A DNA stretch of 64,000 bases from Paludibacter sp. (GTDB lineage: Bacteria; Bacteroidota; Bacteroidia; Bacteroidales; Paludibacteraceae): positions 27,730-91,729 of the forward strand of contig JAYFRI010000077.1 of NCBI GenBank assembly GCA_034926015.1. The letters run 5' to 3'. A program made the translations under genes and the position numbers. Positions 1 through 64,000 of this stretch are shown here, one piece after another. Below the pieces are notes generated by a model. It saw only the letters and a program-made list of their open reading frames with translations. It did no database searches and was not told where the DNA came from. Numbering within the stretch: position 1 is the stretch's first letter; the number at the start of each line of letters is the position of its first letter.

Positions 1-1
1 C

Positions 2-55
2 GTAGGCGATATGATTGAAAGTTTTGAAGAAACAGAAGTAAAAAAGACCTTGTAA
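2..55 (+). CDS. infB: translation initiation factor IF-2, extreme C-terminus (partial; rest lies upstream of the window)
   Basis: Frame from nt 2 reads VGDMIESFEETEVKKTL-stop, the conserved VGDxIE tail of IF-2. A strong terminator follows. Confidence 0.55.
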   Translation, partial: VGDMIESFEETEVKKTL

Positions 56-79
56 TAAGTCAATAAAAAACAACTAAAA

Positions 80-121
80 AGAATGCCGGATTCAAAAGCT
101 GAATCCGGCATTCTTTTTTTG
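80..121 (+). terminator. intrinsic terminator after infB
   Basis: Perfect 14-bp stem AGAATGCCGGATTC / GAATCCGGCATTCT, 7-nt loop, then T8. Confidence 0.85.
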
Positions 122-160
122 CAAGCATAAAGAATATGATAATCATTTGCAAACCTCACA

Positions 161-199
161 AAAAAACCACTCAATCCCCAAAGGGTGAGTGGTTTTTTT
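161..199 (-). terminator. intrinsic terminator after rplT (A-run and T-run flanked, possibly bidirectional)
   Basis: Stem CCACTCA..CCC / GGG..TGAGTGG flanked by A6 and T7. Confidence 0.7.
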
Positions 200-250
200 A
201 TCAAATGTATGTTTCTACCGTTTCAAACCGTAAAAAAATCCGATTGAACC

Positions 251-601
251 TTAAGCATTTTTTGCTTTAAGCACGATAGCTTTGAAAGCTTCCGGATGAT
301 TCATTGCTAAATCGGCCAATACTTTGCGGTTCATTTCGATACCAGCTTTGTGTAAAGCTCCCATCAATTTTGAATAAGACATTCCTTCCAAACGTGCAGC
401 AGCATTGATACGCTGAATCCATAAAGCACGGAAGCTGCGTTTTTTGCTTTTACGGTCGCGATAAGCATATTGCAACCCTTTTTCCCAAGTATTCTTGGCT
501 ACAGTCCACACATTACGGCGACCGCCATAATAACCTCTGGTGAGACTTAAAATTCTTTTTCTTCTTTTACGTGAAGCAACGTGATTTACTGATCTTGGCA
601 T
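251..601 (-). CDS. rplT: 50S ribosomal protein L20
   Basis: 116 aa. [18 protein letters not shown]...[24 protein letters not shown] is the typical bL20 sequence. Confidence 0.97.
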
Positions 602-711
602 AATTAAAATGATTTGTGAATGTTAGCGCCATACTTTATGTACGAACTTGAAGCTAAAACACTCTGATTTTTTGACTAAGAAAAACTTGTTTAAATGTAT
701 AACTTCAACTA

Positions 712-909
712 TTATTTCAAGCAAAGCATTTCTTTAACATTAGTCAAGTCTGTCTTGCATACAAGTGCAGAATGAGTAAGGTTACGTTTTTGCTTTGTTG
801 TTTTTTTAGTCAGAATGTGACTTTTAAAAGCATGTTTTCTTTTAATCTTTCCTGATCCGGTAAGGGTAAACCTTTTTTTGGCACCGGAGTTAGTTTTCAT
901 TTTTGGCAT
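712..909 (-). CDS. rpmI: 50S ribosomal protein L35
   Basis: 65 aa, [28 protein letters not shown]. Sits between infC and rplT as in the conserved operon. Confidence 0.95.
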
Positions 910-944
910 TGTTACTATATTTAATTTATATAAAAAATCCTTTG

Positions 945-1502
945 TTATTTTGTCTTTTTAGGCGAGAACATAATTATCATTCTCTTGCCTTCAAGCTGAG
1001 GCAGCTGATCTACCTTTGCATAATCCTCCAAATCGTTGGCAAAACGTGCTAAAAGCACTTCACCCTGATCTTTAAAAAGAATGGAACGACCTTTAAAGAA
1101 AACGTAAGCCTTCACTTTGCAACCTTCTTTTAAAAACTCCTGTGCATGTTTCAACTTAAAGTTGTAATCATGTTCATCGGTTTGAGGTCCGAACCTGATT
1201 TCTTTTAAAATTATCTTTGTCGATTTCGCCTTGGCTTCTTTTTCTCGTTTCTTTTGATTATACAAAAATTTCTGATAATCAACAATTTTACAAACAGGCG
1301 GCACCGCATTTGGCGAAATTTCCACCAAATCCAATTCGAGTTGATCAGCAATTCGCATGGCTTCTTCAAATGTAAAAATGCCCTGTTCAACGTTGTCTCC
1401 TACCAAACGTACTTCTTTAAGCCCCTTTATTTTTTCGTTTATTCTGTTGGGTTGTTCTTTCTCTCTACCCCTCTGAGGCCTGATGGTTAATTGCTTAGCT
1501 AT
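945..1502 (-). CDS. infC: translation initiation factor IF-3 (probable non-ATG start, ATA at 1502-1500)
   Basis: [24 protein letters not shown]...[23 protein letters not shown] is the IF-3 N- and C-domain signature. The track ORF extension to 1601 looks non-native. An in-frame ATA is preceded by GGGAGGA. Confidence 0.85.
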
Positions 1503-1674
1503 TGTTTGTTTCCTCCCTAAATTAAATTGTGAATTAAAACCTGTTTTGCATTTTTGAGCGCGCAAATATAATACATTTTTTTGGATTACACATACTGTCA
1601 CTCAAATTATTATAAAAATTGAAGCAAAATATTTTTAATCATCAAAAACTCTTGCTTTTGTGTAAAAAAAAGAG

Positions 1675-1682
1675 TACTTTTG
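1675..1682 (+). promoter_or_regulatory. Bacteroidota sigma-A type -7 box (TACTTTTG) upstream of rplY
   Basis: Exact match to TAnnTTTG, about 100 nt upstream of the rplY ATG. Confidence 0.45.
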
Positions 1683-1781
1683 CTGCACTTTTTTGAAAAA
1701 GAAAGTGTGATGGGAAATTAAGCGACTGATCACTTAATAACGAACGCTTAAATTTTGAGTAACACAAATTATTTTAAACAA

Positions 1782-2369
1782 ATGAAAACATTTGAATTAA
1801 AAGGTTCAGTAAGAGCTGACCTTGGTAAAAAAGCTTCGAAAGCAGAGCGCGTATCAGAAAATGTACCATGTGTACTGTACGGTGGCGCCAACAACGTTCA
1901 CTTCACTGCAACAGCCAGCGATTTACGTAAATTGATCTATTCTCCAGACGTATTTGTTGTACAGTTGGACATCGACGGACAGAAATGCAACTCTATCATG
2001 AAAGCGCTTCAGTTCCACCCTGTTACCGACAAGGTTTTACATATCGACTTCTTACAGGTTACAGAAGACAAACCTGTTGTTGTTGAAATTCCTGTTAAAC
2101 TCGAAGGATTGGCAGAAGGTGTAAAAGCCGGGGGTAAATTAGCGTTAGAAATGCGTAAACTGAAAGTGAAAGGTTTATACAATCAAATTCCTGAACGCAT
2201 CGTTATCGATGTTACAAGCTTAGGTTTAGGAAAATCTATTCAGGTAGGCAATGTAACTGCTGAAAATCTTGAAATTCTGAATGCAAAAAACGCCGTTGTT
2301 GCACAAGTTAAATTAACAAGAGCTGCCCGTGGTGCTGCTGCTTCAGCCGCTGCTGCAGGCAAAAAATAA
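1782..2369 (+). CDS. rplY: 50S ribosomal protein L25 / general stress protein Ctc
   Basis: [44 protein letters not shown] at 1782 preferred over the TTG at 1755. Confidence 0.9.
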
Positions 2370-2377
2370 TTTTTCGA

Positions 2378-2941
2378 ATGAAATACTTAATTGTAGGATT
2401 GGGTAATATTGGTAACGAATACCACAATACCCGCCACAACATAGGATTCACAATATTGGACGCTTTTGCTAAAGCGTCCAATGTTTTTTTTAGCGAGAAC
2501 CGTTACGGAGCTACCTGCGAAGTAAAACTGAAAGGTCGTACGCTTATTTTGCTGAAACCTTCAACTTTTATGAACCTGAGCGGCAACGCGCTTCGCTATT
2601 GGATGCAAAAAGAAAAAATCGAAATCGAAAACGTTTTGGTGATTGTAGACGACATAGCCCTGCCATTTGGCACTTTGCGGCTCAAGCCACAAGGATCGGA
2701 TGCCGGACATAACGGACTGAAAAACATTCAGGAAATACTTGGACATAATAATTATGCCCGATTGCGATTTGGCATTGGCAATGATTTTGCCAAAGGCCGA
2801 CAGGTGGAATATGTGCTTGGCAAATGGACCGAAGAACAAACTGCAGCTCTACCTGAACGTGCCGACCGCTGCATCGAAATAATTCAGAGCTTTTGCCTGG
2901 CCGGTATGCAGCTCACAATGACTCAGTTTAACGGCAAGTAA
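2378..2941 (+). CDS. pth: peptidyl-tRNA hydrolase
   Basis: [24 protein letters not shown]...[12 protein letters not shown] are the canonical Pth motifs. Confidence 0.95.
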
Positions 2942-2995
2942 GATCTATTGACAATTAATAATTAACAGTTTAAAATCAGTGATCTGTCTATCATA

Positions 2996-3090
2996 TCACA
3001 TTGATTTATTAGCACATTGGCAAATTGACTTATTGGCATATTTTCACATTGGCATATTGGCACATTAACTTGTTGGCATATTAGCATATT
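2996..3090. repeat. array of degenerate decamers TTGGCA(T/A/C)ATT / CACATTG upstream of hslR
   Basis: TTGGCAnATT at 3017, 3033, 3049, 3057 and 3073. CACATTG/A at 2996, 3013, 3045 and 3061. Confidence 0.6.
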
Positions 3091-3096
3091 AAATTT

Positions 3097-3522
3097 ATGA
3101 AAACAGAAGTACGTATAGATAAATGGTTGTGGGCAGTTCGTTTATTTAAAACGCGCACCCTGGCTGCCGAAGCCTGTAAAAAGGGAAAAGTAATCATACA
3201 AAACGTTCAGGTGAAACCTTCGCGCAATGTGAAGGTTGGCGACGTGGTATGCATCAAGCGAAACCCTATTCTTTTTTCGTTCAAAGTAATTGCGTTGGCC
3301 GAAAACAGGATGAATGCCAAGCTGGTTGCAGGATTTATGGAAAACGTAACCACAGCCGATCAGCTTGAACTTATAGAACTGGCTAAACTTGCCGGACAAT
3401 CGGGACGCGACCGGGGCACAGGCCGACCAACCAAAAAAGAACGTCGCGACATTGAAGAATTCACCGAACCGATATTCATGGACGATGAAGGTGACTGGGA
3501 TTTTGACTCCGCGGATTCATAA
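3097..3522 (+). CDS. hslR: S4-domain RNA-binding heat-shock protein Hsp15-like
   Basis: RIDKWLWAVRLFKTRTLAAEACKKGKV is the S4/Hsp15 signature. Acidic C-terminal tail. Confidence 0.8.
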   Translation: MKTEVRIDKWLWAVRLFKTRTLAAEACKKGKVIIQNVQVKPSRNVKVGDVVCIKRNPILFSFKVIALAENRMNAKLVAGFMENVTTADQLELIELAKLAGQSGRDRGTGRPTKKERRDIEEFTEPIFMDDEGDWDFDSADS

Positions 3523-3616
3523 AAACAGACATTCAACATCTCGTTTTTCATTCTTTTTTTGTAGCATCATACTACAAACCATAACCGTTCCGTTTTCAAA
3601 ACAAAAGTAAGAATTT

Positions 3617-4165
3617 ATGTTTATCGCCCACAAACTTAGAAAAGAAAATATCTGCGAATACCTGTTGTATATGTGGCAGATAGAAGACTTGATCCGTGCA
3701 TTTAATTTAAACATCGACACCATTAACGAGCGTATTATTTCAAATTACCCGGTAAAAGATGAGGCTGAACGAAAATCGCTTTACGAATGGTACGAAAGTT
3801 TGATTGAAATGATGCGACTTGAAAACATTCAGGAAAAAGGTCATTTGCAACTCAATAAAAACATTATCATTGATCTGAATGACTTCCATGAACTACTCAT
3901 TAAATCGGGAAAAGCTCCGGCTTATAATGCCAAATTTTTCCATGTACTCCCTTTTATAAGTCAACTTCGCACCAAGGGTGAGGCCGGACTGAGCGACCTT
4001 GAACTTTGCTTCAATTTCATGTATGGCATCATGGCACTTCGGCTGAAAAAAGCTGAAATTTCTCCCGAGACGCTTCAAACACAAACCGAGATAAGTAAAT
4101 TTCTGGTACTGCTTGCCCGCAATTATCAGCTGAACAAAAACGGTGAGCTTGACCTTGAATCGTAG
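3617..4165 (+). CDS. DUF4924-family protein (Bacteroidota-specific, function unknown)
   Basis: N-terminal ICEYLLYMWQIEDLIRAF motif, recalled as characteristic of DUF4924. Not verified by search. Confidence 0.5.
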   Translation: MFIAHKLRKENICEYLLYMWQIEDLIRAFNLNIDTINERIISNYPVKDEAERKSLYEWYESLIEMMRLENIQEKGHLQLNKNIIIDLNDFHELLIKSGKAPAYNAKFFHVLPFISQLRTKGEAGLSDLELCFNFMYGIMALRLKKAEISPETLQTQTEISKFLVLLARNYQLNKNGELDLES

Positions 4166-4214
4166 ATTTCCGGAGACTGAAGTTTTTATATTTTTAAGTT
4201 TCAGAAAAAAAGCG

Positions 4215-4222
4215 TATTTTTG
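4215..4222 (+). promoter_or_regulatory. -7 box TATTTTTG upstream of rfbA
   Basis: TAnnTTTG match 46 nt upstream of the ATG. Confidence 0.45.
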
Positions 4223-4267
4223 ATGCGTTGTTTTACATGAAACATTCATCCTAAAAACTATATAAAA

Positions 4268-5140
4268 ATGAAAGGTATTGTTCTCGCCGGGGGATCCGGT
4301 ACTCGTTTATATCCTGTCACTAAAAGTATCTCAAAACAAATCATTCCGGTTTACGATAAACCGATGATATATTACCCTTTATCAGTTTTAATGCTTGCCG
4401 GCATTAAAGAAATCCTGATCATTTCTACGCCACAGGACATACTTTTGTATGAAAATCTGCTTGGAAATGGCGATGATTTAGGCATCAAACTCGTTTACGC
4501 CATACAACCCTCGCCCGATGGACTGGCTCAGGCTTTTATCATTGGCGAAGAATTTATCGGCGACGATAGTGTTTGTATGGTACTTGGCGACAATATTTTC
4601 TACGGATTTGATTTTACACGCACGCTACGCGAAGCAGCCCAACTCAAAGATGGCGCAACTGTTTTCGGGTATTATGTAAACGATCCCGAACGTTACGGCG
4701 TTGCCGAATTTGATGCGAACGGCAAAGTACTCAGCCTCGAAGAAAAGCCACTTCAACCAAAATCAAATTACGCTGTAACAGGTTTGTATTTTTACAGCAA
4801 CGATGTGGTAAAAAAATCGAAAGGCCTGAAGCCATCGAAACGTGGTGAGCTTGAAATCACAGACCTTAACCGTTTGTACCTTGAAGAAGAACGTTTAAGT
4901 CTGAAAATGATGGGACGCGGCATGGCATGGCTCGATACTGGCACACACGACAGTTTGCTTGAAGCTTCAAACTTTATTGCCACCATCGAAAACCGCCAGG
5001 GACTGAAAATTGCCTGCCTGGAAGAAATTGCTTTCCGCAACGGATATATCAACAAAGAACAACTGCTGAGATTAGCCGAACCGCTGAAGAAAAATCATTA
5101 CGGCGAATATCTTATAAAAATTGCCAACGAAGTAAATTAG
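4268..5140 (+). CDS. rfbA: glucose-1-phosphate thymidylyltransferase
   Basis: [24 protein letters not shown]...GLAQAF..LGDNIF are the RmlA motifs. Confidence 0.95.
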
Positions 5141-5146
5141 TATTGA

Positions 5147-5695
5147 ATGGAAATTATAAAAACACCGATTGAGGATTTAATCATTATAAAACCCCGCGTA
5201 TTCGAGGATGCGCGTGGTTTCTTTTTTGAGTCGTACAGCGAATTAAAATACAATGAAGCCGGCATTAATATTAAATTTTGTCAGGACAATCAATCAAAAT
5301 CGGGTTACGGTGTAATACGCGGTCTGCATTATCAACTCCGGCCACACAGCCAATCGAAGCTTGTGTCGGTCATCAAAGGAGCAGTCTGGGATGTGGCCGT
5401 AGATTTGAGAGCCTCCTCTCCCACTTTCGGACAATGGTACGGAGTTGAACTCACCGAAGAAAATCACTTGCAGTTTCTCGTCCCACAAGGTTTTGCACAC
5501 GGATTTTCTGTTCTGAGCGAAACAGCCATTTTCTCATACAAATGTGATGATTTCTACAATCCGGCTCTGGAAAGAGGTATTATGTACAACGATCCCGCGT
5601 TGAATATCGATTGGAAAATTCCGGCTGACAAAGCCCTTATTTCGGAGAAAGATACTAAACATCCCTTATTTATTCATGCCGAAAAAAACTTCTGA
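5147..5695 (+). CDS. rfbC: dTDP-4-dehydrorhamnose 3,5-epimerase
   Basis: FEDARGFFFES...RGLHYQ...QSKLVSVIKGAVWDVAVDLR...GFAHGF are the RmlC motifs. Confidence 0.95.
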   Translation: MEIIKTPIEDLIIIKPRVFEDARGFFFESYSELKYNEAGINIKFCQDNQSKSGYGVIRGLHYQLRPHSQSKLVSVIKGAVWDVAVDLRASSPTFGQWYGVELTEENHLQFLVPQGFAHGFSVLSETAIFSYKCDDFYNPALERGIMYNDPALNIDWKIPADKALISEKDTKHPLFIHAEKNF

Positions 5696-5699
5696 AATA

Positions 5700-6557
5700 A
5701 TGAATATTCTAATAACAGGAAGCAAAGGACAACTCGGAAACGAAATGCAGCTGGCGGCTGTTCGATATCCACAGTTTAATTACATTTTTACTGATATCGA
5801 CGAACTTGATATTTGCGACAAAGCCGCTCTCGAATCTTTTGTAAAAGCAAATGCTGTGGATGTAATTGTGAACTGCGCGGCCTATACGGCTGTCGACAAA
5901 GCTGAGGATGATGTAGATTTGTGTTACAAAATCAACCGTGATGCTGTGGAAAACATAGCGCTCGTTGCTTCAGCCAATGGATTGAAAGTGATCCATGTAT
6001 CAACAGATTATGTTTTTGATGGTACCAACTACATGCCATACACCGAAGACCAGGCTGTTTGCCCTGCCAGTGTTTATGGAAAATCGAAATTAGCCGGCGA
6101 AGAAGCGCTGACTGCCAACTGTAAAGAATCAGTCATTATCCGTACTTCATGGCTTTATTCATCGTTTGGAAATAATTTTGTGAAAACGATGATCAAACTC
6201 GGAACAGAGCGAGATGCGTTGAACGTAATTTTCGATCAGGTGGGAACGCCCACTTATGCTGCTGACTTAGCGGACGCCATACTAAAAATTGTAAGCGCCG
6301 AATCATTTGTGCCGGGCATTTATCACTTCTCCGACGAAGGCGTGTGCAGCTGGTACGACTTTACAAAAACAATTCACCGCCTCAGTAGCATCACTTGCAA
6401 TGTGCAACCCATCGAGAGCAAAGATTATCCTACACGGACTCCACGCCCCCATTACAGCGTACTCAATAAGTCAAAAATAAAATCGACCTATCACATTCAG
6501 ATTCCACATTGGGAGGAAAGTTTGATAAAATGTATTGAAGTACTAAACTCAAAATAA
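5700..6557 (+). CDS. rfbD: dTDP-4-dehydrorhamnose reductase
   Basis: MNILITGSKGQLG...NCAAYTAVDKAE...STDYVFDG...YGKSK. ATG at 5700 preferred over the overlapping 5676. Confidence 0.92.
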   Translation: MNILITGSKGQLGNEMQLAAVRYPQFNYIFTDIDELDICDKAALESFVKANAVDVIVNCAAYTAVDKAEDDVDLCYKINRDAVENIALVASANGLKVIHVSTDYVFDGTNYMPYTEDQAVCPASVYGKSKLAGEEALTANCKESVIIRTSWLYSSFGNNFVKTMIKLGTERDALNVIFDQVGTPTYAADLADAILKIVSAESFVPGIYHFSDEGVCSWYDFTKTIHRLSSITCNVQPIESKDYPTRTPRPHYSVLNKSKIKSTYHIQIPHWEESLIKCIEVLNSK

Positions 6558-6566
6558 ACTATACAA

Positions 6567-6603
6567 AAAGCGCGAACCGGACATTGACTTCGATTCGCGC
6601 TTT
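6567..6603. terminator. hairpin between convergent rfbD and creD
   Basis: AAAGCGCGAA / TTCGCGCTTT 10-bp stem with a 17-nt loop. Confidence 0.5.
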
Positions 6604-6679
6604 ATATTGCTAATGTATTTGTCAAGATTAAACTCCCAATACGATATTAGCATCAATATTCAGTTTTTTACTTATTTCT

Positions 6680-8014
6680 CTAGCCTCTTTCCGCATTTTC
6701 AGCTTCTATAGGTTTGTACCAGCTTATTTTGCGCGATACAAACATTATGATTCCCAAAATAAGGAATAGACCTATACTTCCGGCCAACAATGCAATATCC
6801 TCGAGTTGCAACACCACATAAAGGAAAATGTACAGTGCTGCGAGGATAGTTGCAAGAATAGCTGTCTGCGTTTTGTTTTTGAAAATACTGTTGGCATAAA
6901 CGGCAATTAAGGTTATAGTGGCAAAACTTGCTATCAGGTAAGCAATTGCAAAGTTAAGTTGCTCCGAAATTGACAAAAGCAAACTGTAAAAAAGCACCAG
7001 TGCTAAACCCACCAATAGGTATTGAACAGGATGAATTTTTTTGCGCGTAATAACTTCAACAAAGAAAAACACAACAAAAGTAAGTGCAATAAACATAATC
7101 GAATATTTAGCCGAACGCATATTTTGCTGATAATGATCCACAGGATCGACAAGATTTACGCCAAATGATGTGTCAGCAAACGATTTTGCTTCATTGTCGG
7201 TCCAGCATTCAGGGATGTTCCGGTTGAAATGCAACACATTCCATTTGGCATTAAAGCCACTGTCGTTCAACGTATATTCCGGCGAAAAGCTGCCAATAAA
7301 TCCAGGTGATTTCCACGATCCGTGCACCTGTACCTGTGTGGTTTTTCCAGATGGTACAAAGTTGATATCTCCCGATCCGTTCAGTTTCAAACTGCAACTA
7401 AATACGACTCCCTTATCGTTCCATAAAGTTGCTGTATTTTTAAGCAATATAATCAGTCCCTGTCCTATCGCATCGTCAACGCCACCTGCTTCAGCCACAA
7501 AAGCTGTATTGTTCATCTTGAATTTCAAATCATTAGAAATACCCCTCAAATCACTAATTCCTATGCGCACATGGGCCTCATTCCACATTGCTTCAGCATT
7601 TGCAGGCAAAAATGCTTGCGGATTTTTGAAATTGCCATTCATTTCAATGTCGCTCTTGTACAAAATCGATTTATAAATACCGTAATGTCTTTCCTCGGGT
7701 GTAAGTTTTGTGTTGATTTTCAATTGTTCGGACGCGAGGAATAATTGATGCTTTTCAATGATCAGGTTTTTATCCTTATCAACACTTTTTATCTGATAAG
7801 GAATCACCAGAAATGGCCCGTTTACAGTTTGTGCATTGCTCCATTTGTCGTTGATCTTGGCAACTGTTTCTATGCTTCGCTGCTGACGCTCGAAAATAAG
7901 ACTTTCGATCATAGCGCCGGGAATCAATAGTAAAATTGTAAGAATTCCGATAAGTACAGCTTTCCATGTGGCTGACTGACTGAATTTCTCAACCTTTTGA
8001 ATGCTTTTTTCCAT
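6680..8014 (-). CDS. creD: cell envelope integrity inner-membrane protein CreD
   Basis: About 444 aa. One N-terminal TM, a large periplasmic part and a C-terminal multi-TM block, which is CreD-family architecture. MEKS start at 8014 preferred. Confidence 0.8.
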   Translation of the reverse strand: MEKSIQKVEKFSQSATWKAVLIGILTILLLIPGAMIESLIFERQQRSIETVAKINDKWSNAQTVNGPFLVIPYQIKSVDKDKNLIIEKHQLFLASEQLKINTKLTPEERHYGIYKSILYKSDIEMNGNFKNPQAFLPANAEAMWNEAHVRIGISDLRGISNDLKFKMNNTAFVAEAGGVDDAIGQGLIILLKNTATLWNDKGVVFSCSLKLNGSGDINFVPSGKTTQVQVHGSWKSPGFIGSFSPEYTLNDSGFNAKWNVLHFNRNIPECWTDNEAKSFADTSFGVNLVDPVDHYQQNMRSAKYSIMFIALTFVVFFFVEVITRKKIHPVQYLLVGLALVLFYSLLLSISEQLNFAIAYLIASFATITLIAVYANSIFKNKTQTAILATILAALYIFLYVVLQLEDIALLAGSIGLFLILGIIMFVSRKISWYKPIEAENAERG

Positions 8015-8093
8015 AATTCTGAATTGTTTTTTTGAATGAATAAAATATATAATTAAAAGTACTTTGATTTTCAAAGTATATAAATAAAAAAAA

Positions 8094-8384
8094 TTAACGT
8101 ATCAATTGTTCCAATGCATTTAGGTGATCCTGAAAAGCTGTGCGACCTTCATCAGTAATTGAATATTGTGTATTTGGTTTTCGCCCTATAAATTGCTTGC
8201 TCGATTGAATATAATTCAGCCCCTCCAGCGCTTTGATATGACTGGCTAAATTACCATCGGTCAGTTCAAGCAATTCCTTCATTGTGTTGAAGTCCACCCC
8301 ATCGTTCACCATAAGCACCGACATGATGCCCAAACGAATGCGACTTTCGAATGCCTTATTGAGATTTGAGATAATATTTGGCAT
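8094..8384 (-). CDS. winged-helix transcriptional regulator (small HTH protein commonly preceding creD)
   Basis: 96 aa. RLGIMSVLMVNDGVDFNTMKELLELTDGNLASHIKALE is a wHTH pattern. Confidence 0.7.
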   Translation of the reverse strand: MPNIISNLNKAFESRIRLGIMSVLMVNDGVDFNTMKELLELTDGNLASHIKALEGLNYIQSSKQFIGRKPNTQYSITDEGRTAFQDHLNALEQLIR

Positions 8385-8388
8385 CGTG

Positions 8389-8991
8389 TTATTTCAAATC
8401 GTATTTTTTATACATAATCAATCCATACACAATATGGCAAAGCCCAAAGCCCAGGGTCCAGAAAATAATTCCATGACTAAGAAATATTGCAGCGCCAATC
8501 CCAAGCAGCACTTCGGTAATGCCAAGGTAATGAATTTCTTCAAAAGTATATTTCGATGCATTGATCAATCCAAGGCCATAAAATATAAGCGTAGTAGAAG
8601 CCACAATTTCCACATCTCCTCTCAACAAGCAAATGACAGAGAAAACGCCGCCCACAAACAATGGGATAGCCAGGTTATAAAGCGTCATTAAACTGGCTTT
8701 GTTCATCAGCTTCAGGTTTTTCTTTTTGGCTTTTTTCTTCGAAAAATAGACTGCAAAACCTATCGAAACAACAAGTACAATCATTGCATCGGCTAAAATG
8801 ATCAATAATTCCTGATAACGGTTAAAATCGGTTGATGCCGGTTGACGCAACAGGTAGAAATACGCAAAAGCTGCTCCAATAATGGCTGTTATACCGGCCA
8901 ACACTCCCGATAAACCGCTTAACGACAAAAATTTTGATGACTTTTCCATCATCTCCCGAATGGCTCTGATATCTTCTATTTGCTTTTCCAT
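8389..8991 (-). CDS. multi-pass membrane protein, function unknown (first gene of the creD operon)
   Basis: About 5 hydrophobic helices. 4-bp gap to the wHTH gene. Confidence 0.6.
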   Translation of the reverse strand: MEKQIEDIRAIREMMEKSSKFLSLSGLSGVLAGITAIIGAAFAYFYLLRQPASTDFNRYQELLIILADAMIVLVVSIGFAVYFSKKKAKKKNLKLMNKASLMTLYNLAIPLFVGGVFSVICLLRGDVEIVASTTLIFYGLGLINASKYTFEEIHYLGITEVLLGIGAAIFLSHGIIFWTLGFGLCHIVYGLIMYKKYDLK

Positions 8992-9096
8992 ATTACATAA
9001 AAGTACTTTGAAATGCAAAGTAAATGGAATTTATTGAAATGACAAAACATTTCGAAGTTTTTTTTCTAAAAAAGCTACGAAACTAATCTAAAACAG

Positions 9097-9129
9097 AAAC
9101 CCCGCTCAGTTCTTCACTCAGCGGGGTTT
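9097..9129 (-). terminator. intrinsic terminator after the 9147-9527 gene
   Basis: AAACCCCGCT / AGCGGGGTTT stem with a 13-nt loop. Confidence 0.6.
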
Positions 9130-9146
9130 AGTTATTTATTCTCACA

Positions 9147-9527
9147 TTAATAAAGTTTTGAGGTATCTTCTCCCGGCAAAACTTCTTTCCGTAAAACATA
9201 ATGAGCCTCGGAACTTGTAGGTGAACCCTGAATGGTGTAAACCTGAAAATACTCCCAGCCCATCTTGCTCATGTAATTTAGTGCATCCACAACGGAATTA
9301 AACTTGAGGTCCACGCCTTCCTTGTCAGTAAGTCTACGTTTACCGAGCACTTTCAGCGGCTGACCATAATCAACAGCAACATAACCATTGTGAACAAAAC
9401 CGTCCTGAATAATAATTTCACAAAAACGATAAGTCGTTTTTGTAGAATTATTATCCAGTTGCTGAGCACTTAATATAAAACACGAGAACAATACAAAAAT
9501 AACTATAAAACTAATTTTCTGTTTCAT
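9147..9527 (-). CDS. small secreted protein, function unknown
   Basis: 126 aa with N-terminal signal peptide MKQKISFIVIFVLFSCFILSAQQ. Confidence 0.55.
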   Translation of the reverse strand: MKQKISFIVIFVLFSCFILSAQQLDNNSTKTTYRFCEIIIQDGFVHNGYVAVDYGQPLKVLGKRRLTDKEGVDLKFNSVVDALNYMSKMGWEYFQVYTIQGSPTSSEAHYVLRKEVLPGEDTSKLY

Positions 9528-9679
9528 CTATGTAGTATTAAATGTTAAATGCAAATTTCATCAAAAAGAATTAATTTACAGCAATAGAGAATTTAACTTT
9601 ATTGTTTTTTAACGCTATAAAATTTCGACATTTGCATCTGCAACGATTTAGATTTATATCGTACCAATCAAAACAAAAA

Positions 9680-9712
9680 AACCCTGCTCAGGATAATCCT
9701 GAGCAGGGTTTT
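9680..9712 (-). terminator. intrinsic terminator after thrS
   Basis: ACCCTGCTCAGGA / TCCTGAGCAGGGT stem followed by a T-run on the minus strand. Confidence 0.85.
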
Positions 9713-9718
9713 ATATTC

Positions 9719-9747
9719 AAGTCCCCTTTAGGGGATTTAGGGGGCTT
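9719..9747 (-). repeat. solo arm of the GC-rich palindromic (REP-like) family, abutting the thrS stop codon
   Basis: Minus strand reads AAGCCCCCTAAATCCCCTAAAGGGGACTT directly after the TAG of thrS. Confidence 0.85.
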
Positions 9748-11688
9748 CTAGTATTTATTCACCAAAGCATCCACTTCATCAGTCACAAGTTTAGCAAACT
9801 CAGCCACTTTCATAGTGCCTTTGTCACCTTCGCCCTGACGACGTACCGATACTTCGCCGTTTTCAGCTTCTTTCTCGCCTACGATAAGCATAAAAGGAAT
9901 GCGTTTTAATTCGTTATCACGTATTTTACGACCAATCTTTTCATTCCGATCATCTACCTGTACACGAACATCTTGAGAGTTCAGTTCTTTCGCAATTTCG
10001 AAAGCATAATCGTTAAATTTTTCGCTAATTGGCAATACTACCACCTGATCGGGCGTTAACCACAGCGGGAATTTACCGGCTGTGTGCTCAATGAGTACTG
10101 CAACGAAACGTTCCATAGAACCAAACGGTGCACGGTGAATCATTACCGGACGATGTTTTGCATTATCGTCACCGGTATATTCCAGTTCAAAACGCTCAGG
10201 CAAGTTATAATCCACCTGAATAGTTCCTAACTGCCATTTACGACCGATAGCATCGCGCACCATAAAGTCGAGTTTAGGGCCGTAGAATGCTGCTTCGCCG
10301 GTTTCCACTTTTGCTTTCAAACCTTTCTCGGCACAAGCTTCGATGATAGATTGTTCTGCTTTTTCCCAATTTTCGTCTGAACCAATGTATTTCTCACGGT
10401 TGTTAGGGTCGCGCAACGAAATCTGTGCTTCGAAGTTTTCGAATTCCAACGCATTGAAAATAATAAAGATGATGTCCATTACTTTCAAAAACTCGTCTTT
10501 CACCTGATCGGGGCGACAGAAAATATGCGCATCATCCTGCGTAAAGCTACGTACACGGGTCAAACCATGAAGCTCACCGCTTTGCTCGTAACGATACACG
10601 GTACCAAACTCAGCCAGACGAACCGGCAGATCTTTGTACGAACGTGGTTTGAACTTGTATATTTCGCAGTGGTGCGGACAGTTCATTGGTTTCAACAGAT
10701 ATTCTTCGCCTTCTTCGGGTGTATGAATAGGTTGGAACGAGTCTTTTCCGTATTTGGCGTAGTGACCGGAAGTCACATACAATTGTTTATTTCCAATGTG
10801 CGGAGTCATTACCTGTTGGTAATCGAATCGGCGTTGAATTTTCTTCAAAAAATCTTCCAATCTCAAACGTAAAGCTGTTCCGCGCGGCAACCACATCGGA
10901 AGTCCTTTTCCCACCATTTCGGAGAACATAAACAATTCCAGTTCGCGCCCTATCTTGCGGTGATCACGTTTTTTGGCTTCTTCCAAAAGTACAAGATATT
11001 CATCAAGCATTTTCTTTTTAGGGAAAGTGATGCCATAAATACGGGTAAGCATTTTTCGTTTTTCGTCACCTCTCCAGTAAGCTCCGGCTACGCTCAACAG
11101 CTTGATAGCTTTAATTTCGCCGGTATTTGGCAAGTGTGGTCCACGGCAAAGATCGGTAAAATTACCCTGTGAATACAAGGTAATAGTTCCATCTTCTAAA
11201 GCACTGATCAATTCCACTTTGTATTCGTCACCTTTATCTTCAAATTTTTTGAGCGCTTCGGCCTTGCTGATATCGGTACGAACAATTGCTTCTTTGCGTG
11301 CAGCCAGTTCTACCATCTTCGCTTCGATGGTGGGCAGGTCGCCTTCTTTAATTACTGCAGAACCCGGATCTACGTCGTAGTAGAAACCGTTTTCGATAGC
11401 CGGTCCGATACCGAATTTAATGCCCGGATACAATTCCTGAAGGGCTTCGGCCATAAGGTGAGCCGATGAGTGCCAATACGCATGTTTGGCTTCTTCATCG
11501 TCCCATTTGTGCAACTTAATGGCAGCATCGGTTTCGATCGGGCGGCTAAGGTCCCAGATTTGTTCGTTTACTGTGATGGCAAGCACCTCTTGTGCAAGTC
11601 GTGAGCTGATACTTTCAGCCAGTTGAAGTCCGGTAATGCCTTTGGCAAATTCGCGTACCGAACCGTCGGGGAATGTTACTTTAATCAT
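9748..11688 (-). CDS. thrS: threonine--tRNA ligase
   Basis: 646 aa. TGS domain start [20 protein letters not shown] editing motif and class II core ([24 protein letters not shown]). Confidence 0.97.
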
Positions 11689-11729
11689 GTTTTTTGAACC
11701 TTACAAATGGTTTTTTAATTTTTGAGTTG

Positions 11730-11737
11730 CAAAGATA
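11730..11737 (-). promoter_or_regulatory. -7 box (TATCTTTG on the minus strand) upstream of thrS
   Basis: TAnnTTTG match about 42 nt upstream of the ATG. Confidence 0.45.
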
Positions 11738-11823
11738 AGATTTTTTAGCCGTTCTTGTATGATGTTGGAATCACAAACATTTACTTAAAATTACATATTA
11801 CAAAAAATAGAGATATTGTCAGC

Positions 11824-12885
11824 TTATTTTATCGTCACCATGGTTGCTCCAAATCCGTACTCACGAAACGAAGCATCCTGGAAATAATAGCTTTTATAGC
11901 GTGTTTTCAATAGTTTTTCCAATTCTTTGCGCAACACACCTTCGCCTTTTCCGTGAATAAAAACAATCTTTTGTCCTTTCCTGTTTTTATTTTCCTCAAT
12001 AACTGCATGAAATTTATCCAGTTGCACCTGTAGCATATCGGCATTGCTCAAGCCGGTGGTGCTATCGAGCAATTCGTTGATATGCAAATCCACTTCAATC
12101 ACATCGGGTGTCTGCGGACGTTTTATGATGCGTGGCCGTGCTGTTGTTTCCTCTTTCTGAAACATCGCCTTTTTGATTTCGTCGGGCGAAATATCCGACA
12201 ATTTCTGGTTTTCTTTTTCAGAAACGATATTCACCATCAGCGCCAAATCGTCGAAATAATCGTTGGCAACAAAACTATGAAGTTTATAGAAACGGACTAC
12301 ATTTATTTTTATTTTTGCATCAATTACTTCCTGAGGCACATAATTCTTAGCTATTTTCAACGGGATCAACTGCACACGAATTTGCTCCCAGGCGTTGAGT
12401 TGCTCCTTGGTGACCGAAGTTAATTCCTCCTGCGTATTGGGTTCTATCATTCCGTTGGCGACAGATTCCCACTGATCATTTTCGCCATTTACAATATTAT
12501 AGTACAGAAAATAGTTGCTATCGTTTATCAAATAACAATCATAAGCCGTAGTTTGCAATTGTTTGATATCAACAGGGAAAAAAGCAAGAAAAGCTTTGAG
12601 CGTTTCACCTTCGGGAGTCTCTATAATAGGTTGCGACCTCACCTCCAATACCTCTCCTTGAGAAGCTGGGAGCTGGGGCTCAGGCAATTTCGAAGAGAAA
12701 TCTTTTTTTATAAAATTAGTTTCTTTGTTGATTTCGCCAACAGACACACATTCGCGTTCGAGTACCGGAATTTCAAATCCATCTTCGTCCTCTACATATA
12801 TCAGTCGCTTCGCTTCATCGATACGGACCACTACTCCGCCACCTACAGCATTCAGAAAACGTACTGTATCACCTTTTTTTATCAT
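11824..12885 (-). CDS. DUF2027 / Smr (small MutS-related) domain protein
   Basis: C-terminal VDLHINELL...IVFIHGKGEGVLRKEL is the Smr signature. N-terminal MIKKGDTVRFLNAVGGGVV is typical of the Bacteroidota DUF2027-Smr family. Confidence 0.75.
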   Translation of the reverse strand: MIKKGDTVRFLNAVGGGVVVRIDEAKRLIYVEDEDGFEIPVLERECVSVGEINKETNFIKKDFSSKLPEPQLPASQGEVLEVRSQPIIETPEGETLKAFLAFFPVDIKQLQTTAYDCYLINDSNYFLYYNIVNGENDQWESVANGMIEPNTQEELTSVTKEQLNAWEQIRVQLIPLKIAKNYVPQEVIDAKIKINVVRFYKLHSFVANDYFDDLALMVNIVSEKENQKLSDISPDEIKKAMFQKEETTARPRIIKRPQTPDVIEVDLHINELLDSTTGLSNADMLQVQLDKFHAVIEENKNRKGQKIVFIHGKGEGVLRKELEKLLKTRYKSYYFQDASFREYGFGATMVTIK

Positions 12886-12963
12886 CGTATTTTTTATTTT
12901 TTACCTAATCGTTTAATAATCTGACAATATAACTCACCAATTGGCACTTTAAAGCTTTTTAGT

Positions 12964-12971
12964 TACTTTTG
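12964..12971 (+). promoter_or_regulatory. -7 box TACTTTTG upstream of queA
   Basis: Exact TAnnTTTG. It overlaps the TTG start used by the ORF track, which argues for a downstream start. Confidence 0.45.
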
Positions 12972-13004
12972 CACAAAAATACAACAATTTTTTCGGTAAG
13001 CCAC

Positions 13005-14231
13005 GTGAACCTAACAAAAGACAACAGCCCGATTTATATCGACGAATATAATTATCCTCTTCCTGATGAGCGCATTGCTAAATATCCTCTGACAAAACGG
13101 GATGCATCTAAATTATTGGTTTATAAAAATGGCGAAATCACCGAAAGTGTGTTTTCTTCCATTTCTGACTTTTTGCCCCACAATGCGCTCCTGGTTTACA
13201 ACAACACAAGGGTGATACAAGCCCGACTTCTTTTTAAAAAAGATACAGGCGCCCATATCGAGGTTTTCTGTCTGGAACCGTTACAACCTGCCGATTATGC
13301 ACAATCGCTGGGCTCAACTACCGAATGCGTTTGGAAATGTATGATAGGCAACCTAAAAAAATGGAAAGAAGGCAAGCTGAGCAAACAAATAGAATTGGCA
13401 GGTGAGAAATGTACATTTACTGCCGAACGACTTCAGACCGAAGGCAATACCCACTGCGTAAAGTTCAGTTGGGACAATGCCGCAATTCATTTTGCCGATA
13501 TACTCGAAAATGCAGGCGAATTGCCTATTCCGCCTTATTTGCATCGCAAAACCGAGGAAAGCGATCTGACCACCTACCAAACCGTTTATTCAAAAATCAA
13601 AGGTTCGGTGGCAGCTCCCACAGCCGGATTGCACTTTACCGAAGATGTTTTTGAGGGCCTGAAACCCAAACAGATTACAATAGAAGAAGTAACGCTCCAT
13701 GTAGGCGCCGGCACTTTTCAGCCTGTAAAAACACGCGACATTGCCGAACACCACATGCATACCGAAGTGATCTCGGTTCAACGCAGCACAATAGAAAATC
13801 TATTGAAGCAATTGGGCAATATCGTCGCAGTGGGAACAACCTCGGTAAGGACTTTGGAGAGTTTGTATTATATAGGATCTAGCCCCCTAAATCCCCCAAA
13901 GGGGGACTTACATGTTCTACACGTAGATCAATGGGCTCCATATCAGACAAAAGACAAGCTTACAACACGGGAGGCTCTACAAAACATCATTGATTACTTA
14001 GAAACTAACAACCTGACTACGCTTCATGCCGAAACGCAGATAATGATAAAACCGGGCTATAAATTTCGTGTAGTGGATGGTATGATTACTAACTTTCATC
14101 AACCTAAAAGCACCTTGCTTCTGCTTGTTTCGGCTTTTGTGGGTGGCAACTGGAAACAGATTTACGACTACGCGCTTGAAAATGATTTTCGTTTTCTGAG
14201 TTACGGCGACAGTTCGTTATTGTTAAAATAA
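13005..14231 (+). CDS. queA: S-adenosylmethionine:tRNA ribosyltransferase-isomerase (start uncertain; GTG 13005 proposed)
   Basis: YNYPLPDERIAKYP...APTAGLHFT...VGTTSVRTLES...NFHQPKSTLLLLVSAF are QueA motifs. Contains an in-frame repeat insert at 13882-13909. Confidence 0.9.
   Translation: MNLTKDNSPIYIDEYNYPLPDERIAKYPLTKRDASKLLVYKNGEITESVFSSISDFLPHNALLVYNNTRVIQARLLFKKDTGAHIEVFCLEPLQPADYAQSLGSTTECVWKCMIGNLKKWKEGKLSKQIELAGEKCTFTAERLQTEGNTHCVKFSWDNAAIHFADILENAGELPIPPYLHRKTEESDLTTYQTVYSKIKGSVAAPTAGLHFTEDVFEGLKPKQITIEEVTLHVGAGTFQPVKTRDIAEHHMHTEVISVQRSTIENLLKQLGNIVAVGTTSVRTLESLYYIGSSPLNPPKGDLHVLHVDQWAPYQTKDKLTTREALQNIIDYLETNNLTTLHAETQIMIKPGYKFRVVDGMITNFHQPKSTLLLLVSAFVGGNWKQIYDYALENDFRFLSYGDSSLLLK
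13882..13909 (+). repeat. solo arm of the GC-rich palindromic family inserted in frame inside queA
   Basis: GCCCCCTAAATCCCCCAAAGGGGGACTT, translated as SPLNPPKGDL. Confidence 0.9.
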
Positions 14232-14341
14232 ATCATTCTATTTTTCTCTTGCACAACCCTTGTGTTTTTCGTGTTTTTGCGTAACATTTCATCAAATCCA
14301 TAATTTACAAGGATTTTACTTTATGGAAAAAATTATCATTA

Positions 14342-14501
14342 CTCTCCCCCTCGTTTGCAACGAGGGGTAAATGGTAAAGCGTTTTAAACGCAAAAAAGAT
14401 AGTTTTATAATTAAAAATTGAAATATATCATCAGAAAATTACATATCTCTTTGTTATAAACAAACAACCATAAAACCCCTCGTTGCAAACGAGGGGGAGA
14501 G
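14342..14501 (+). mobile_element. MITE-like element, copy A (160 bp, hairpin-forming terminal inverted repeats)
   Basis: Ends are CTCTCCCCCTCGTTTGCAACGAGGGGT and ACCCCTCGTTGCAAACGAGGGGGAG. No ORF. Near-identical copy at 15528-15883. Confidence 0.8.
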
Positions 14502-14570
14502 CCGATAAATTTAAAGAATATATTTTTGATTGGAAGATAAACCTACAGTTCTATGGCGATCTTTCAATAG

Positions 14571-15080
14571 CTATTTTACTTTATTATAGATATTATCTGT
14601 CCCAAATGGGAAATCGACATTTGTAAATTTAATTTGATTATTATTGATTATAATGATTTTGTATTTTTCAAATGAACTATTTAGATTAATTGTCTTATCG
14701 CTATTCAAGTGATAAAGTGTTACATCTATTCCATTTGAATCAATAATATATGCTCGTGTATATTTTGTATTGTCGTTGTTGTTAACGTGTGTATAATAAT
14801 ATTCACAAAAGCCATGTATGGTCATTTCTTTAGTTTCTCCATAAATATTTTTACCTATTATTGTCTCAGGTTTATCTATGTATGTCTCAGTAAAATTAAA
14901 TGTTGTTGTTGTCCCAATTATGTCAGGGTTCGAAATAAATGAACCATTTAGTACTTGAAGTACTTTCAATTGCTCAACTGTAAATGGACTCTTTATTTCC
15001 TCCTCATTTTTTGAACAGCCTAAAAAAAGAGTTAATACGATTACATTAGTGATCAATGCAGTTAAAAATGTATTTTTCAT
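14571..15080 (-). CDS. lipoprotein, function unknown
   Basis: Signal peptide plus lipobox (LTLFLGC-SKNEEE). Very AT-rich codon usage. Confidence 0.6.
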   Translation of the reverse strand: MKNTFLTALITNVIVLTLFLGCSKNEEEIKSPFTVEQLKVLQVLNGSFISNPDIIGTTTTFNFTETYIDKPETIIGKNIYGETKEMTIHGFCEYYYTHVNNNDNTKYTRAYIIDSNGIDVTLYHLNSDKTINLNSSFEKYKIIIINNNQIKFTNVDFPFGTDNIYNKVK

Positions 15081-15204
15081 ATTTTTATTGAGGGCTTATA
15101 TCCCATTCCTCCGATCGGTTGTTTACTTGTTATTCGTTTTCTTTCATTATTATCATATACGATAACCACACTGCAAATATATAATATTTTCTTTGTTATC
15201 ACAA

Positions 15205-15438
15205 ATGATAATAAAAAAAGTGAACGAATTTCAAATTTACATATTGATAGGCAAGAAGATTCGAGAAGTAAGAGAAAGTAAAGGGATTTCTCAACAAGAG
15301 CTTGCAGATCGTTGTAATTTTGAGAAATCAAATATGTCGAGAATTGAGGCTGGACGGACTAATTTAACTTTAAAATCATTGTTTCTTATTAGTAAGTCTT
15401 TAGATGTCCCTTTGAAATTATTTTTTGACATAGACTAA
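15205..15438 (+). CDS. XRE-family helix-turn-helix transcriptional regulator
   Basis: IGKKIREVRESKGISQQELADRCNFEKSNMSRIEAGRTNLTLKSL is a canonical HTH_3/Cro-C1 pattern. Confidence 0.85.
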   Translation: MIIKKVNEFQIYILIGKKIREVRESKGISQQELADRCNFEKSNMSRIEAGRTNLTLKSLFLISKSLDVPLKLFFDID

Positions 15439-15527
15439 AAGAAACACCATTTAATTATTACAACTGCACTAAATTTAACTGTTAAATTTATAACTTAAAA
15501 CAAAAAACCCGCTTAGTTATTCACTTA

Positions 15528-15883
15528 CACTCCCCCTCGTTTGCAACGAGGGGTAAATGGTAAAGCGTTTTAAACGCAAAAAAGATAGTTTTATAATTCT
15601 ACTTTACCACAATAAAATATTAACCACAAAAGGATACAAAAGAATCACAAAAGGAAGAAAATTAAATTAGTCATGATACAAAAAACACATTTTCATTGTT
15701 GAGAATTATTTCTTTTGTTGACTTTTGTATCTTTTTGTGGTTCAACTATCATTAAAAATTTGATTGTGTTTTAATTTAGTAAAGTAGAAATAATTAAAAA
15801 CTGAAATATATCATCAGAAAATTACATATCTCTTTGTTATAAACAAACAACCATAAACCCCTCGTTGCAAACGAGGGGGAGAG
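15528..15883 (+). mobile_element. MITE-like element, copy B (same family and orientation as copy A, carrying a nested insertion)
   Basis: Colinear with copy A apart from a 189-bp insert at 15599-15787. Confidence 0.8.
15599..15787. mobile_element. second MITE family nested inside copy B
   Basis: Termini CTACTTTAC / GTAAAGTAG. Subterminal inverted repeats CCACAAAAGGATACAAAAG.. / ..CTTTTGTATCTTTTTGTGG. ATAATT is duplicated on both sides (putative TSD). Absent from copy A. Confidence 0.75.
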
Positions 15884-15929
15884 CCGTTAGCTCATTAGTA
15901 TTTTCATAACAATTGAAAAACAAGCTTTC

Positions 15930-16700
15930 ATGAAAAACATCTTACAATCAAATATTTTTTTGAATATGAAACACATTTTTATATCCATCATTTCATTAGT
16001 CATATCAATCATCGCAATTGGGTTATGCACTATTCAGGTAACACCTTCATATTCAATAAACGAGCAAACCTACATAGGAATCATTGCAACATTAATTGGA
16101 GTGCTTGTTACTTTTGTTGTTGGTTATCAAATTTTAAACACCCTAACATTCAAAGATGATATGAGAAAATTTGAAGAAAAAACAAAGGAGATTGACAAAC
16201 TCAAGGACGAACTCTATTTATTAGAAAATAAGTTAAAAGAGAACTTTGAATTGTCATCCATCCGCTTGGAATATAGCAGTGAAGGCTGGACTTATAGTGG
16301 CGAAGGGTTTAAAAGAACTCATAAAATGTTGATTTATTCTTTGAATTGTAAGAGAGATGATTATACTGAGATATATGGCCTTTTAAGAACTTTTATTTCA
16401 GAACTAAACACAAGAAGTTTATTTGGACCTGGTTGGGTATTAAACACATCTAAGGATACTACTAATCATTCTATTAACTCTATTAATGAGGGTAGAAAGT
16501 TATTAGCTGATGCAATAAACGAATACGATATGGAAATTAAGAAAGATCAAAAAATAATCCGTAATCATGATAATTTTGGACAGATACGTTCAGAGTATGA
16601 AAGAATAATGAAAAGATATCTGAAAAGAATTGAAGAGTATAGAAATGAGCCTGCAAAAACTCTTTCTCAACAAGATAAAGATGAGTATCTAAAAGATTAG
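15930..16700 (+). CDS. 2-TM membrane protein with cytoplasmic coiled-coil/helical domain, function unknown (start may be 15966)
   Basis: Two N-terminal hydrophobic helices, then KFEEKTKEIDKLKDELYLLENKLKE heptad-like region. Confidence 0.6.
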   Translation: MKNILQSNIFLNMKHIFISIISLVISIIAIGLCTIQVTPSYSINEQTYIGIIATLIGVLVTFVVGYQILNTLTFKDDMRKFEEKTKEIDKLKDELYLLENKLKENFELSSIRLEYSSEGWTYSGEGFKRTHKMLIYSLNCKRDDYTEIYGLLRTFISELNTRSLFGPGWVLNTSKDTTNHSINSINEGRKLLADAINEYDMEIKKDQKIIRNHDNFGQIRSEYERIMKRYLKRIEEYRNEPAKTLSQQDKDEYLKD

Positions 16701-16797
16701 ATAAATCAACACTATAATAAAACTCTACATAGTGTAAGTCTCAGCGAATCGTGGACTTGTGCTGATAACCTTTTCACTCCACTTCCACATTTTAATT

Positions 16798-18366
16798 TTA
16801 ACTCAAAAGACTTTCAGGAAACTTTGATTCATTTACTATTGATTCATTTATTGTCTGAAGCTGTTTTAAAACTGTCATGGTCTCTCTGTATTCTCTTGCC
16901 TCTGCTACTTTTGTGAATTCAATTTCAGCGTTTGCATGTTCTTTCACAAATTCTTCAATTTCTTCAAGACTCACCTGAAAAAATTCCTTTCTTCTATTTA
17001 CGCGATTAATACGCTTGTCATTAAACTTTTTGTGTAGTTCATATTCTAATTGTGGAGCATTTTCGGAAAATATGGTAGCATGAACATCAAATCTAAATGG
17101 AACAGAAGCATTACTTAATTCATCAACCCTATCTTTCGGGTCAAGTCTACGAGTCATACCAATTTTATAAATATCTTCTCCCAGAGTACCTATATTTGAA
17201 ATGACATAAATATATCCAACTTTTGTAGTTTGAGCTAAAGCAATAGCTCTTTCTTTCTTCTCTTGAGCTTCCTTTATTTGAGCCTCTAATTCTTTAACTT
17301 TAGCATTAAGCGCATCAACTTCACTCGGTGTCACGATTCCAAATTTCTGTTTGACTTTTTCTAATGCTTTTTGTAAGTATCTTTCTTCTTCTTCGGCTTC
17401 ACGTTCGGCTTTCTCGTAGTCTCTGAGTGCTTTTTCTTCTTCTCTAATTTGCTCACGTATTCTTTTCTGTTCTTCTTTTTCTTCGTATTTTTTAAGCTGA
17501 TATTCATAATTCAACTGTAACTCTTCCAACTTTAAATAAAGAAATTCTTTTTGGATTTCAAGAGAGTCAACAACACCAAACTGATTTAATTTTTCAAATG
17601 TTTTAATGATTCGTTCTTTTGACTTTTCGACATTATTCCATTTAACCCTTGAAATTAGGCTATTGCATTCGCCATTAAATGCTAACAACCATAATTTCTT
17701 ATGCTTTTTGGTCATTCGACGTCCCTCGGCCACGCTATTGTTTACAGTCCATTCAATACGACACAATATCGCTTTGTCTTCATCAATTAATGCTTTTTGC
17801 TTCTCAAAGTTAGATAAAATTTCATTTTTAAATACTTCTGTATCATCGTAATTAAATCTTGGTTGATAAAGACCAAAAGAGCCAATTTCAATAGTATCTT
17901 TGAAAATTTCAATCTCTTGATTTAAGCTGTTATAAATACTCAATCCTTCGAGATATTTTTCATTCAGTTCAATTCTTGCACTAATCAGATCATTCAATGC
18001 AATTTTCTTTTTTTCAAATTCTATGTCGTGTTCTATATATAGAGAGTACTTTGAATTTAATTCATCATTTCTTTGCTTAAGATCTTTATTTTCTGAATTG
18101 ACTTTTTGTAATTCAATATTTAACAATAAAATACTATCCTCCTTTTCTTTTAAAGATTCTTTTAGAGAACATAACTCTTCTTCTTTCTCTATAAGAAGCT
18201 TGGTCTTTTCATCAACTTTTTGCTTTAATGCTTGATTTTCCGAGTTGACTTTTTGTAATTCAATATCCAACAACGAAATACGACCCTCCTTTTCTTTTAA
18301 GGTTTCGTTTAGTGAACACAGTTCTTCGTCTTTCTGTATAAGAAGCTTGGCCTTTTTGTAAAACAT
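16798..18366 (-). CDS. DUF4041 coiled-coil protein with C-terminal T5orf172 (GIY-YIG-like) domain
   Basis: C-terminus GYIYVISN..IYKIGMTRRLDPKDRVDELSNASVPFRFDVHA...LEYELHKKF...RKEFFQV matches the T5orf172 pattern. Long Glu/Lys coiled coil upstream. Confidence 0.8.
   Translation of the reverse strand: MFYKKAKLLIQKDEELCSLNETLKEKEGRISLLDIELQKVNSENQALKQKVDEKTKLLIEKEEELCSLKESLKEKEDSILLLNIELQKVNSENKDLKQRNDELNSKYSLYIEHDIEFEKKKIALNDLISARIELNEKYLEGLSIYNSLNQEIEIFKDTIEIGSFGLYQPRFNYDDTEVFKNEILSNFEKQKALIDEDKAILCRIEWTVNNSVAEGRRMTKKHKKLWLLAFNGECNSLISRVKWNNVEKSKERIIKTFEKLNQFGVVDSLEIQKEFLYLKLEELQLNYEYQLKKYEEKEEQKRIREQIREEEKALRDYEKAEREAEEEERYLQKALEKVKQKFGIVTPSEVDALNAKVKELEAQIKEAQEKKERAIALAQTTKVGYIYVISNIGTLGEDIYKIGMTRRLDPKDRVDELSNASVPFRFDVHATIFSENAPQLEYELHKKFNDKRINRVNRRKEFFQVSLEEIEEFVKEHANAEIEFTKVAEAREYRETMTVLKQLQTINESIVNESKFPESLLS
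18052..18345 (-). repeat. 2 x 147-bp in-frame tandem duplication inside the DUF4041 gene
   Basis: Residues 8-56 (LLIQKDEELCSLNETLKEKEGRISLLDIELQKVNSENQALKQ..) repeat as 57-105 (LLIEKEEELCSLKESLKEKEDSILLLNIELQKVNSENKDLKQ..). Confidence 0.85.
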
Positions 18367-18488
18367 AATTTTCTAATTTAGATCTTAATTCCATTTCTCA
18401 AATAAAGTAATGTCCAACAACCAATATATCCCTAATTGCACACTTTGTTCATTCATAAGATATCATCTGCATTAATTCCCTGTAAACC

Positions 18489-19607
18489 TTAATCATTTTT
18501 GGAAGAATGGCGTTTTATTTTCAGTTTAAATACATCATTAAAATTTGGTTCCATATTATAATACATTATTTTTGAGTTCTGTGTTAGTTTTTTTACAATT
18601 TCTTTTTCTGTCTCAGTACATTTATAACCGAAATAGATAGCCTCAATTTCTGCATTTTCTTTCATAGGTAATGCAATAAAGTCTTCTTCGCAATCCGCAT
18701 TATACGATATAAGGCGAACTTCGTTTTCGTACGACCAATTATAATCTTTTCGTAGAAAGCCAGTAGCTATTGACATTTTCGGAACATTCAAATCAACTAT
18801 TTCATTTGGCTCTTCACCATAAACTATCTTTTTAAGACAAACATAAGGTTTATTCAACTCCGCTTTTCGCTTTGAACCTACAAAATCATTTTTAAGTCTA
18901 TACTTCACACAAATACCTTTGTGACCATTGGCATAATGTGACCACATTAGGATATTTTGTGGTATTGTATTATCTGATTTCATAGTATCAGTATTCGCAC
19001 AAAATGATCTGATTCTATAGTATTGATATGACTTTGCCAAATTGCGTAAATGTTTACTATACTTCTCGCTTTTGTTGTCTATATTTACATGTCTAAGATT
19101 ATTCTCATCAAGCCACATCATAACCAAACTGTCAAATGGGTCATTCATACATTTGGGCCTTACCAATGTAATTGTATCATTAGCCAAATCGGCATAAGTA
19201 TAATTATTACAGACTCTAAAACTGTAAACAACAACTCCCTTTTCTTCGTTTCCCTGAAAATCTGTTTCAATTTGAGATAAACAATATTGATATCTTCTGA
19301 AATAATGCATTGATTTTGTATCATCTAAATATGACCATATCTGACCAGCAAGGGGATAGAAAACTTTTGCATCTTCAACAAGTTTGTTTGTTATGTAATC
19401 AATAACAATCGGATCAGTTTTCAAATTAGCCTTACAACTAATTACATTTTCAAACTTGGTAACTAATTCATCAATAAAATCAGAAGCTTCTTTCATTTTC
19501 AAATCATCTTTATTTATTATTGCCTCTTTGAAAGTTGCGTTTGCACTTTCAAGCAACTGCATATATTGATGCCAATCAATATAATCGCTAATTATATTTT
19601 TATCCAT
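18489..19607 (-). CDS. DUF2971-family protein
   Basis: Motifs CMNDPFDS, MWSHYANGHKGICVKY and NWSYENEVRL match the DUF2971 pattern, with an extra N-terminal helical region of about 130 aa. Confidence 0.75.
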   Translation of the reverse strand: MDKNIISDYIDWHQYMQLLESANATFKEAIINKDDLKMKEASDFIDELVTKFENVISCKANLKTDPIVIDYITNKLVEDAKVFYPLAGQIWSYLDDTKSMHYFRRYQYCLSQIETDFQGNEEKGVVVYSFRVCNNYTYADLANDTITLVRPKCMNDPFDSLVMMWLDENNLRHVNIDNKSEKYSKHLRNLAKSYQYYRIRSFCANTDTMKSDNTIPQNILMWSHYANGHKGICVKYRLKNDFVGSKRKAELNKPYVCLKKIVYGEEPNEIVDLNVPKMSIATGFLRKDYNWSYENEVRLISYNADCEEDFIALPMKENAEIEAIYFGYKCTETEKEIVKKLTQNSKIMYYNMEPNFNDVFKLKIKRHSSKND

Positions 19608-19640
19608 AATATTATTTTGTCACATAAACCTATTCACCAA

Positions 19641-19648
19641 CAAAGTTA
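19641..19648 (-). promoter_or_regulatory. -7 box (TAACTTTG on the minus strand) upstream of the DUF2971 gene
   Basis: TAnnTTTG match about 34 nt upstream of the ATG. No comparable box was seen in the 122-bp gap before the DUF4041 gene. Confidence 0.4.
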
Positions 19649-20073
19649 CAAAAACTATTTAACAATACAAACAATTAAAAATCAGCAACAATACGCTCAA
19701 TTATTCAAAATATTAGGGGAATAAGGCATTCAGCGGTTGATTGCACAGTTATCCTCTTCAATTTTATGTCGTAAAACATAAAAAAACACTTCAAAATAAT
19801 TCACTTTAAAGTTCTTATTTTCACAAGAAAGCAATATATTTACGGCGTGTTTACAAGCTGTATTTTACAGACGGATTCCGAAAGAAAAAAATCTCAAATC
19901 AACGGAAATATGATAACTACAAACAATACTCCACCAAACAATTAACCGCCACCGCTCACAAACGGATAGTTCGGTCATTGATCATTTCCTTTTCAGGTGG
20001 CGCAAATTACACTCAGGTGACTAAGAAAATAGTTTTTTTTTCGAAAGTATTAACTCATAAATTTATCAACATT

Positions 20074-20460
20074 ATGCCAATACAATATTCGTTGATACAA
20101 CGTGTCAACCCTAAAGATACAACTGCACCGCGCAAGTTTTATGCAATAGCCAAAAGTAGTGGAGAAGAAACCACCCGACAGTTAGCATCAGAAATCAGCA
20201 AACGCAATGGGCTAAGCATAGCCGATGTTTATGCAGTACTCGAAGCTTTTATCGACCTGATTCCTGAAAGACTGGCCGATGGTAAAATTGTAAGATTAGG
20301 TGACTTTGGTAGTTTTAGCCTGACTTTAAGCAGCGAAGGCACAGCTACTGCAGAAGAATTCACTTCGGCGCTTATCAAAGGCAATAGTCTGAATTTCCGT
20401 CCGGGCAAACTAATACAGAAAGCCCTCGACACAGTAGATTATGCAAAAGTAAGCGATTAA
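20074..20460 (+). CDS. HU-family DNA-binding protein (Bacteroidota long type)
   Basis: MPIQYSLIQRVNPKD...RKFYA..K....T.RQLA.EIS...GLSIADVYAVLEAF...GKIVRLGDFGSF, an HU/IHF-like fold pattern. Confidence 0.7.
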   Translation: MPIQYSLIQRVNPKDTTAPRKFYAIAKSSGEETTRQLASEISKRNGLSIADVYAVLEAFIDLIPERLADGKIVRLGDFGSFSLTLSSEGTATAEEFTSALIKGNSLNFRPGKLIQKALDTVDYAKVSD

Positions 20461-20532
20461 CTTACAATACATTACTTAGCGTGCAAGCAACAGTTGATTG
20501 ATTGGCTGAAAAGTCGTGATCAACAGCCTAAA

Positions 20533-20618
20533 AAATCATGCTTATGATTTTAAAAATCGTGAGCATGATTTACTCAACTCATAAGCATGATTTCATCAAG
20601 TCATGCTTATGATTTTTT
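20533..20618 (+). repeat. four copies of a 16-19 nt motif (AATCATGCTTATGATTT) in alternating orientation
   Basis: Copies at 20533-20551 (+), 20553-20571 (inverted), 20578-20593 (inverted) and 20600-20618 (+). Confidence 0.85.
20579..20618 (+). terminator. intrinsic terminator formed by motif copies 3 and 4
   Basis: TCATAAGCATGA / TCATGCTTATGA 12-bp stem, 10-nt loop, then T6. Confidence 0.7.
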
Positions 20619-20761
20619 CAAGACTTAATCATCAGTTTTAGGGAGGCCCTTTACATCGGCTCATCATCCACCCTATCAATTAACTAAAATCATCCTGACA
20701 CAGCCTATCGCATTCGTTGAATTTCGGAGAGCGATCATTTTTTTCATTTGCACAAACTTTA

Positions 20762-20778
20762 TATTTTTGTTACTTTTG
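20762..20778 (+). promoter_or_regulatory. two adjacent -7 boxes (TATTTTTG, TACTTTTG) upstream of guaA
   Basis: Exact TAnnTTTG matches 47-56 nt upstream of the ATG at 20825. Confidence 0.5.
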
Positions 20779-20824
20779 CGATACTTTTCAAAAAAAAACT
20801 ACTAAAGTTTATAGCATTTACTTC

Positions 20825-22342
20825 ATGGAAAAAATTATCATCCTCGATTTCGGTTCGCAAACCACACAACTTATAGGTCGCCGTTTGCGCGATTTGAATG
20901 AATACTGCGAAATTTTGCCCTACAACAAGTTTCCCGAACAAACCGACGAAATCAAAGGTGTGATTCTTTCGGGCAGCCCCTTTTCGGTATATGATCCAAC
21001 AGCCTTCAAAGCCGACTTAAGTGCCATTCGGTCTAAATTCCCGGTACTTGGTATCTGTTACGGCGCTCAATTTATGGCCTACACGTCGGGCGGAAATGTT
21101 GAAGCAGCCGGATCACGCGAGTATGGTCGTGCTAATCTGTCGTATATCGACTCAGAAGATCCGCTTTTCAAAGATATTCCTGTCGGATCGCAAATATGGA
21201 TGTCGCATGGCGATTCGATAACAAAAATTCCTGATCATTTCAAAAAAATAGCCAGCACCAACGACGTAGAGCTGGCTGCTTATAAAATAGAAGGCGAACC
21301 AACCTGGGCTGTTCAGTTTCACCCCGAAGTTTACCATACCCTGGATGGAATTGCCCTGCTCGAAAACTTTCTTAAAATTTGCGGCTGTAAACGCGACTGG
21401 TCACCAGCATCGTTTGTAGAATCGACCGTTGCTGAGCTGAAAAAGCAATTAGGCAACGACAAAGTGGTATTAGGCCTCTCGGGAGGTGTCGACTCTTCGG
21501 TTGCAGCCGTATTGCTCCACAAAGCCATTGGCAAAAACCTCACTTGCATATTTGTAGATCATGGTTTATTGCGAAAAAACGAATTCGAAAACGTAATTAA
21601 GGATTACGAACACCTCGGACTGAATGTGATAGGCGTGAATGCCAAAGAATATTTTTATAAAATGCTCGAAGGCGTTTCCGACCCGGAGAAGAAACGCAAA
21701 ATCATTGGCGCAGGCTTTATCGATGTCTTCGACAAGGAAGCCAACAAAATTGAAGATGTAAAATGGTTAGCCCAGGGCACTATTTATCCTGACATTATCG
21801 AGTCGCTCTCCATCACCGGCACTGTGATTAAATCGCACCACAATGTAGGCGGCCTTCCCGACAAAATGAAACTGAAACTTTGCGAACCGCTTCGTCTGCT
21901 TTTCAAAGATGAAGTACGGAAAGTGGGAACCGAGTTAGGCATGATGCATCATCTGATTAAACGTCAGCCGTTTCCAGGTCCGGGATTGGCTGTCCGCATC
22001 CTTGGCGACATCACTGTCGAAAAAGTGCGCATTCTACAGGAAGCCGATGACATTTTTATCAACGGTCTCCGCGAATGGAACCTGTACGACAAAGTTTGGC
22101 AGGCAGGCGTTATTTTACTGCCTGTACAATCAGTTGGCGTTATGGGCGACGAACGCACCTACGAAAATGCCGTTGCCTTACGTGCAGTTACTTCCACCGA
22201 TGCCATGACAGCCGATTGGGCGCAACTGCCTTACGAGTTTTTGGCAAAAATGTCCAACGAAATCATCAACAAGGTAAAAGGCGTCAACCGCGTGGTGTAC
22301 GATATAAGTTCGAAACCACCCGCAACTATTGAGTGGGAATAA
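20825..22342 (+). CDS. guaA: GMP synthase (glutamine-hydrolysing)
   Basis: [40 protein letters not shown]...ATIEWE C-terminus. ATG at 20825 preferred. Confidence 0.97.
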
Positions 22343-22344
22343 AG

Positions 22345-22455
22345 GCCCCCTAAATCCCCCCAAAGGGGGACTTCAAGACTAATCCTCTATAAGAAAACAT
22401 CAAATATAAAAGCTACACGCACTCAAAAGTCCCCCCTTGGGGGGATTTAGGGGGC
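22345..22455 (+). repeat. complete REPIN-like doublet between guaA and tatD
   Basis: GCCCCCTAAATCCCCCCAAAGGGGGACTT, a 53-bp spacer, then AAGTCCCCCCTTGGGGGGATTTAGGGGGC. The arms are inverted repeats with one difference. Confidence 0.9.
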
Positions 22456-22465
22456 TGGAAATTCA

Positions 22466-23236
22466 ATGATAGACACCCATTCACATATCTATTCTGAGGA
22501 ATTCGACTCTGATCGTAATGAAGTCATTCTTCGTGCTCAAAAGGCAGGTGTAACAAAAATCATCCTGCCGAATGTCGACAGTGAATCACTTCCCCGCATG
22601 TTGCAGCTCGAGTCGGAATATCCGGGCTACTGTTTTGCTGCCATAGGACTGCATCCCACAAGCGTGAAGGAGAATTACGCCGAAGAGCTGGCAATTGTAA
22701 AAAAGGAATTAGAACGAAGAGAATATATTGCCATTGGCGAAATAGGCATCGATTTGTATTGGGACAAAAGTTTTTTGAAAGAACAAATTCAGGTTTTCGT
22801 CCAACAAATTGAATGGGCGCTCGAATACAATTTACCAGTCATTATTCATGTGCGCGATTCATTCAGCGAAACTATGCAGATGTTGGAACAATTTCGGGGC
22901 AAGGGGCTCAAAGGAGTTTTTCACAGTTTCACAGGCACCATCGACCAGGCAAGAGAGATTATTGAATTCGGTGGATTTTATATCGGCATCAATGGAATTG
23001 TTACCTTTAAAAACTCAGGACTCGATGCCGTGGTGGAGCAAATCGATGCACAATATTTATTGCTCGAGACCGATGCGCCTTACCTGACGCCCACACCTTT
23101 TCGGGGAAAACGCAACGAAAGCGAACATTTAACTTTAATAGCCGCAAAGCTTGCCACAATATTCAACATCAATTTTAACCAGATAACGAGGATAACAACT
23201 GAAAATGCATACAAATTGTTTAAAAAACTGATTTAA
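22466..23236 (+). CDS. tatD: TatD-family metal-dependent hydrolase/DNase
   Basis: MIDTHSHIY...GEIGIDLYW...HVRD...FHSFTG...ETDAPYL are the TatD motifs. Confidence 0.9.
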   Translation: MIDTHSHIYSEEFDSDRNEVILRAQKAGVTKIILPNVDSESLPRMLQLESEYPGYCFAAIGLHPTSVKENYAEELAIVKKELERREYIAIGEIGIDLYWDKSFLKEQIQVFVQQIEWALEYNLPVIIHVRDSFSETMQMLEQFRGKGLKGVFHSFTGTIDQAREIIEFGGFYIGINGIVTFKNSGLDAVVEQIDAQYLLLETDAPYLTPTPFRGKRNESEHLTLIAAKLATIFNINFNQITRITTENAYKLFKKLI

Positions 23237-23340
23237 TCGATTAAATTATCGCATTTTTCGGTCAAAATAAATATTTCTTGCACACAAAATTGAATAATTA
23301 TATTGTAATTCATAATTTTTTCTTAACTTCGCCCCGATTT

Positions 23341-23430
23341 GGAGAGGTGCTCGAGTGGTTGAAGAGGTACGCCTGGAAAGCGTATATACGGTGTGGAATC
23401 GTATCGAGAGTTCGAATCTCTTCCTCTCCG
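23341..23430 (+). tRNA. tRNA-Ser (anticodon GGA)
   Basis: Acceptor GGAGAGG/CCTCTCC, anticodon loop CUGGAAA, long variable arm, T-arm GAGAGTTCGAATCTCTT. No encoded CCA. Confidence 0.9.
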
Positions 23431-23505
23431 CAATTTTCTAACAATGAGAGAATTAAAAACAAATAAAATAAAAACAAAAATTAAAAATCTTTAAAAAAAA
23501 GTAAA

Positions 23506-24315
23506 ATGAAAAAGGTATTTGCAATCTTATCAATCGTAGCAATTTTCAATTTTGGAAGCACATTGAATGTAGTAGCGCAAGATTCTACTGCAACTGAGCA
23601 GGTAGCAGCAACTGATTCGGCTGTGGCTGTAACTGACACAACTCAGGTTACCGAGGAAGCGGCAGCTCCAGTAGCAGAAGAAGGTGGTATGCACAAAGCG
23701 TTGAAACAAAAATTTATTGAAGGGGGCGCCGGCTGGATGGCTCCAATCGCATTCTGTCTTATCGTAGGTTTGGCTCTTTGTATCGAACGTATTCTTTATT
23801 TGAGTCTTTCTTCTACAAACACAAAAAAATTATTAAACAACATCGAAGAAGCCTGGAACAAAGGTGGTGTTAACGCAGCTCTTGAAGTTTGTCGCAACAC
23901 TCGTGGACCAGTTGCATCTATCTTCTACCAGGGACTTTCTCGTTACGATGAAGGTATCGAAGTAGTTGAAAAAACTGTTGCTTCTTATGGTAGCGTTCAA
24001 CTTGGTATGTTAGAAAAAAATCTTACATGGGTATCTCTATTCATTACACTTTCTCCAAGTTTAGGTTTCTTGGGAACAGTAGTAGGTATGATTCAGGCAT
24101 TCGATAAAATCCAACAAGTAGGTGATATCTCTGCAACAGTAGTAGCAGGTGGTATGAAAGTGGCCCTTTTGACTACAGTATTTGGTCTTATCGTTGCAAT
24201 GATTCTTCAGGTATTCTTTAACTACATCCTTACTTTGATTGAAAGCATGACCAATGACATGGAAGACTCTTCTATCTCATTACTTGATATCATTGTTAAA
24301 CACGAAAAAAAATAA
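23506..24315 (+). CDS. exbB: MotA/TolQ/ExbB proton-channel family protein
   Basis: Signal/TM plus Ala/Thr-rich linker, then the ExbB core (LSPSLGFLGTVVGMIQAF). Confidence 0.85.
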   Translation: MKKVFAILSIVAIFNFGSTLNVVAQDSTATEQVAATDSAVAVTDTTQVTEEAAAPVAEEGGMHKALKQKFIEGGAGWMAPIAFCLIVGLALCIERILYLSLSSTNTKKLLNNIEEAWNKGGVNAALEVCRNTRGPVASIFYQGLSRYDEGIEVVEKTVASYGSVQLGMLEKNLTWVSLFITLSPSLGFLGTVVGMIQAFDKIQQVGDISATVVAGGMKVALLTTVFGLIVAMILQVFFNYILTLIESMTNDMEDSSISLLDIIVKHEKK

Positions 24316-24333
24316 TCTTCAAAAGTTTTTGAT

Positions 24334-24810
24334 ATGTCAAAATTAATTGGAAATATATCTAAATTCACAATATTAGTTCTGGGAATAATCTCTGTCATTT
24401 TAGTGGCATTGATTTATTTCGGAGGTAATGCAGAATCATTGATTGTCGGAGAGGACAGTTTAACGGTTCCTAAATTCACAGACACCTTAATTTACTGGTG
24501 TTATATTTTAATTGCACTTACAATTTGTATAACCTTAGGATTTTCACTGTTCGGTTTCGTTAAGAAACTCATTGAAAGCCCAAAAGACGGAGTAAAATCT
24601 CTTGCTGTTATAGCTGCATTTGTTGTATTGTTCGTAGTTGCATGGATGATTGGAAGTCCTGAAAAAGTTTCAATTATTGGATACGAAGGTACCGATAACT
24701 TTGGATTTTGGGCTCAATTTACCGATATGATTATCTATGCAACTTATGCATTATTTATTGCTATTATCGGTACAATTGCCGGAGCAGGTATTTATACAAA
24801 ACTCAAATAA
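24334..24810 (+). CDS. 4-TM membrane protein, function unknown (within the exbBD cluster)
   Basis: Four hydrophobic helices. Tightly packed between exbB and exbD. Confidence 0.5.
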   Translation: MSKLIGNISKFTILVLGIISVILVALIYFGGNAESLIVGEDSLTVPKFTDTLIYWCYILIALTICITLGFSLFGFVKKLIESPKDGVKSLAVIAAFVVLFVVAWMIGSPEKVSIIGYEGTDNFGFWAQFTDMIIYATYALFIAIIGTIAGAGIYTKLK

Positions 24811-24843
24811 AAGAGTAAAACTTAAGTAAGAATAATTAAAATC

Positions 24844-25431
24844 ATGGGAAAGAAAAGAAAAACCAGCGAGATTAACTCAAGTTCGATGGCCGATATTGCG
24901 TTTTTGCTCTTGATTTTCTTCCTTGTAACCACCTCAATGAGTACAACTACAGGTCTATCGAGAAGGCTTCCGCCTCCTCTTCCACCTGATCAGGTTATAC
25001 CTCCTGTCGACGTTAACAAACGAAACATCTTCGTTGTTAAGGTAAACAGTCAGAATCAGTTGATGGTACAGGGAGAACTAATGGAATTGCAAGATTTACG
25101 TCAGAAGACAAAAGAATTCATTAAAAACGAAAATGATGATCCTCATTTGCCTGCAAAAATCGAAGAAAACATACCTTTACTTGGCACAATGTCCATTACT
25201 AAAGATCATGTTATTTCGCTTCAGAACGACGTAGATACACAATATCAAGCATATATTAACGTTCAGAACGAGTTGGTAGCTGCCTACAATGAATTGCGTA
25301 ACGAATTAGCCAAAGAAAAATTTGGTGCTGGTTACGACGAACTTAATGAAGATCAACAAAAAGCAGTTCAGTCTGTATATCCTCAAAAGATATCAGAAGC
25401 AGAACCAAAAAACTATGGAGGGGTTAAATAA
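24844..25431 (+). CDS. exbD: ExbD/TolR biopolymer transport protein
   Basis: INSSSMADIAFLLLIFFLVTTSM is the ExbD TM signature. Confidence 0.85.
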   Translation: MGKKRKTSEINSSSMADIAFLLLIFFLVTTSMSTTTGLSRRLPPPLPPDQVIPPVDVNKRNIFVVKVNSQNQLMVQGELMELQDLRQKTKEFIKNENDDPHLPAKIEENIPLLGTMSITKDHVISLQNDVDTQYQAYINVQNELVAAYNELRNELAKEKFGAGYDELNEDQQKAVQSVYPQKISEAEPKNYGGVK

Positions 25432-25902
25432 ATGGCACAAATCAGAAAAGACAAAGAAAGAGAAACGCCCGCATTAGCAACTTCGTCGTTACCCGATATT
25501 ATTTTTATGTTCTTGTTCTTCTTCATGGCTGTTACTACAATGAAAGAGGTTACTTTTAAAGTAAGAGTATCGCCTCCTATGGCTACAGAAGTACAAAAAC
25601 TGGAAAATAAATCACTTACTAGATACGTGTACGTAGGGAAACCAATGGCTCAGTATACCAAAGCTTTTGGGTCTGAAACCCGTATTCAGTTAGGTGACGC
25701 TTTTGCCGATATTAATGAATTGCAGGACTTCATTGTAAGCGAACGTAGTGCGATGAATGAAAATGATCAGAATTTACTAACTGTATCGATCAAAGCTGAT
25801 AAAGACACCAAAATGGGTGTTATTAACGACATTAAACAAACTTTGCGTAAAGCTTACGCTTTGAAAATTGTTTATTCGGCTAATAAACGTAACACTCCGT
25901 AA
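25432..25902 (+). CDS. exbD: ExbD/TolR biopolymer transport protein (second paralog)
   Basis: LPDIIFMFLFFFMAVTTMKE TM signature. Its ATG immediately follows (abuts) the upstream stop codon. Confidence 0.8.
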   Translation: MAQIRKDKERETPALATSSLPDIIFMFLFFFMAVTTMKEVTFKVRVSPPMATEVQKLENKSLTRYVYVGKPMAQYTKAFGSETRIQLGDAFADINELQDFIVSERSAMNENDQNLLTVSIKADKDTKMGVINDIKQTLRKAYALKIVYSANKRNTP

Positions 25903-25925
25903 GTGTAATAGATATCAAATCAAAA

Positions 25926-25958
25926 AAAACCGTGAAAATTAGTTTTCACGGTTTTTTT
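25926..25958 (+). terminator. intrinsic terminator after the exbBD cluster
   Basis: AAACCGTGAAAA / TTTTCACGGTTT stem followed by a T-run. Confidence 0.85.
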
Positions 25959-26018
25959 ATGTTTATAAAACGAATTAAAAATAGAATTTGTAAATAATTA
26001 CCCACAAACCATCTCCGA

Positions 26019-26540
26019 TCATAAATCGAGTAGTCCCTCGGGTAATTTCACGGAAATAGTCTTTTTCTTATGATCAACAGCCTGAATATAATCCAAACCG
26101 AATGGAATCAGCAGTTCGTCCTCGTCCTTACGATCGATCACAAGTAAAGTGTTTTCGGTGGTTTGATCTACTTCGGTAATCAATCCAATTTCGCCACTTA
26201 CTTCATCAATCAGCAAAAAACCAACAAAGTAATCGAGCTCTATTTCTTCTGCTTCTACCTTATCGAGGTATTTCTTCTGCACATACAAAGTTAAGCCTGA
26301 AAAAGCCCTGGCTTGTTCGTCAGATTGGACACCCTCAAACTTAATCATACCGGTGCTACCTGACTTAAAACGGTATTCGTCGATATAAAAAGGAACAAAT
26401 ATGCCTTGAATCTCGATGATCATAAAATCGATATCTTCGGTATCAAATATGTCGGTAGTAAAGCTGAAAGTCATCTCACCGCTCACACCATGCGGTTTTA
26501 CAATCTCTCCTATCGGAAAAACATCTTCTTTTAATATCAT
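26019..26540 (-). CDS. rimM: 16S rRNA processing protein RimM
   Basis: IGEIVKPHGVSGEM...PRC-barrel C-terminal part. 173 aa. Confidence 0.85.
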   Translation of the reverse strand: MILKEDVFPIGEIVKPHGVSGEMTFSFTTDIFDTEDIDFMIIEIQGIFVPFYIDEYRFKSGSTGMIKFEGVQSDEQARAFSGLTLYVQKKYLDKVEAEEIELDYFVGFLLIDEVSGEIGLITEVDQTTENTLLVIDRKDEDELLIPFGLDYIQAVDHKKKTISVKLPEGLLDL

Positions 26541-26580
26541 AAATACAATAATTCTAATTTAAACAATAAACATCAAGCGG

Positions 26581-26588
26581 CAAAAGTA
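26581..26588 (-). promoter_or_regulatory. -7 box (TACTTTTG on the minus strand) upstream of rimM
   Basis: Exact TAnnTTTG 41 nt upstream of the ATG. Confidence 0.45.
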
Positions 26589-26856
26589 CTTAAAAAAAAC
26601 AATCTGCAATAAAGAAAAATGCTTTCTTATCGATTTGTCAATTAATATGTTCATTTATGTCAAAAAATACACACAGCATTTTTTATATTGATTTATCTTT
26701 GAGCCTGTTATAAAAAGTCAATAGTAAACATTGTATTGCATTAAAACAGAACAAATTAATACAACGAACGCAAAACAATGAATTCGTCAGGCCTAATTAA
26801 GCCACAACATTAGGCAGTACAAAGCGTTAAATAAAAAGAATTGAAAATAAAATAAT

Positions 26857-28485
26857 ATGACACAACAATTAAGGAAAAGCATCTTTCCTCTACTGGTTTC
26901 ACTGTTAATATCAGGCATTGCATCTGCAGGCAATTACAACACCATTTCAAATAAAGAGATAAAATCGTATTATAAAAATCTCCCTTTCGAAATGGAAAAT
27001 ATAAAAGTGCCTGTTTTTAAAAAGAACGAGGTTCGTATTACTGAATTCGGGGCTGTGGGCGATGGAGTTACACTCAACACACTTGCCTTCGAAAAAGCAA
27101 TCAAGCACATCACATCAAAAGGCGGTGGTACCATCATCATCCCCGAAGGCATCTGGCTTACCGGCCCCATTACTTTAGTGAGCAATATCCATTTGTTTAC
27201 AGAGCAAAACTCATTTATTATTTTCACCCCTGACTTTAATCAGTACCCGATTGTTGATGCTATATTCGAAGGATTAAACACAAAACGTTGCCAGTCGCCC
27301 ATTTCGGCAAAACATGCAACCAATATTGCCATTACCGGATATGGTATTTTTGATGGATCAGGTGATGCCTGGAGGCCTGTGAAGAAAGACAAAATGACCG
27401 ATCGACAATTCAAAAATCTGATCAAGAGCGGAGGAGTTTTAAGTCACGATAAAAAAACATGGTTCCCATCCGCAGCTTCGCGTCGGGCACAGGAAATGTG
27501 TGTCGACCAAAATGTACCTGTTGGACCAACCACCGATGCAGAATGGAACGAAATAAGAGATTTCCTTCGACCTGTAATGCTTAATTTTGTACATTGTAAA
27601 AATATTTTGCTCGACGGAGTGACCTTTCAAAACTCACCTGCATGGAACATCCATCCTTTGATGTCGGAAAACATTATTCTTAACAAAGTAACAGTGCGTA
27701 ATCCATGGTATTCACAAAATGGAGATGGCATCGACCTGGAGTCCTGCAAAAACACATTGATTGTCAACTCAAGTTTCGACGTAGGCGATGATGCTATTTG
27801 TATGAAATCGGGGAAAAACGAAGATGGCAGAGCCCGAAATATACCGACAGAAAATGTAATCGTTGAAAATTGTGTTGTGTATCACGGACATGGTGGATTT
27901 GTTGTGGGAAGCGAAATGTCGGGCGACGTACGCAATATCAAAGTAAGCAATTGCAGGTTTCTGGGCACTGATGTGGGCTTGCGTTTTAAAAGCACACGTG
28001 GGCGTGGTGGAGTTGTTGAAAACATTCACATACAGGACATCTTAATGACCGACATCCCTACAGACCCTCTGCTTTTTGACTTGTATTACGGAGGCAAAGG
28101 CACCACCGACGATGATTATACCGAAATGCAGGATACCGAAACAGTAATTCCAGAAGTAACGGTTGAAACTCCGGCATTCAAAAATATTTTTATAAAAAAC
28201 ATAGTTTCTACGAATTCGAACAGAGCCATGTTTTTCAATGGTTTACCCGAAATGCGCGTTGAGAATGTAGTTATCGAAAACTCTTCATTCACGTCAACTA
28301 TAGGAGCCGTCATTAATCAGGCTTCAGGTGTAACCATGAAGAATATCAAAATTGAACACAAAAAAGGGAATATACTACAAATAAAAAATGTCGACAACGG
28401 ACTTTTCGAAAATATAACGAACTTCAAAGGAGAGAAATTGCCAATTTTAAAAGAAGGAGTTAATAAAGGTATTGTTGTAAAATAA
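26857..28485 (+). CDS. glycoside hydrolase family 28 (polygalacturonase-like), secreted
   Basis: ITEFGAVGDG..., NSPAWNIHP, QNGDGIDLES, GDDAICMKSG, GHGGFVVGSE and RFKSTRGRGG are GH28 catalytic motifs. Confidence 0.9.
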   Translation: MTQQLRKSIFPLLVSLLISGIASAGNYNTISNKEIKSYYKNLPFEMENIKVPVFKKNEVRITEFGAVGDGVTLNTLAFEKAIKHITSKGGGTIIIPEGIWLTGPITLVSNIHLFTEQNSFIIFTPDFNQYPIVDAIFEGLNTKRCQSPISAKHATNIAITGYGIFDGSGDAWRPVKKDKMTDRQFKNLIKSGGVLSHDKKTWFPSAASRRAQEMCVDQNVPVGPTTDAEWNEIRDFLRPVMLNFVHCKNILLDGVTFQNSPAWNIHPLMSENIILNKVTVRNPWYSQNGDGIDLESCKNTLIVNSSFDVGDDAICMKSGKNEDGRARNIPTENVIVENCVVYHGHGGFVVGSEMSGDVRNIKVSNCRFLGTDVGLRFKSTRGRGGVVENIHIQDILMTDIPTDPLLFDLYYGGKGTTDDDYTEMQDTETVIPEVTVETPAFKNIFIKNIVSTNSNRAMFFNGLPEMRVENVVIENSSFTSTIGAVINQASGVTMKNIKIEHKKGNILQIKNVDNGLFENITNFKGEKLPILKEGVNKGIVVK

Positions 28486-28509
28486 CATCCGTTTTCACAA
28501 ATCAAACCG

Positions 28510-28546
28510 AAACGCAAAGATTACCTTTGGTATCTTTGCGTTTTTC
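28510..28546 (+). terminator. intrinsic terminator after the GH28 gene
   Basis: AAACGCAAAGAT / ATCTTTGCGTTT 12-bp stem followed by a T-run. Confidence 0.8.
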
Positions 28547-28574
28547 AGTAACAGACTACAAAAGAACAAATTCC

Positions 28575-29768
28575 ATGAAAACAAGAATTCTTATTGCTTT
28601 ACTTCTGAGCATAACCGTTGGGGCACAAAGTACCAACCTGAACCTCAACGCTAAAAACCCTAATGATACTGAGCTTAAAAATGCAGCAGTAGTAGTGCGT
28701 TTCGATGATCTGAAAAAAATATCGCCAGCCAATCGGGAGAAAACAGCTGTTTATATAGATGGCAAGCAAATAAGCAGTCAACTCGACGACCTCAACAAAG
28801 ATGGAATAATGGATGAGCTGATATTTCTACTTGATTTCAAAGCCAACGAGAGCAGAAAAGTGACGATAAAAACAATATCGCCCAAAAAACGACTGAAGTT
28901 TCCGACCGAAGTATATGCCGACCTGATTGTAAAGGAAAAAGATGGCTCTCATAAATTTGTGGACGAAGTTTCGTCGACACAAAATAATATGTACAACGCT
29001 TTACATCATCATGGCGTGGCTTTCGAATCGTCTCTCATTGGATATCGGATTTACTTCGACAACAAAAGTACGATTGACATTTATGGAAAAAAGAAACAGC
29101 AACTTGAGCTCGCTGCTACGGGTTGGTATCCTACCGACGAACAAGCAGATGCAGGTTTTGGCGATGATGTACTCCGTGTGTTCGGATCGGTTGGCGTGGG
29201 CACCGTAAAAGGCTGGAATGGTAAAAAAGCAACTCACATCGACAAATTCGAAAAACGCACCCAACGGATTGTAGCTACCGGAAAACTGCGCACCATTGTA
29301 GAAAGCGAAGTGGAAGGATGGGCATACGAAAATAAGAAAATAAACATGAAAGTGCGTTACACGCTTTATGCCCGCCACCGCGATGCTATATGCGAAGTAA
29401 TAGCTTCGGAAGATATCAGCAACCTGGCCACCGGAGTGCAAACAATAGCAGGAGGACCTACATTTACAGACTCGAAAGGCTTAACAGGCTCGTGGGGTAC
29501 CGATTTTCCGGTAACTGATACTTTGAAATTCGGAAAACAAAGTTGTGGACTCGGCGTTTATGTTCCTGTACCATTTGCCGGTGTGCAGATAAGCGAAGGT
29601 TTAAACAACTTAATCCTGATGCCTTACAGGAAAGGAGAAATTCTTCGATTCTACCTGACGGCGGCTGCCCAGAAAGAAGAATACACAGCTTTTGATTCGG
29701 CCGAACAATTTTTCAGCTATCTCGAACAATGGAAAAAAGGACTAATGCCCATTGAAGTGAATTACTAA
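28575..29768 (+). CDS. DUF4861-family secreted protein (pectin/uronate-utilisation associated)
   Basis: Signal peptide MKTRILIALLLSITVGAQ. QLDDLNKDGIMDELIF motif recalled from DUF4861. Adjacent to GH28. Family not verified by search. Confidence 0.55.
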   Translation: MKTRILIALLLSITVGAQSTNLNLNAKNPNDTELKNAAVVVRFDDLKKISPANREKTAVYIDGKQISSQLDDLNKDGIMDELIFLLDFKANESRKVTIKTISPKKRLKFPTEVYADLIVKEKDGSHKFVDEVSSTQNNMYNALHHHGVAFESSLIGYRIYFDNKSTIDIYGKKKQQLELAATGWYPTDEQADAGFGDDVLRVFGSVGVGTVKGWNGKKATHIDKFEKRTQRIVATGKLRTIVESEVEGWAYENKKINMKVRYTLYARHRDAICEVIASEDISNLATGVQTIAGGPTFTDSKGLTGSWGTDFPVTDTLKFGKQSCGLGVYVPVPFAGVQISEGLNNLILMPYRKGEILRFYLTAAAQKEEYTAFDSAEQFFSYLEQWKKGLMPIEVNY

Positions 29769-29770
29769 AT

Positions 29771-30568
29771 TTACTCCTTCAGGCGTTTCAACAATAATTC
29801 CACTCCTTTTTCTACATCATTGGTCTCCTGTAAGGCTTTGATAAATGCGCTTCCTATAATGGCTCCCGACGAGTAGCGATTCACCATATCGCGAGTCGAT
29901 TTATTGGAAATACCGAAACCTATCAACCGTGGATTCTTAAGATTCATTGCATTAATACGATTAAAGTACTCCACCTTGCTGTCGAAAGACTGCTGTGTAC
30001 CGGTAACCGCTGCCGACGACACCATATAAATGAAACCATTTGTATTGTCGTCGATTTGGCGAATACGTTCGTCGGAAGTTTCGGGGGTAATAAGGAAAAT
30101 AAATTCAAGGCCGTAACGTTCGGTGACTTCCTTGTATTCAGCCAAATAATCACTCATTGGCAAATCAGGAACAATCATTCCATCTACTCCTACCCTGCTA
30201 CACTCACGACAGAAATCCTCAAATCCGAATTGAATAATCGGATTAAGATAGCCCATCATCACCAACGGAATATGGATATGTTCGCGCACTTCGGTAAGTT
30301 GATCGAAAAGTTTACGGATACTCATTCCATTTTTCAAAGCCTGCTGACCACTGTTTTGAATTACAATCCCATCCGCCATCGGATCGGAGAAAGGAATTCC
30401 AATCTCTACCAGATCGACGCCATTGGCTTGCAAAGATTTCAAAACAGGCAAAGTATCATCAAGTTTAGGAAAACCTGCTGTAAAATATACTGAGAGGATA
30501 TTTCCTTTTTTCTGTTCAAATAATTGATTTATTCTGTTCATAATGTTTATATCTAAAGTTGACATCAA
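29771..30568 (-). CDS. trpA: tryptophan synthase alpha chain (likely start MNRINQLF at 30541)
   Basis: ILSVYFTAGFP...VDLVEIGIPFSDPMADG...GFGIS are the TrpA motifs. Confidence 0.93.
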   Translation of the reverse strand: MMSTLDINIMNRINQLFEQKKGNILSVYFTAGFPKLDDTLPVLKSLQANGVDLVEIGIPFSDPMADGIVIQNSGQQALKNGMSIRKLFDQLTEVREHIHIPLVMMGYLNPIIQFGFEDFCRECSRVGVDGMIVPDLPMSDYLAEYKEVTERYGLEFIFLITPETSDERIRQIDDNTNGFIYMVSSAAVTGTQQSFDSKVEYFNRINAMNLKNPRLIGFGISNKSTRDMVNRYSSGAIIGSAFIKALQETNDVEKGVELLLKRLKE

Positions 30569-30609
30569 TAAAGTGTATCAACTGTCATTTTTGTTTTGTT
30601 GGTAAACAA

Positions 30610-31287
30610 TTATCTCAATTTCTTTAAAAAAGCACTTAATAGCTCCACTGACTTCTCTCCCGGGCGGATTTCAAATTTACTATTCAGATCGACGCCTTTA
30701 AATTTCGGATGATTGATCTTCAAAATTGCTTCAACATCATCGGCTGCAATACCACCACTCAGAAAGTAAGGTGTTTCACCCCTGTATTCATCCAACATTT
30801 CCCAGTTAAATTTCAGTCCCGAACCACCATAAGCATCAGTTTTTGTATCGAACAAAAAATAATCGCATACACCTTCGTATCGTTTTGCAGGAATGAAATT
30901 GATGGCTTCCGCTATCGGGAAAGCCTTTATTACAATCAGTCCTGCCTCTTTTAGTTGAGCACACATGCTTACCATTTCGGAGCCATGCAGCTGTACGCCA
31001 TTCAATTTGTATTTATACACTATCGTAAGAATATTTTCAAGATCTTCATTCACAAAAACCCCGATTTTTTTGATCGACGCCGGAATGGCATCCAATACTT
31101 CCGGGCTTAATGGTTCGGCATACCGGGGTGATTTTGGATAAAAAATAAATCCCATAAAATCGGGATGCAGAGCCGCTACAGCCTGTATGTTTTCGGGATA
31201 TTTCATCCCACAAATTTTGACAAGCCGCTCTTTTCTTTCCATAAAAGAATGAGTTGAAATTGTATCTGACTCTGAATTTTTCATCAC
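30610..31287 (-). CDS. trpF: phosphoribosylanthranilate isomerase (start may be 31242)
   Basis: VKICGM...DFMGFIFYPKSPRY...GVQLHG...LSGGI are the TrpF motifs. Confidence 0.9.
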   Translation of the reverse strand: MMKNSESDTISTHSFMERKERLVKICGMKYPENIQAVAALHPDFMGFIFYPKSPRYAEPLSPEVLDAIPASIKKIGVFVNEDLENILTIVYKYKLNGVQLHGSEMVSMCAQLKEAGLIVIKAFPIAEAINFIPAKRYEGVCDYFLFDTKTDAYGGSGLKFNWEMLDEYRGETPYFLSGGIAADDVEAILKINHPKFKGVDLNSKFEIRPGEKSVELLSAFLKKLR

Positions 31288-31307
31288 ATTACAAGTTTAA
31301 AGTCACC

Positions 31308-32093
31308 TTAAGCCGGATTTAATGAACTGATAAAATTTACCAGTACCGATGCCGGATTTTCTTCTTTCATGAAATTTTCGCCCATAAGGAAGCCCTTATA
31401 ACCTACAGCACGCAGTTCTCTGACAGTTTCAGTTTTCGAAATTCCACTTTCACTCACTTTTACAAACTGATCGGGAATAAGCGCGGCCAAATCAAACGAA
31501 GTCTGAATATTTTGTTCAAAAGTTTTAAGATTTCGGTTGTTTACGCCCAACATATCTACAAAATCGTTGGCATGCCCCAGTTCTTGTTCATTGTGCACTT
31601 CGAGTAATACTTCGAGGCCAAGTTCATGCGCTTTACTTGCCAACTCTAAGGTTTGTTTCACTGTGAGCGCTGCTGCAATCAGCAAAACAACATCGGCACC
31701 CATGGCTTTAGCTTCGTAAAGTTGATATTCATCAATCATAAAATCTTTCCGCAACACTGGACAAGCGACAAACTGACGCGCAGCCATAATATCGAGTGGC
31801 GAGCCGCCAAAAAACTCCGAATCGGTAAGGATAGAAATGCCCGAAGCACCTGCAGCGCTATATCCGGCCGCTACCTCAACAACATCAGCCTCCTCGTTGA
31901 TCCAACCCAACGAAGGTGATTTACGTTTAAACTCTGAAATAATGCCCGATTCCGAATTCAGCAAACTTTCTTTCATCGATAAACATTTTCGCCTATACAA
32001 AGGAGCATTGACGAGCGCCGATAAAGGAGCTGATATTTTGCGCGAAGCTATTTCTGAACGTTTACTTTCAATTATTTTGTCTAAAATTGTCAT
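31308..32093 (-). CDS. trpC: indole-3-glycerol phosphate synthase
   Basis: IISEFKRKSPS.G...SILTD..FFGGS...PVLRKDF...LLEVH...GVNNRNL are the TrpC motifs. Confidence 0.95.
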   Translation of the reverse strand: MTILDKIIESKRSEIASRKISAPLSALVNAPLYRRKCLSMKESLLNSESGIISEFKRKSPSLGWINEEADVVEVAAGYSAAGASGISILTDSEFFGGSPLDIMAARQFVACPVLRKDFMIDEYQLYEAKAMGADVVLLIAAALTVKQTLELASKAHELGLEVLLEVHNEQELGHANDFVDMLGVNNRNLKTFEQNIQTSFDLAALIPDQFVKVSESGISKTETVRELRAVGYKGFLMGENFMKEENPASVLVNFISSLNPA

Positions 32094-32167
32094 TTTATTT
32101 ATTGATGAATATGTAGGCTGTTGTATAAAAACAGCTAATCTGTTACTATGTTTACACGTTCCAACCC

Positions 32168-33163
32168 TTATTTATAAATCTCCACAAATTTTTCAAATGC
32201 TTTTTTGGCCGAACCATTGGCCAATGCATCAGCAGCCTCGGCCTTGCACTGTTCCAACGCTTTCATCGGGCAACGCGTCTGAATGGCAAAAGCAGCATTA
32301 ACAACCACAGCATTTCTTTGCGCTTCTGTAGCCCTATTATCAAGCACATTGACAAATATCTTTGCTGCCTCGTCCACAGTGTTTCCACCCCACAATTCCT
32401 CTTGTCGAATTGTTTTAAAACCAAGTTGCTCGGGCGTAAAAACAAACTCACCGGCATTGTTTGTAATCTTACAAACATCCGTAAGCGAGATTTCATCGTA
32501 GCCATCGAGCGAATGTACAATGCTGTAATTTACGCCCAAATTTTGATAAATATAGGTATAAAGTCGCATCATTTTCAGGTTGTACACACCAAGACATTGA
32601 TAATGTGGTCGAACCGGACTAATCAGTGGTCCAAGTACATTAAAAAAAGTACGGACACCCAGGTTTTTACGCACAGGAGCTACATTTTTCATGGCCGGAT
32701 TACAAAATGGAGCATGCAAATAAGCAAAACCCGCTTCGTCGAGCGAGCGTTTCACAACATTAATATCAGTTGTGAATTTTGCTCCGAAATACTCTAGCAC
32801 ATTCGACGATCCACTCACCGAAGTGGCTCCGTAATTTCCATGTTTTGCAACAGTGTAACCTGCACCGGCCACCGTAAAGCAACTGCAGGTTGAAATATTG
32901 AAAGTATTTTTGCCATCACCACCCGTTCCTACAATGTCAAGCGGGTCAAATTCCGACAAATCCATCGGTATAGCCATCTCCAGCAGTGCATCGCGAAAAC
33001 CGATCACCTCATTTAATTCGATGCTTCGCATAAGAAAGACTGAAATAAAAGCAGCTATTTCAGATTCGTTGTATTTTCCGGCAGCTATATTGGTCATCAC
33101 CGCAGCTGCCTCATTGCGCGTAAGCGACTGGTGATTAAAAAGTTGATTCAGTATTTGTTTCAT
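32168..33163 (-). CDS. trpD: anthranilate phosphoribosyltransferase
   Basis: DIVGTGGDGKNTFNIST...KHGN is the TrpD signature. Confidence 0.95.
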   Translation of the reverse strand: MKQILNQLFNHQSLTRNEAAAVMTNIAAGKYNESEIAAFISVFLMRSIELNEVIGFRDALLEMAIPMDLSEFDPLDIVGTGGDGKNTFNISTCSCFTVAGAGYTVAKHGNYGATSVSGSSNVLEYFGAKFTTDINVVKRSLDEAGFAYLHAPFCNPAMKNVAPVRKNLGVRTFFNVLGPLISPVRPHYQCLGVYNLKMMRLYTYIYQNLGVNYSIVHSLDGYDEISLTDVCKITNNAGEFVFTPEQLGFKTIRQEELWGGNTVDEAAKIFVNVLDNRATEAQRNAVVVNAAFAIQTRCPMKALEQCKAEAADALANGSAKKAFEKFVEIYK

Positions 33164-33166
33164 AAA

Positions 33167-33300
33167 GCCTCCTCCCGACCTCCCCCAAAGGGGGAGGAGA
33201 AACGGGTATAATATGATTTGAGTTCAAAATAAAATATTTCAAATTTATAAAAACTTTGGAAATACGCCCTATTCCCTTCCTTTGGAAAAGTTCGGGGAGG
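33167..33300 (-). repeat. degenerate REPIN-like doublet at the trpG|trpD junction
   Basis: Minus strand reads CCTCCCCGAACTTTTCCAAAGGAAGGGAAT (inside the trpG 3' end), then a spacer, then TCTCCTCCCCCTTTGGGGGAGGTCGGGAGGAGGC ending 3 nt before the trpD ATG. Confidence 0.65.
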
Positions 33301-33859
33301 ATAACCAGTTTTTCAGCATTTGCTCACCATCGGGCGTCAATACTGATTCGGGATGGAACTGAACGCCACGCACATCGTATTCTTTGTGCGCCAAAGCCAT
33401 AATCATTCCTTCTTCATCCACGGCTGTAATTGTAAGGCATTCGGGCAAAGTTGTTTTTTCGGTAGCCCACGAATGGTAACGTCCCACTTCGAGTCGCTTT
33501 GGCAAACCATCGAACAACACATCTTTTTCTAACACATCCACCATTGAACTGATGCCGTGGTGTACTTCCGAAAGATTGATAAGTGTTCCGCCAAAGGCTT
33601 CGGCTATGGCCTGCTCGCCCAAACATACGCCAAGTATACTCTTCGAAGGCGCATAAGTCCGGATAACGTCGAGCAGAATGCCTGACTCCGAAGGAATTCC
33701 GGGTCCTGGCGAAAGAATTATTTTATCGAAACGGGCAATGTCTTCGAGCGCTATTTTATCGTTACGATGCACTTCCACATCGTCATATCCCAACTTTTTA
33801 ACTGCATGTACCAAATTATAGGTAAATGAGTCATAGTTATCAAAAACTAATATTTTCAT
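33269..33859 (-). CDS. trpG: anthranilate synthase component II (glutamine amidotransferase)
   Basis: MKILVFDNYDSFTYNL...GVCLGEQ...VQFHPES is the class I GATase triad context. Confidence 0.95.
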   Translation of the reverse strand: MKILVFDNYDSFTYNLVHAVKKLGYDDVEVHRNDKIALEDIARFDKIILSPGPGIPSESGILLDVIRTYAPSKSILGVCLGEQAIAEAFGGTLINLSEVHHGISSMVDVLEKDVLFDGLPKRLEVGRYHSWATEKTTLPECLTITAVDEEGMIMALAHKEYDVRGVQFHPESVLTPDGEQMLKNWLSSPNFSKGRE

Positions 33860-33871
33860 GTTCTATCTCCA

Positions 33872-33988
33872 GCCCCCTAAATCCCCCGAAGGGGGACTTA
33901 TAAGTGCATTTTTTTTATATTAATAATAATTCATGAGTAAACTTCCCTATTCAACTCTTTAAGTCCCCCTTCGGGGGATTTAGGGGGC
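33872..33988 (-). repeat. complete REPIN-like doublet at the trpE|trpG junction (perfect 28-bp inverted arms)
   Basis: GCCCCCTAAATCCCCCGAAGGGGGACTT at 33872-33899 and its exact reverse complement at 33961-33988. 61-bp AT-rich spacer. Confidence 0.92.
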
Positions 33989-35456
33989 TTTGTATTGGGG
34001 AAGCTGAAATTACTGCCTTTTTCAAGGCTGCCAGTTTATTATTTACTTCCTGCAATTCGCTCTCTTCGTCCGATTTGGCAACGACGCCGGCGCCGGCCTG
34101 ATAATAAAGCGTATTGTTTTTGCTTACAAACGAACGAATCGTAATGGCTTGGTTGAAACTTCCATCGAAACCAATATACCCGAGACATCCTCCATAAGGA
34201 CCACGGTCGTGGGGTTCAATCTGATCAATCAGCTGCATGGCCTTTATTTTTGGAGCTCCCGAAAGCGTTCCAGCGGGGAAAGTATCTGCAAAAAGCTTTA
34301 TGATTTTCGTCTCCGGCTTCATTTTTCCGCTTACACTCGACACCAAATGTAACACATGCGAATAGTACTGTACTTCGCGAAACACTTCCACTTCCACCTG
34401 ATCGGTATTACGACTGAGATCGTTGCGGGCCAAATCTACCAACATCACATGTTCGGCATTTTCCTTTTTATCGTTCCGCAGTTTTTCGGCCAATTGAAAA
34501 TCTTTTTCGTCGTCGCCGGTGCGTCTGAAAGTTCCGGCAATGGGTTTGATATAAGCTTTCTGCTTTTTTACATCGACTACTAAATGCGCTTCGGGAGAAG
34601 AACCAAAAATACGGAAATCGCCAAAATTGAAGTAAAAAAGATAAGGCGAAGGATTCACCGAACGTAAGGTACGATACAGCATAAAATCATCGCCTTTGTA
34701 TTGCTGATAAAAACGACGCGAAAGCACAATCTGAAAAACATTTCCTTTCTGACACTCTTGCTTTCCACGTGTCACCATGCGTTTAAAGTCTTCGTCAGAA
34801 ATATCGCATTTTTCAGCGCCTACTGCTTCGAATTGGTAAGTTGCCACATTGTTGTTCTCCAGAATACGTTCGATGCTTTGAATGGCCGAGCTTTCACCTT
34901 CGAGAAGATTTTCAATGATTGTCAATTCGTTATTAAAATGATTAATGGCTATTATGTATTTAAAAAAAACATAATGCAATCCCGGCATATCGCCCGGAAC
35001 AGTGTTTCGTGCCGAAAGCTTCACATCTTCGAAATACTGCACCGATTCATATGAAGTATAACCGAAAAGCCCGTTGATATTGAGTTTGCTTTCGTTTTCG
35101 GCAATTTCAAATTCCTTCAGAAACACATCGAAACGATCGGCCACAGTAAGTGGGTCGACCACCTGCGTTTCCACCTGAACGCCATTGGGATATTCTTCAA
35201 CGATCAGAAAATTATTCACAGATATACCGCCAATAGGGCTGAAACCAATATAGGAATAACTATTCTCTACTCCATGATAGTCCGAACTTTCGAGCAACAC
35301 TGAATTGGTGTACAAATCGCGCACTTTCAGATAAATACCTACCGGAGTTTGTAAATCGGCAAGCATTGTTTTTGATTTAACAAAAAGTCGGCCCCCTAAC
35401 CCCCTAAAGGGGGAATTAAGGTTAGCATCGTCTGATATTTTTTTTTCTTTATTCAT
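33951..35456 (-). CDS. trpE: anthranilate synthase component I (both termini overlap repeat arms; start 35456 or 35366)
   Basis: LLESSDYH...PSPYLFYF...GTLSGAPKIKAMQLI...RGPYGGCLGY are the TrpE motifs. Confidence 0.93.
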   Translation of the reverse strand: MNKEKKISDDANLNSPFRGLGGRLFVKSKTMLADLQTPVGIYLKVRDLYTNSVLLESSDYHGVENSYSYIGFSPIGGISVNNFLIVEEYPNGVQVETQVVDPLTVADRFDVFLKEFEIAENESKLNINGLFGYTSYESVQYFEDVKLSARNTVPGDMPGLHYVFFKYIIAINHFNNELTIIENLLEGESSAIQSIERILENNNVATYQFEAVGAEKCDISDEDFKRMVTRGKQECQKGNVFQIVLSRRFYQQYKGDDFMLYRTLRSVNPSPYLFYFNFGDFRIFGSSPEAHLVVDVKKQKAYIKPIAGTFRRTGDDEKDFQLAEKLRNDKKENAEHVMLVDLARNDLSRNTDQVEVEVFREVQYYSHVLHLVSSVSGKMKPETKIIKLFADTFPAGTLSGAPKIKAMQLIDQIEPHDRGPYGGCLGYIGFDGSFNQAITIRSFVSKNNTLYYQAGAGVVAKSDEESELQEVNNKLAALKKAVISASPIQSPLNPPKGDLKS

Positions 35457-35524
35457 AATGCTCTAAATATCTTGTTTTAATAATCAATAGTAATATTTCA
35501 TTCCCCTTCTGGGGATTAGGGGGC
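35391..35524 (-). repeat. REPIN-like doublet at the trpB|trpE junction
   Basis: Minus strand reads GCCCCCTAATCCCCAGAAGGGGAATGAA (its TAA is the trpB stop), then a spacer holding the trpE ATG, then CTTAATTCCCCCTTTAGGGGGTTAGGGGGC. Confidence 0.85.
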
Positions 35525-36757
35525 AGTTTTAAAATGTTTTACATAGGTGTCCATATCTTTATCTCCTCTGCCCGAAACCGTAACTACAACAATATCATCT
35601 GGTTTGAAGTTTTGTTTTTCTTTTTTCAAAATAGCCAGCGCATGTGCCGATTCGATAGCGGGAATAATACCCTCAAGTCTTGTCAGTTCAAAAGCAGCTT
35701 CGAGCGCCTCATCATCGTTCACAGGATATACCTTAGTGCGACCGGCTCGTGCCAGAAAAGCGTGAACTGGCCCAATGCCCGGGTAATCCAAACCCGCCGA
35801 AATAGAATAAGGTTCGGTAATCTGTCCATCCGCATCCTGCATCAACAAGGTTTTGGCTCCGTGAATAATTCCCACACTTCCGAGCGTAATTGTTGCTGCT
35901 GTTTCGGTAGTTTCAACGCCCATTCCGCCGGCTTCGGCCGAAATTATGTTCACTCGCTCATCATTAAGGTAATGATAATAAGTTCCCATAGCATTACTAC
36001 CACCGCCCACACAGGCAATCAAATGATCGGGATAATCGCGCCCTGTTTGTTCATTGAGTTGCTCCTTTATCTCTTCGCTGATCACCGACTGAAAAAATCC
36101 CACCATATCGGGATATGGATGTGGTCCAACGGTAGAACCAATGATGTAAAATGAATCGGGATTAGAGCACCAATACCGAATGGCTTCGTTGGTGGCATCT
36201 TTCAATGTCATATTTCCGCTCGTTACCGGCTCTACTGTTGCTCCGAGCATGCGCATTTTCTGAACGTTCAGGAACTGACGTTCCACATCCGTTTTACCCA
36301 TGAACACAATGCATTCAAGTCCCATCAATGCACAAGCTGTAGCTGTGGCCACTCCATGTTGTCCGGCGCCCGTTTCGGCAATGATACGTGTTTTGCCCAT
36401 GCGCTTAGCCAACAGAATTTGCCCCAGAGCATTGTTTATTTTATGTGCGCCTGTATGGTTCAGGTCTTCGCGCTTAAGGTAAATGTTTGTTCCATAGCAC
36501 GCCGACAAACGTTTGGCAAAATACAATGGCGAAGGGCGGCCCACATAGTTTTTGAGCAAGTCGTAGTATTCTGCTCTGAAAGAATCATCTTCTTTAATAG
36601 CAAAATAAGCTTCTTTCAGTCGCTCCACTGTTCCGTGCAAAATTTCGGGGATATAAGCTCCGCCAAATTCGCCGTAATAACCGGAAGAATCGATTCCCCA
36701 ACCCCCTGAAGGGGGAGTTAAGTTAGTTTCGTCTCCAAAATCATTTGTATTATTCAT
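35516..36757 (-). CDS. trpB: tryptophan synthase beta chain
   Basis: GYYGEFGGAYIPE...HTGAHKINN...GGGSNAMG are TrpB motifs. The N-terminal ~20 aa are encoded by a repeat element. Confidence 0.95.
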   Translation of the reverse strand: MNNTNDFGDETNLTPPSGGWGIDSSGYYGEFGGAYIPEILHGTVERLKEAYFAIKEDDSFRAEYYDLLKNYVGRPSPLYFAKRLSACYGTNIYLKREDLNHTGAHKINNALGQILLAKRMGKTRIIAETGAGQHGVATATACALMGLECIVFMGKTDVERQFLNVQKMRMLGATVEPVTSGNMTLKDATNEAIRYWCSNPDSFYIIGSTVGPHPYPDMVGFFQSVISEEIKEQLNEQTGRDYPDHLIACVGGGSNAMGTYYHYLNDERVNIISAEAGGMGVETTETAATITLGSVGIIHGAKTLLMQDADGQITEPYSISAGLDYPGIGPVHAFLARAGRTKVYPVNDDEALEAAFELTRLEGIIPAIESAHALAILKKEKQNFKPDDIVVVTVSGRGDKDMDTYVKHFKTAP

Positions 36758-36822
36758 ATCTAATAAAAGTCATTAAATTTACCAATTCTCTTTTTGTTCT
36801 CTCCCCTTTAGGGGTTGGGGGT
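36695..36822 (-). repeat. REPIN-like doublet between the trp attenuator and the conserved trpB core
   Basis: Minus strand reads TACCCCCAACCCCTAAAGGGGAGAGA, then a spacer holding the trpB ATG, then TTAACTCCCCCTTCAGGGGGTTGGGGA. Confidence 0.8.
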
Positions 36823-36828
36823 ATTTAT

Positions 36829-36865
36829 AAAAAAAGGCTTATCGTGAGTTACGACAAGCCTTTTT
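36829..36865 (-). terminator. trp attenuator terminator
   Basis: Minus strand reads AAGGCTTGTCGT-AACTC-ACGATAAGCCTT followed by T7. Lies between the WWW leader ORF and trpB. Confidence 0.8.
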
Positions 36866-36909
36866 ATAAATCATTATATTTTTTCTGACATACATACAGG
36901 AAGTTCCGC

Positions 36910-36972
36910 TCACGATTGGGTTATTCGTAAGTGCCACCACCAAAATTTATTAATTGTCAGAGCTGTTTTCAT
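36910..36972 (-). CDS. trpL: trp operon leader peptide (MKTALTINKFWWWHLRITQS)
   Basis: 20-codon ORF with three consecutive TGG codons (36934-36942). Followed by alternative pairings and a terminator. Confidence 0.8.
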   Translation of the reverse strand: MKTALTINKFWWWHLRITQS

Positions 36973-37110
36973 TTCTGTTTGTTTTACGGGGACAAAGATG
37001 ACAAATTATTTTTATTTACGCAAGAAAAATATCAAATTTTTTATTTTCTAATTTTCAAGCTACTGGTACAGATGGGAAAAAATGTAAGTGAATACTCGTC
37101 TGTGCTATTG

Positions 37111-37713
37111 TTATTCGCACAATTTATCAGTAAAAAGTACGCCCTGTAAATGATCAAATTCGTGCTGAAAAATAACAGCCACAAAATTATCCTGACGCGA
37201 ATAGCCAACCAGTTTCTCTCTTACCTTTTCACCATTTTCGTTCAGATACTCCACTTCTACCCAGGGATAACGAATTGAATTACCTGACACATTCGGAATA
37301 GACAAACAACCATCACGTTCGAAACAAATGGTTTCGTCGGCACGATTTACAATTTTGGGGTTGATGGCCACTTCCACAGGAGCATTTGGTCGATCTACCC
37401 TCACAAAAAGAAAAATATTTCGCGAAATTCCGATTTGAGGTGCTGCTATACCAACGCCTGATTCAGCAAACATAGTTGCTTTCATTCTTGAAATAAGTTT
37501 TTCGACATTTTCTCTGTCTTTGCCGAAATTTATATCCTTACAAGGCCTGCGCAATATCTTCATATCCTGCTCATTGGTGGTAAGTAATACGCTGAATGGC
37601 GTTAAAGCATTGGCGCTCTCTATATGTTTTATTTCTGAATTCGTCATTTGTTGTAATGTATTGCAGGAGTACAGCAGGAAAAGCGTACAAAGCAGTAATA
37701 AGTATTTTTGCAT
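37111..37713 (-). CDS. def: peptide deformylase-family protein with lipoprotein signal peptide
   Basis: GVGIAAPQIG, DGCLSIP and QHEFDHL are PDF motifs 1-3. The N-terminus MQKYLLLLCTLFLLYSC is a signal peptide plus lipobox. Confidence 0.8.
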   Translation of the reverse strand: MQKYLLLLCTLFLLYSCNTLQQMTNSEIKHIESANALTPFSVLLTTNEQDMKILRRPCKDINFGKDRENVEKLISRMKATMFAESGVGIAAPQIGISRNIFLFVRVDRPNAPVEVAINPKIVNRADETICFERDGCLSIPNVSGNSIRYPWVEVEYLNENGEKVREKLVGYSRQDNFVAVIFQHEFDHLQGVLFTDKLCE

Positions 37714-37757
37714 ATAAAATATTTAATGAAAGTAATGCTGAATGTGAATATTGGCTT

Positions 37758-38231
37758 TCAGATCAAAGCTTCGAAGTAATAATAAATCAGGAATCCGGCA
37801 ACGATAAGTTTAGAAATAGTCCCCAATAAAAATCCAACAAACGCTCCAAAAGCAGCACGTAGAGCTTCTTTGTTGCTTTTGTTGCCTGACAACTCGCCGA
37901 GCAAAGCTCCCACAAAAGGACCAAGTATTATTCCCCAGGGTCCGGCAAACAAACCGGCTACCAAACCGAGTGTACTTCCCCAAACGCCCCGCTTGGAACC
38001 TCCAAATTTCTTCGTTCCCCAGATAGGTACAAAATAATCGAACAATTGCACCACCACAACCACAATAGCCCAAAACACAAGAAATTGCGATGAGAACTGA
38101 ACTCTTTCGGTAAGGTGGAGCAGAAAAATGCCGACATAACTTAGTGGTGTTCCGGGCAAAATGGGCAACACCGATCCCAAAAGTCCGACCAATAAAAACA
38201 AACCGGCAAGTAGTATAAGAAAAATGTCCAT
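37758..38231 (-). CDS. DUF456-family membrane protein
   Basis: MDIFLILLAGLFLLVGLLGSVLPILPGTPLSY is a typical DUF456 start. 4 TM. Confidence 0.7.
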   Translation of the reverse strand: MDIFLILLAGLFLLVGLLGSVLPILPGTPLSYVGIFLLHLTERVQFSSQFLVFWAIVVVVVQLFDYFVPIWGTKKFGGSKRGVWGSTLGLVAGLFAGPWGIILGPFVGALLGELSGNKSNKEALRAAFGAFVGFLLGTISKLIVAGFLIYYYFEALI

Positions 38232-38270
38232 GCTGAATTGTAGTTTTCTTACTTTACAATAAATATTTTA

Positions 38271-38288
38271 CAAATATAACCAAAAGTA
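38271..38288 (-). promoter_or_regulatory. two -7 box matches (TATATTTG, TACTTTTG on the minus strand) upstream of the DUF456 gene
   Basis: CAAATATA and CAAAAGTA on the plus strand, 40-50 nt from the ATG. Confidence 0.4.
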
Positions 38289-38357
38289 AAAAGACAAGTT
38301 CATTCGGTAAACAAAAAACAATGAAATCAGCACAAAATTTTCAGATCAGGAATTTCA

Positions 38358-39479
38358 TTACTTGAGAAATTCCGCAGCTTTTGAAAACACCTGTTCAAAT
38401 GATGCATCAACTTTTTTTCTGTCGATTCGTCCGTTGACTGGAAATGGATTTTCGTGCGTATAATCGAAATCAAAATCCAGCAGATCAATGCATTTATGCG
38501 CCAGCTCCATCCCCAGCGCCTTTTCCACACCCTGATAGGGAATCACCACATCGCGCTGTAACGAAATGCCCGACAATCTCTTTTTCAATGCATTAAAAAA
38601 AAGAACCCGCTCCGTTGCATTTCGTTCAGGAGCAATCATGCTGTAAAACGAATGAAATGCTTTGTCGCACCCATCCTGTTCATTTTGAGCCGGGAAATCA
38701 TTCAGGTAATAACTGAACAAGCGATCAAAAGCTTGCTTGTCCATTATTGTACGCGACTGTCCAAACATATTACTGAAAATGCTGCCGCCACAAAACATAA
38801 AAAGCTTAGCATCCGAAAATAAATTATCAGGATTTGTCATAAAAATAATTTGCGATAGAAATGCTCCGATGGAGTAAGCAAACACATCCACCTTCGTGTT
38901 TTCGCAAAACAACGGATGATTCCCGCTTTTAATATCGGTGACAAGCTGAGTAATATCGTCGACACTTTGGCGCCCCGAACTATAGAAACGATAAGGAGCT
39001 TGCGTAATACGCTCACTTAAAGCCACATTTGCCAGACTCAACGATCTATCGTTGGCATTTCGTCTTTTCCGCAAATCGTAAATAGCATGCAGATAACGCG
39101 GATCGGACCACGAAGCAGGCGAGCGGTTGATGTGAAAAGCAATCGGGAAAAGCACCACTGTTTTACCGGTTGAGTTGCATAAAAACTCAGCCCAGGTAAG
39201 GTATTTATTCCAGTTACGTTCGTTGAGTCCGTGCATCAACAAAATGGCATCTGCGGACTTCTCAACTCCCGCAGGAACAAAAACAGGATAAGTAAAACTC
39301 TTGTTTTCTGTTACATTATCGCTGAATAAATTTTCAGCCCCGGAAGCATTAAAATACGATTTCGGTTGACTCCGAAAATTATAAAACCTAATTGTTGATG
39401 TGCTTGCCGGCAATGCGGTGGGAACTTTCCAATCAAAAACAGTATTCAACAGCCCAAAACGTTCAGTATAATTCATCAT
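38358..39479 (-). CDS. alpha/beta-hydrolase-fold protein, function unknown (start MMNYTERF at 39479)
   Basis: LLMHGLNERNW and VFAYSIGAF (nucleophile-elbow-like) motifs. The track's upstream extension looks non-coding. Confidence 0.55.
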   Translation of the reverse strand: MMNYTERFGLLNTVFDWKVPTALPASTSTIRFYNFRSQPKSYFNASGAENLFSDNVTENKSFTYPVFVPAGVEKSADAILLMHGLNERNWNKYLTWAEFLCNSTGKTVVLFPIAFHINRSPASWSDPRYLHAIYDLRKRRNANDRSLSLANVALSERITQAPYRFYSSGRQSVDDITQLVTDIKSGNHPLFCENTKVDVFAYSIGAFLSQIIFMTNPDNLFSDAKLFMFCGGSIFSNMFGQSRTIMDKQAFDRLFSYYLNDFPAQNEQDGCDKAFHSFYSMIAPERNATERVLFFNALKKRLSGISLQRDVVIPYQGVEKALGMELAHKCIDLLDFDFDYTHENPFPVNGRIDRKKVDASFEQVFSKAAEFLK

Positions 39480-39654
39480 TAAAGCATTTAAAAACAATGA
39501 CAAAGAAACAGCACGATCAGAGCAAAACCAATTTAGCGGGAAAGAAAATATGCAAAGGGGACAAAGTGGAGAGATATGGGGTGAATAATGCAATAGAGGG
39601 GCGAAAAATAAAATTTCAGGGATCAATGAAGTTGGCAGTTTGACAGGAATAATA

Positions 39655-39662
39655 TACTTTTG
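39655..39662 (+). promoter_or_regulatory. -7 box TACTTTTG upstream of the LytTR gene
   Basis: Exact TAnnTTTG 27 nt upstream of the ATG. Confidence 0.45.
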
Positions 39663-39688
39663 CATGATGTATTTATTAAAAAAAGCAC

Positions 39689-40549
39689 ATGAACTCAAAG
39701 ATTCCCGCATACCTCTACGAAAAAGGCAATATCACCCGCTTGATATTGTTTACGGCTATCTTCGCCCTGTTGTTTATAAATATTTTCCAACCATTTAATT
39801 CGCGGGGTTGGTATCCTAACATTACCGATTTCAAATACTTCTTTTTTTCGAGCCTGATTATACTTACCGGCATGTTAGTAGTCGTTATAAGCAGGCTCAT
39901 CATGTTGGCTTACACCAGGAAACACGAGTTACTTTACTGGCAATACGCCATTTACATCATAGCCGAGATTGCAGCCATGTCGCTGTTTTTCACACTTTTT
40001 GCCAAATTTTTCCCACGAACAGAAATTGAGCCGCGCGATATACTTGACATATTCGAACAATCGGCAAAAAACACAGCCTGGGTACTATTGCTACCCTACT
40101 CAATATCATGGCTATACTTTTCGTGGCGCGAAAAAAACCGTTTGCTAGAAAATATAAGCAAGGCCGAACCTGAAACCGAAGTGCAGAAAAGAAATGTAAT
40201 AGCTTTCACCGACGAGAAAGGAGACCTTAAACTTTCGATTGCACTCGAAAACCTGCTTTACATAGATTCGGCCGACAATTATGCTACCATTCATTATATG
40301 AATAAGTCCAAACTATCGCATTATCTGATACGGAACACATTGAAATGGATGGAGGAAAACCTGACGAATGATCGGTCATTGGTACGTTGTCACCGTTCAT
40401 ACATTGTGAATCTGGACAAGGTAAAAGTATTGCGAAAAACAAAAGAAGGAATTTTTCTTGAAATGGATGCCTTAAATACGCCCGACATCCCTGTTTCAAA
40501 GACTTATTACGAAAAAGTGATGCAGAAATTTTCGAAGTATTCTGTCTGA
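39689..40549 (+). CDS. membrane-anchored LytTR-family DNA-binding protein
   Basis: 4 N-terminal TM helices, then a LytTR domain (LYIDSADNYATIHY...VRCHRSYIVNLDKV). Confidence 0.85.
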   Translation: MNSKIPAYLYEKGNITRLILFTAIFALLFINIFQPFNSRGWYPNITDFKYFFFSSLIILTGMLVVVISRLIMLAYTRKHELLYWQYAIYIIAEIAAMSLFFTLFAKFFPRTEIEPRDILDIFEQSAKNTAWVLLLPYSISWLYFSWREKNRLLENISKAEPETEVQKRNVIAFTDEKGDLKLSIALENLLYIDSADNYATIHYMNKSKLSHYLIRNTLKWMEENLTNDRSLVRCHRSYIVNLDKVKVLRKTKEGIFLEMDALNTPDIPVSKTYYEKVMQKFSKYSV

Positions 40550-40625
40550 TTTTTGCCGAAATCCCTTTGATTCAGTTATATTATTTTGTTACACAGTATT
40601 TATAAATTAATTGCACGTTAACATT

Positions 40626-41408
40626 ATGGAAATCGCTAAAGTATTCAGATCAAAACCTTACAAAACAGGCATTGCACTCAGTGGAGGAGGAATTAAAGGC
40701 ATGTGCCATGCCGGTGTATTAAAAGCGCTCGAAGAAATAGGCATAAAACCCGATATCATTTCAGGCGTTAGCGCCGGCGCTATTGTTGGCGCCCTGTATG
40801 CCGATGGATACACCCCCGATGAAATAGCAACACTTTTCGAGGACATCAGTTTTCGGCAAATGACAAAATTCCGCATCCCTGATGGCGGGCTTTTCAGAAT
40901 TGACGCCTTCGAGGAATTTATGCTGAAAAACCTGAGAGCAAAAACATTCGAAGCGCTTAAAATCCCATTACGTATTGTAGCCACCAACCTGGACAAAGGC
41001 ACAAGTGTTGTATTTGAAAAGGGCAATCTTATCAACCCCATTATTGCCTCTTGCAGTGTTCCTGTACTTTTTACTCCCAAAAAAATTGATGGTGTAAATT
41101 ATGTAGATGGAGGCGTACTTAAAAACTTTCCGGTATCCACCATTCACAACGATTGCGACAAAGTAATAGGCATCAATGCAAGTCCGCTCGTTGCCGACGA
41201 CTACAAACTATCACTCATGAATGTAGCTTCGCGCACCTATCATTTTATGTTTAAAGCCAATATACTTCACGACAAAGAATTGTGCGATCTGCTTATCGAA
41301 CCGGTAGATATGGGCAACTACGATACTTTTGACGTAGATAAGGGCAGAGAGATTTTTGAGCTTGGATACAAAAGCACAATGCAGCTACTGGAAACCAAGA
41401 TGAAATAA
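40626..41408 (+). CDS. patatin-like phospholipase
   Basis: LSGGGIKGMCHAGVLKALEE and GVSAGAIVGA (GxSxG) plus DGG motif (YVDGGVLKNFP). Confidence 0.9.
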   Translation: MEIAKVFRSKPYKTGIALSGGGIKGMCHAGVLKALEEIGIKPDIISGVSAGAIVGALYADGYTPDEIATLFEDISFRQMTKFRIPDGGLFRIDAFEEFMLKNLRAKTFEALKIPLRIVATNLDKGTSVVFEKGNLINPIIASCSVPVLFTPKKIDGVNYVDGGVLKNFPVSTIHNDCDKVIGINASPLVADDYKLSLMNVASRTYHFMFKANILHDKELCDLLIEPVDMGNYDTFDVDKGREIFELGYKSTMQLLETKMK

Positions 41409-41599
41409 TTTAACTCATTGATTTATAATCTTTCATCCCTGAAGATTGTTATCTGAAACTTCTGATATCAAACAGAAATCAAAACCGGGAAATGTTTTAT
41501 CAATTATAATGTTTTATCTAAAAAACTACAAATTCTTACAAATTCGCTACATTTTCCAGCTATTTCCTTTCAATCTGATACGAATTAATTTTTTTTGAT

Positions 41600-41607
41600 T
41601 ACTTTTG
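41600..41607 (+). promoter_or_regulatory. -7 box TACTTTTG upstream of aspC
   Basis: Exact TAnnTTTG 33 nt upstream of the ATG. Confidence 0.45.
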
Positions 41608-41639
41608 CAATGAAATAACTAAAAAACACAGTCAGAATT

Positions 41640-42833
41640 ATGTATCCAGTATCAGAACGTTTGGCTGCGCTTTCCCCTTCGGAAACGCTGGCCATGTCGC
41701 AAAAAAGTAATGAGCTAAAAGCTCAGGGTATCGATGTGATTAATCTTAGTGTTGGAGAACCAGACTTCTACACCCCCGACCACATCAAAGAAGCGGCCAA
41801 ACAGGCGGTGGATAATAACTTTTCGTTTTATTCGCCAGTTCCCGGTTACCCTGCTCTTCGCAACGCAATTTGCTCAAAACTAAAAACAGAAAACAATTTA
41901 ATATACAAACCCGAGCAAATTGTTTGTTCCAATGGAGCCAAACAATCGGTTTGTAATGTTATACTTGCCATTGTAAGCAAAGGAGATGAAGTAATTATTC
42001 CCGCTCCTTATTGGGTAAGTTACCCCGAAATGGTAACATTGGCCGATGGAAAATCAGTAAGTGTTTATGCCGGTATCGAGCAGGACTTCAAGATAACAGC
42101 TGCTCAACTTGAAGAGGCAATAACACCAAAAACAAAAGCATTGATCCTGTGCTCACCTTCGAACCCCACAGGAAGTGTTTACAGCAAGGATGAACTCAGC
42201 GCATTGGCAGATGTATTGGCTAAATATCCAAATATCATCATTATTTCGGACGAAATTTACGAACACATCAACTACTTGGGTTCGCACGAAAGCATTGCTC
42301 AATTCGAAAACATACGCGAACGTGTTGTAATTGTGAACGGAGTTTCGAAAGGATATGCTATGACAGGCTGGCGTTTGGGCTGGATTGCTGCTCCACAATG
42401 GATAGCATCTGCCTGCAACACCCTACAGGGACAATACACTTCAGGACCTTGCTCGGTGACTCAGAAAGCAGCCGAAGCCGCTTACACCGGCGACCAAAGC
42501 TGTATCGAAACCATGCGTACAGCTTTCGAGCGCCGTAAAAATTTAGTAGTAAGTTTAGCCCGCGAAATTCCGGGATTGAAAGTCAACGATCCGCAAGGTG
42601 CTTTTTATATTTTCCCTGATTGTAGCTCTTTCTACGGAAAATCGTACAACGGAAAAAAAATTGAAAATTCAGGCGACCTTGCCATGTACCTGCTCGAAGA
42701 AGGACATGTAGCTTGTGTAGGCGGTGGCGCTTTCGGTGCTCCCGATTGTATCCGTATGTCCTACGCCACTTCCGACGAAAACCTTGTGAAAGCTTTTGGT
42801 TGGATCAAAGAAGCATTGGCTAAGCTGGCATAA
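41640..42833 (+). CDS. aspC: aspartate/aromatic (class I) PLP-dependent aminotransferase
   Basis: INLSVGEPDF...NPTG...VNGVSKGYAMTGWRLGW (PLP lysine context). Confidence 0.9.
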   Translation: MYPVSERLAALSPSETLAMSQKSNELKAQGIDVINLSVGEPDFYTPDHIKEAAKQAVDNNFSFYSPVPGYPALRNAICSKLKTENNLIYKPEQIVCSNGAKQSVCNVILAIVSKGDEVIIPAPYWVSYPEMVTLADGKSVSVYAGIEQDFKITAAQLEEAITPKTKALILCSPSNPTGSVYSKDELSALADVLAKYPNIIIISDEIYEHINYLGSHESIAQFENIRERVVIVNGVSKGYAMTGWRLGWIAAPQWIASACNTLQGQYTSGPCSVTQKAAEAAYTGDQSCIETMRTAFERRKNLVVSLAREIPGLKVNDPQGAFYIFPDCSSFYGKSYNGKKIENSGDLAMYLLEEGHVACVGGGAFGAPDCIRMSYATSDENLVKAFGWIKEALAKLA

Positions 42834-42883
42834 GGCCGAAAGTAACGATTTTCTATTGCTGATTTTCAGCATCAGCCGAAATC

Positions 42884-42922
42884 AAAAAAAACAGGACGAT
42901 CTGGAAAGATCGTCCTGTTTTC
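42884..42922. terminator. bidirectional intrinsic terminator between aspC and the susE/F-like gene
   Basis: A8-ACAGGACGATC-tggaaa-GATCGTCCTGT-T4. Confidence 0.85.
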
Positions 42923-42945
42923 ATTTATAATCTGACAGTCAATTG

Positions 42946-44145
42946 TTATTGTTTGAAGAACCAATAACCACCATCAATATCGTTGAACAATACAGTGTAA
43001 GTTCCTGCTTTTACACCAATATTTTTACCATTCTGTGTTCCGATACCGGTGAAACCAAACAAAGGATCTCCGTCAGCTGTTTGACTTGGTGTACCCCAGT
43101 TCATATCCCAACCACCATTGGCGCGGAATTTACCCTGATCATCGCCGGTGAAAGTAACAGTTGTGTACCAGTTGTGATTGTTCGAAGCTTCGCAAGGACT
43201 CATTACAATGTCTCCACCCCAACCATTGAATCCACCAATCATCCCTATTTGATTATAGCTTGCAGGAGTTACTGTGGCCGGAACCATTGTTATTGTATTT
43301 TCTACAGAGTTCAGCGTAATGGTGTAATAACCATCGGCTGCTACCTTGATGTCGCTTGATCCCGGATCGTTATGAACAATAGCCGAACCCGATTTACCCC
43401 ATTGTTCGTCCCAGCTACCCAGATCGCGAATAAGTTTAAAACCGCGTGAAGCCCAGAAATAACCGGTATAAGTGAACATACCATCACCGGCAGCATTAAA
43501 GTATTCTCCCGGAACAACTGTCATCGGATAAATTGAAACACCCAAACCAGCCGCTGAATTATTCCAGGCGCCATTGGCCATACCTACTATAAAGTAAGGA
43601 CGAGGCGTAAATTCAGTATACGATTTTAATGGATTTTTGTAAGGCGTAGCTTTGAACGACAATACCGAAGAAGTTACCGCAGTTTGTAATCCGCCACTAT
43701 TAATAACAGCCATAACACGGGCATAAAGTGTTTGCTCAGCTACAGCATTGTTATAGGCCAACAACTTATCATTCAGTTCCTGATACCCGATTTTAATATC
43801 TTCGTTTACTTTACCTGAGTAAGTCGACGTCATACTAACGTAGGTTGAGAAATCAGCTTTGTTTGATAGTTGAAGTTTATACGATAAGACAGCTGCCGTA
43901 TCGATAAGCGTAGGCAATGAAGTACAAGTTAACAGCGCAAAACTATTTGGCAATTGCGTCACCTGAATGGCTATTGGGCTTACACCGGTTTTAAGAGCTA
44001 CCACAAAATTTGCATCTTGTTTTGCACCTTGCTCATAGCCACCAGGTTCGGCAACGAGTTGATTGGCATAAGGATCTTCGCAAGCAGTGAAAGCCAATCC
44101 AATAACAAGCGAAAATATGAATAATATTGTTTTTTTCATTTTCAA
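42946..44145 (-). CDS. SusE/SusF-family starch-binding outer-membrane lipoprotein (paralog 2)
   Basis: Lipobox LAFTAC-EDP. C-terminal GFNGW....M.......W......KFRANGGWDMNWG, a CBM-like starch-binding repeat. Confidence 0.75.
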   Translation of the reverse strand: MKMKKTILFIFSLVIGLAFTACEDPYANQLVAEPGGYEQGAKQDANFVVALKTGVSPIAIQVTQLPNSFALLTCTSLPTLIDTAAVLSYKLQLSNKADFSTYVSMTSTYSGKVNEDIKIGYQELNDKLLAYNNAVAEQTLYARVMAVINSGGLQTAVTSSVLSFKATPYKNPLKSYTEFTPRPYFIVGMANGAWNNSAAGLGVSIYPMTVVPGEYFNAAGDGMFTYTGYFWASRGFKLIRDLGSWDEQWGKSGSAIVHNDPGSSDIKVAADGYYTITLNSVENTITMVPATVTPASYNQIGMIGGFNGWGGDIVMSPCEASNNHNWYTTVTFTGDDQGKFRANGGWDMNWGTPSQTADGDPLFGFTGIGTQNGKNIGVKAGTYTVLFNDIDGGYWFFKQ

Positions 44146-44221
44146 TAAAATTTAATTTGTTTAATACATTTTCTTTTGGATAGAACTACCGCTTTTGTGC
44201 GGCAGTTCTATTTTCAAAGTA

Positions 44222-45451
44222 TTATTGGATAAAAGAATAACTACCATCAATATCGTTGAAGATAATAGTATACTTTCCGGCTTTGTAAAGTATATTTTTA
44301 CCACCCGGTGTTGCGATACCTACAGGGAAAGCAGCTGCACCCCAGTTCACATCCCAATTACCGTTTGCTCTGAACTTACATCCACCATCCGAAGCTGCAT
44401 TGGCCGCGAAAGTGTAGGTAACATACCAAACGTGATTATTCGTAGTTTCTGCAGGACTCATTACCACATCGGCAGCCCATCCATTAAATTCACCAATCAG
44501 ACCTACACTTGCCATCTTAGAAGGAGTTATTGCAGCTGCTTCAACTTTCAAAGTATTATTAATCGAGTTCAGCGTAATGGTATAATAACCATCAGCAGGT
44601 ACTTTAATATTCGAAGGTTCTTCACCTGCAATAGCTTTATTTATCAGGTTATTGATACCATCGCCACCTTTATTACCCCATTGATCCGTCCAGCTTCCGA
44701 TATCACGTATCAGTTTAAATGATCTCGATGCCTGGAAATATCCTGTAAACACATATTCACCAGCACCCTGAGCATTGTATTTATTTCCTGGCACAACATT
44801 GAGTGGTATTAACGATTTACCCAACCCAGCATTGCTGTTATTCCATGCTCCATCTCCTAAACCAACGATATAGTAAGGAACGGGAGTCACTTCGGTATAT
44901 GCCATCAGAGGTTCGATATAAGGCTGAACTTTGATCTTAATTATATTGGAGTAAAGTGGTTTCACTGTTAATACCGAATCGTTAAGCGGGCTGTTTGTGG
45001 CTTCGCTCACTACTGCTTTCAAACGCACATATACATCTTTGGTCACAACAGGATCAGGCAGGATTCCACCATGAAGAGCTATCATTGCTTTGTTCATCTC
45101 TTTTGTGTTTACACTTACTTTCTCGCCATTGATTGATGTTGGCAAACTTTGATAAGTCCCTTCAGCAAAAGTATTGGCAAAACTTACCTGAGTGGTATAA
45201 GTTACTGCCGCCGTAAAGCCATAATCAGGCTGCACACAGGTCAGCGCGTCCATTTCTTTGGTTGCATTAGCATCCGAAAGAACGTAAGTCCAGTTGCTGT
45301 ACTGCGATTCGTTCAGCACAAAAGTGAGTGAACCATCGAGAGCAGCTGAATTTATAATCGGGCTGGCAGCCTCATCTTCACACGAAGTGAACATTACAAG
45401 GCTTAATAAAATCCCGAATACTATCTTAATATTTATATTCTTCATATTCAT
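44222..45451 (-). CDS. SusE/SusF-family starch-binding outer-membrane lipoprotein (paralog 1)
   Basis: Lipobox MFTSC-EDE. Its C-terminal half is clearly paralogous to the 42946-44145 product (YTITLNS, KFRANGNWDVNWG). Confidence 0.75.
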   Translation of the reverse strand: MNMKNINIKIVFGILLSLVMFTSCEDEAASPIINSAALDGSLTFVLNESQYSNWTYVLSDANATKEMDALTCVQPDYGFTAAVTYTTQVSFANTFAEGTYQSLPTSINGEKVSVNTKEMNKAMIALHGGILPDPVVTKDVYVRLKAVVSEATNSPLNDSVLTVKPLYSNIIKIKVQPYIEPLMAYTEVTPVPYYIVGLGDGAWNNSNAGLGKSLIPLNVVPGNKYNAQGAGEYVFTGYFQASRSFKLIRDIGSWTDQWGNKGGDGINNLINKAIAGEEPSNIKVPADGYYTITLNSINNTLKVEAAAITPSKMASVGLIGEFNGWAADVVMSPAETTNNHVWYVTYTFAANAASDGGCKFRANGNWDVNWGAAAFPVGIATPGGKNILYKAGKYTIIFNDIDGSYSFIQ

Positions 45452-45478
45452 ATTATTTTAAAATTTTATTAGAATTAA

Positions 45479-47083
45479 TTAATAACCTGTATTTTGTTCC
45501 AAATTTGGATTAGCTGTCAAATCGGTAGTTGGAATAGGGAACAAGTTGTAGTTAGCACTGAATTTTGTTCCGGCCATCGATCCACCTTTCCATTCCCAGT
45601 TATAATCGCTTCCACCATAGAATCCAAAACGGATCAAATCGGTACGACGGCGACCTTCAAAGAAAAACTCTCTCGACCATTCATCACACAAAGTTTCGAG
45701 CGATAAGGCGTTTAATTTTGAAGCATGAGCACGTGTGCGTAAATCATTCACCACATCAAGCGCAGCTTTTCCATTCAAAACACTTGCACCTCTTGTTACA
45801 GCTTCGGCATACGACAAATAAGCTTCAGCAATACGCATCAGCGGATAATCGGTATCAACAAACTGAACATGATTAGAAGCAGCTTTATCAGCACGAACAT
45901 TTGTATATTTTGTTACCGACAAGCCTTGTTTGAAAATTGCAGGGCTCACTACTTTCATAACATCTGTCGATTTACTGTCAGCAATATCCCAGCCAAAGAA
46001 CATAGCTCTGTCGTCACCGGCTAAAGTTTTAAGTTTACTCAGATCAGAACCTGTAGGAATTCCACCCGGGAAGAATTTTTTACTCAAAGAATAACGGGCA
46101 CGATTTCCTCCCCAGCCTTCGGTAGTTCCCCAAGCCGGCATACCGGTAGTTCTTGTAGAAGCAATCAGGAATAAAGAATTACCATAGCTACTTGTTTTAA
46201 TACCGTCAGCAGCAATCGGAAGAATTATTTCCTGTGGAGCTGTATTTACGCTTGAATTGTCAAAAGCTCCTGCGTTGTCACCCATAAAGAGTTGTTCGTA
46301 ACTTGGATTTAATTTATAAGCCGAAGTCATCACTTTCATTGAGTATTCAGCAGCTTTATTCCATTGAGCTGTTCCGGTATAAACCTCTGCATTCAGATAC
46401 ATGCGAGTCTGCAACATCCAGTTGGCTGCCTGATCGGCACGATAATACGAACCTGTGCGAGGAGCATACATATCCGCTTCTATTTCTGTCAATTCATTAA
46501 GAATCCATGTATACAACTCTGCTCTCTTTATTTGTTTAGGAAGTTCTGTAGTTACTTTAGTTGCAAAAGGAACATTTCCAAACATATCGAGCAAATAGTA
46601 ATAATTCAAAGCACGCATATAACGGGCTTCAGCACGTTGTTTAATACTTTTTTCGTCTGTTTGTCCTTCAGTTTCTTCGAGAAACAAATTACACAAAGAG
46701 ATACCAAAATAAAAGCGGGCATACAGGCCTTTCAATTGATCGTGCGATGAAGTCCATGTATTGAAATTCATTTCGGGTATTCCGGGGTCACCCCACGAAC
46801 AGATAGCTTCATCAGTAGTAAGCTCGTTCAAATTCCAGATTAAGCGGATGAAAGAAGATGTTCCTTCATCTATACCATCGAGGTCACCGCTTCCGGCAGC
46901 ACCCTGCTGTCCTGTAAGGGCAAGTGATGCATAAATCTTAGCAAAAACACCATCCTGGTTAAAGGTTTGTGTTACGCTCGGATCAATTGGAGTAACATTC
47001 AAATCGTCTACGCACGAAGTCAGGTTGAATGAAAGCACAACTGACAAAATCGCGATAACTAATTTATTATTTATATATTTCAT
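45479..47083 (-). CDS. susD: SusD/RagB-family nutrient-binding outer-membrane lipoprotein
   Basis: Lipobox NLTSC-VDD. Conserved SusD C-terminal EFFFEGRRRTDLIRFG. Directly downstream of susC. Confidence 0.92.
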   Translation of the reverse strand: MKYINNKLVIAILSVVLSFNLTSCVDDLNVTPIDPSVTQTFNQDGVFAKIYASLALTGQQGAAGSGDLDGIDEGTSSFIRLIWNLNELTTDEAICSWGDPGIPEMNFNTWTSSHDQLKGLYARFYFGISLCNLFLEETEGQTDEKSIKQRAEARYMRALNYYYLLDMFGNVPFATKVTTELPKQIKRAELYTWILNELTEIEADMYAPRTGSYYRADQAANWMLQTRMYLNAEVYTGTAQWNKAAEYSMKVMTSAYKLNPSYEQLFMGDNAGAFDNSSVNTAPQEIILPIAADGIKTSSYGNSLFLIASTRTTGMPAWGTTEGWGGNRARYSLSKKFFPGGIPTGSDLSKLKTLAGDDRAMFFGWDIADSKSTDVMKVVSPAIFKQGLSVTKYTNVRADKAASNHVQFVDTDYPLMRIAEAYLSYAEAVTRGASVLNGKAALDVVNDLRTRAHASKLNALSLETLCDEWSREFFFEGRRRTDLIRFGFYGGSDYNWEWKGGSMAGTKFSANYNLFPIPTTDLTANPNLEQNTGY

Positions 47084-47107
47084 AATATTGTTATTTTTAC
47101 AGGGTTA

Positions 47108-50086
47108 TTAAAAGTTAAGGGTTAACCCAATCACAGTCATGACAGGACGTGGATAAACATTATTGTCAATTCCACCAAAAATTTCAGGATCTAAACCTTT
47201 ATATTTGGTTATAACAAAAGGATTCTGTACTGTTGCAGAGAGACGTCCACTCTGAATTACATTGAACAATTTCTTGAATGAATAACCCAAAGTGATATTA
47301 TCGCAACGCAGGAATGAAGCATTCTGAACATAATAATCAGAGAAATACCAGTTGGTGCGACCCACAAAATTGGTTTCGAATGCCGATTGTGGTTTGTTTA
47401 CAAGGAATCCGGAAGTAGACCAAACTCCACTTTGACCAACATTGGCACGGTTAGCAGCTACATCGTTGTACACAAAGTTGCCTACACTTGCACGTAACGT
47501 AAATCCAAAGTCGAAATCTTTATAAATGAGTTTTGAAGAAAAGCCCATTGTGAAATCAGCATTAGGATTATGGAAGAAGTATCTGTCGTCGTCATTAATT
47601 ACGTTATCGCCATTTCTGTCAACATAAAGACCTTCAATTGGTTTGCCGGCATTGTCATACACTTGTTCGTAAACGTAGAAAGAACTTGCAGGATAACCTA
47701 CTGAATGAGCCTGAACATTATTACCTGTTCCTGACGAAATTCCTCCGGTGGCTACATAATATCCTTCCTGAGAACCAGTTGTTAACTTGGTGATTTTATT
47801 GTTGTTATAGGTAAAATTATAGTTTACATCCCATTGCAGATCTTTGGTTACCACAGGCTTGCCTGTGATAGAAACTTCTACCCCTTTGTTTTCGAGCGAA
47901 CCGATATTGCTGATTACACGGTTTTTGAAGTTTGTTCCTGCAGGAATATCTACTATATTTATCAAATCGTCGGTAACGCGTTGATAATAATCTATTGTAC
48001 CTGTCAGTCTGTTATTCAACACTCCCCAATCAATCCCGGCATTATAAGTAGTTGTTTCTTCCCACTTAAGATTTTTATTAAATGCACCCGGTCTGTAAGT
48101 GGTCACATATGCTCCATCCATTGGATAATAAGCACCTTCCTGATTTTCGGTATAAGTAGGAATATAAGGATAATCACCATTATTGATATTTTGCTGTCCT
48201 GTTACTCCATAGCCTAAACGAAGCTTCAGATCCGAAAAAGTTGTATTTCCTTTCATGAAATCTTCTTCCATAATTTTCCATGCAAAAGCAAATGAAGGGA
48301 AAATACCCCAACGTGTTTCAGGAGCAAAACGTGAAGAACCATCGTTACGAACAGTAGCTGTAAGCAGATACTTATTTGCAAAAGTATAGTTCAATCTACC
48401 AAAGAAAGAAACAAGGTAGTTTTCAGTTTTCCAAACCTGAGCCGAAGGATTTGTTACCAAATCTAATGCTGTATAATTCCATTCGCCACTGCGATAATAA
48501 TGTTGCCATTCGTATCCGGCCATCGCATTAACGCTGTGCAAACCTGCTTCTTTGGCATAATCTACAAAGAAAGTAAGGATTTGATTGTTTTTCAACTGAT
48601 CAGAAAAACCTGTACGTCCCATTTGGTTGTCGCTGGGGCTTGTAAGCGGAGTATACAAATCTTGTTTTCCGTATGATCTGTCGATACCCAAATTCAGGTG
48701 AGCACGCATATCGGGGAAAAAGTGAAGTTTATAATCAGCTTCGAAATTACCAATTAAGTTATAGGCATTAGCTTTGTCTTCTTTCAGGTTCAGTGTAGCC
48801 AAAGGATTCTGAACTGCCAAAGAATTAAATGTTGTACCCGAAGTAATCCATTGCCAATATCCACCAAATGTAGTTTTATATGGTTCTTCGTTCGACATAA
48901 CAGGTTTGGTTGGATCCATCGAAGCAGCAGCTCCAATTACACCCTGATCAGCAAACCGGTTATTTACAATCATACCTTTAGCATTGATATTCAATTTCAA
49001 ATGATCTTCGAAAAATGAAGGATTAATACTGAATGCACCTGTAAATCTTTCGAAATTAGATGTTTTGATAATACCATTCTGGTTGGTATAACCTACCGAA
49101 GCACGATAAGGCATACTTTTCAATCCACCGGTAATACTCACGCTATGGTCGTGACCAATGGCTGTACGATAAATCTGACTTTGCCAGTCGGTGTTGGCAT
49201 TTCCCAACGCTCTGTAGGCATCGCTGTTTGTGCCGTACAATTTAGTTACATAGTCGCGATATTCATCTCCGTTTAATACATCGAGTGTTTTACCAACTAC
49301 CCCAACTGACGTATTGCCATCGTAGGTGATACGTGGTTTGGATCCTTTTTCACCTCTTTTGGTAGTGATAATGATAACACCATTTGATGCACGCGAACCA
49401 TAAATAGCTGTAGCCGAAGCATCTTTGAGTACAGTAAATGACTCAATATCGTTTGGATTGATAGTACTTAAAGGATTGGATACACCTTTGATTCCTTCGT
49501 TATCTATTGTCAGACCGTCGATAACAATCAGTGGATCGTTACTTGCCGAAAGGGATGAACCTCCACGAATACGTATAGTAGCACCGGCACCCGGAGCTCC
49601 TCCGTTCGAGGTTACATTTACACCCGCAATTTTACCGGTTATCATGTCCTGCGCATTGGTAGTTAGCCCTTTGTTCAATTTGTCAGGCTTGATAGCAGTA
49701 ATGGAACCGGTGGCATCGTTTTTCTTCACAGTGGCGTAACCAATGGCTACTACTTCGCCAAGTACAACAGCGTCTTCCTGAAGTTTAACGACAATTGTTT
49801 TTTGACCTGCTACCTGAATTTCCTGTGGTTGATAACCAACATATTTAACTACCAGTGTAGCATTTGGGGAAAGAGTAAGACTAAATTCACCATCAAGATT
49901 TGTAATCGTACCATTGGTGGTTCCTTTTTCAAGAATGTTAGCTCCGAGGATAGGCTCCCCACTTACTGCGTCTCTGACTACACCGGTCAATGATAGCTTT
50001 TGTGCATTGACTGAAACGCAAAAAAAAAACATCACAAAAACGGCTAAAAACGCACGTAATTTAAGCTTAAAGTTTGTGTACTTCAT
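47108..50086 (-). CDS. susC: SusC/RagA-family TonB-dependent outer-membrane transporter
   Basis: 992 aa. Carboxypeptidase-regulatory-like N-domain (GVVRDAVSGEPILGANI), plug (GAPGAGATIRIRG, NDPLIVIDG) and terminal F. Confidence 0.95.
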   Translation of the reverse strand: MKYTNFKLKLRAFLAVFVMFFFCVSVNAQKLSLTGVVRDAVSGEPILGANILEKGTTNGTITNLDGEFSLTLSPNATLVVKYVGYQPQEIQVAGQKTIVVKLQEDAVVLGEVVAIGYATVKKNDATGSITAIKPDKLNKGLTTNAQDMITGKIAGVNVTSNGGAPGAGATIRIRGGSSLSASNDPLIVIDGLTIDNEGIKGVSNPLSTINPNDIESFTVLKDASATAIYGSRASNGVIIITTKRGEKGSKPRITYDGNTSVGVVGKTLDVLNGDEYRDYVTKLYGTNSDAYRALGNANTDWQSQIYRTAIGHDHSVSITGGLKSMPYRASVGYTNQNGIIKTSNFERFTGAFSINPSFFEDHLKLNINAKGMIVNNRFADQGVIGAAASMDPTKPVMSNEEPYKTTFGGYWQWITSGTTFNSLAVQNPLATLNLKEDKANAYNLIGNFEADYKLHFFPDMRAHLNLGIDRSYGKQDLYTPLTSPSDNQMGRTGFSDQLKNNQILTFFVDYAKEAGLHSVNAMAGYEWQHYYRSGEWNYTALDLVTNPSAQVWKTENYLVSFFGRLNYTFANKYLLTATVRNDGSSRFAPETRWGIFPSFAFAWKIMEEDFMKGNTTFSDLKLRLGYGVTGQQNINNGDYPYIPTYTENQEGAYYPMDGAYVTTYRPGAFNKNLKWEETTTYNAGIDWGVLNNRLTGTIDYYQRVTDDLINIVDIPAGTNFKNRVISNIGSLENKGVEVSITGKPVVTKDLQWDVNYNFTYNNNKITKLTTGSQEGYYVATGGISSGTGNNVQAHSVGYPASSFYVYEQVYDNAGKPIEGLYVDRNGDNVINDDDRYFFHNPNADFTMGFSSKLIYKDFDFGFTLRASVGNFVYNDVAANRANVGQSGVWSTSGFLVNKPQSAFETNFVGRTNWYFSDYYVQNASFLRCDNITLGYSFKKLFNVIQSGRLSATVQNPFVITKYKGLDPEIFGGIDNNVYPRPVMTVIGLTLNF

Positions 50087-50211
50087 GCATTGATTTTTTT
50101 TAAGGTTGAAACTTCATTTATTTATTTCGTCACAAAATCACCTCCGCTTAACTTTCTGGTTTTTATATTACTACTAACACCAGATTATCAACAGAAGCAA
50201 TTTTATACGCG

Positions 50212-50219
50212 CAAAAATA
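50212..50219 (-). promoter_or_regulatory. -7 box (TATTTTTG on the minus strand) upstream of susC
   Basis: CAAAAATA on the plus strand, about 126 nt upstream of the susC ATG. Confidence 0.4.
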
Positions 50220-50273
50220 GAGGAATAAAACATAATAGCCATCTTTGTTTGTGCTAATACGATTAATTTTTTA

Positions 50274-50287
50274 CGCAATCGTTTGCG
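50274..50287. promoter_or_regulatory. candidate LacI-family operator CGCAATCGTTTGCG
   Basis: 14-bp palindrome (6 of 7 pairs) with a central CG, in the divergent susC-lacI intergenic region. Confidence 0.45.
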
Positions 50288-50339
50288 GATTAATTTGTGT
50301 TTTTTTTCAAAAAAAATTTTTTATTTAAACAAAGTATTA

Positions 50340-50347
50340 TACTTTTG
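50340..50347 (+). promoter_or_regulatory. -7 box TACTTTTG upstream of lacI
   Basis: Exact TAnnTTTG about 140 nt upstream of the ATG. Confidence 0.4.
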
Positions 50348-50488
50348 TAAACAGATAATTGGATAGTTAGCAATCAGCATTTTAAAAGCATATTTTTTAT
50401 TTATCACAATTTGCTCACATTCTGACATTTACAATTTTTAAGTTTTTTAATTTGACTTTTACAGCCTTTTTTTAATACAAAACCCAAC

Positions 50489-51502
50489 ATGATAAAGAAG
50501 CCACAAATTACGATTAAAGATATAGCCCGTGCACTCAACATTTCTCCTTCCACGGTTTCGCGTGCGCTGAAAAATCACCCCGACATTAGTCAGGATACCA
50601 AAGACCTTGTAAATAAATACGCCAAAGACTTTAATTATAAGCCCAACACGTTGGCATTAAGCCTGCGTATGAGCAAAAACAATACAATCGGAGTCATTAT
50701 CCCGGAAATTGTACACTACTTTTTCTCATCTATTCTGTCCGGCATCGAACAAGTAGCCAATGCAGAAGGCTATAACGTTATTATTTGTCAGTCGGACGAA
50801 AACTACGAAAAAGAAGTCCGCAACACCAAAGCGCTGGTTGCCACCAGAGTTTCAGGAGTGTTGGCTTCACTGGCAAAACATACCACCAACTACGACCATT
50901 TTCAGGATATCATCGACAGCGACATCCCGCTCGTTTTCTTCGACCGCATTTGTATTGGCCTTAACACCGACCGCGTAGTAGTGGACGATTATGCCGGCGC
51001 CTTTACTGCGGTGGAATACCTGATACAAACCGGTTGTAAACGAATTGCCTTTTACAGCTCTCCGTTCCACCTCGAAATATCGAAAAACCGCAAAAACGGC
51101 TACATGGACGCACTCAGAAAATACAATCTGCCTGTCGACGAGACTCTGATTCGCGTTTGCGATACCCGCGAAGAAGCTATAATCATTACACCCGAAATAC
51201 TCGACCGGCCAAACAGGCCTGATGGCTTTTTTGCTATCAACGACCACTGTGCTGCCGGAATTTTGTATGCTGCAAAACTCGCCAAACTAAGAGTTCCAAA
51301 AGATGTTGCCATTATGGGCTTTTCCGACGGCGAACTTGCAAAAGCCTGTGACCCTATGCTCAGCACCGTAGAACAACACGGATTCGAAATAGGAAAACAT
51401 GCAGCCAAACTATTGATCGACAAAATAAACGGAGAAACACAAGGACAATACAGCAACAAAATCGTAAAAACAAACCTGATCATCAGAGGAACGACGAAAT
51501 AA
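50489..51502 (+). CDS. LacI-family transcriptional regulator
   Basis: ITIKDIARALNISPSTVSRALKNHPDIS HTH plus a periplasmic-binding-protein-like sugar-binding core. Confidence 0.93.
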   Translation: MIKKPQITIKDIARALNISPSTVSRALKNHPDISQDTKDLVNKYAKDFNYKPNTLALSLRMSKNNTIGVIIPEIVHYFFSSILSGIEQVANAEGYNVIICQSDENYEKEVRNTKALVATRVSGVLASLAKHTTNYDHFQDIIDSDIPLVFFDRICIGLNTDRVVVDDYAGAFTAVEYLIQTGCKRIAFYSSPFHLEISKNRKNGYMDALRKYNLPVDETLIRVCDTREEAIIITPEILDRPNRPDGFFAINDHCAAGILYAAKLAKLRVPKDVAIMGFSDGELAKACDPMLSTVEQHGFEIGKHAAKLLIDKINGETQGQYSNKIVKTNLIIRGTTK

Positions 51503-51504
51503 AA

Positions 51505-51555
51505 GCGTTTCGGGTTCCGGGTTTCGGGTTCCGGGTTTGACGGTTGGTTCGGGAT
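51505..51555. repeat. left flank of the four-helix-bundle cassette: GGGTTCC/GGGTTTC simple repeats
   Basis: GCGTTTCGGGTTCCGGGTTTCGGGTTCCGGGTTTGACGGTTGGTTCGGG. Reverse-complementary to 52073-52104. Confidence 0.85.
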
Positions 51556-51574
51556 GAATGATTGTAAACAGGCA

Positions 51575-51582
51575 TATATTTG
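51575..51582 (+). promoter_or_regulatory. -7 box TATATTTG inside the cassette, upstream of the four-helix-bundle gene
   Basis: Exact TAnnTTTG 28 nt upstream of the ATG at 51610. Confidence 0.4.
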
Positions 51583-51609
51583 AGAATTTTAATCATAATT
51601 ATTTTCACT

Positions 51610-52041
51610 ATGGCTAACATTCAACGATTTGAGGATTTGGATGTCTGGAAACAATCCAGAGAAATATGCAAATTTGTTTATTCCATTACAAATAAAGAGC
51701 ACTTTTCGAAAGACTATTCTTTAAAAGATCAAATAAGACGTTCGAGCGGATCTGAGATGGATAATATCGCGGAAGGATTTGAAAGAGAAGGGAATAAAGA
51801 ATTTATCAATTTCCTTACAATTTCAAAAGGCTCCATTGGTGAAGTTCGCTCGCAAACTTACAGGGCTTTTGATTATGGATATATCAATCCGGAAGAGTTT
51901 GAGTTTTTGATTGAAAATACAAATTTACTGTCAGCAAAACTAGGTAAACTCATTAGCAATCTGAGAAATTCTGAATACAAAGGAGTGAAATACAAAAACA
52001 ATATCGAGTATAAAAACACAGAACAACATAATGGACAATAA
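51610..52041 (+). CDS. four-helix-bundle protein (23S rRNA intervening-sequence protein family)
   Basis: FEDLDVWKQS...SLKDQIRRSSGSEMDNIAEGFER....EFINFL.ISKGSIGEVRSQ is the characteristic family pattern. Confidence 0.85.
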   Translation: MANIQRFEDLDVWKQSREICKFVYSITNKEHFSKDYSLKDQIRRSSGSEMDNIAEGFEREGNKEFINFLTISKGSIGEVRSQTYRAFDYGYINPEEFEFLIENTNLLSAKLGKLISNLRNSEYKGVKYKNNIEYKNTEQHNGQ

Positions 52042-53395
52042 ATCCAAAACACAGAACACGGAACACGGAACACGAAACCCGGAACCCGGAACCCGGAGCC
52101 CGAAGCCTCGCCTCTCTTTTTGGCAAATATGGAACATGAGTTTCGGATTTCTCGGAATTCAGTTTGGCTTTGCACTACAAAACGGAAGTGCATCGCGCAT
52201 TCTTATGACTTTTGGCGCCGATGTACACCATCTGAGCTGGTTTTGGTTGGTGGCACCACTTACAGGAATGATCATTCAGCCCATTATTGGTTACATGAGC
52301 GACCGCACCTGGACAAAATTAGGCCGGAGACGTCCATATTTCCTTGTTGGGGCCATTCTTACAAGCATTGCTCTTATATTAATGCCTAATGCGCCTCATC
52401 TGTCGGATTATATTGCACCAATGTTTGTGGGCGGTGGTTTGCTGATGATCATGGATGCCTCCATCAATATCTCCATGGAACCTTTCAGAGCGTTGGTGGC
52501 CGACAAATTGCCTGAGGAGCAACATACACTTGGATTTTCAATCCAGACATTATTAATAGGTCTGGGAGCCGTGATTGGCTCATGGTTGCCCTATGTACTG
52601 GGAAACTGGTTTGGAGTGGCCAAAGAAGCCGGTTCTGACGGCTTAATCCCTGACAATGTGACTTATTCTTTTTACATAGGAGCTGCTGTACTTATTTTCA
52701 CTATTTTGTGGACTATTTTCAGCACTACAGAATATCCTCCCGAAAAACTTACCGAACATACTACCGGAGAACAAAAGCAAAAGTTTTTTATTCCGCCGGT
52801 AATGACACAGCTCTTGTTGGTACAGTTTTTTTCGTGGTTTGCTTTGTTTTCGATGTGGGTTTACACCACACCGGCGGTAGCATTAAAGTATTTTGGTACC
52901 GCCGATCCTAATTCAGCAGCATTTCAGGAAGCAGGCAATTGGGTGGGAATACTATTCGGCATTTACAACGGTATTTCAGCCGTATTGGCATTGTCGTTAC
53001 CTGTTTTAGCCAAACGACTTTCGAAAAAAAGGACGCATGCCATCGCATTAATGATAGGTGGAATATCATTGCTTTCATTTCTTGTTTTCAACAATTCCGA
53101 TTACCTGATCATTCCAATGATAGGCATCGGCATAGCCTGGGCCAGTATTTTATCAATGCCTTATGCTATGCTTGCCAACTCACTACCACCCCGCCAAATG
53201 GGGATGTACATGGGATTATTCAATATGTCAATCACTATTCCGCAAATTGTAAGTGGAATTACTTCCGGACTTATTTTAAAATACTGGTTCAACGACAATC
53301 CTGTTTTATGCATTGTCATGGCAGGCACTTCATTTATACTGGCAAGTGGTTTATCTTTGTTGATTAAAGAAAAAAATGAAATGCAAAAAGAGTAA
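52031..53395 (+). CDS. MFS sugar transporter (GPH/SLC45-like; maltose/maltodextrin candidate)
   Basis: LSFWQIWNMSFGFLGIQFGFALQ...MSDRTWTKLGRRRPY are conserved motifs. 12 TM. The first 27 aa are repeat-encoded. Confidence 0.85.
   Translation: MDNKSKTQNTEHGTRNPEPGTRSPKPRLSFWQIWNMSFGFLGIQFGFALQNGSASRILMTFGADVHHLSWFWLVAPLTGMIIQPIIGYMSDRTWTKLGRRRPYFLVGAILTSIALILMPNAPHLSDYIAPMFVGGGLLMIMDASINISMEPFRALVADKLPEEQHTLGFSIQTLLIGLGAVIGSWLPYVLGNWFGVAKEAGSDGLIPDNVTYSFYIGAAVLIFTILWTIFSTTEYPPEKLTEHTTGEQKQKFFIPPVMTQLLLVQFFSWFALFSMWVYTTPAVALKYFGTADPNSAAFQEAGNWVGILFGIYNGISAVLALSLPVLAKRLSKKRTHAIALMIGGISLLSFLVFNNSDYLIIPMIGIGIAWASILSMPYAMLANSLPPRQMGMYMGLFNMSITIPQIVSGITSGLILKYWFNDNPVLCIVMAGTSFILASGLSLLIKEKNEMQKE
52046..52112. 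repeat. right flank of the cassette: inverted copy of the simple repeats
   Basis: AACACAGAACACGGAACACGGAACACGAAACCCGGAACCCGGAACCCGGAGCCCGAAGCC. Lies inside the annotated MFS 5' end. Confidence 0.85.
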
Positions 53396-53485
53396 AGCAC
53401 AAAGAGCAAAGAACAAAGACTTAAAGAGCTAAAACCCGGAACTCGAAACACAAAACTCGAAACACGAAACAAACAACATAATATT
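53396..53485. repeat. third patch of related simple repeats between MFS and GH65
   Basis: AGCACAAAGAGCAAAGAACAAAGAC ... AAACCCGGAACTCGAAACACAAAACTCGAAACACGAAAC. 53432-53449 is complementary to 51507-51524 with 1 mismatch. Confidence 0.75.
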
Positions 53486-55792
53486 ATGAACAAATACCTT
53501 CAAACCGACCCCTGGTGCATTATTGAAGAGGGTTTTCATCAAAACAAACAACTGGCTTCCGAGAGTATTTTTAGTCTTGGAAACGGTCAGATTGGCCAGC
53601 GTGCCAATTTCGAAGAACATTATTCAGGCGAAACCATGCTGGGTTCGTACATTGCCGGTATTTACTATCCCGAGCGTGCCGAACACGGTAACTGGAAAAA
53701 CGGCTATTCCGACACCAACGACAAAATTGTAAACGCCCCGAACTGGACAGTGATAAGTGTGCGTCTTAACGACAACCGACTCGACCTTGCCGACTGGGAC
53801 ATCAAAGACTTCCGCCGCACGCTGAATATGCGCGAAGGTTTTCTGGAACGTTCTTTCGAAGCTACAAATTTCAAAGGACACCGCATACAGGTAAGCGTTC
53901 GCCGGTTTCTGAGCATGGCCGAAACAGAGATCGGAGCCATCAGCTACACCGTTAAGTCATTGAATTTCGAAGGTCGAATTTCTTTTTTACCATTAATCGA
54001 TGGTGATGTACGGAACAGTTTCACCAACTACGACGAACCATTCTGGAATGTTTTACAAACTAAAACCGAACAGGATGTTTCGCATCTATGGGCACAAACC
54101 CGCCGCATGGATTTTCATGTTTGCGCCGGACTTACCTATTCGTTTTATAAAAACAACGAACTGCTCAACGTCAATCCAACAAAAATAGAAAAAGAAAAAG
54201 TGGCCGGCTTCAGTGTTGGCACCGACATTCGGATTGGCGACACGGTGTGTCTCAATAAATATGTAGCAGTAATAAGTTCGCTCAATCATCCACGCGAAGA
54301 ACTCACCCTACGCGCCTGTACAATGGCCCGTACCGCCAAAAAGAAAGGGTGGAATCAGCTTTTCGAAGAACATGTAAAAGTTTGGGAAGAAAAATGGTTG
54401 CAGTCCGACGTTATTATCGACAGCGATATTGCGGCTCAGCAAGCCATTCGTTATAGTATTTTCCAGTTGAATCAGACCTACAACGGCAACGATGCGCGCC
54501 TGAACATTAGCCCCAAAGGCTTTACGGGCGAAAAATACTCAGGAGCCACCCGCTGGGACACGGAGGCCATTTGTATTCCTTTTTATCTTTGTACATCGCC
54601 TCAGAATGTTTCAAAAAACCTCTTGCTTTACCGCTTCAGGCATCTTCCGAAAGCCATTCTGAATGCCGAAAAACTGGGTTTCACCAATGGAGCTGCCCTT
54701 TTTCCGGTAGCCACCTTCAATGGCGTAGAGAGCTATAACGAATGGGAAATGACTTTCGAAGAAATTCATCGCAACGGAATAATAGCTTATGCTATATACA
54801 ATTACATTCGATACACAGGCGACGAAAACTACCTTGCCGATTACGGATTGCGCGTTCTTATTGCCATTTCCCGCTTCTGGAGTCAGCGGGTGAGTGTTTC
54901 TACAGAAAAGAAAAAATATGTGATCCTCGGAGTGACAGGGCCAAACATGTACGAAAACAATGTAAACAACAACTGGTTTACAAACTATGTTGCCATTTGG
55001 TGTCTGAAGTATACAATAGAAAGCATCGAAAAGGTGAAGAAAAGCAATTTTCATGCTTTTGAAGACCTCACACAGGAAATAGCTTTTTCGAGCGATGAGA
55101 TTTTCCGCTGGAAAGACATCATCGAAAACATGTACTTCCCCGAAAACAAAGAACTTGGCATCTTCCTTCAGCAGGATGGATTTTTAGACAAATCGCTCAC
55201 TCCTGCCACTGATATTCCCGAAAGTCAACGTCCGGTAATGCAACACTGGAGCTGGGACCGCATCCTCCGCTCTTCGCTCATCAAGCAAGCCGATGTGGTT
55301 CAGGGTCTTTACTTTTTCGAAGATCATTTCGACAAGGAAACTATCAAGCGAAATTTCGAATTTTACGAACCCCTTACTGTTCATGAGTCGTCATTATCGC
55401 CCTGTACGCATTCAATTGTTGCCAGTGCCGTAGGCGATAAACAAAAAGCTTACGACTTGTACCTGCGTACTGCCCGGCTGGATCTGGACGACTACAACAA
55501 CGAAGTAGCCGATGGACTCCATATTACAAGTATGGCCGGCACCTGGCTCGCCATTGTTCAGGGATTTGGCGGCATGCGTGTGAAGGACAACAAACTTCAT
55601 TTCAACCCTCAGATTCCGGAAAAATGGAATGCTTTTGCATTTAACATCTTATTCCGTAACAACCAGCTAAATATAAAAGTCGAAAAACACAAAACGATTA
55701 TTTCAAATATAAAAGGTCCTGCAATAGAGCTGTATTTACGAAAAAAACCAGTACGCATTGAAGCCGAAAGTCAGGAAGAAATTGAGCGTTGA
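53486..55792 (+). CDS. glycoside hydrolase family 65 (maltose/kojibiose phosphorylase-like)
   Basis: 768 aa. DPWCIIEEGF...ESIFSLGNGQIGQRANFEE N-terminus and a GH65 central catalytic region. Confidence 0.88.
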   Translation: MNKYLQTDPWCIIEEGFHQNKQLASESIFSLGNGQIGQRANFEEHYSGETMLGSYIAGIYYPERAEHGNWKNGYSDTNDKIVNAPNWTVISVRLNDNRLDLADWDIKDFRRTLNMREGFLERSFEATNFKGHRIQVSVRRFLSMAETEIGAISYTVKSLNFEGRISFLPLIDGDVRNSFTNYDEPFWNVLQTKTEQDVSHLWAQTRRMDFHVCAGLTYSFYKNNELLNVNPTKIEKEKVAGFSVGTDIRIGDTVCLNKYVAVISSLNHPREELTLRACTMARTAKKKGWNQLFEEHVKVWEEKWLQSDVIIDSDIAAQQAIRYSIFQLNQTYNGNDARLNISPKGFTGEKYSGATRWDTEAICIPFYLCTSPQNVSKNLLLYRFRHLPKAILNAEKLGFTNGAALFPVATFNGVESYNEWEMTFEEIHRNGIIAYAIYNYIRYTGDENYLADYGLRVLIAISRFWSQRVSVSTEKKKYVILGVTGPNMYENNVNNNWFTNYVAIWCLKYTIESIEKVKKSNFHAFEDLTQEIAFSSDEIFRWKDIIENMYFPENKELGIFLQQDGFLDKSLTPATDIPESQRPVMQHWSWDRILRSSLIKQADVVQGLYFFEDHFDKETIKRNFEFYEPLTVHESSLSPCTHSIVASAVGDKQKAYDLYLRTARLDLDDYNNEVADGLHITSMAGTWLAIVQGFGGMRVKDNKLHFNPQIPEKWNAFAFNILFRNNQLNIKVEKHKTIISNIKGPAIELYLRKKPVRIEAESQEEIER

Positions 55793-55834
55793 GTACTTGG
55801 TTTATAAATATAATGTTCTGAACCTATTTTGATG

Positions 55835-55867
55835 AATGATAGTATGACTTTCGGTCATACTATCATT
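55835..55867 (+). terminator. hairpin after the GH65 gene (weak T-tract)
   Basis: AATGATAGTATGAC-tttcg-GTCATACTATCATT, a 14-bp stem. Confidence 0.5.
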
Positions 55868-55923
55868 TCATGCATTCATATTTATTTTTCAGATAGTTGA
55901 CGCATGGAACTCACAATAATCAT

Positions 55924-55931
55924 TATCTTTG
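55924..55931 (+). promoter_or_regulatory. -7 box TATCTTTG upstream of the GH9-like gene
   Basis: Exact TAnnTTTG 59 nt upstream of the ATG. Followed by 12-bp-periodic GTTTAAA repeats. Confidence 0.45.
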
Positions 55932-55989
55932 TTTAAACGTCTGTTTAAATGCTCGTTTCATATTTACTTACTTCTAATCACACATCACA

Positions 55990-58476
55990 ATGACAAACAA
56001 AATCAGAATTTTCAGTTGGCTGCTACTCGCTTTTACGGGAGTTGCAGGCCTTTCGGCTCAGTCGCTTACGCTGAACGAAGAAGGATATTTCGAAAAACGG
56101 GGGCTCAATGTTATGGTTTTTCTGGACATTTATCCCGAAGGACATCAGGGAGGCGTAGGTGTTATTCAAAATGGCGTGCGCGTAGCCACCAATGGCGATT
56201 TACGCCTGGAACCCACTCCCGGGCAGTGGCAACCTATCCCCAAAGTAGGAAAGCGCAATGTCGATAAAGCGGCAAATGCTATCGCTGTAACTTGCATGTA
56301 TCCCGATTCCAATCTTCATCGAAAAGGATTCAATCCCATCGTTTATCCCGATCTGAATTTCACTTATCAGGTACGGGTCATCGCCGAAGGCAATCAGTTC
56401 CGTATTTTGGTGGATCTGGACAAAGAACTGCCTTCTGGTTGGGAGAAGAAAGTCGGATTTAACTTTGAACTCTTTCCCGCCATCCTGTTTGGTAAAAGCT
56501 GGTATCTCGATAAACAGTCGGGCATCTTCCCTACCCAAGCCAATGGACCGATGGAAACAGATACAGATGGACTTTGGCAGGCCTTCCCATTGGCTAAAGG
56601 GAAGAAACTAACGGTAGCACCTGAAGTTTCGGCTCAAACAATGGTGATAGAAAGCAAAGGCGAACCACTGCAATTACTGGATGGACGATTTTATCATAAC
56701 AATGGGTGGTTTGTTGTGCGCTCGCTCGTAACGCCCGGAAAAACAAAAGGTGCTGTGGAATGGGTAGTGAATTGCAATGTACTTCCCAACTTTCTTTCTA
56801 AACCTGTGGTGCATGTGAGTCAGATAGGTTATCATCCTAACCAGCAAAAAATTGCAGAAATAGAAGTAGACAAAAATACCACAACGGTAGATAAGGTGAG
56901 TCTTTACCGTGTATCTGAAAATGGAGGTCTGAAACAGATTCGTACAGCCACTCCTCAGAAATGGGGCAAATTCCTTCGGTTCAATTATTATCATTTCGAT
57001 TTTTCCGACATCACTACTCCGGGTGTTTACCAGATAAAGTATGCAGGCAACACTACCGAGCCATTCCGTATCGGCGCTGACATTTACGATCGACATGTAT
57101 GGCAACCGACTGTAGAATATTTCCTCCCTGTACAAATGTGCCACATGCGCATCAACGAAGGGTATCGTGTATGGCACGGACTCTGTCACATGGACGATGC
57201 CTTGATGGCTCCGGTGGATACAATACATTTCGATGGCTATGCGCAGGGGCCTTCTACCCTTACCAAATATAAACCACTCGAACAGGTTCCGGGATTAAAC
57301 ATTGGAGGCTGGCACGATGCAGGCGATTATGACTTAAGAGTGGAATCGCAGGCCGAAACAGTAGGCACTCTGTCACAGGCTTACGAATTGTTTCGTCCGC
57401 AATGGGATCAAACTTCCATCGATCAACATTCGAGGATAGTAGAAATTCATCGTCCCGATGGTAAAAACGATATCCTGCAACAGATTGAACACGGCGCATT
57501 GTCCATCGTGGCCGGATACCAAAACCTCGGGAGATTGTATCGTGGTATTATCGAGAATAATTTGCGTCAGTATGTACATTTGGGCGATGCTGCTACCATG
57601 ACCGATGGCCGCAAGTACAATCCTGCGCTTAAAAACGGCGCACTCAACGCAACAGAATCGGGCGTACTGGACGATAGATTGGTATTTACCGAAAATAATC
57701 CTATGCGTGAACTCACCACTGCCCGTTGTCTGGCTGCTTCATCGCGGGCATTGAAAGGCTTTAATGATACTTTGTCGGTTCAGTGTCTGAACATTGCCAG
57801 GGCTTTGTACAACAGTGTGGATAACAATGCTGCGCCTTGGATTGGCACTATGAAACTGGGAACAGCCGTAGAACTATTTCTGACTACCGGAGAACAAGCA
57901 TACCGACAGGATATACTGAAATATACAACTCCCGAAATATTGAAACGAAAAGAAGCAATCGCCAGTATTGGCCAGGCATTAAACAAAATAAATGATAACA
58001 AACTGACCGAAATGGTGACTGCTGCTGCCAGAGTGTATAAAACTGAACTGGATAAATTGCAAGCAGAGAATCCTTTTGGCGTGCCTTATCATCCATATAT
58101 CTGGGGCGATGGATGGAATATCCAGAGTTTTGCCGTGAATCAGTATTTTCTTTTAAAAGCTTTCCCCGAAATTTTCGATACCAAATGTATGCTCAATGCA
58201 CTTAACTTTGTTTTGGGTAATCATCCGGGCGAAAACACTTCGTCTTTCGTATCAGGCGTGGGGTCTCGCTCTGTTTTGCAGGCCTATGGAGTTAATCGTG
58301 CCGATCGTTCGTTTATTCCTGGTGGTTCGGTTTCGGGTACAGGCATTATTCGACCAGATTTTCCCGAGTTGAAAGAATGGCCTTACTTCTGGCAACAAAC
58401 CGAATATGTATTAGGAGGTGGCACAGCCGATTTTATCTTTATGGTGCTGGCTGCTCAGAAAGTTTTGAACAATTGA
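55990..58476 (+). CDS. secreted GH9-like (alpha/alpha)6-barrel glycoside hydrolase with an N-terminal Ig-like domain
   Basis: Signal peptide. VHVSQIGYHP (CelD_N-like). IGGWHDAGDYDLRVESQ resembles the GH9 GGWxDAGD catalytic motif. C-terminal QTEYVLGGG. Confidence 0.55.
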   Translation: MTNKIRIFSWLLLAFTGVAGLSAQSLTLNEEGYFEKRGLNVMVFLDIYPEGHQGGVGVIQNGVRVATNGDLRLEPTPGQWQPIPKVGKRNVDKAANAIAVTCMYPDSNLHRKGFNPIVYPDLNFTYQVRVIAEGNQFRILVDLDKELPSGWEKKVGFNFELFPAILFGKSWYLDKQSGIFPTQANGPMETDTDGLWQAFPLAKGKKLTVAPEVSAQTMVIESKGEPLQLLDGRFYHNNGWFVVRSLVTPGKTKGAVEWVVNCNVLPNFLSKPVVHVSQIGYHPNQQKIAEIEVDKNTTTVDKVSLYRVSENGGLKQIRTATPQKWGKFLRFNYYHFDFSDITTPGVYQIKYAGNTTEPFRIGADIYDRHVWQPTVEYFLPVQMCHMRINEGYRVWHGLCHMDDALMAPVDTIHFDGYAQGPSTLTKYKPLEQVPGLNIGGWHDAGDYDLRVESQAETVGTLSQAYELFRPQWDQTSIDQHSRIVEIHRPDGKNDILQQIEHGALSIVAGYQNLGRLYRGIIENNLRQYVHLGDAATMTDGRKYNPALKNGALNATESGVLDDRLVFTENNPMRELTTARCLAASSRALKGFNDTLSVQCLNIARALYNSVDNNAAPWIGTMKLGTAVELFLTTGEQAYRQDILKYTTPEILKRKEAIASIGQALNKINDNKLTEMVTAAARVYKTELDKLQAENPFGVPYHPYIWGDGWNIQSFAVNQYFLLKAFPEIFDTKCMLNALNFVLGNHPGENTSSFVSGVGSRSVLQAYGVNRADRSFIPGGSVSGTGIIRPDFPELKEWPYFWQQTEYVLGGGTADFIFMVLAAQKVLNN

Positions 58477-58483
58477 TAAGAAA

Positions 58484-58558
58484 TCAGCGGTAAGTTCCGA
58501 TGAAATGGTTGAATGATAGCGACATCATTATCAGCCCACTTTCGGCACTTACCGCTGA
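58484..58558 (+). other. 75-nt imperfect rod-like hairpin 8 nt after the GH9-like stop
   Basis: TCAGCGGTAAGT ... ACTTACCGCTGA outer stem. Inner AATGAT-agcgac-ATCATT. Confidence 0.55.
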
Positions 58559-58827
58559 ATAGCTGTTTTCAAAAATAAAATCCGAAAACAGAAAAAACTT
58601 CTGCCAACTATTCCGGAACATTTAGCCGGATGATAAAGATCGAAAAAGGAAAATAAAGTGTAAATTTGCCTGCCCTGAATTTACAGAAGTCGAACAAAGT
58701 AAAAATCTAATCCATCCGAAAGCATGAGACCCCATGACCTGGATTAAAAATAAGGACACACAAGGAGATAATTATAAAATAACAAAACTCAAAGTACCCG
58801 TATTATTCCCGTTCTTATTCCCATCTT

Positions 58828-58853
58828 GTTCCCCCTTTAGGGGGTTAGGGGGC
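58828..58853 (+). repeat. solo arm (second-arm type) of the GC-rich palindromic family upstream of the GH13 gene
   Basis: GTTCCCCCTTTAGGGGGTTAGGGGGC followed by TGGAG, as in the trpE|trpG and guaA|tatD copies. Confidence 0.8.
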
Positions 58854-58889
58854 TGGAGTTAAGGGGTAGATATAATAAATCAAAAACAG

Positions 58890-60794
58890 ATGAAACAAGC
58901 AATCAACCAAGTTCATACTCTGAAAAACAATAGCGGCAACACTATCCTTTCGCAAACCCTTCGCCTATGCCTGTGCCTCAGCCTTTGCCTGAGCCTCTCC
59001 TCTTTCACCAAATCTCCGGCCCTGGTGGAGCGGCTCGAACCAACTTCGTGGTGGGTAGGAATGCAACAAACAGAATTGCAATTAATGCTGTATGGAACAG
59101 GAATAGCTACTGCCGACATTACGATACAATATCCGGGAGTTACCCTGTTGCGCAAGCAACTCACCGACAATCCGAATTATGCTTTTTTGTACCTGAATAT
59201 AGCCGCAAATACACAGCCGGGAAAATTCAGTATTATCATTAAAAAAGGAAAAAAGAAGCAGACGCTCAGCTACGAACTAAAAGCCCGACGCTCAGGTTCG
59301 GCAGCCAGGGAAAGCTTTACCGAAGCCGATGCTGTGTACCTGTTGATGCCCGACCGCTTCGCCAATGGCAATACCGCCAACGACTCTGTGAAAGCTTACT
59401 TTCAGGGTGTGAACAGACTCGACCCCGGCAAGCGCCACGGAGGAGATATAGAAGGGATAATTTCTAAAGTGCCTTATATGGCCGATCTGGGCGTGACTGC
59501 GCTCTGGACGACACCTCTTTTCGACAACAACGATACAAATTATTCCTACCACCACTACGGTTGCAGCGATTACTACAAAATTGATCCGCGCCTGGGACAG
59601 AACGAGGACTACCTGCGTTTGTCAGATGCTTGCCATGCCAACGGACTCAAACTGATCATCGATGTGGTGCCCAATCATTGCAGTTCGGCACATTGGTGGC
59701 TGAAAGATCTACCGGCTAAAGACTGGTTCAATGTTTGGCCGGCGTATACATCTTCCAATTACCGCATGACAGCCTGGACCGATCCGCACGCTGCCAAAGC
59801 CGATCTGCACCGACTTACAAATGGTTGGTTTGCGCCCAATATGCCCGACTTTAACCTTAAGAACAACCTTGTTTACGATTATTTGCGCCAGGTATATGTG
59901 TATTGGATAGAATATGCCAATATCGACGGGATGCGCGTGGATACTTACCCTTACAACGACATTCGTGTGGCGGCCAACTTTATACAATCTATCCGCAACG
60001 AATATCCCCGCATGAATGTGGTGGGCGAATGTTGGGTGAAAACGCCCGCCGAAGTTGCTTATTTTCAATCGGGAAACAACAACAAAGATGGTTTCGATTC
60101 GAGGCTCACAAGTGTGATGGATTTTTGCCTGAAGGATGTATTGGCCAACTCCTTCAACGAAACGGATAGTTGGGATGGCGGTCTTTCCCGCTTTTATGCG
60201 CATTATGCGCAGGACTTTGTGTACCCCAACACCCATCTGATTATGAATTTTCTCGACAATCACGATATCGACCGCTACGCCACAGCCGTAAAACGCGATA
60301 AGTCTAAGTATAAAATGGGATTGGCCATGTTAATCACCGCCCGTGGTTATCCACAAATTTATTATGGTACCGAAATAATGCTGGATGGAATTCAGGGATC
60401 GTACGAAGGCCACAGGTTCGATTTTCCGGGAGGTTGGCCAGCCGACAGTCGGAATGCTTTTACAGCCGGAGGTCGTAGTGCTGAGGAAAACGAGATTTTC
60501 GATTATCTGAAACTCCTCCTCAACTACCGTAAAAACAATCCCGTATTGCAAAGCGGTAAAATGAAACAATTTATCCCTGAGGATGGTATTTACGTCACCT
60601 TCCGCTACAATGCTGACAAAACAATTATGGTGATTGCCAACAACAACGCCACCGACAAGGATGTGGATCTGAAAAGATTTGACGAAATGCTAACAGGTAA
60701 AACACAGGGAACTGATATTGTAACGCAAAAAACTTACCGGCTCGACCAACCCATCAACGTGGCCGGAAAGTCGGTGCTGATAGTTGAAGTTTAA
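58890..60794 (+). CDS. GH13 alpha-amylase-family enzyme (cyclomaltodextrinase/neopullulanase-like with N-terminal domain)
   Basis: LMPDRFANGN, GGDIEGII..L.YM.DLGVTALW, IIDVVPNHCS, GMRVDTYPY, VGECW and FLDNHD are GH13 regions I-IV. Confidence 0.9.
   Translation: MKQAINQVHTLKNNSGNTILSQTLRLCLCLSLCLSLSSFTKSPALVERLEPTSWWVGMQQTELQLMLYGTGIATADITIQYPGVTLLRKQLTDNPNYAFLYLNIAANTQPGKFSIIIKKGKKKQTLSYELKARRSGSAARESFTEADAVYLLMPDRFANGNTANDSVKAYFQGVNRLDPGKRHGGDIEGIISKVPYMADLGVTALWTTPLFDNNDTNYSYHHYGCSDYYKIDPRLGQNEDYLRLSDACHANGLKLIIDVVPNHCSSAHWWLKDLPAKDWFNVWPAYTSSNYRMTAWTDPHAAKADLHRLTNGWFAPNMPDFNLKNNLVYDYLRQVYVYWIEYANIDGMRVDTYPYNDIRVAANFIQSIRNEYPRMNVVGECWVKTPAEVAYFQSGNNNKDGFDSRLTSVMDFCLKDVLANSFNETDSWDGGLSRFYAHYAQDFVYPNTHLIMNFLDNHDIDRYATAVKRDKSKYKMGLAMLITARGYPQIYYGTEIMLDGIQGSYEGHRFDFPGGWPADSRNAFTAGGRSAEENEIFDYLKLLLNYRKNNPVLQSGKMKQFIPEDGIYVTFRYNADKTIMVIANNNATDKDVDLKRFDEMLTGKTQGTDIVTQKTYRLDQPINVAGKSVLIVEV
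58963..58997 (+). repeat. hexanucleotide tandem repeat (GCCTNN) x 6 inside the GH13 signal-peptide region
   Basis: GCCTAT GCCTGT GCCTCA GCCTTT GCCTGA GCCTC, encoding LCLCLSLCLSL. Confidence 0.8.
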
Positions 60795-60813
60795 GGGTTT
60801 CGCGTTCAGAAAT

Positions 60814-60863
60814 GAATTTGAGAATTTGAGGATTTGAAGAATTTAGGGGCATTTGAGAATTGA
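60814..60863. repeat. simple 8-9 bp repeats (G/A)AATTTGAG x ~5
   Basis: GAATTTGAGAATTTGAGGATTTGAAGAATTTAGGGGCATTTGAGAATTGA, preceded by GGGTTTCGCGTTCAG. Confidence 0.7.
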
Positions 60864-60913
60864 TAATGCAAATCAGGGGTTGAGAATAATTCTATTTTGC
60901 TTACAGTGATTTA

Positions 60914-60999
60914 TTTCCCGGAGGCTTCGGCGCGTGAGCGTTCGACTGAGACTTCGGCGTGAAACCTTTGGCGTGGCTCAGTCGAAGCCTACGGGGAAA
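60914..60999. other. 86-nt GC-rich structured element in the convergent intergenic region (candidate sRNA or MITE remnant)
   Basis: TTTCCCGGAGGCTTCG..CGACTGAG pairs with CTCAGTCGAAGCCTACGGGGAAA. Three direct CTT(C/T)GGCG(C)GTG units. Confidence 0.4.
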
Positions 61000-61186
61000 T
61001 TTACTGTACATCCTTTTCCGCCTCGTTGCCGCACGTTTTTTTTCTTTGGCAAACAAGTCTGATCAACCTTTTATTATTTTATATTCTTATTCCTACGCGG
61101 GAGCAGGTTTGCTTATTTTAGCCGAACAAGAACTTAATAAAATAAACACTTTTTCTTTTCATGGAATCCTGTTTTATCCTTTATAA

Positions 61187-64000
61187 TCATCCTTTTAATA
61201 TCTTCCTTTCCATAGTTCCTTCTTTCGTTAAGACACGAATAATGTATATTCCTTTTGGAAGATTGCTCACAGAAACATTTTCATTTGCCTGAACTTGTTT
61301 GTGAAGTAACGCTTTACCATTCAAATCGTAAATAGAAATGGTAATTGGCCCTTCAATACCATGTATTCGGAATGATCCTGTAACCGGATCCTGATAAATG
61401 TTGATTTTCTCATCCAATAATGAAGTTACAGCTGTTGGCATTTCAACAATGTTCTTGAAATCTTTCCATTCGTAGGCTGTCTGATAAGCTAATTTTGAAC
61501 CTATCGGAACATTAAGCACGCAATTACTTTTATTCACATTTTCGAAAACGCTGATCCAGCTATAAATCGAAATTGGAGTTGGAGAATAAATATAAACAGA
61601 ATTTAAACCTGAGCATGAAAACGAGGATGAGCCTAACGACCTGACAGATGCAGGTATCGAAATGCTGGGTAACGCGTTACAATTTTCAAATACCCCATCT
61701 TCAATGCTTTTCACCGAATTACCAATTGTAACATTTTTAAGGTTACTACAATTCTCAAATGCTCCGGTATTAATTACAGTCACAGAATTTGGAATTATAA
61801 TACTTGTTAATCCTGTGCAATAAGAAAAGAGATAATGACCGATATTGGTCAGCGAAGCAGGAAGTGTAATGTCAGTTAGTGCCGTGCAAGATTCAAAAAC
61901 TGCAGCTTCGGTTTTAGTAACTGAATTCGGTATTGTTATGCTACTAAGATTCGAACAATGTCCAAAAGTATGGTACTTAAGCGTAGTTACTAAATTTGGA
62001 ATAACAACACTTGTAAGTGAGCTACAATACTCAAACGCTGCATCGGAAATAGAAGTAACCGAATTGGGAATTGTGAGATTATTTAAGCTCGTACAATGTG
62101 AAAAAGCACCATATCCAATAGTATGAACTGAGTTAGGGATAGTTATACTTTTCATTCCGGTACAATAACTAAATGTTCCCGATGGAATTGAAGTTATTGA
62201 ATTTGGTATTATAAGGTTGTTCAAACTACTACAATAAGTAAATGCTTCACTGCCAATTGAAGTAACCGAATTAGGAATTGTGAGATTATTTAAGTTCGTA
62301 CACGAATTAAAAGCATTAGGTCCAATAGATTTAATGGTATTGGGAATCGTAATATTATTAAGCCCCGAACATTTATAAAAAACATATTCAGAAATCCCAA
62401 TTAATGAACTTCCTAAAATTACATTTTTTAATCCTGTACAATTACTAAAAGCACTAATTCCGACAGACTTAACTGAATTAGGGATAACAATTCCGGGCAA
62501 TCCTGTACATGCATAAAATGATCCGTATCCAATTGAGATAAGTTTATCGGGAAGTGTGATGTTTGTTAAGCCTTTGCAATTCTGAAAAGCATTATCACCA
62601 ATTGTGGTGAGTGAGGCCGGAAGGTCAATATTCGTTAATGCAGTACAGTTATTGAAAGCATCTTTTCCGATAATCTCTAATCCTGAAGGTAGTATAACCG
62701 GATATAAACTTGTACAATCGTTAAACATTCCGATCGCTATCATTTTAAGATCAGTAGGAAACGAAACGGAGGTGAGATTTTTACAGGCTGAAAATGCATA
62801 ACTACCAATATTGGTCAAAGTAGCAGGTATAGCTATATTTGTTAGTCCGGAATTTGTAAATGCATAATCACCTATGGTTGTAAGTGATGCCGGAAATTCA
62901 ATGGAGGTAAGTCCCATACAAACCTGAAATGCCTTTGAGCCGATTGTTTTTAATGATGGTGGTAAAGTGATAGTTTTAAGATTTAAACAATACCCGAAAG
63001 CATCTTCACCAATGGATGTAAGTGTTGGAGGAAAAATAATTGATTTCAAACCTGAGCAGCTCGAAAATGCAGATGCACCTATAATTGGATTAGCCGGATT
63101 AATTACCAAACTGGACAAACCATAGCAATTATTAAATGCACTTCCACCAATTGAATCAACAGATGCAGGAATTGTCAATACCCCTGTAAGTCCGGTACAT
63201 CCCTGAAATGCACTTGCGCCTATTTTCTTTAACTTCAACGGTAGTGTCAATTGTCCTTGAATGCCGGTACATCCATAAAATGCAGCATCTCCTATTGAAA
63301 TAAGCGAATCGGGCAAACTAATTAACGGTAATTTTACACAGTTAAGGAAAGCACGATCTTTTATTAAACTTAATTGCAATGGCCATTCAATTGAAGTTAA
63401 ATTGCCAGCATTATCGAATGCATGACTACCTATTGAAACTGTGGTCTCCGGTAAAATAACAGTTTTAATATAATATGAAAATGCTTCTCTGGGAATTTCA
63501 TTGTCGGAATAATTGGTATATAAACTACTTCTTGATGTTCCGTCGTTACCTTGATATGCAACAATATTTACAGCGCTCAGATCTAAGTTAGCCAATGCCG
63601 GCATATTATCCCGTATGGTTTTAAAATCGCGTGCATCCACTGTGCCCATTAACGCTATATCAGTGATAGTACTTAGTTCAGTAGAAGTCAAAATAGATGA
63701 AAGTTCGCCAGCTGTAACTTTTCGTGGAGCAGCGGCCTGCGTAATGTCCACCTTTTGTGAGTTGAATCCGGGTGAAGATATTATTATTGTTGCTTTTCGT
63801 ATTGTGTCTGAAAGATTGGCTTCAGCAGTCAAGGTAAGAACGCTGTCGTTGCTACTGATATCCGGACTTACAATCAACCATGGTTGGTCGGATTGAGCGA
63901 GCCATGCCACATTGGTTTTTATTTTCAATACAACACTTTTTGATTTCAAGGATGAGTTGAATTTCACTGTTCGCTGACCAACCAAAAATCCATGAGTATT
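61187..64000 (-). CDS. BspA-type leucine-rich-repeat surface protein with BACON-like N-region and T9SS C-terminal sorting domain (5' end outside the window)
   Basis: About 25 LRR units (IPNSVTSIGxxAFxxCxxLxxI). C-terminus GSFRIHG..ISIYDLNGKALL...LPKGIYIIRV is a Por/T9SS tail. The frame stays open to nt 64000. Confidence 0.85.
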   Translation of the reverse strand, partial: NTHGFLVGQRTVKFNSSLKSKSVVLKIKTNVAWLAQSDQPWLIVSPDISSNDSVLTLTAEANLSDTIRKATIIISSPGFNSQKVDITQAAAPRKVTAGELSSILTSTELSTITDIALMGTVDARDFKTIRDNMPALANLDLSAVNIVAYQGNDGTSRSSLYTNYSDNEIPREAFSYYIKTVILPETTVSIGSHAFDNAGNLTSIEWPLQLSLIKDRAFLNCVKLPLISLPDSLISIGDAAFYGCTGIQGQLTLPLKLKKIGASAFQGCTGLTGVLTIPASVDSIGGSAFNNCYGLSSLVINPANPIIGASAFSSCSGLKSIIFPPTLTSIGEDAFGYCLNLKTITLPPSLKTIGSKAFQVCMGLTSIEFPASLTTIGDYAFTNSGLTNIAIPATLTNIGSYAFSACKNLTSVSFPTDLKMIAIGMFNDCTSLYPVILPSGLEIIGKDAFNNCTALTNIDLPASLTTIGDNAFQNCKGLTNITLPDKLISIGYGSFYACTGLPGIVIPNSVKSVGISAFSNCTGLKNVILGSSLIGISEYVFYKCSGLNNITIPNTIKSIGPNAFNSCTNLNNLTIPNSVTSIGSEAFTYCSSLNNLIIPNSITSIPSGTFSYCTGMKSITIPNSVHTIGYGAFSHCTSLNNLTIPNSVTSISDAAFEYCSSLTSVVIPNLVTTLKYHTFGHCSNLSSITIPNSVTKTEAAVFESCTALTDITLPASLTNIGHYLFSYCTGLTSIIIPNSVTVINTGAFENCSNLKNVTIGNSVKSIEDGVFENCNALPSISIPASVRSLGSSSFSCSGLNSVYIYSPTPISIYSWISVFENVNKSNCVLNVPIGSKLAYQTAYEWKDFKNIVEMPTAVTSLLDEKINIYQDPVTGSFRIHGIEGPITISIYDLNGKALLHKQVQANENVSVSNLPKGIYIIRVLTKEGTMERKILKG
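61590..63420 (-). repeat. coding tandem LRR units (about 69-75 bp period)
   Basis: Reiterated ...CTxLTxITIPNSVTSIGxxAF... modules in frame. Confidence 0.8.

Follow-up and report, generated by a model that had tools for sequence, protein, structure and literature searches.

Probable start codons of TrpB and TrpE within a palindromic repeat element of Paludibacter

The trp operon on the minus strand of a 64-kb stretch of Paludibacter DNA (the window) raises the question of where two of its enzymes begin. An earlier note had claimed that an intergenic repeat supplies the start codon and the first ~20 residues of both TrpB and TrpE, and several comparative tests on sequence data now support such an origin.

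Repeat copies in the trp operon

The window contains 19 occurrences of the arm pattern of the repeat, where 0.03 would be expected by chance, and 12 hairpin cores were found there. The window doublets have arms of 22–30 nt that are 77–100% complementary, separated by spacers of 59–90 nt (Table 1). Re-reading the sequence returned exactly the coordinates and the two N-terminal peptides given in the earlier note. Upstream of doublet 1 lie a leader peptide and a terminator that match the Bacteroid-trp leader RNA family (RF01692; 48.6 bits, slightly below the gathering score of 49; E 6.7e-4). This is an ordinary attenuator outside the repeat element, which starts directly past its terminator.

The TrpB ORF translates as MNNTNDFGDETNLTPPSGGWGIDSSGYYGEFGG, and ATG 36757 is the sole in-frame ATG, GTG or TTG upstream of the conserved core. 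Arm 2 of doublet 1 is translated as TPPSGGWG (core PPSGGWG), so that codons 18–21 (GGWG, 36706..36695) occupy the place of ancestral codons 1–4 (MDYS) in relatives. Solved TrpB structures start 1–6 residues ahead of the GYYGEFGG motif. The TrpE ORF translates as MNKEKKISDDANLNSPFRGLGGRLFVKSKTMLADLQTPV; here arm 2 of doublet 2 is read in a different frame, as SPFRGLGG, and its final three bases (GGC, 35393..35391) lie at the site of the ancestral trpE ATG. Both ancestral ATGs have thus been overwritten by the end of arm 2 in the window.

The other doublets of Table 1 are not fused to the gene behind them. Arm 1 of doublet 3 encodes the C-terminal tail of TrpE, SPLNPPKGDLKS, up to the stop codon, and the spacer ORF is broken (ATG 33934..33932, TAA 33922..33920) just as described before: it reads ATG AAT TAT TAT TAA and then, in frame, TGG AGA TAG AAC ATG, the last codon being that of trpG, which retains its own ATG at 33859. 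In the trpG–trpD doublet, which is also present in the relative L001, arm 1 encodes the C-terminus of TrpG (..SSPNFSKGRE, then the stop) and arm 2 (33195..33174) ends 10 nt short of the retained trpD ATG at 33163. At 21 loci trpD keeps its own ATG downstream of an arm, against a single fusion. The plus-strand doublet lies between an upstream stop (22341–22343) and a downstream ATG (22467), and has neither a spacer ATG nor a fusion. The single arm in queA sits within a stretch of ~54 residues that is missing from solved QueA structures.

Table 1. Coordinates of the trp operon features and repeat copies in the window.
Feature	Position	Strand	Remarks
Tryptophan leader RNA (attenuator)	36853..36989	-	Rfam RF01692 Bacteroid-trp
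Leader peptide ORF	36972..36910	-	MKTALTINKFWWWHLRITQS, then stop; WWW peptide read in the sequence
Terminator hairpin, then T run	36868..36828	-	Read in the sequence; inverted repeat I17
Doublet 1 (leader–trpB)	36695..36822	-	Inverted repeat I14; aligns with the family consensus
Doublet 1, arm 1	36822..36799	-	
Doublet 1, AT-rich spacer	36798..36718	-	
Doublet 1, arm 2	36717..36695	-	
Doublet 1, inverted-repeat arms as paired	36799-36820 + 36696-36717	-	I14
trpB ATG	36757..36755	-	Inside doublet 1 spacer
trpB coding sequence	35516..36757	-	413 aa; residues 1-21 from the element
Doublet 2 (trpB–trpE)	35391..35524	-	Inverted repeat I5
Doublet 2, arm 1	35524..35503	-	
Doublet 2, spacer	35502..35413	-	
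Doublet 2, arm 2	35412..35391	-	
trpB stop TAA	35518..35516	-	Inside doublet 2 arm 1
trpE ATG	35456..35454	-	Inside doublet 2 spacer
trpE coding sequence	33951..35456	-	501 aa counted from the spacer ATG
trpE alternative start M31	35366..35364	-	Next in-frame ATG; choice of the NCBI annotation (471 aa)
Doublet 3 (trpE–trpG)	33871..33989	-	Inverted repeat I1; second arm subtype
Doublet 3, arms	33989..33960 + 33900..33871	-	Perfect, 30/30
Degenerate older doublet (trpG–trpD)	33170..33295	-	Sequence reading
Further doublet	22346..22460	+	Occupies the whole intergenic region
Single arm in queA ORF (12969..14231)	13880..13910	+	In frame; encodes SSPLNPPKGDL

The element family and its repeat-free relatives

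The homology of the trpB and trpE leaders at the DNA level, as previously noted, holds, since both fit a 52-copy family consensus (...TATGAATAA...ATATACAAAACGAWACTAACTTnAAYT-CCCCTTTAGGGG-TTRGGGG). The conserved element is ~125 nt long and consists, in this order, of arm 1, an AT-rich spacer, an ATG leader and arm 2. Arm 1 (CCCC-TAA-CCCC-TAAA-GGGG) offers TAA stops in two of three frames, the conserved AT-rich spacer contains ATTACTAYTGATTATT, and the conserved ATG is followed by a leader of ~12 codons (..ATATACAAAACGAWACTAACTTCAAYT). Arm 2 (CCCC-TTTA-GGGG-TTR-GGGG) has one naturally open frame, which it shares with the leader ATG. The arm ends read (C)TGCCCCC.. or AGCCCCC.. on one side and ..GGGGGCA(G) or ..GGGGGCT on the other. 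Arm 1 preceded arm 2 in all 38 pairs typed on both arms, and the reverse order was never seen.

Hairpin cores were found 277 times in 1.33 Mb of related loci, compared to 10 in reversed-sequence controls; 103 of them fall near the start (codons 1–45) of an ORF of 120 aa or more, another 15 within the final 25 codons and 11 in the interior. The ATG and leader align across the 52 copies ahead of different genes, and therefore the ATG belongs to the element. The genes behind the leader encode TrpB, E, G, C, F and A, a FolB-like protein and an aminotransferase, and in a metagenome sample also MurG, MurD, Maf and transketolase. At the other end, 29 of 59 doublets hold the stop codon of the upstream gene within arm 1, and a further 10 hold it in the spacer. 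The hosts are Paludibacter and some other Bacteroidales.

In repeat-free relatives TrpB starts MDYSIDNNGYYGEFGG and TrpE starts MKLFVKSK. The ancestral TrpB N-terminus (MDYSIDNN) was found in L002-L005 and many other loci. L001, with 97% TrpE identity to the window, has the same leader–trpB doublet and the same peptide, and its trpB–trpE site is empty: TrpB ends KHFKK before its stop, a native spacer of 70 nt follows, and TrpE starts ATG AAA CTA TAC GTT (MKLYVKSKT). Its trpE–trpG site is likewise empty, with a native spacer of 86 nt. Comparison of the filled and empty sites shows that the whole 70- or 86-nt spacer was replaced together with the stop and start codons, rather than interrupted by a clean insertion.

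The N-terminal peptides could, in principle, be ancestral features of the enzymes or products of repeat misassembly in metagenome-assembled genomes, which make up most of the comparison set and in which repeats can mislead assemblers. We give practically no credence to this. The orthologs without the repeat lack the peptides; arm-free relatives have shorter N-termini that are conserved among themselves, distant Bacteroidales have neither arms nor extensions, and one leader is joined to at least 10 unrelated protein families. The fusion pattern recurs across dozens of related genomes, and since the same fusions are found in the complete chromosomes L003 and L004 and in a 4.1-Mb contig (L038), they are not an assembly artefact. 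A contig from a P. propionicigenes WB4-like isolate (L202) has the same architecture.

Reading frame and choice of start codon

The reading frame was followed in 74 gene-locus cases (trpB, trpE and trpG) in which an arm precedes the core by at most 110 nt and the native ATG is gone. In 74/74 cases the frame of the gene continues unbroken across the arm as far as a spacer ATG, as opposed to 2/148 of the other frames, although the cases are phylogenetically related and p-values overstate their independence. Where the native ATG is retained, an open frame from the spacer ATG was found in none of four cases. With stringent arm detection, start codons lie solely upstream of the in-frame arm in 24/24 trpB, 22/22 trpG and 24/29 trpE loci.

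Arm 2 itself carries changes that avoid stops. When the complement of arm 1 is threaded into arm 2, 11 in-frame stops arise in 41 fused doublets, a test that is partly circular as 'fused' was defined by an open frame. The actual arm 2 carries TTCA in place of TTTA, or TGG, CGG or AGG in place of TAG, and arm 1 stays at the consensus. The TAG stops are lost from arm 2 in the used frame only.

The starts might nevertheless be misannotated. The arms would then be an untranslated 5' leader, with TrpE beginning at M31 (35366) and TrpB at a non-canonical codon past arm 2, e.g. ATC 36694. NCBI does call TrpE at M31, M31 has a favourable A at -3 (PMC6847099), and REPs at annotated N-termini have often been judged non-coding owing to downstream starts (PMC3733652). 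For TrpB and TrpG, however, no ATG, GTG or TTG occurs between the arm and the invariant core (24/24 and 22/22 loci), and the codon after arm 2 varies by species (ATC, ATT, GTC, GCA, GTC-TCC), so there is no consistent near-cognate start. For TrpE, the seven codons before M31 (-7 to -1) vary most at the third and least at the second position, with position-wise variabilities of 6.6/5.0/11.4 where the ancestral ATG is lost and 5.5/3.5/8.6 where it is kept. Such coding-type variation in the stretch from arm 2 to M31 speaks against TrpE starting at M31 alone, and in one relative (L058) the M31 position is taken by Leu, with canonical starts only at spacer ATGs. Together with the open frame and the frame-specific loss of TAG, this makes misannotation highly improbable.

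TrpE might also be initiated at both codons, with a second, shorter product missing the first ~9 ancestral residues. M31 is conserved, is preceded by an A-rich stretch as well as the A at -3 and follows arm 2 at a distance of 25 nt, and its predicted accessibility (0.37) is near that of the spacer ATG (0.49), so that accessibility does not separate the two TrpE ATGs. Dual initiation is still unlikely in our judgement: the constraint on codons -7 to -1 implies that the long form matters, and Met is found at this site also in relatives with the ancestral ATG, where it is simply a conserved residue. The two predicted TrpE forms have 501 aa (P0001) and 471 aa (P0002), while TrpE of element-free relatives has 467 aa (MKLFVKSKK..VASGK). 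From these comparisons we conclude that TrpB (ATG 36757) and TrpE (ATG 35456) are, with good probability, now made from the spacer ATGs of a mobile, ~125-nt palindromic element.

All four window doublets have predicted arm-arm stems, with energies of -41.5 to -62.2 kcal/mol and z-scores of -4.8 to -8.7 (doublet 1, -41.5 kcal/mol, z -4.8, ATG in the loop; doublet 2, -46.9 kcal/mol, z -6.2; doublet 3, -62.2 kcal/mol, z -8.7; the 22346..22460 doublet, -54.8 kcal/mol). Against initiation in the spacer, ribosomes translating TrpB and TrpE have to open a stem predicted at -41 to -47 kcal/mol. The stem could be primarily a regulatory device (for translation control, as an RNase barrier or for coupling of the trp genes), with the coding fusion secondary. 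Besides the long predicted stems with the ATG in the loop, an arm resembles its partner in the same element more closely than it does the arms of other elements (83% vs 75%; 0/5000 permutations), and with a stop in arm 1 terminating ribosomes would open the stem. Correlated arms are, however, equally predicted by the terminal inverted repeats of subfamilies, and the invariant runs of G and C leave only minimal covariation. The changes in arm 2 of fused copies moreover break pairing and remove stops, which suggests that translation outranks pairing. A mainly regulatory role of the modelled stem is for these reasons somewhat unlikely.

Origin, proposed working and closest known systems

The element acts as a portable gene junction. 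At such a junction it takes the place of the native intergenic DNA, including the stop of the upstream gene and the start of the downstream one, and the upstream protein then terminates in arm 1 or shortly after. Ribosomes would initiate at the spacer ATG and read via arm 2 into codon 2–5 of the old gene, and the protein would thereby gain an N-terminal tail of ~20 residues of the form M..N.QNDTN.NSPLGVGG. Initiation in the spacer would fit the ribosomes of Bacteroidia, which ignore Shine-Dalgarno sequences and for which local structure and nearby nucleotides decide (PMC6847099).

A possible origin is offered by ORFs associated with the arms that match PF04480 (DUF559; E 1.1e-32, 112.6 bits vs a gathering cut-off of 20.6), in which a D..E-x-D-G..H motif is readable. 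DUF559 is not a known transposase. All nine distinct DNA sites examined, three of them picked from an arm-independent protein search, had the DUF559 gene embedded in arms and leader, and 94 of the best 120 DUF559 homologues carry 12 or more extra N-terminal residues, nearly always leader plus arm 2. It is the only gene found consistently flanked by arms in the 64 kb and the fragments of other genomes; the window itself contains none. DUF559 genes retain their own ATG past arm 2, so that for them the leader is not strictly needed.

The trpB–trpE junction occurs in three states: native (L001), with a doublet only (the window), and with a doublet and DUF559 (L017, L030 and L044). In L030 and L202 DUF559 lies between direct repeats of leader plus arm 2, and recombination between such repeats would leave a solo doublet. 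Units of arm 1, DUF559 and arm 2 are found in L204 and L205 and within PurL of L041, a gene that contains two doublets as well as the DUF559 unit; in other copies a full doublet stands on either side of the gene. Probably, then, the doublets derive, as non-autonomous or solo forms, from arm-flanked cassettes for DUF559, a putative Vsr-like PD-(D/E)XK endonuclease, and the leader may originally have been the initiation region of the DUF559 gene itself. As a more tentative possibility, they might represent an undescribed class of mobile elements built as a portable junction, with DUF559 as its sole gene and the doublets as its non-autonomous or solo form. If so, the design would allow colonisation of operon junctions and even ORF interiors (PurL, QueA) with the host genes staying active, and loss of the native start codon would make the element hard to shed.

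The comparison presents a clear natural case of a selfish repeat that seizes both punctuation marks, stop and start, of neighbouring genes. The takeover was repeated and affected core biosynthetic enzymes, and the comparative signatures indicate real use of the new start. A route to fixation follows, as removal of the element is removal of the start codon. Gene callers disagree on element-derived starts (for TrpE, 471 vs 501 aa), and hundreds of Paludibacter and Bacteroidales proteins bear repeat-derived tails of ~20 residues. The element is in effect a naturally standardised initiation module with an AT-rich loop and a GC clamp, and since it sits before many unrelated genes it is testable and possibly usable as an expression part. 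Its apparent link to the widespread DUF559 domain would provide a concrete, testable hypothesis for the role of these putative endonucleases.

Like the RAYT-associated REP, BIME and REPIN sequences, the Paludibacter repeats are GC-rich palindromic units of 20–30 nt that occur singly, in tandem clusters and as inverted doublets with the potential for a long hairpin, and are enriched between co-directional genes. They differ in the conserved spacer with its ATG leader and in that the units are often translated and not strictly extragenic. Unlike in REP and REPIN sequences, neither a GTAG nor a CGTC tetranucleotide is present at the arm ends in the 52-copy alignment, and in the 64 kb and the fragments of other genomes no RAYT gene was seen, the arm-associated gene being DUF559. 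Published N-terminal REPs have mostly been judged non-coding (PMC3733652). The earlier remark that a repeat with a usable initiation codon that becomes the N-terminus of two enzymes is not an ordinary REP property needs tempering for translation as such, for which Rickettsia palindromic elements (RPEs) and N-terminal REPs are precedents (PMC3733652, PMC10969869).

MITEs with ORFs (enterobacterial RU-1/2/3 or ERIC, Correia/NEMIS, Nezha) are multicopy sequences of 100–170 nt that end in inverted repeats and lack a transposase, and the ~125-nt consensus, inverted-repeat arms, high copy number and lack of a transposase gene found here are of this type. Some MITE copies also extend annotated ORFs at the N- or C-terminus (PMC2759123; PMC10969869). 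These fusions are, however, sporadic and many involve small hypothetical ORFs, whereas in Paludibacter fusion is dominant in a core biosynthetic operon and the built-in start codon is conserved, with comparative evidence of its use. Neither a target-site duplication nor a parent insertion sequence was found; the filled and empty sites of the window and L001 show replacement. Free-standing homing endonuclease genes and their remnants, by analogy with solo LTRs, share the small endonuclease gene flanked by repeats and a junction that is native, doublet only, or doublet plus DUF559, but DUF559 is not an established homing endonuclease family.

RPEs are likewise short mobile palindromes that lie in frame in protein genes and add conserved peptides, and in vivo expression of N-termini decorated by RPE-1 has been reported (PMC3733652; PMC10969869). 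The in-frame arm of QueA and the whole doublets inside PurL of L041 behave alike, and in-frame peptide addition was found in QueA, in PurL and, in the form of N-terminal tails, in 10 or more protein families. The likeness is one of working: there is no evident sequence relationship, and we claim no membership of an RPE family. The Paludibacter element differs in its host phylum (Bacteroidota), in its tie to DUF559 genes, and in having its own conserved ATG and lying mostly at gene boundaries, where it replaces stop and start codons, whereas RPEs insert inside ORFs.

The trp operon and its junctions

The window derives from a metagenome-assembled genome of Paludibacter sp., and its trp operon is encoded on the minus strand with a leader peptide and a terminator hairpin at the 5' end. 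Both the terminator and the WWW leader peptide are intact in this Bacteroid-trp leader (RF01692), which a default Rfam search overlooks because its 48.6 bits fall just short of the gathering score of 49; at the gathering threshold a tRNA was the sole match. Four junctions of the operon, leader–trpB, trpB–trpE, trpE–trpG and trpG–trpD, are occupied by doublets 1–4, the last of them degenerate. Each doublet is a copy of a mobile palindromic repeat (arm 1, an AT-rich spacer with an ATG leader, arm 2), and the window has 19 matches to the arm pattern where chance would give 0.03. Searching the doublets with Rfam at an E-value threshold gave only sub-threshold matches to miRNA-like hairpins, which we took as chance. 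Sites found with a sigma-70 promoter scan, which does not model Bacteroidetes promoters, were no commoner than in shuffled sequence.

Coordinates of the trp operon, of further repeat copies and of DUF559 (PF04480 endonuclease domain) genes in the window and in loci from other genomes (L numbers)
Feature	Locus	Coordinates	Strand	Remark
Leader peptide	window	36972..36910	minus	MKTALTINKFWWWHLRITQS, then stop
Bacteroid-trp leader RF01692	window	36853-36989	minus	
trpB	window	36757..35516	minus	
trpE	window	35456..33951	minus	
trpG	window	33859..33269	minus	
trpD	window	33163..32168	minus	
trpC	window	32093..31308	minus	
trpF	window	31287..30610	minus	
trpA	window	30568..29771	minus	
Doublet	window	22346-22460	plus	takes up whole intergenic region; ends 6 nt before ATG of TatD-like gene
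Single arms	window	58831-58855, 9723-9745	plus	first ~35 nt upstream of gene start; second after terminator-like hairpin
Tandem arms	L026	7046-7125		
Tandem arms	L022	9820-9865		
Tandem arms	L017	9139-9185		
DUF559, trpB–trpE	L017	9179-9674		between both trp genes
DUF559, trpB–trpE	L030	8026-8497		between both trp genes
DUF559, trpB–trpE	L044	8077-8608		between both trp genes
DUF559, trpE–trpG	L204/L205	L204:1501-1896		arm 1-DUF559-leader-arm 2
PurL ORF with DUF559 inside	L041	564-4862		in-frame arm 1-DUF559-arm 2 and two whole in-frame doublets
DUF559	L202 (P. propionicigenes WB4-like contig)	1501-1878		amid doublet parts; downstream leader-arm 2 fused to BT1 transporter
DUF559	L203	1501-1863		amid doublet parts; downstream leader-arm 2 fused to carbamoyltransferase-like gene
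DUF559	L143 and L180			flanked by arms; both contigs retrieved via arm pattern

The earlier note had proposed that the repeat itself supplies the start codons and N-termini of TrpB and TrpE. For TrpB the sequence is MNNTNDFGDETNLTPPSGGWGIDSSGYYGEFGG, and no in-frame ATG, GTG or TTG other than the ATG at 36757, in the spacer of doublet 1, precedes the invariant core. Translation from the spacer ATG of doublet 2 (35456) gives MNKEKKISDDANLNSPFRGLGGRLFVKSKTMLADLQTPV for TrpE, with the next ATG at 35366 (M31). Three statements of the note hold: the two leaders are homologous at the DNA level, as confirmed by the match of both to the consensus of 52 doublets; trpB and trpE use different frames of arm 2; and the trpE–trpG copy holds the broken spacer ORF ATG AAT TAT TAT TAA.

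Protein ends also lie in the repeats. The trpB stop codon TAA (35518..35516; window 35516-35524) is found inside arm 1 of doublet 2, where TrpB ends ..TAP, while arm 1 of doublet 3 (33951-33989) encodes the C-terminal tail of TrpE, SPLNPPKGDLKS. The tail of TrpG, SSPNFSKGRE, terminates within arm 1 of doublet 4 (33269-33295). The queA gene (12969-14231) contains a single in-frame arm (13880-13910, plus strand) encoding SSPLNPPKGDL, a peptide identical to that in the C-terminal tail of TrpE, within a stretch of ~54 residues missing from solved QueA structures. Several arm 2 ends among the window copies read GGGGGCTGGAR. Residue 20 of TrpB is Trp (TGG, 36700-36698): the consensus TTAGGGG would read TAG in the trpB frame, the trpB copy of arm 2 has TTGGGG and the arm 1 complement is CAA, and a Trp codon thus stands in the tail of a tryptophan-biosynthesis enzyme.

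The state of the junctions without the repeat could be identified in L001, a locus whose TrpE is 97% identical to that of the window and which shares the doublet and peptide at leader–trpB. Here trpB–trpE is an ordinary 70-nt spacer (TrpB ends KHFKK; TrpE starts ATG AAA CTA TAC GTT, MKLYVKSKT) and trpE–trpG an 86-nt spacer (TrpE ends VASGK). Compared with L001, the window has had its entire trpB–trpE spacer replaced, together with the trpB stop codon and the trpE ATG, and arm 2 ends in GGC (35393..35391) at the exact position of the ancestral trpE ATG. A search for target-site duplications in the same comparison showed that the element replaces the spacer, with no clean insertion to define one.

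Across 80 loci from different species the ancestral starts are MKLFVxSKK for TrpE and MDYSIDNNGYYGEFGG for TrpB, and arm-containing extensions are found on each protein in about 30–36 species. The extensions are therefore lineage-specific, the starts being shorter in relatives without arms. Solved TrpB structures start 1–6 residues ahead of the GYYGEFGG motif. For TrpE, a sequence search of the N-terminal 147 residues against solved structures gave no match, and AlphaFold2 with a 42-sequence alignment gave a pLDDT of 31, unusable for the first beta-strand.

The presence of doublets is mosaic even in the closest relatives, which differ by ~6% of their nucleotides. Identity per 100 nt swings between 81 and 100% over the operon (window 32670-37042 against L001–L004, with TrpE proteins 97–98% identical), which suggests that homologous recombination is frequent across the operon in this group. 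Such recombination may spread the junction alleles. The mosaic could reflect either recent insertion or recombination.

Probable initiation at the ATG of the spacer

Frame maintenance was examined in all trpB, trpE and trpG cases where the conserved core has an arm within the 110 nt preceding it and the stretch separating the two lacks an in-frame ATG. The gene frame was open through the arm to the spacer ATG in 74 of 74 cases, against 2 of 148 for the other two frames, and where the native ATG is retained after the arm the spacer ATG frame was open in 0 of 4. The contrast is complete, and its nominal p of 2e-57 is inflated because the cases are phylogenetically related. No ATG, GTG or TTG occurs between the arm and the invariant core in any of the 24 TrpB and 22 TrpG loci.

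Two of the three frames of the consensus arm 2 contain TAG. The third, ..TCC CCT TTA GGG GTT RGG GGT (SPLGV[GR]G), is open, and the conserved ATG of the leader is in this frame. Copies translated in other frames have lost the TAG, either by TTTA>TTCA (giving CAG) or by a change to TGG, CGG or AGG. The arm 1 partners of these copies retain the consensus, and threading the arm 1 complement into arm 2 gave 11 in-frame stops across 41 fused doublets.

NCBI places the TrpE start at M31, which would make a downstream codon the only start. Arm 2 and M31 are separated by seven codons, whose variability by codon position is 6.6/5.0/11.4 in loci that have lost the ATG and 5.5/3.5/8.6 in those that retain it; judged by these values they keep a coding pattern of variability. 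In the locus L058 the M31 position is Leu, and the spacer ATGs are the only starts available. The predicted unpaired probability near the competing ATGs (0.37–0.55) did not discriminate between them. Taken together, the maintained frames, the absent alternative starts, the avoided stops, this codon pattern and L058 make a downstream codon, such as M31 in TrpE, unlikely as the sole start. Some additional initiation at M31 may occur. That the repeat supplies the starts and N-termini of TrpB and TrpE, for which the differing repeat-free relatives, the 74 open frames and the stop avoidance all speak, we consider well supported and probable.

At the sequence level, the element has taken the place of the junction DNA: arm 1 contains the end of the upstream ORF, and the downstream ORF keeps its frame open from the ATG in the spacer across arm 2. 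Ribosomes of Bacteroidia make no use of Shine-Dalgarno sequences, their initiation being tuned by local structure and neighbouring nucleotides (PMC6847099), so that a GC clamp beside the native ATG would be unfavourable. An ATG in an AT-rich loop of ~80 nt would be a plausible landing site for ribosomes, and with this ATG in use the native one would become dispensable. Intermediate states were seen with an arm directly upstream of a retained ATG and a closed spacer ORF (L012, L031, L005/6, L033, L068, L070) and with the native Met codon now TTG or TTA (L022, L035). The predicted arm–arm stem might regulate translation or mRNA stability.

Anatomy of the element and its association with DUF559 genes

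The 52 doublets, taken from before different genes, gave a consensus of ~125 nt, nnACCCCTAACCCCTAAAGGGGAAnTAAnnATTACTACTGATTATTTAAA..TATGAATAA..ATATACAAAACGAAACTAACTTnAATTCCCCTTTAGGGGnTnGGGGT, in which the ATG is a conserved column; by this alignment it belongs to the element. Tails of leader and arm 2 are also found on TrpG, TrpC, TrpF, TrpA, a FolB-like protein, an aminotransferase and others. Fusion to an ORF of 100 codons or more was seen for 63 of the 86 doublets in trp-centred loci. In a metagenome sample drawn solely by the sequence of arm 1, fusions make up about 15 of 62 doublet orientations (MurG, MurD, Maf, a transketolase subunit, transporters), and the unfused copies are plain intergenic, often without an ATG. 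Of 59 doublets, 29 carry the stop codon of the upstream gene within arm 1, and a further 10 carry it in the spacer. With a stop in arm 1, a spacer, an ATG leader and a translated arm, the element therefore is a complete junction.

The hairpin core was found 277 times against 10 in reversed-sequence controls, and is limited to one Paludibacter clade and scattered Bacteroidales. All 38 pairs typed on both arms have arm 1 followed by arm 2, and the arms of one element match each other better than those of other elements. Long arm–arm stems with the ATG in the loop are predicted; RNAalifold on the 52 doublets also predicted arm–arm pairing, with one covarying pair only because the G and C runs never vary. 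Arms also occur in tandem, with arm 1 copies 32–33 nt apart (33 nt being 11 codons) in L026, L017, L022 and L037, and translated runs of two or three arm 2 copies, e.g., TPPSGGRGASSSHLGVGGSSVPLQGLGV, are present in the TrpE N-termini of L009, L010, L026, L032 and L036. At L030:7822-7992, upstream of a DUF559 gene, an unrelated insertion of ~170 nt splits arm 1 between ACCCCTAACC and CTAAAGGGG. The arms themselves may be insertion targets.

All nine distinct sites examined with DUF559 ORFs (match to PF04480, E 1e-32) have these embedded in arm and leader architecture; the window contains no DUF559 gene. In L041 the PurL (FGAM synthase) ORF is 1432 aa long, with the DUF559 unit between the AIRS_C and PurM_N-like domains and the doublets translated in frame as ..SPQNPPQGDFKNQVSDGAESKASPAGRFGGA.. 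and ..SPLNPPQGDLKSHVSENFINDANLKASPVGRFGGA... An N-terminal extension of at least 12 residues is present in 94 of the best 120 DUF559 homologues, nearly always as M..N.QNDTN.NSPLGVRG.N-MFYGALP (leader and arm 2), and many end ..TPNP or ..PLTPKGE, which is translated arm 1. P0187, the 125-aa DUF559 protein of P. propionicigenes WB4 (L202:1501-1878), bears the NCBI/UniRef name 'leucyl-tRNA synthetase', evidently a misannotation.

Several trp junctions that hold DUF559 have only a doublet, or the native spacer, in other species. Direct repeats of leader and arm 2 flank the DUF559 gene in L030 and L202; if these repeats recombined, the product would be a solo doublet in fusion with the gene downstream. 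We infer from these arrangements that DUF559 cassettes probably gave rise to the doublets, as non-autonomous or solo derivatives, and that the initiation region of the DUF559 gene would have been the original role of the leader.

Comparison with known repeats

In-frame palindromic repeats are known: examples are the Rickettsia palindromic elements (RPEs) and the REPs of Opitutus terrae and further species, and expression is reported for some N-terminal RPE-1 tails (PMC3733652, PMC10969869). Fusion to an annotated ORF is also seen occasionally for enterobacterial repeat units (PMC2759123). N-terminal cases usually carry the caveat of start-site misannotation (PMC3733652), which our tests largely exclude for the present element. 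Our literature search, covering the sequences of the arms and the peptides they encode, Paludibacter repeats, MITE/REPIN elements of Bacteroidetes and DUF559 mobility, found no description of the element or of an association between DUF559 and the arms or leader.

The element is similar to REP/REPIN sequences and to MITEs, yet it departs in several respects from what defines them: it carries neither a GTAG nor a CGTC tag, it is often translated, and its replacement of the junction DNA left no clean target duplication to define. What appears to be new is the conserved built-in start codon with its leader, the systematic overwriting of stop and start codons at core-operon junctions in Bacteroidota, and the association with DUF559.
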